Of a stretch of 16,792 nucleotides of DNA, positions 1-16,792 are shown piece by piece (positions within the stretch are counted from its first letter, which is position 1; each line of letters begins with the position of its first letter). Origin of the DNA: Pseudomonadota bacterium (lineage in GTDB: Archaea; Thermoplasmatota; SW-10-69-26; JACQPN01; JAJPHT01); contig JAJPHT010000018.1 of NCBI GenBank assembly GCA_021325135.1, forward strand, positions 1 through 16,792, written 5' to 3'. The position numbers and the translations under genes were made by a program. The notes beneath the pieces were generated by a model. That model was given only the letters and a program-made list of their open reading frames with translations. It ran no database searches and was not told the origin of the DNA.

Positions 1-131
1 CCGTCTGCAGCGACTGCGGCAAGCAGACCCAGGTCCCCTTCAAGCCGACCGAGGGCCGCCCCGTCTACTGCCGCGACTGCTTCCAGAAGCACGCGCCCCC
101 CCGCGACAACCGCGGCCCCCGCCGCTTCTAA
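1..131 (+). CDS. CxxC-x17-CxxC zinc-ribbon domain protein (3' end, partial)
   Basis: Frame from nt 3 reads VCSDCGKQTQVPFKPTEGRPVYCRDCFQKHAPPRDNRGPRRF*, stop TAA 129-131. CxxC-x17-CxxC with the VPFxP..RPVYC signature. Not in the ORF track. Confidence 0.9.
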   Translation, partial: VCSDCGKQTQVPFKPTEGRPVYCRDCFQKHAPPRDNRGPRRF

Positions 132-152
132 GCGCCGCCTCCGGCGGCGTAT

Positions 153-223
153 GAAGCGGCGCGCTCGCACGTTTCGCCTGCGGGCGAAACGCGCTCGCCC
201 CGCCGCTTCTGCGTCTCTTTTTT
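153..223. terminator. Hairpin plus T-tract between convergent genes
   Basis: GAAGCGGCG (153-161) pairs with CGCCGCTTC (201-209); inner CGTTTCGCC/GGCGAAACG stem; followed by TCTCTTTTTT. Confidence 0.5.
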
Positions 224-702
224 CATTCCCTTCTTCTCACGTAGCGCACGATCTCCCCCTCGGGGCCCTCGCGCGTGAAGCCCAGCTTCGCGAGCACGCG
301 GAGGGAGGGCGCGTTGTCGCGCTCGGCGTCCGCCGCGATGCGCGCCACGCGAGCGTCCCCCAAGGCCCATGCCACCAGGGCGGCCGCAGCCTCGGTGGCC
401 AGGCCGCGCCCGCGCGCCGGCGCGACGAGGCCGTAGCCCAGCTCCACGTCGCCCCGCGCGTCGGGCGGGCCCTTGAAGCCCGCCGTGCCCACCACCGCGC
501 CGCGCTCCACGACGAGCCAGAAGTGCCAGCCCGCCTCCGCGGGGTCCGCCAGCACGCGCTCCGCGGCCTCGGCCCAGAGGTCCTCGTCCACCGCGTCGGG
601 CGGCACGCGCGCGCCCAAGGCCTGCGCGAGCGCCGCGGGGGAGAGCGCCGCGAGGCGCGCGTCGAACGCGACGAGGCGCAGGCGCGCCGTCCGAAGCTCC
701 AC
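223..702 (-). CDS. GNAT N-acetyltransferase, RimJ/RimL-like
   Basis: GTG start gives MELRTARLRL...VVGTAGFKGPPDARGDVELGYGLVAPARGRGLATEA...DNAPSLRVLAKLGF: acetyl-CoA motif A (RGRGLATEA) and the N-x-x-S-x-x-V-L-x-K-L-G-F motif. Confidence 0.9.
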   Translation of the reverse strand: MELRTARLRLVAFDARLAALSPAALAQALGARVPPDAVDEDLWAEAAERVLADPAEAGWHFWLVVERGAVVGTAGFKGPPDARGDVELGYGLVAPARGRGLATEAAAALVAWALGDARVARIAADAERDNAPSLRVLAKLGFTREGPEGEIVRYVRRRE

Positions 703-783
703 GCCGAGGCAACCCTGCGCCGGGCCATCAAGGCAGCCGGCAGGCCCAAGCGGGGGCGGGCCGCTCCCGCCGCGAGGCTGCTC

Positions 784-960
784 ATGAGACACCTGATCCT
801 CGCCTTCTGCCTGCTTGCCCTCGTCGTCGTGGCGCCCCTCTTCGCGACGGAGACCGTCAGCGCGTGCGACACCCTCTTCGCCGTCAAGCGCTGCCCCACC
901 CCCGGGAGCTACGTCGTGGCGGACTGCAAGACGGTCGCGTCGTTCTGCACGCTGGAGTAG
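784..960 (+). CDS. Small secreted cysteine-rich peptide (58 aa)
   Basis: MRHLILAFCLLALVVVAPLFATETVSA-CDTLFAVKRCPTPGSYVVADCKTVASFCTLE*. Hydrophobic signal peptide, strong G/C third-position bias like its neighbours, fills the gap between the GNAT and dph5. Confidence 0.7.
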   Translation: MRHLILAFCLLALVVVAPLFATETVSACDTLFAVKRCPTPGSYVVADCKTVASFCTLE

Positions 961-997
961 CGCAACCTTTTCCCGCGGGGGGCGGCGTCCCCTCGCG

Positions 998-1768
998 ATG
1001 CTCACCTTCGTCGGCCTCGGCCTGTGGGACGAGAAGGACGTCTCGCTGCGGGGCCTGGAGGCCGTGCGCGCCGCGGACGTCGTGTACGGCGAATGGTACA
1101 CCGCGCTCCTGGGCGGCGCCACGCCCGAGACGCTCGTCGCCTTCTACGGCCGCCCCATCGAGTGGCTCGACCGCGACCCCCTGGAGAAGGGCGACGCCAT
1201 CCTGGAGGCCGCGCGCACGAAGGACGTCGCCCTGCTGGCCGTGGGTGATAGCATGACGGCGACGACGCACGTGGACCTGCGCGTGCGCGCCGCGCGCGAG
1301 GGCATCCCCACGCGCGTGATCCACGGCGCGTCCATCGCGACCGCGGCCGCAGGCTTGCTGGGCCTCATGAGCTACAAGTTCGGCCGCGCGACGACCCTCG
1401 TCTTCCCCGAGGGCAGCTACTTCCCCACGAGCCCCTACGACGTGATCCGCGACAACCGCGCGCGGGGCCTCCACACGCTGACGCTCATGGACCTGCGCGC
1501 CGCCGAGCGCCGCTACATGACCGCGAGCGAGGGCGCGGCGCTTCTGCTGCGCATGGAGCGCGAGCGGGGCGAAGGCGCCCTGGGCCCCGAGACGGAGGCC
1601 TACGTCCTCGCGCGCGCCGGCAGCCCCGAGCCCGGCGTGTGGCGCGGCCCGCTGGCGGACCTGGCGAAGCGCGACTTCGGCGCGCCGCTGCACACCATGG
1701 TCGTGCCCGGGAACCTGCACTTCGTCGAGGAGGACGCGGTGCGCGCGCTGGCGAGGGCGGTGACTTAA
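998..1768 (+). CDS. dph5: Diphthine synthase (diphthine methyl ester synthase)
   Basis: MLTFVGLGLWDEKDVSLRGLEA...EWYT...GDSMTATTHVDL...HGASI...YKFGRATTLVFP...SPYDVIRDNRARGLHTLTLMD...DFGAPLHTMVVPGNLHFVEE; typical archaeal Dph5. Confidence 0.96.
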   Translation: MLTFVGLGLWDEKDVSLRGLEAVRAADVVYGEWYTALLGGATPETLVAFYGRPIEWLDRDPLEKGDAILEAARTKDVALLAVGDSMTATTHVDLRVRAAREGIPTRVIHGASIATAAAGLLGLMSYKFGRATTLVFPEGSYFPTSPYDVIRDNRARGLHTLTLMDLRAAERRYMTASEGAALLLRMERERGEGALGPETEAYVLARAGSPEPGVWRGPLADLAKRDFGAPLHTMVVPGNLHFVEEDAVRALARAVT

Positions 1769-1807
1769 GTCATCTCCGGGGCAGAAAGCCTCATATGACT
1801 TAAGTCC
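1761..1807. promoter_or_regulatory. Twin palindromic operator-like sites flanking a BRE/TATA-like element
   Basis: TGACTTAAGTCA (1761-1772, perfect palindrome) and TGACTTAAGTCC (1796-1807), starts 35 bp apart, with GAAAGCCTCATAT between them, just upstream of the RHH-like gene. Confidence 0.65.
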
Positions 1808-1819
1808 TTAGTGGGTGCC

Positions 1820-2143
1820 ATGCCCACCCGACCCGGCTTCGACCTCGTGTCGGTCAAGCGCGAGACCAAGGAGCAGCTTGCGCGCCTCAAGGGGGAGGAG
1901 ACCTACGACGCCGTGATCCAGCGGCTCCTCGCTCTGGGCGCCACGCGCGCCCCCGAATCGAAGCCGCGCGATCCCGCCGAGCAGGTCGCGCTCGCGGAGC
2001 TTGCCGCCCGGCGGTGGGCGCGCGCCGTCGCGTCGGGGCGCATCGAGGAGCGCGGGCCGCGCCTCCTCGTCTATCACCTGAAGCGGCCCGCCCGGAGGCG
2101 CCTCGATGTCACGTGGAGCGGACGACGCGGCTTCTCTCCTTGA
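1820..2143 (+). CDS. Small RHH-like DNA-binding protein, putative antitoxin
   Basis: N-terminus DLVSVKRETKEQLARLKGEETYDAVIQRLL resembles archaeal ribbon-helix-helix antitoxin-type proteins (strand, helix, ETYD-x-VI-x-RLL helix). Overlaps the next gene. An alternative GTG start lies at 1811. Confidence 0.7.
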   Translation: MPTRPGFDLVSVKRETKEQLARLKGEETYDAVIQRLLALGATRAPESKPRDPAEQVALAELAARRWARAVASGRIEERGPRLLVYHLKRPARRRLDVTWSGRRGFSP

Positions 2144-2780
2144 GCGCGCCCGCGGCGAGGAGGACGAGCTTGCCTCGCGCCTGCTCCTCTCGGCTGCGGT
2201 CCAGGCGGCGGGGCTCGCGGTGGGCGTGCGCGTCGTCCTCACCGGCGGTACGGCGGCCGACTTCTACGCGGCCGGGACGCTGGGCACCAGCGAGGCCTAT
2301 CCCGCCCTGTGGCGCCCCAGCGCCGACGTGGACGTCGTGGTGCTCGCCATCGAGCCCTACAAGCCGGCCCGCGACCTCATGCTGCGCGAGCTGGAGCGCA
2401 TGGGCCTCAAGCCCCGCTGGTCCGCGGGCACGGCGCGCGCCATCGACGTGCCCGACTTCCCTTTCCTCCTGGAGATCGTCGGCGAGGAGCTTGGCGTGGG
2501 GCGCGACGAGCGCCCCATCACCGTCCTTCTCGACGGCACGATCCCGCTGACCGTCCGCTCGCCTGAGGACGTGATCCTCGCCTACGCGGAGTCGGGCTGG
2601 CACCTCCGGCACGGCGGCGACTGGACGCGGGCCCTCGCGGTGTACGCGGCCATGAGGGACCGTCTCGACCTCGAATACCTGCGCGACGAGGCTGCGCGCC
2701 GGAGGCAATCCGCGCCCCTTGACGCCGTGATGGCGCTGCGCCCTTCGCCCTGGCGCTTTGCCGCGCCGGAGGACGGATGA
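2106..2780 (+). CDS. Pol-beta-superfamily nucleotidyltransferase (AbiEii/DUF6036-like), putative toxin
   Basis: VVLTGGTAADFY...RPSADVDVV matches the GG-T-A...R-x-S-x-D-h-D motif of AbiEii/MenT-like NTases, followed by SPEDVIL and a helical C-terminus (DRLDLEYLR). Confidence 0.75.
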   Translation: MSRGADDAASLLERARGEEDELASRLLLSAAVQAAGLAVGVRVVLTGGTAADFYAAGTLGTSEAYPALWRPSADVDVVVLAIEPYKPARDLMLRELERMGLKPRWSAGTARAIDVPDFPFLLEIVGEELGVGRDERPITVLLDGTIPLTVRSPEDVILAYAESGWHLRHGGDWTRALAVYAAMRDRLDLEYLRDEAARRRQSAPLDAVMALRPSPWRFAAPEDG

Positions 2781-3820
2781 CCCAGGCCCCCGCCCTGCGC
2801 GTGCCGCTGCGCGACGCCGAGCGCGTGCGCCGCGCGTTGCTCGACGAGGGCGCGCTGCGGCACGACCTCAAGGTGCGCCGCGAGTCGGGCGAGCTTCTGC
2901 TCCCGCTCCTGGACGGCGCGCCGCGCATGGGCTACCCGGTGGCGGTCGCGGAGTTCGAGCCCGCGGACGACTCGCCGCGCCACTACTCGGACCTCCTCGC
3001 GCACCTGCCCGAGGCCGAGCGCGCGCTGCTGCCCTCCGCGTTCGACGTGGTGGGGCACGTGCTCATCGTGAAGGTCCCCGACGCGCTGCGGCACCGCGAG
3101 CGCGAGATCGCGCAGGCGCTCCTGGAGGCGACGCCCCGCGTGCGCACGGTCGCGCAGGACGAGGGCGTCGCGGGCGAGCTTCGCGTGCGCGCGCTGCGCG
3201 TGCTGGCGGGCGACGCGGACACGCGCACGGAGCACGCAGAGCACGGCGTCCGCATCCGCGTCGACCCCGCGACGTGCTACTTCTCGCCGCGCCTCGCCAC
3301 GGAGCGCATCCGCGTCGCGCGCCTCGTCTCGCCCGGCGAGCGCGTCGTGGACCTCATGGCGGGCGTCGCGCCCTTCGCGCTGGTCATCGCGAAGCACTCG
3401 CAGGCCGCGCGCGTGGACGCCGTGGACCTCAACCCGGAAGCGGTCGCCTTCGCGCGGGAGAACGTGGCGCTCAACAAGGTGGCCGACCGCGTGTTCCCCG
3501 AGCAGGCGGACGCGCGCGCGTGGAGCGCCGCGCACCCGGGCGTCGCGGACCGCGTCATCACCAACCTGCCGCACACGGCGCACGCGTTCCTGGAGGACGC
3601 GCTGCGCGTGCTCCGGCCCGGGGGCGGCGCGTGGCACTACCACTGCATCCAGGCCGAGGAGGACCTGGGGCGCCACCTGGCGGAGCTTTCCGCGCGGGCC
3701 CACGAGGCGGGGCGGGGCCTCCGCGTCAGCGCGACGCGCGTCGTGCGCGCGTACTCGCCCCGGGAGCGGCACTTCGCCGTGGATTTTGAGGTGGGTGCGC
3801 CCGCGGAGGATGAGGGGTAA
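2777..3820 (+). CDS. trm5: tRNA (guanine37-N1)-methyltransferase, Trm5/Met-10+ family
   Basis: LPSAFDVVGHVLIV, YFSPRLATERIRV, VDLMAGVAPF (SAM motif I), DLNPEA, DRVITNLP, VRAYSP. ATGA overlap with the upstream gene. Confidence 0.88.
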   Translation: MTQAPALRVPLRDAERVRRALLDEGALRHDLKVRRESGELLLPLLDGAPRMGYPVAVAEFEPADDSPRHYSDLLAHLPEAERALLPSAFDVVGHVLIVKVPDALRHREREIAQALLEATPRVRTVAQDEGVAGELRVRALRVLAGDADTRTEHAEHGVRIRVDPATCYFSPRLATERIRVARLVSPGERVVDLMAGVAPFALVIAKHSQAARVDAVDLNPEAVAFARENVALNKVADRVFPEQADARAWSAAHPGVADRVITNLPHTAHAFLEDALRVLRPGGGAWHYHCIQAEEDLGRHLAELSARAHEAGRGLRVSATRVVRAYSPRERHFAVDFEVGAPAEDEG

Positions 3821-3836
3821 AGCGGGGCCGAGGAGT

Positions 3837-3959
3837 CGTTCGGCCGCGCCGCAGCGCGGCCAAAAGCGGGGGTTTCAGGGGGCGCAGCCCCCTGACGTGA
3901 AGGAAAAGTCCAGCAGACGACCGAAACGTCAGGGGGCTGCGCCCCCGAACCCCCGCTTT
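3837..3959. repeat. REPIN/MITE-like palindromic element, copy 1
   Basis: Arms AAAGCGGGGGTTTCAGGGGGCGCAGCCCCCTGACGT (from 3863) and ACGTCAGGGGGCTGCGCCCCCGAACCCCCGCTTT (to 3959) around a 27-nt spacer; near-identical to the reverse complement of 12261-12386. Confidence 0.9.
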
Positions 3960-5061
3960 AGGCCGTGACCTTCCACGTTCCCGAGATCGTGAAGGGCTGG
4001 TCCATGGGGTTCGCGGTGGCCCAGCCCGCGGCGGCCCACGTGTCGGGGATGTAGGCGCGCACGGCGAGGCGATAGCCCGCCGGGAGGGTGACCTTGGGGA
4101 CGTCGACCTTGAGCGGGCTCTCTCCCGAGGCGCCGCCCAGGCCGAAGCTGTTCTTGTCGTTCGTCGCGTAGACGAAGTAGCCCAGCGTCTGCGTGGCGGG
4201 CGTGGCGGCGGTCCATTCCATGGTGAGGGTCGCGCTCATGGGCTTGCCGGTGAAGGTGGGCTGGTCGAGGTTCTTGAAGGCCACGCCGGGGGGCGCGTCC
4301 TGGCATCCGACGAAGGTGACGCACGGCTCGACGAAGGTCGGGAAGGAGCCCTCGAACTTGTAGGGGACGTCCTTGGTCGCCGGCTCGGGGAGAGCCTCGA
4401 CCTGCGCGGCGCCCTTCAGCTCGAAGGGGACGTCGCCCGGGTTGGCGACCACGCCGCCCGCGGGCGTGATCTCGCCCTGGGAGAGCGAGTAGACGTAGAG
4501 GATCACCATCTGGTCGGGGCCCACGTCCGTCGGGGGGAGGGTGAGCGTCACCGGCGAGTCGCCCGCCTTCTCGGCCAGGACCTTGAAGCTCCCGGGGGCC
4601 TCCAGCAGGGCCTCGACGGCAAGCTGCTGGGGCGCGGCGCCGGAGGGCGTGAAGGTGAGCGTCACCGAGCCGCCCGTGAGCCGCCCGGTGAAGGCGAGCA
4701 CCTTGTTGTTGGCCGTCCTGGGGCTCGTGGGGGCGTCCGTGCCGTCGCAGAAGCCGTAGGCGGGCGTGAAGCCGCAGGCGGTGACCCACGTCGCGGCCGT
4801 GCCCTTGATGGAGATGGGGATGGAGGAGGCGACGGGGGTGCTGCTCCCGTTCAAGGCAGGGGCGGGGGAGCCCGAAGGGTCCGAGGGGCTCGCGGAGGAG
4901 GACGACGGGGGCGTCGGCGCGCTGCCGCCTCCGGGGGCGGGCGTCGCGCTGGTGGGCGCGTCTCCGGCGGAGGCGGTCTGGACGGGCTTGGACGGGGCGG
5001 CGGAGCAGCCGGCGAAGGCGGCGCTGGCGAGCAGGACGATGGCGACGAGCACGGGCCTCAT
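3958..5061 (-). CDS. Predicted lipoprotein with Pro/Ser linker and two repeated beta-rich domains
   Basis: MRPVLVAIVLLASAAFAGC lipobox; P/S/T-rich linker; duplicated motifs GDSPVTLTLP/GESPLKVDVP and ANPGDVPFELKG/ANPMDQPFTISG. Confidence 0.85.
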   Translation of the reverse strand: MRPVLVAIVLLASAAFAGCSAAPSKPVQTASAGDAPTSATPAPGGGSAPTPPSSSSASPSDPSGSPAPALNGSSTPVASSIPISIKGTAATWVTACGFTPAYGFCDGTDAPTSPRTANNKVLAFTGRLTGGSVTLTFTPSGAAPQQLAVEALLEAPGSFKVLAEKAGDSPVTLTLPPTDVGPDQMVILYVYSLSQGEITPAGGVVANPGDVPFELKGAAQVEALPEPATKDVPYKFEGSFPTFVEPCVTFVGCQDAPPGVAFKNLDQPTFTGKPMSATLTMEWTAATPATQTLGYFVYATNDKNSFGLGGASGESPLKVDVPKVTLPAGYRLAVRAYIPDTWAAAGWATANPMDQPFTISGTWKVTA

Positions 5062-5169
5062 GGGGAAGCCTCCTCGAACAGGTCCAACCCGGATGAGGTC
5101 TTGAACTCTCTCGTCAGCGTGTTAGGGTGTCCCCGGACGCTTCATATGGGCCGGGCCGGATCGGCGAGC

Positions 5170-5769
5170 GTGCTCGCCTTCGAGGCCGTCACGCGCCGCT
5201 TCGGGGCCCGCCGCGCCCTCGACGGCGTGACCTTCCGCCTCGCCCCCGGCACGCTCACCGCGCTGGTGGGGCCCAACGGCGCGGGGAAGACGACGCTCCT
5301 GCGCCTCGCCGCGACGCTGGACGAGCCCACCTCGGGCCGCGTCACCGTGGAGGGCGCCACCGGCGCGGCCGCGCGGCGGCGCGTGGGCTGGCTGGGCGCC
5401 GAGCCCGCGCTCTACGACGACCTCACCGTGCGCGAGAACCTCGCCTTCGTCGCGGGCTTCCACGGCCGCGCGGGGGGCGTGGAGGAGGCGGCGGCGCGCT
5501 TCGGCGTGACGCCCCTGCTCGACGCCCGCGCCCGGGGGCTCTCCCGCGGCGAGCGCCAGCGCGTGGCCCTCGCGCGCGCGACGCTGGCGGGCGACCTGCT
5601 CCTCCTGGACGAGCCCACCACCGCGCTGGACGCCGAGGGCGCGGACGCCGCGCTGCGCGCGCTGGTGGAGATGCGCGGCGAGCGCACGCTCCTGGCCGCG
5701 ACGCACGACCCCGCGCTCGTCGCCAAGGCCGACCGCGTGCTGCGCCTCGACGGAGGCCGCCTCTCGTGA
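5170..5769 (+). CDS. ccmA: Heme exporter ATP-binding protein CcmA
   Basis: Walker A GPNGAGKTT, signature LSRGERQR, Walker B LLLLDEP, H-loop ATHD; first gene of ccmABCD. GTG 5170 chosen from a TATA-like TTCATAT at 5141-5147; in-frame ATG 5146 is an alternative. Confidence 0.85.
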   Translation: MLAFEAVTRRFGARRALDGVTFRLAPGTLTALVGPNGAGKTTLLRLAATLDEPTSGRVTVEGATGAAARRRVGWLGAEPALYDDLTVRENLAFVAGFHGRAGGVEEAAARFGVTPLLDARARGLSRGERQRVALARATLAGDLLLLDEPTTALDAEGADAALRALVEMRGERTLLAATHDPALVAKADRVLRLDGGRLS

Positions 5770-6428
5770 GCGCCGCGTGGTGGCGCGTCGCGGGCAAGGA
5801 CGTCCGCGTCGAGCTTCGCAGCCGCGCGACGCTGGTGCCCGCGCTCCTCACCGGGCTCCTCGTGGTCGTCGTGGGCCTGCTGGCGTTCCACGACCTCCCG
5901 GAGCGCGGCATGGTGGCCGCGGGCGTCCTCTGGATCGGCCTCGCCTTCGCGGGCGCCCTGGGCCTCGCACGGGCCTTCGGCGCCGAGCGCGACCGCGGCA
6001 CGCTGGACGTGCTCCTCACGCTCCCCGTCGAGCGCGGCCACGTCTACCTGGGCAAGGTCGCGGCCTCCTTCGCGACGATCCTCCTCGTGGCCCTCGTCCT
6101 CGTGCCCGTCTACCTCGTCGCGGGCGGCGAGCCCGTCCCCCTCCAGTGGCCGGGGCTCCTGCTCGTGCTCACCCTCGGCGCGCTGGGCCTCGCCGCCACC
6201 GGGACCATGATGAGCGCGCTGGCCTCGGGCGCGCGCGGCCGCGAGACGCTGCTGCCCGTCCTCCTCGTGCCCGTCCTCGTGCCCCTTCTCCTGGCCAGCG
6301 TCCACGCGACGCAGGACGCGCTGGCCGGCCTCCCCTTCGCGCGCTGGCGGGCCGAGGTCCTCGTCCTCGTGGGGTACGACCTCGCCTTCCTCGCCGCCTC
6401 GACGCTCCTCTTCGAGTGGGGGGTCTGA
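5766..6428 (+). CDS. ccmB: Heme exporter protein CcmB
   Basis: GTG start overlapping the ccmA stop. KDVRVELRSR, GVLWIG, FGAERDRGTLDVLLTLP, YLGK, RETLLPVLLVPVLVPLL; about 6 hydrophobic segments. Confidence 0.9.
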   Translation: MSAAWWRVAGKDVRVELRSRATLVPALLTGLLVVVVGLLAFHDLPERGMVAAGVLWIGLAFAGALGLARAFGAERDRGTLDVLLTLPVERGHVYLGKVAASFATILLVALVLVPVYLVAGGEPVPLQWPGLLLVLTLGALGLAATGTMMSALASGARGRETLLPVLLVPVLVPLLLASVHATQDALAGLPFARWRAEVLVLVGYDLAFLAASTLLFEWGV

Positions 6429-7082
6429 ATGGCGCGCGCCCCGTGGCTCGCGTGGATCGCCGGCGCCGCGCTCCTCGTTGATATCATCCTCACGCTGCTC
6501 GTCGCGCCGCAGGCGGCCAACTTCAACGCGCCCCTCACGCAGCGCATCTTCTACTACCACGTGCCGGCCGCGTGGGCCGCCTACCTCGCCTTCGGCGTCA
6601 CCGCCGGGGCCGGCCTCTGGCACCTGCGCCGGCCCACGGCGGGGAGCGACGCGCTCGCGCTGGCCAGCGCCGAGGTGGGCACGCTCTTCGCCATCGTCGC
6701 GCTGGTGACGGGCCTCGTCTGGAGCCGCCAGGAGTTCCTCAACTACGACCCGCTGCGCGACGCGAAGGTCATCAGCCTCGCGGTCACCATCCTGGCGTAC
6801 CTCGCCTACTTCGCGCTGCGCAGCGCCGTGGAGGAGACCGCGCGCCGCCGCCGCGTCGCCGCCGTGTACGGCGTGCTGGCGCTCATCGGCGTGCCGCTCT
6901 CCTACTTCGCGAGCCAGGCGTCCATCCACCCGGACTTCGCCCGCGCCGACGAATCGCTGGACCCCACGCTGGGCCTCTACCTGCTGGGCAGCACCGTCGC
7001 CTTCACCCTCGTCTACGCCGCGCTGGTCGAGGCGCGCTATCGCCTCGCCCGCGTGGAGGACGCCCTCGAGGAGGGACCCTAG
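6429..7082 (+). CDS. ccmC: Heme chaperone-loading protein CcmC (cytochrome c biogenesis)
   Basis: QRIFYYHVPAAW (His1), LVTGLVWS..DAKV (position of the WWD loop), AYFALR, AAVYGV, SIHP (His2); follows ccmB. Confidence 0.88.
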   Translation: MARAPWLAWIAGAALLVDIILTLLVAPQAANFNAPLTQRIFYYHVPAAWAAYLAFGVTAGAGLWHLRRPTAGSDALALASAEVGTLFAIVALVTGLVWSRQEFLNYDPLRDAKVISLAVTILAYLAYFALRSAVEETARRRRVAAVYGVLALIGVPLSYFASQASIHPDFARADESLDPTLGLYLLGSTVAFTLVYAALVEARYRLARVEDALEEGP

Positions 7083-7205
7083 ATGCTCTCGGACCTCGCC
7101 ACCTTCGCCCTCGCCTTCGCCGTCGTCTGGATCGGCCTCGCCCTCTACCTCGTCCGCCTCCACCTCCTCGCCCGGAAGCTGGAGAGCCAGATGCGCGGGC
7201 GCTGA
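7083..7205 (+). CDS. ccmD: CcmD-family small membrane protein (40 aa)
   Basis: MLSDLATFALAFAVVWIGLALYLVRLHLLARKLESQMRGR*. Starts immediately after the ccmC stop; single TM with AF-x-x-x-W-x5-Y and a basic tail. Below the ORF-track cutoff. Confidence 0.8.
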   Translation: MLSDLATFALAFAVVWIGLALYLVRLHLLARKLESQMRGR

Positions 7206-7237
7206 AGCTAAGCCGCGGGCGCGCCCATGGCAAGGGC

Positions 7238-7477
7238 ATGGACGTCGACATCCCCGCGACGCTGGTGCAGGAGATCGACTCGCTGGTGGGCATGGGCGTC
7301 TTCGCCACGCGCGACGCCGCCGTCGCGGAGCTGATCCGCCTGGGCCTCGACGCGATGAGCGCCCGGAGGCGCAGCCCGCCCGTCCCTCCGCGGCCTCCGA
7401 TGCCCCCGGGCGTGCGCGATCCCCACGAGGACGAGCCCATCCACGTGGACCCGGGCGACGTGAACTGGGTCGGCTGA
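7238..7477 (+). CDS. CopG/Arc/MetJ-type ribbon-helix-helix protein with Pro-rich tail
   Basis: MDVDIPATLVQEIDSLVGMGVFATRDAAVAELIRLGL matches the archaeal RHH pattern (V-x-I-P-x-x-L-x-x-E-I-D-x-L-V-x-x-G-x-F-x-[ST]-R). Confidence 0.8.
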   Translation: MDVDIPATLVQEIDSLVGMGVFATRDAAVAELIRLGLDAMSARRRSPPVPPRPPMPPGVRDPHEDEPIHVDPGDVNWVG

Positions 7478-7505
7478 CGTGTCAGCCGGCAACACGCCCT
7501 ACGCG

Positions 7506-7527
7506 GCCCCTCGCCGCGGCGAGGGGC
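7506..7527. repeat. Perfect 22-bp palindrome downstream of the RHH gene
   Basis: GCCCCTCGCCG|CGGCGAGGGGC. Confidence 0.7.
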
Positions 7528-7635
7528 GATAGGCAAGGAACGCGCTTCGGCGCTGCGCGCCTTGCGCTCCCAACGAGGGCGGTCCGCGCCGACCCGTTCC
7601 GAACGCCTGATGGTCCCAAGGGCCGCTCGCCAAGC

Positions 7636-8502
7636 GTGCGCCCCCTGCTGGTGCGGCTTGGCATCGTCGTCGCCCTCCTCGCGGCGACGCTCGCCGTGGC
7701 CCAGCTCCAACGCCTGCCCGAGAGCCTCTACCCCGTGTCGTGGAGCGTCGACCGCAGCGGCAGCGCGCCCGAGGACCTCAACCTGACCCTCCCCGCGGCG
7801 CGCTCCTACGCCGTCTCGTTCGCGCAGCCCCTCGTCTACAACGCGACGCGCGACGCCACGCTGGCGGGCTCGCTGGTGTGCAGCCACCGCGCCTGCGGGC
7901 CCCTCCTGTGGATCAAGGGAGACTGGACCGCGACGCGCGGGCCCCTGGTGCTGCGGACGGACGCGACGACGCTGGCCTTCGAGGAGACCGCGCGCTCCGA
8001 GCCTCCCCCGGTCGCGCCGACGCCGGAGCGGAACGCCTCGGAGCCCGTCGTCACCACTGCCACGTCCCCCCAGGCGCCGGCTCCCTACGGGGACGTCCCC
8101 ACGCGCTATGACGGCGTGCGCTACGCCATCGCCTCCCCCTTCGAGGCGCGCGACGCCAAGCCCCTCGCCGTGGGCGCCGCCGCGCTGCGCCTCGCGCCGG
8201 TGGCCCTGCTGGCGGCGGCGCCCCTGGGGGTCGCCCTCTGGCGCCGCGCGCTCATCGTCGTCGCGGCGCCGCTGGGCGGGTGGATGGCGTTCTCCGCGCA
8301 AGCTGCCGGGATGGGCGGCATCCTCCACGTCTTCGTCGCCCTCGCCACGCTCATGGCCTCCGCCGTGGCCTTCGTGGTCGTCCTCGCGTGGCGCCGCCGC
8401 GTCTCCGCGACAGCCCTTGCGGGCCTCGCCTTCGGCGTCGCGTTCCTCGTGACGCTGCCCGTCGCCTACGCCTACCTGCCCCTCGCGGGCTGGGGCGACT
8501 GA
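7636..8502 (+). CDS. Hypothetical membrane protein
   Basis: N-terminal hydrophobic helix, soluble beta-rich domain with CSHRAC, then about 4 C-terminal TM helices; host-like codon bias. Confidence 0.7.
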   Translation: MRPLLVRLGIVVALLAATLAVAQLQRLPESLYPVSWSVDRSGSAPEDLNLTLPAARSYAVSFAQPLVYNATRDATLAGSLVCSHRACGPLLWIKGDWTATRGPLVLRTDATTLAFEETARSEPPPVAPTPERNASEPVVTTATSPQAPAPYGDVPTRYDGVRYAIASPFEARDAKPLAVGAAALRLAPVALLAAAPLGVALWRRALIVVAAPLGGWMAFSAQAAGMGGILHVFVALATLMASAVAFVVVLAWRRRVSATALAGLAFGVAFLVTLPVAYAYLPLAGWGD

Positions 8503-8601
8503 GGGAGCCGGCAAGCGACGCGCAGCCCCCGTGGCGATGGGTCATCCGGCCTTCGCCACCCCTTAAGCATCCCACGACGATGGGAGCCGCGGTGTCGACA
8601 G

Positions 8602-8886
8602 ATGCTCGTGCAATGGTACGCCGACTTCGACGGCGACGAGAGCAAGATCGTGCCCCGGATCGTGGAGATCGCGACCGAGACCGCGAAGAGCAACCACGGC
8701 CGCGTGCTGGGCGGGCCCTACCACCCGCAGGGCAACAGCCTGCTCATGCTCTTCGAGTACGACACGCCCGACGGCTTCCAGAAGGCGGGCAAGGTCGCGC
8801 TGGAGAAGATGGCCCGGGAAGGCCTCGCCGTGACGCCCATGCGCTACGAGGTCGCCTTCAAGTGCGGCGAGTTCGGCGGGCCGTGA
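8602..8886 (+). CDS. Hypothetical 94-aa protein, probable ferredoxin-like alpha/beta fold
   Basis: MLVQWYADFDG...GRVLGGPYHPQGNSLLMLFEYDTPDGF; strong GC3 bias; CCTTAAGC TATA-like element at 8561-8568. The fold is inferred from alternating strand/helix patterning. Confidence 0.75.
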   Translation: MLVQWYADFDGDESKIVPRIVEIATETAKSNHGRVLGGPYHPQGNSLLMLFEYDTPDGFQKAGKVALEKMAREGLAVTPMRYEVAFKCGEFGGP

Positions 8887-8895
8887 AGAGCGCGA

Positions 8896-9210
8896 TCAGC
8901 CCATGCGGGCGCGCATGTCGGCCTTGATGTCGGTCAGCGGGCGGCCCTCGACGGGGATGCCCATCTCGCGGGCGGCCTTGCGGACCTTCTGGTCCTCGAC
9001 GGCCTCCATGGGGGGCGCGTCCTTGAGGGCGGCCTCGCGGGCCATCTGCTCGCCCTCCTTCATGCCCTTCTGGTACTCGCCCTTGGCGCGGCCCATGGCG
9101 CGGGCCAGCTCGGGGATCTTCGCGGCGCCGAAGAAGACGACGATGATCACGAGGACGAGGGCGATCTCCTCGCCGCCGAGACCCAGGAGCGCGAGCGTGG
9201 TCGGGAGCAT
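8896..9210 (-). CDS. tatA: Twin-arginine translocase subunit TatA/E
   Basis: GLGGEEIALVLVIIVVFFGAAKIPELARAMGRAKGEYQKG is the canonical TatA TM-FG-x-x-K-x-P amphipathic motif. TATA-like CCTTAAAAT on the minus strand at 9241-9249. Confidence 0.93.
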   Translation of the reverse strand: MLPTTLALLGLGGEEIALVLVIIVVFFGAAKIPELARAMGRAKGEYQKGMKEGEQMAREAALKDAPPMEAVEDQKVRKAAREMGIPVEGRPLTDIKADMRARMG

Positions 9211-9313
9211 GCTCACCGAGGGCGGCTTACCCCGGGTCCCATTTTAAGGTTTGCGTGGGCGGGGCCTCCCGAGCGGGATGAGGGGCTCTCCTTGTCTTTC
9301 CTGTCACGTCTTG

Positions 9314-9388
9314 ACGCGACGACGCCACGACGCGACGAACGGAGAAACAGAGGGTTCCCTCGTCCGTTGCGTCGTGGCGTCGTCGCGT
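9314..9388. repeat. Long hairpin with 8-nt periodic arms
   Basis: ACGCGACGACGCCACGACGC (9314-9333) is the perfect inverted complement of 9369-9388; about 8 more imperfect pairs extend inward. Confidence 0.85.
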
Positions 9389-9444
9389 TGAGGGGTGACC
9401 AAGAAGGAGAACACCAGCGGACCCAGAGGGACGGAGGGAACCCC

Positions 9445-10539
9445 TCACGCCTTCGGGCGCCGGAAGAGCACGAACGCGCTGGGGACCAGGACGACGACGC
9501 CCAAGACCGCGCCCGCGACCACGCTGGGCGGGATCTCCTGGATGGCGGTGACGACGCTCAGGGTGTGCACCGAGTAGTGGGGCACGCTGACGATCATCTG
9601 GAACGCGTCGGCGCCGGGGTCGTACACGACGTAGTACTCGGGGGCGAGGCCGTCGTTGTCCGGGTCGAGGACGTCGGGCAGGCTGTCGGCGGGGCGCACG
9701 GTGACGTTGTCCAGGAGGACGTTGAGGTCCTCCTTCTTCTGCGCGCCCAGGACGCCGTTGTCGACGTTGAGCACGAGGACGCGGCCTTCGGTGCCGTGGC
9801 CCTCGACGAGGAGCGTGAGGTTCCCGTGCTGGGCCTTGAGGGTCGTCATGGTGACGTTGCCGTAGGAGACGAGGTCCTGCGAGACGTTGGCGCCGTTGTG
9901 GTTGAACGTGGCCTCGGCGCCCACGTGGCCGTCGCCGATGGCGTCGGTGAGGGCGGAGCGGTGCAGGTCGAAGCCGCCCTGCGTCTCGTCCAGGAAGACG
10001 AGCACGTCGTCGCTGCCGCGCACGGAGCGCCCCTGGGCGCTGAGGCCGTCCGCGCGCACCTCGCCGGTGAGGTTGCCCAGGGTGAAGCCGGCGCGGTCCT
10101 CGCCCTTGGGGGTCAGGGTGACGCCGGGCGCGAAGGTGAGCACGACCGCGCCCTCGGTGGTGAGGCGCGCGACGGCGGCGGGCTTGTCGTGCGCGACGAA
10201 CAGGAAGCCGGGCTCCTGGACGCGCATCTCCGAGCCCGCGGCGCGGACCTCGGCGGAGCCCGTGCGGGCCTGCGCGTTGGAGGTGGCGGCGTCGAAGAGG
10301 AGCGTGCCGCCCACGGTGAAGGCGTGGATGCCGGAGGCGTCGTAGCCGAAGGAGACGTACTCGCCCGCGGCCTGGTGGGTGGCGTCCGCGACGCGGAAGG
10401 AGCCCACGGGCACGTTGCCGTGCTCGCCGGAGCGCCCTTCGCTTCGCCCCTTGCCGTGGTCGGACCCGTCGTCCGCCAGGACCGGCGCGGCCGTGGCCAG
10501 GAGGGCGAGGACGGCGAGGACCGGGAGGGCGCGCGGCAT
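9445..10539 (-). CDS. Secreted, C-terminally anchored cell-surface protein
   Basis: Signal peptide MPRALPVLAVLALLATAAPVLA; beta-rich body; VSVPHYSVHTL before a C-terminal TM and RRPKA tail. TATA-like TTTATAAG on the minus strand at about 10567-10576. Confidence 0.85.
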   Translation of the reverse strand: MPRALPVLAVLALLATAAPVLADDGSDHGKGRSEGRSGEHGNVPVGSFRVADATHQAAGEYVSFGYDASGIHAFTVGGTLLFDAATSNAQARTGSAEVRAAGSEMRVQEPGFLFVAHDKPAAVARLTTEGAVVLTFAPGVTLTPKGEDRAGFTLGNLTGEVRADGLSAQGRSVRGSDDVLVFLDETQGGFDLHRSALTDAIGDGHVGAEATFNHNGANVSQDLVSYGNVTMTTLKAQHGNLTLLVEGHGTEGRVLVLNVDNGVLGAQKKEDLNVLLDNVTVRPADSLPDVLDPDNDGLAPEYYVVYDPGADAFQMIVSVPHYSVHTLSVVTAIQEIPPSVVAGAVLGVVVLVPSAFVLFRRPKA

Positions 10540-10601
10540 GGGCTTCGGGGCCTCGATCCCCGTTGTGCTTATAAATCGGCTTTGTTGCGGACCTCGAAGG
10601 T

Positions 10602-11426
10602 TCACCCGGCCTCGACCACGTCCAGGCCGAAGTCCAGGGCGGGCGCGCTGTGGGTGATCCAGCCCACGCTGATGCGGTCGGCCGCATCGGCGTACTGCGC
10701 GATGGTGGCCGGCGTGACGCCGCCGCTGACCTCCACCATGAGGCGCGGGAAACGCGCCTTGAGGTCGCGGTACGCGCGGCGGGCGTCCTCCGGAGAGAAG
10801 TTGTCCAGCAGCACTGCGTCCGCGCCCGCCTGGGCGGCGGCCATCGCCTGCTCGGGGCGGTCGGCCTCCACCTGGAGGAAGGCCTCGGGGCGCAGCGCGC
10901 GGCACCTGCGCACCGCGGCGGCGACGTCGGGCTCCACGAGGAGGTGGTTGTCCTTCACCAGGAAGGCGTCGTGGAGGCCGAAGCGGTGCGGATCGCCTCC
11001 GCCCACCTCCACGGCGCGCTTCTCGAAGCGGCGGAAGCCGGGCGTCGTCTTGCGCGTGGCCGCGACGCGGCAGCGCGGGTTCACGGCGGAGACCTTCGCC
11101 TGGAGATCGGCCGTCGCGGTGGCGATGCCGCTCATGCGCATGAGGAGGTTCAGCGCCAGGCGCTCGCCGGTGAGCACCGCCGCGGCGGGCCCCTCGACGC
11201 GCAGCACGACGGAGCCCGGCCCGACGCGGTCGCCGTCCTTGGCCTCGGCGCTCGCCGCGGCGCCCAGGCGCGCGAAGACCGCGGCGGCCTCGGGAAGGCC
11301 GCAGACGACGCCCGCGCGCTTCGCCACGACGACGGCCTTCGCCCGCGCCCCGCCGGCCAGCGCCTGCGTCGTGATATCACCCGCGCCCACGTCCTCCGCC
11401 AGGAAGCGCAGCAGGTCCTCGTCCAC
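10602..11426 (-). CDS. nadC: Quinolinate phosphoribosyltransferase (nicotinate-nucleotide diphosphorylase)
   Basis: LAEDVGAGDITT, ERLALNLLMRMSGIATAT, ATRKTTPG, GGGDPHRFGLHDAFLVKDNH, VLLDNF, EVSGG, ISVG. Confidence 0.97.
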   Translation of the reverse strand: MDEDLLRFLAEDVGAGDITTQALAGGARAKAVVVAKRAGVVCGLPEAAAVFARLGAAASAEAKDGDRVGPGSVVLRVEGPAAAVLTGERLALNLLMRMSGIATATADLQAKVSAVNPRCRVAATRKTTPGFRRFEKRAVEVGGGDPHRFGLHDAFLVKDNHLLVEPDVAAAVRRCRALRPEAFLQVEADRPEQAMAAAQAGADAVLLDNFSPEDARRAYRDLKARFPRLMVEVSGGVTPATIAQYADAADRISVGWITHSAPALDFGLDVVEAG

Positions 11427-11479
11427 GCGGCCGCATCAAGGCGGCAACCCATATATCCGTGCGGCCCATGGCCCGCGCG

Positions 11480-12247
11480 ATGCGAGTCCTCCTCGTCGGG
11501 TGCGGAGCCCTGGGCGGCGCCATCGCGCACGGCGTCACGAAGATGCACGGCGCAAGCCTCGTCGTCCACGACGTCGACCACGCCAAGGCCGTGAAGGTCG
11601 CCCGCGAGACGCTGGCCCCCGTCGTCAAGACGCTGGAGGAGGGCCTCGCGGGGGCGGACCTCGTGGTGGAGGCCGCGAGCCAGGCGGCCCTCAAGGAGAT
11701 CGCCCCCAAGGTGCTGGGCAAGGGCATCCCCCTCGTGGCGCTCAGCGTGGGCGCCTTCGGCGACGCGCCCTTCCTCGACGCCGTGACGCGCCTCGCGCAG
11801 GAGAAGAAGACGCGCATCCTCGTCCCCAGCGGCGCCATCGGCGGGCTCGACGCGCTGCGCGCAGCGGCCGAGGCGGGCCTCGACGAGGTGACGCTCGTCA
11901 CCGCGAAGCCCCCCGAAGGGTTCGGCCTCCACGGCGTCCACGAGCCGCGCGTCCTCTACGAGGGCCCCGCCCGCGAAGCCGTCGCCAAGTTCCCCAAGAA
12001 CGTCAACGTCGCCGCCGCGCTCTCGCTGGCGGGCATCGGCTTCGAGAGGACGCAGGTGCGCATCGTCGCGGACCCCGCGCTCAAGGCCAACACGCACACC
12101 ATCGTCGCCAAGGGCGCGTTCGGCGAGATGACCTGCCGCGTCGAGAACCGCCCCTCCCCCGAGAACCCCGCATCCTCCCACCTCGCCTCCCTCGCCGCGC
12201 TCGCGCTGATCCGACGCTTCGTGAGCCCGGTGCAGGTGGGGACCTGA
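11480..12247 (+). CDS. nadX: L-aspartate dehydrogenase
   Basis: Rossmann VGCGALG, VVEAAS, LSVGA, VPSGAIGGLD, KPP, YEGPAREAVAKFPKNVNVAAALSLAG, NTHTI, ENRPSPENPASS. CATATAT at 11450-11456; divergent from nadC. Confidence 0.95.
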   Translation: MRVLLVGCGALGGAIAHGVTKMHGASLVVHDVDHAKAVKVARETLAPVVKTLEEGLAGADLVVEAASQAALKEIAPKVLGKGIPLVALSVGAFGDAPFLDAVTRLAQEKKTRILVPSGAIGGLDALRAAAEAGLDEVTLVTAKPPEGFGLHGVHEPRVLYEGPAREAVAKFPKNVNVAAALSLAGIGFERTQVRIVADPALKANTHTIVAKGAFGEMTCRVENRPSPENPASSHLASLAALALIRRFVSPVQVGT

Positions 12248-12260
12248 AAGGCGGAGGGCA

Positions 12261-12386
12261 AAAGCGGGGGGTTCGGGGGGCGGCAGCTCCCCTGACGTTT
12301 CGGTCGTCTGCTCGACGTTCCTTCACGTCAGGGGGCTGCGCCCCCTGAAACCCCCTCGGGTAGCCGCGCTGCGGCGCCGCCGAACG
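12261..12386. repeat. REPIN/MITE-like palindromic element, copy 2 (inverted relative to copy 1)
   Basis: AAAGCGGGGGGTTCGGGGGGCGGCAGCTCCCCTGACGT-TTCGGTCGTCTGCTCGACGTTCCTTC-ACGTCAGGGGGCTGCGCCCCCTGAAACCCCC...GCCGCGCTGCGGCGCCGCCGAACG; aligns to the reverse complement of 3837-3959. Confidence 0.9.
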
Positions 12387-12404
12387 CGGGTTGTTGGGTT
12401 GTTC

Positions 12405-13148
12405 CTACGCCGGCGCCGGCATCACGAGCCGCAGCAGCGCGAAGATGAGATCGCCCACGAGGAACGTGGCGACGAAGCCCAGCAGGAGCGGGATCATGAA
12501 CGGGATCTTGGGGGACACCCAGACCTTCTCCTCGCCCAGGGCCTGCACGCGGGCGAAGGTGGCCTCGACCTCCTCCTCGCTCATGCGCGACGCCATGAGG
12601 CGCGTCCTGCGGGAGCCGTCCTCCTCCACGACCTCCATGGGCCACGCGTGGCCGCGGCGCACGTCCTTGGCCTTGCGCTTGACGCCCAGGAAGAGGTGCG
12701 GAAAGCGCGCGTGGCCGTGGGCGAGGTTCCAGACGGCCAGCGAGAGGGGGATCGCAAGGAAGAGGAGCAGGCTGTCGCCCAGCACCGTGAACGCTCCAGG
12801 GAGCGGGCCCGCCAAGGGGGGGACGCCCTCGGCCAGCGCGAGGGGGAAGGGCACGAGGAGCGCCATCGCCATGAGGGCCTTCGCGTCCGCGCCGCCCGCG
12901 ATGAGGCCGAACCACCACATGGCGTAGATGGCGACCGCGAAGCCGGGGATGAAGACGAGGTAGGGCCACCGGCCCAGGACGTCCGAGGGCTCGAAGGCGA
13001 GCTGCGCGGCCAGCGCGACGAGGCCCACCAGCGCCATGACGACCCAAAGGACGTTGGGCGCGCGGCGCCAGCGCCAGTCCGTGTACGCCGCGAACGCGAG
13101 CAGCGTCGTGCCGGCGAGGAGGCGCAGCAGGTCGAGGACCGGGACCAC
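12405..13148 (-). CDS. Archaeal prepilin/preflagellin peptidase, A24 family (FlaK/PibD-like)
   Basis: AAYTDWRWRRAPNVLW (Asp1), GGADAKALM (GxGD-type Asp2), C-terminal KVWVSPKIPFMIPLLLGF typical of archaeal A24 peptidases. GTG start inferred. Confidence 0.9.
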   Translation of the reverse strand: MVPVLDLLRLLAGTTLLAFAAYTDWRWRRAPNVLWVVMALVGLVALAAQLAFEPSDVLGRWPYLVFIPGFAVAIYAMWWFGLIAGGADAKALMAMALLVPFPLALAEGVPPLAGPLPGAFTVLGDSLLLFLAIPLSLAVWNLAHGHARFPHLFLGVKRKAKDVRRGHAWPMEVVEEDGSRRTRLMASRMSEEEVEATFARVQALGEEKVWVSPKIPFMIPLLLGFVATFLVGDLIFALLRLVMPAPA

Positions 13149-13214
13149 GCCGCGGACTCGGGCCGGGGGGCCTTCAGGCTGCCGATTCTTGCACTCCGGA
13201 AGCCCTGCGCGGCC

Positions 13215-14042
13215 GTGGACCTCGCCTCCCTGTACCCGCCGCGCACGGGCGAGCCGCGCAAGGGGGACTTCGGCCGCGTCGTGGTCGCGGGGGGCAGCCT
13301 CGTCTACTCGGGCGCGCCCGCGCTCAACGCCCTCGCCGCCCTGCGCTCGGGGGCCGACCTCGTCTTCGTCGTCGCGCCGCGGCGGGCCGCGGACCTCGTC
13401 GCGGGCTACGCGCCCGACCTCATCACGCACCCGTGCGACGCGCCCTTCCCCGAGCCCGACGCCGTCTTCGGGCACCGGCCCGGCGCCATCGTGCTGGGCG
13501 GGGGCGTCGAGCGCACGGCCGCCGCGCACTCCGCGCTGCGCGAGATCGTCCGCCGCGCGGACTGCCCCCTGGTGGTCGACGCCGAGGCGCTCCACGCCCT
13601 CGCCGGGAAGCCCGACCTCCTCCGCGGCAAGCGCGCCCTCCTGACGCCCCACGGGGGCGAGTTCGAGGTCCTCACGGGGGAGCGATATCCCGCCGCCCAG
13701 GCGTCGCGCGAGGCGGCCGTGCGCGCGCAGGCCGCGCGCTTCGGCGCGACCCTCCTGGTCAAGGGTCTCGTGGACGTGATCAGCGACGGGGAGCGCGTCG
13801 CGCTGGACCACCAAGGATCGCCCTACCTCACGAAGGGGGGCTGGGGCGACCTGGTCGCGGGCGCCGCAGGCGCGCTCCTCGCGCGGGGCGCCTCGCCCTG
13901 GGACGCGGCGCGGGGCGCGGCGTTCCTGGTGGGCGCCGCGGGCGCGCGGGCGGCGGCCAGGCTGGGGGAGAGCACGCTGGCAAGCGACGCGCTGGCGGAG
14001 ATCGCCACTGTCATTGCCGAGGCGCGGCAGGGCGCGGGCTAG
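13215..14042 (+). CDS. nnrD: ADP/ATP-dependent NAD(P)H-hydrate dehydratase (stand-alone)
   Basis: RKGDFGRVVVAGGSLVYSGAP...ALRSGADLV, VVDAEAL, LLTPHGGEF, LLVKGLVDVISDG, KGGWGDLVAG; no N-terminal epimerase domain. Confidence 0.92.
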   Translation: MDLASLYPPRTGEPRKGDFGRVVVAGGSLVYSGAPALNALAALRSGADLVFVVAPRRAADLVAGYAPDLITHPCDAPFPEPDAVFGHRPGAIVLGGGVERTAAAHSALREIVRRADCPLVVDAEALHALAGKPDLLRGKRALLTPHGGEFEVLTGERYPAAQASREAAVRAQAARFGATLLVKGLVDVISDGERVALDHQGSPYLTKGGWGDLVAGAAGALLARGASPWDAARGAAFLVGAAGARAAARLGESTLASDALAEIATVIAEARQGAG

Positions 14043-14096
14043 GCGGCGAACGGTCGGGACAAGAGAGCGGGGCGCGACGGCCCCCACGAGTGGACG

Positions 14097-14276
14097 CTAC
14101 TCGCGAAGCGGACGTTCGAACGTCGGCAGCCTGGGCCCCGCGGGAGCGGACGGCCCGGCTGCGCCTTCGACGCGCACGATCTTCCCGTCGATCAGCGCGA
14201 AGTGGGCATCCGAGTGGCCTTCCAACTCGATGGAGGGCATCTTCTTCCCCTTCTTCATCCGATGGTACCCCGTCAC
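14097..14276 (-). CDS. Small hypothetical protein (53-59 aa)
   Basis: (MTGYHR)MKKGKKMPSIELEGHSDAHFALIDGKIVRVEGAAGPSAPAGPRLPTFERPLRE*. SD-like GGAAGGTGG about 7 nt upstream of GTG 14276; alternative ATG at 14258. Confidence 0.5.
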   Translation of the reverse strand: MTGYHRMKKGKKMPSIELEGHSDAHFALIDGKIVRVEGAAGPSAPAGPRLPTFERPLRE

Positions 14277-14495
14277 TTCCAACCCACCTTCCCCTTCAAA
14301 CCGGTTTCGGCTACTTCGTCGGAAGTGGCGCACCCACCGGGTTGCATGGGGGAAAGTTGGGTCTGAGATCAACTTGGGGAAGGTGGAACCTTGTTTGCTC
14401 CTTGATGACAGACAATGCAGGCAGCCGAATGGCGGCGGGCAGCCCCTGTCCGGGTCCCGTCCGCGTGATATCCCTCTCCCTCTCGCGGGCTCGCT

Positions 14496-14618
14496 GGGGG
14501 CTGCGCCCCCTTTCCCCCGCCACAACCCGAACCCACGAACCACCGGACCAAAGGAAGACCGTGGTCCGGTGGTTCGTGGGTTCGGGTTGTGGCGGGGGTC
14601 TGGGGGACGGTGTCCCCC
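14496..14618. repeat. 37-bp perfect hairpin flanked by outward-facing REP-like units
   Basis: 14514-14550 CCCCCGCCACAACCCGAACCCACGAACCACCGGACCA, 11-nt loop, exact inverse at 14562-14598; flanked by GGGGGCTGCGCCCCC (14496-14510) and GGGGGACGGTGTCCCCC (14602-14618). Confidence 0.9.
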
Positions 14619-14674
14619 GGCAGGAAAGATATCAAAAAAGAGGGGGCGCGAGCCCCCGGAAGGCCATCAGCGTC

Positions 14675-16792
<2,118 letters not shown>

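Follow-up and report, generated by a model that had tools for sequence, protein, structure and literature searches.

The stretch at 3837-3959 raises the question of what kind of element a compact, strongly palindromic repeat between two archaeal genes represents: a mobile repeat of the REP/REPIN kind, the remnant of an ordinary insertion sequence, or a structured RNA kept by its host. It lies in a window of 16,792 nucleotides, which is one whole contig (C22) of the 3.77-Mb, 51-contig genome G000 (71.6% GC), a MAG that is 94% complete. The contig can be assigned to an archaeon because of the domains found in the genes flanking the repeats (Trm5, archaeal A24 peptidase). Two near-identical copies are present in opposite orientation, copy 1 at 3837-3959 on the plus strand and copy 2 at 12261-12386 on the minus strand, sharing 89% identity over 123 nt (BLAST, E 4.1e-38). 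The gene calls bear out the first-pass annotation in placing each of them between convergent genes. Copy 1 is flanked by trm5 (2777-3820, plus strand; Pfam TRM5-TYW2 and Trm5_N) and by an ORF of 367 aa (3958-5061, minus strand), whose initial label, lipoprotein, has no Pfam support. Copy 2 is flanked by an aspartate dehydrogenase gene (11459-12247, plus strand) and by a minus-strand gene carrying the archaeal A24 peptidase C-terminal domain, with its stop at 12405. A tRNA scan returned none, and Rfam gave no match at curated thresholds, the permissive matches being generic long hairpins (miRNA precursors) far below threshold.

Copy 1 can be dissected into four parts on the plus strand. An outer tail module (3837-3861) starts with a CGT(T)C head (3837-3841), followed by an 8-bp GC stem (3842-3849 with 3854-3861) closed by a CGCA loop (3850-3853); it folds as a separate hairpin in both the DNA fold and the RNA centroid. 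The left unit (3862-3898), which belongs to the type referred to below as A, consists of the linker AAAAGC, G5, TTTCA, the mini-hairpin GGGGGCGCAGCCCCC (3878-3892) and the head TGACGT (3893-3898). Its GCGCAGC core fits the GCGNAGC motif, which forms unusually stable DNA mini-hairpins (PMC13037366, PMC3201870). An asymmetric spacer of 27 nt (3899-3925) comes next, the right half of which, CAGCAGACGACCGAA, contains invariant columns and is conserved across copies. The inverted right unit (3926-3960) comprises the head ACGTCA, the mini-hairpin GGGGGCTGCGCCCCC (3932-3946), GAA, C5 and the linker GCTTT, and its last three nucleotides, TTA (3958-3960), are the TAA stop codon of the minus-strand gene 3958-5061. 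The predicted fold of copy 1 reaches -100.6 kcal/mol as RNA and -60.3 kcal/mol as DNA, with a z-score of about -10.5 in both cases.

Copy 2 (about 12260-12386, minus strand) has the same layout. Its tail (12362-12386) has a stem with one mismatch and one G-T pair and is followed by the linker TACCCGA. The type A unit places its mini-hairpin at 12331-12345 and its head at 12325-12330, the spacer of 26 nt occupies 12299-12324, and the right unit consists of a head (12293-12298), a degenerate mini-hairpin (12275-12292), GAA, C6 and GCTTTT. Thus, the main features recognised at the outset are present in both copies, namely inverted arms of about 36 nt with the GGGGGC-GCA-GCCCCC mini-hairpin and an asymmetric spacer of 26-27 nt.

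Throughout the genome, the family is built from a unit of about 30 nt, which contains an outer run of five to six G, then TTC or TTTCA, a mini-hairpin made of G5-6, a loop and C5-6, and an unpaired head TGACGT (CGTC on the other strand). Three unit types can be distinguished: type A (G5-TTTCA-G5-CG(C/A)AG-C5), type B (G6-TTC-G6-CG(C/A)AG-C5) and type C (G6-TTTCA-G6-CTCG-C6). The core GCG(C/A)AGC occurs in 87 of 135 scored units. The inner stem comprises 5-7 G-C pairs around a loop of 3-5 nt; an A-T first pair is found in types A and C only, and there is no CCA. Two such units are joined head-to-head across a spacer, usually of 25-28 nt, to give a doublet. We found 81 doublets with spacers of 21-30 nt, and in all doublets the ACGTCA and TGACGT heads point at the spacer. 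Copies agree in the right half of the spacer (CAGACGA...) and have a few variants of its left half; the asymmetric 26-nt spacer is common to about 70 loci, and a second spacer type contains CTGATCAG. Unit types are not distributed at random over the doublet, since the left position prefers A and the right position B and C; heterodimers are formed, as in BIMEs.

The tail, described in the first-pass annotation as a one-sided part of the element, has to be redefined as an optional outer hairpin module, with a CGTC(GTC) head on its outer side, an 8-bp GC stem without A-T pairs and a 4-nt CGCA loop. When the copies are oriented by their spacer, 30 have the module on the left alone and 12 on the right alone; another 14 have one on each side, and 16 have none. 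Some copies carry further units beyond the tail, resulting in mosaics of up to 245 nt, and both solo units and multi-unit mosaics exist in G000.

A search of the whole genome with BLAST and iterated nhmmer yielded 99 non-overlapping matches in 90 loci on 33 contigs, so that the two copies in the window belong to a high-copy family, as had been predicted from the window, and are far from being its only members. In addition, the genome contains 310 hairpin units of the G5..C5 form, compared with 59 for the reversed C5..G5 control, and 138 of the 310 carry the CGTC head. For the exact centre of the tail hairpin, 119 occurrences were counted; 79 stand beside family elements, and the remaining 40 are, for the most part, apparently chance matches within coding regions.

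The hairpins of the family are kept by compensatory change. Since a MAFFT alignment misaligns the differences in G-run length, compensatory changes were counted directly on the extracted units. Four versions of the outer tail stem exist, each perfectly complementary (GGCC/GGCC, 23 copies; GCGC/GCGC, 12; GGCG/CGCC, 8; CGCC/GGCG, 6), which are compensatory double changes, and the outer and inner G-runs are equal in length in 116 of 135 units. Within a doublet, the loop type of one arm does not predict that of the other (identical in 14 of 56 cases versus 15.5 expected). Because of this, and because unit types prefer certain positions, it is the local hairpins and the unit types that are conserved rather than perfect pairing along one long rod. 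No two copies in G000 are identical, the nearest neighbours sharing 0.8-0.92 identity, and there is consequently no sign of recent or current activity. The strong conservation of hairpin and head could alternatively reflect a function for the host.

To place the elements relative to genes, we wrote a codon-usage gene caller for G000, which called 3712 genes covering 87.6% of the genome as coding sequence. Nearly all loci (88 of 90) are intergenic, and the other two overlap a gene end, a class to which no background applies. Between convergent genes we counted 43 loci (639 such gaps genome-wide), between genes of the same direction 42 (2382 gaps) and between divergent genes only 3 (640 gaps). 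The enrichment between convergent genes suspected from the two window copies is therefore a property of the whole family (43 of 88 loci versus 17% of gaps, binomial P 1.5e-11), and divergent gaps are depleted (binomial P 1e-4). In tandem gaps, the median distance from the core is 29.5 nt to the upstream stop and 93 nt to the next start. The elements insert at the extreme 3' ends of genes and often replace the native stop codon: 53 genes have their stop codon inside an element or within 6 nt of one. In 22 of these, the reading frame enters an arm and ends at a TGA located 19-39 nt into it, in most cases the one in the TGACGT head; the proteins thereby gain a short repeat-encoded C-terminus, about eight residues in most and of the GGSGGEAP kind. 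Examples of loci with such C-termini are 36889-36989 on contig C50 and 16965-17068 on contig C11 of G000. Another 15 genes use a TAA at the element edge (28% versus 7.2% genome-wide, P 3.5e-6), including the minus-strand gene 3958-5061, to which copy 1 supplies this codon. The orientation of the elements relative to the upstream gene is 23:11 (P 0.058) and shows no relation to local GC skew (P 0.56). The outer linkers are A-rich in 57% of ends, so that GCTTT(T) follows the arm in both reading directions. A consensus terminator scan, which requires 5 T in 8, found none at copy 1.

Comparison with related genomes showed that the family is narrowly distributed. BLAST searches of 40 relatives gave 22, 4, 1 and 0 matches in four other species of the same genus and one weak match elsewhere. 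The motif GGGGGCG(A/C)AGCCCCC occurs 115 times in G000 and 9 times in the sister species G002; none of the 299 further genomes searched in the phylum has more than 4 occurrences, and controls are near zero. Among 185,579 species representatives, from which the window's own or very near records were perhaps left out, the exact doublet core gave one stray match, in Tabrizicola; on inspection of the sequence this match was taken as chance. No exact doublet core was found in viral contigs, and BLAST gave no match in plasmids.

Within the genus, the family behaves as DNA gained and lost between sister species, with filled and empty sites in both directions. The orthologous trm5 site of G002 is empty, and the convergent genes abut there. 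Conversely, at the sites of four G002 elements (on contigs C64, C21, C54 and C123), the gene ends of G000 overlap or are 30-80 nt apart, and in one case both species have an element at the same gene end, though of different construction. The G002 elements have the tail and the left unit in common with those of G000, while their recurrent spacer type is their own. These species-specific spacers and non-orthologous positions point to separate amplification in each lineage; the G000 family has been amplified within this species at positions unlike those of the sister species. In the G002 element at the gene end filled in both species (L050; contig C101 of G002, about 2540-2720), an inserted stretch of some 70 nt interrupts the loop of a G5..C5 mini-hairpin, a hint that such loops can be targets of insertion. 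Across the filled and empty pairs, the flanking genes share about 80% identity and the gap itself is unalignable; no target-site duplication was seen in these pairs. Tail-less copies have no direct repeat at their ends and show short palindromic extensions only. A metagenome scan for close Trm5 relatives returned sequences of only about 35% identity, which are too distant for checking target duplication.

As a check, the first-pass annotation suggested looking for a RAYT or IS200-like TnpA gene, or another nuclease gene, flanked by the units. The Y1_Tnp domain (PF01797) has no match in the 94%-complete G000, while control genomes are positive. Likewise, the Pfam models for the TnpB Zn-ribbon and the IS630-type DDE_3 domain found nothing in this assembly and responded in control genomes. 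At 94% completeness of the MAG, the absence of a transposase gene carries little weight. One rve-like match is weak and falls below the Pfam cut-off. The assembly's only DDE_Tnp_1 (IS4/IS5-type) gene (C27:19461-20753) is single-copy and has foreign or atypical codon usage; neither a family motif within 2 kb to either side nor, by short-word BLAST, clear terminal inverted repeats were seen, and it was rejected as the parent of the family. Nor is a nuclease or transposase gene flanked by the units, and no head-to-head inverted arm pair encloses an ORF. The genes bracketed by two elements or units encode a molybdopterin oxidoreductase, SRP54, a dehydrogenase, a response regulator, an isochorismatase and a Roadblock protein, together with four small ORFs without a Pfam match; being mainly housekeeping genes with no shared candidate, they were discarded as a source of the enzyme.

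Four PDDEXK_3 genes (GxxExxY; PF13366) are associated with palindromes of a different kind, namely 9-nt-periodic inverted repeats, and no arm or tail of the family lies within 400 nt of them. The arms of the family differ from the inverted repeats around these four genes, and the idea that the family is a palindrome cassette of a GxxExxY nuclease is not supported. A link of another sort is present in the window. A composite at 14496-14612 (no strand assigned) consists of two G5..C5 units without the CGTC head, arranged tail-to-tail around a 9-nt-periodic palindrome (14506-14606). The arms of this palindrome are 45 nt long, with a 9-nt periodicity (AACCCGAAC CCACGAAC CACCGGACC...), and it is a copy, lacking a gene, of the inverted repeats around one PDDEXK_3 (GxxExxY) gene (C30:27056-27591). 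The C30 palindrome occurs in 17 copies in the genome, and five of the 16 gene-less ones, including 14496-14612, are flanked tail-to-tail by G5..C5 units.

The window contains two other palindromes. The solo mini-hairpin GGGGGCGCGAGCCCCC (14641-14656, no strand assigned), one of the 310 G5..C5 units, stands after an A-rich run 18 nt downstream of the stop codon of a ribonucleotide reductase gene (14675-, minus strand), and is probably a single REP-like unit of another subfamily. The palindrome at 9303-9399, between two minus-strand genes, has arms of 46 nt that are 80% complementary, a 5-nt loop and a CGACG/CGTCG-rich sequence, and is unrelated in sequence to the doublet family.

Several known systems resemble the family in part. 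In enterobacteria, BIMEs are mosaics of REP/PU types with fixed linker motifs, and their function is defined by the binding of IHF, gyrase or Pol I. The present family is similar in having unit subtypes (here A, B and C) with preferred positions, alternating orientation, few linker motifs and optional modules. However, there is no sequence relation and the host is an archaeon.

A REPIN consists of two inverted REP hairpins around a short spacer (Bertels & Rainey, PMC3116915; bioRxiv 10.1101/2021.07.10.451892), and it was this architecture, as mobilised by RAYT transposases, that the first-pass annotation recognised at the locus. The comparison holds for the inverted doublet of short palindromes and for its high copy number: as in the REPIN-RAYT system, an inverted doublet of about 100 nt has been copied to tens to hundreds of extragenic sites within a confined lineage. 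It fails for the partner enzyme and the head. As no RAYT gene is detectable and the head reads CGTC instead of GTAG, the doublet family is not a member of the REPIN-RAYT system. Moreover, the family has no identical copies, and its spacer is conserved within the species, whereas the spacer is the most variable part of REPINs.

The CGTC head recalls the CGTC-tagged REPs, which were described by Di Nocera et al. (2013) from five bacterial phyla only and have stems of 8-9 bp with A-T first pairs, loops of 4-5 nt and a CCA tail (PMC3733652). In both cases, short GC-rich hairpins carry an unpaired CGTC at one end, most dimers are head-to-head and heterodimers of subtypes occur. The elements also share their location downstream of ORFs, between convergent or same-direction genes, as well as their species specificity and the lack of a known dedicated transposase. 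In contrast, the inner unit of the archaeal family has a G/C stem of 5-7 bp, a loop of 3-5 nt, an extra outer G-run and no CCA, and the combination of an 8-bp stem and a 4-nt loop is present only in the outer tail module. Because stem, loop and tail differ in these details, the family lies outside the published CGTC families. A full-text literature search for REP elements in Thermoplasmatota found nothing. The MITEs of archaea (Sulfolobus, Halobacterium, Haloquadratum) derive from identifiable insertion sequences, whose terminal repeats and target duplications they retain, and all archaeal MITEs given in the review concerned are IS-derived (PMC10969869). The family is comparable to them as a set of small non-coding repeats presumed to move in trans, but it is made of REP-like hairpin units, and neither a parent IS in the assembly nor a duplication was seen. 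Overall, the family, with its CGTC-tagged head, is best read as new for archaea and as distinct from REPIN-RAYT.

Taken together, we consider it likely, with a probability of roughly 70%, that the repeats at 3837-3959 and 12261-12386 belong to a REP/BIME-like, non-autonomous, lineage-specific family of mobile palindromic DNA. The copied entity would be the head-to-head doublet around its 25-28-nt spacer, optionally together with outer GC-hairpin modules and further units. By analogy with RAYT and IS200-type enzymes, which act at REP hairpins, the elements may move in trans, with an enzyme recognising their hairpins in single-stranded form and cutting at or near the CGTC head. Copies would then survive only where promoters and coding sequence stay undisturbed.

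The most substantial of the other explanations is that the doublet has been selected by the host as an RNA element, being part of the upstream gene's transcript and kept for its function as a two-way terminator or 3'-end stabiliser. Nearly all loci lie behind the 3' end of a gene, the predicted hairpin is very stable and conserved by compensatory change, and the A-rich outer linkers at 57% of ends would provide GCUUU(U) after the hairpin in both directions; bacterial REPs are likewise placed behind ORFs and are thought to act as RNA (PMC3733652). However, the T-run is missing at about 40% of ends, and the simple terminator scan was negative at copy 1. The orthologous genes of the sister species do without the element, and native stop codons have been overwritten by it. 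The presence of one 26-nt spacer at about 70 loci, along with species-specific spacer types, indicates copying and not convergent selection. Selection for an RNA function is thus unlikely to be what the family is primarily about, and such a role can coexist with mobility as a secondary use. The elements may secondarily serve the flanking messengers as two-way 3'-end hairpins; the data can be explained without this. A variant of the RNA explanation holds that the elements are small structured RNA genes with their own function, independent of the neighbouring genes. The stable fold and the compensatory changes would suit this proposal, which nevertheless appears very improbable: the elements stand in both orientations relative to their neighbours, belong to no Rfam family (generic hairpin matches far below threshold only), overlap stop codons and coding ends, have arm loops that vary independently, and are not conserved in position between species.

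It is also conceivable that the family is an ordinary MITE, that is, an internally deleted DDE insertion sequence moved by the transposase of a parent that is missing from the assembly. In favour of this, the element as a whole forms one long inverted repeat, and assemblies frequently miss insertion sequences, this MAG having a completeness of 94%. Tail-less copies often have TA at their junctions, and element edges show an excess of TAA stops. Yet the ends are variable and modular instead of being fixed terminal repeats, and solo units and multi-unit mosaics exist. Target-site duplication was seen neither in the diverged filled/empty pairs nor at the tail-less copies. There is no IS630-type gene in the assembly, the sole DDE_Tnp_1 gene has no family motif within 2 kb, and only 2 family matches lie near contig ends. 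We therefore regard a MITE origin as quite unlikely, and return to a REP/BIME-like family mobilised in trans as the preferred reading.

One bolder form of this reading is that the family is an archaeal REPIN-like replicator that does without a RAYT/HUH transposase, whose GCGNAGC/CGTC hairpin units would be copied via single-stranded DNA by a different enzyme. The small PD-(D/E)XK 'GxxExxY' nucleases are one candidate, their palindromes being fused to the same G5..C5 units in this genome. In our view, this proposal is unlikely; if true, it would represent a new class of partnership between a repeat and an enzyme.

REP and REPIN sequences are among the most abundant non-coding repeats of bacteria and serve as a model for long-lived replicators inside genomes. 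An archaeal family with the build, placement and turnover of REPs, but without the bacterial transposase, implies that either this design arose twice or another enzyme drives it. With about 90 loci in one species, about 20 in one sister species and few or none in others, the family offers a defined system in which to hunt for that enzyme. At the same time, dozens of genes have had their stop codon and the codons just before it rewritten by elements, which will mislead gene callers and assemblers in these high-GC archaea, and gene callers will report the repeat-encoded C-termini as real.
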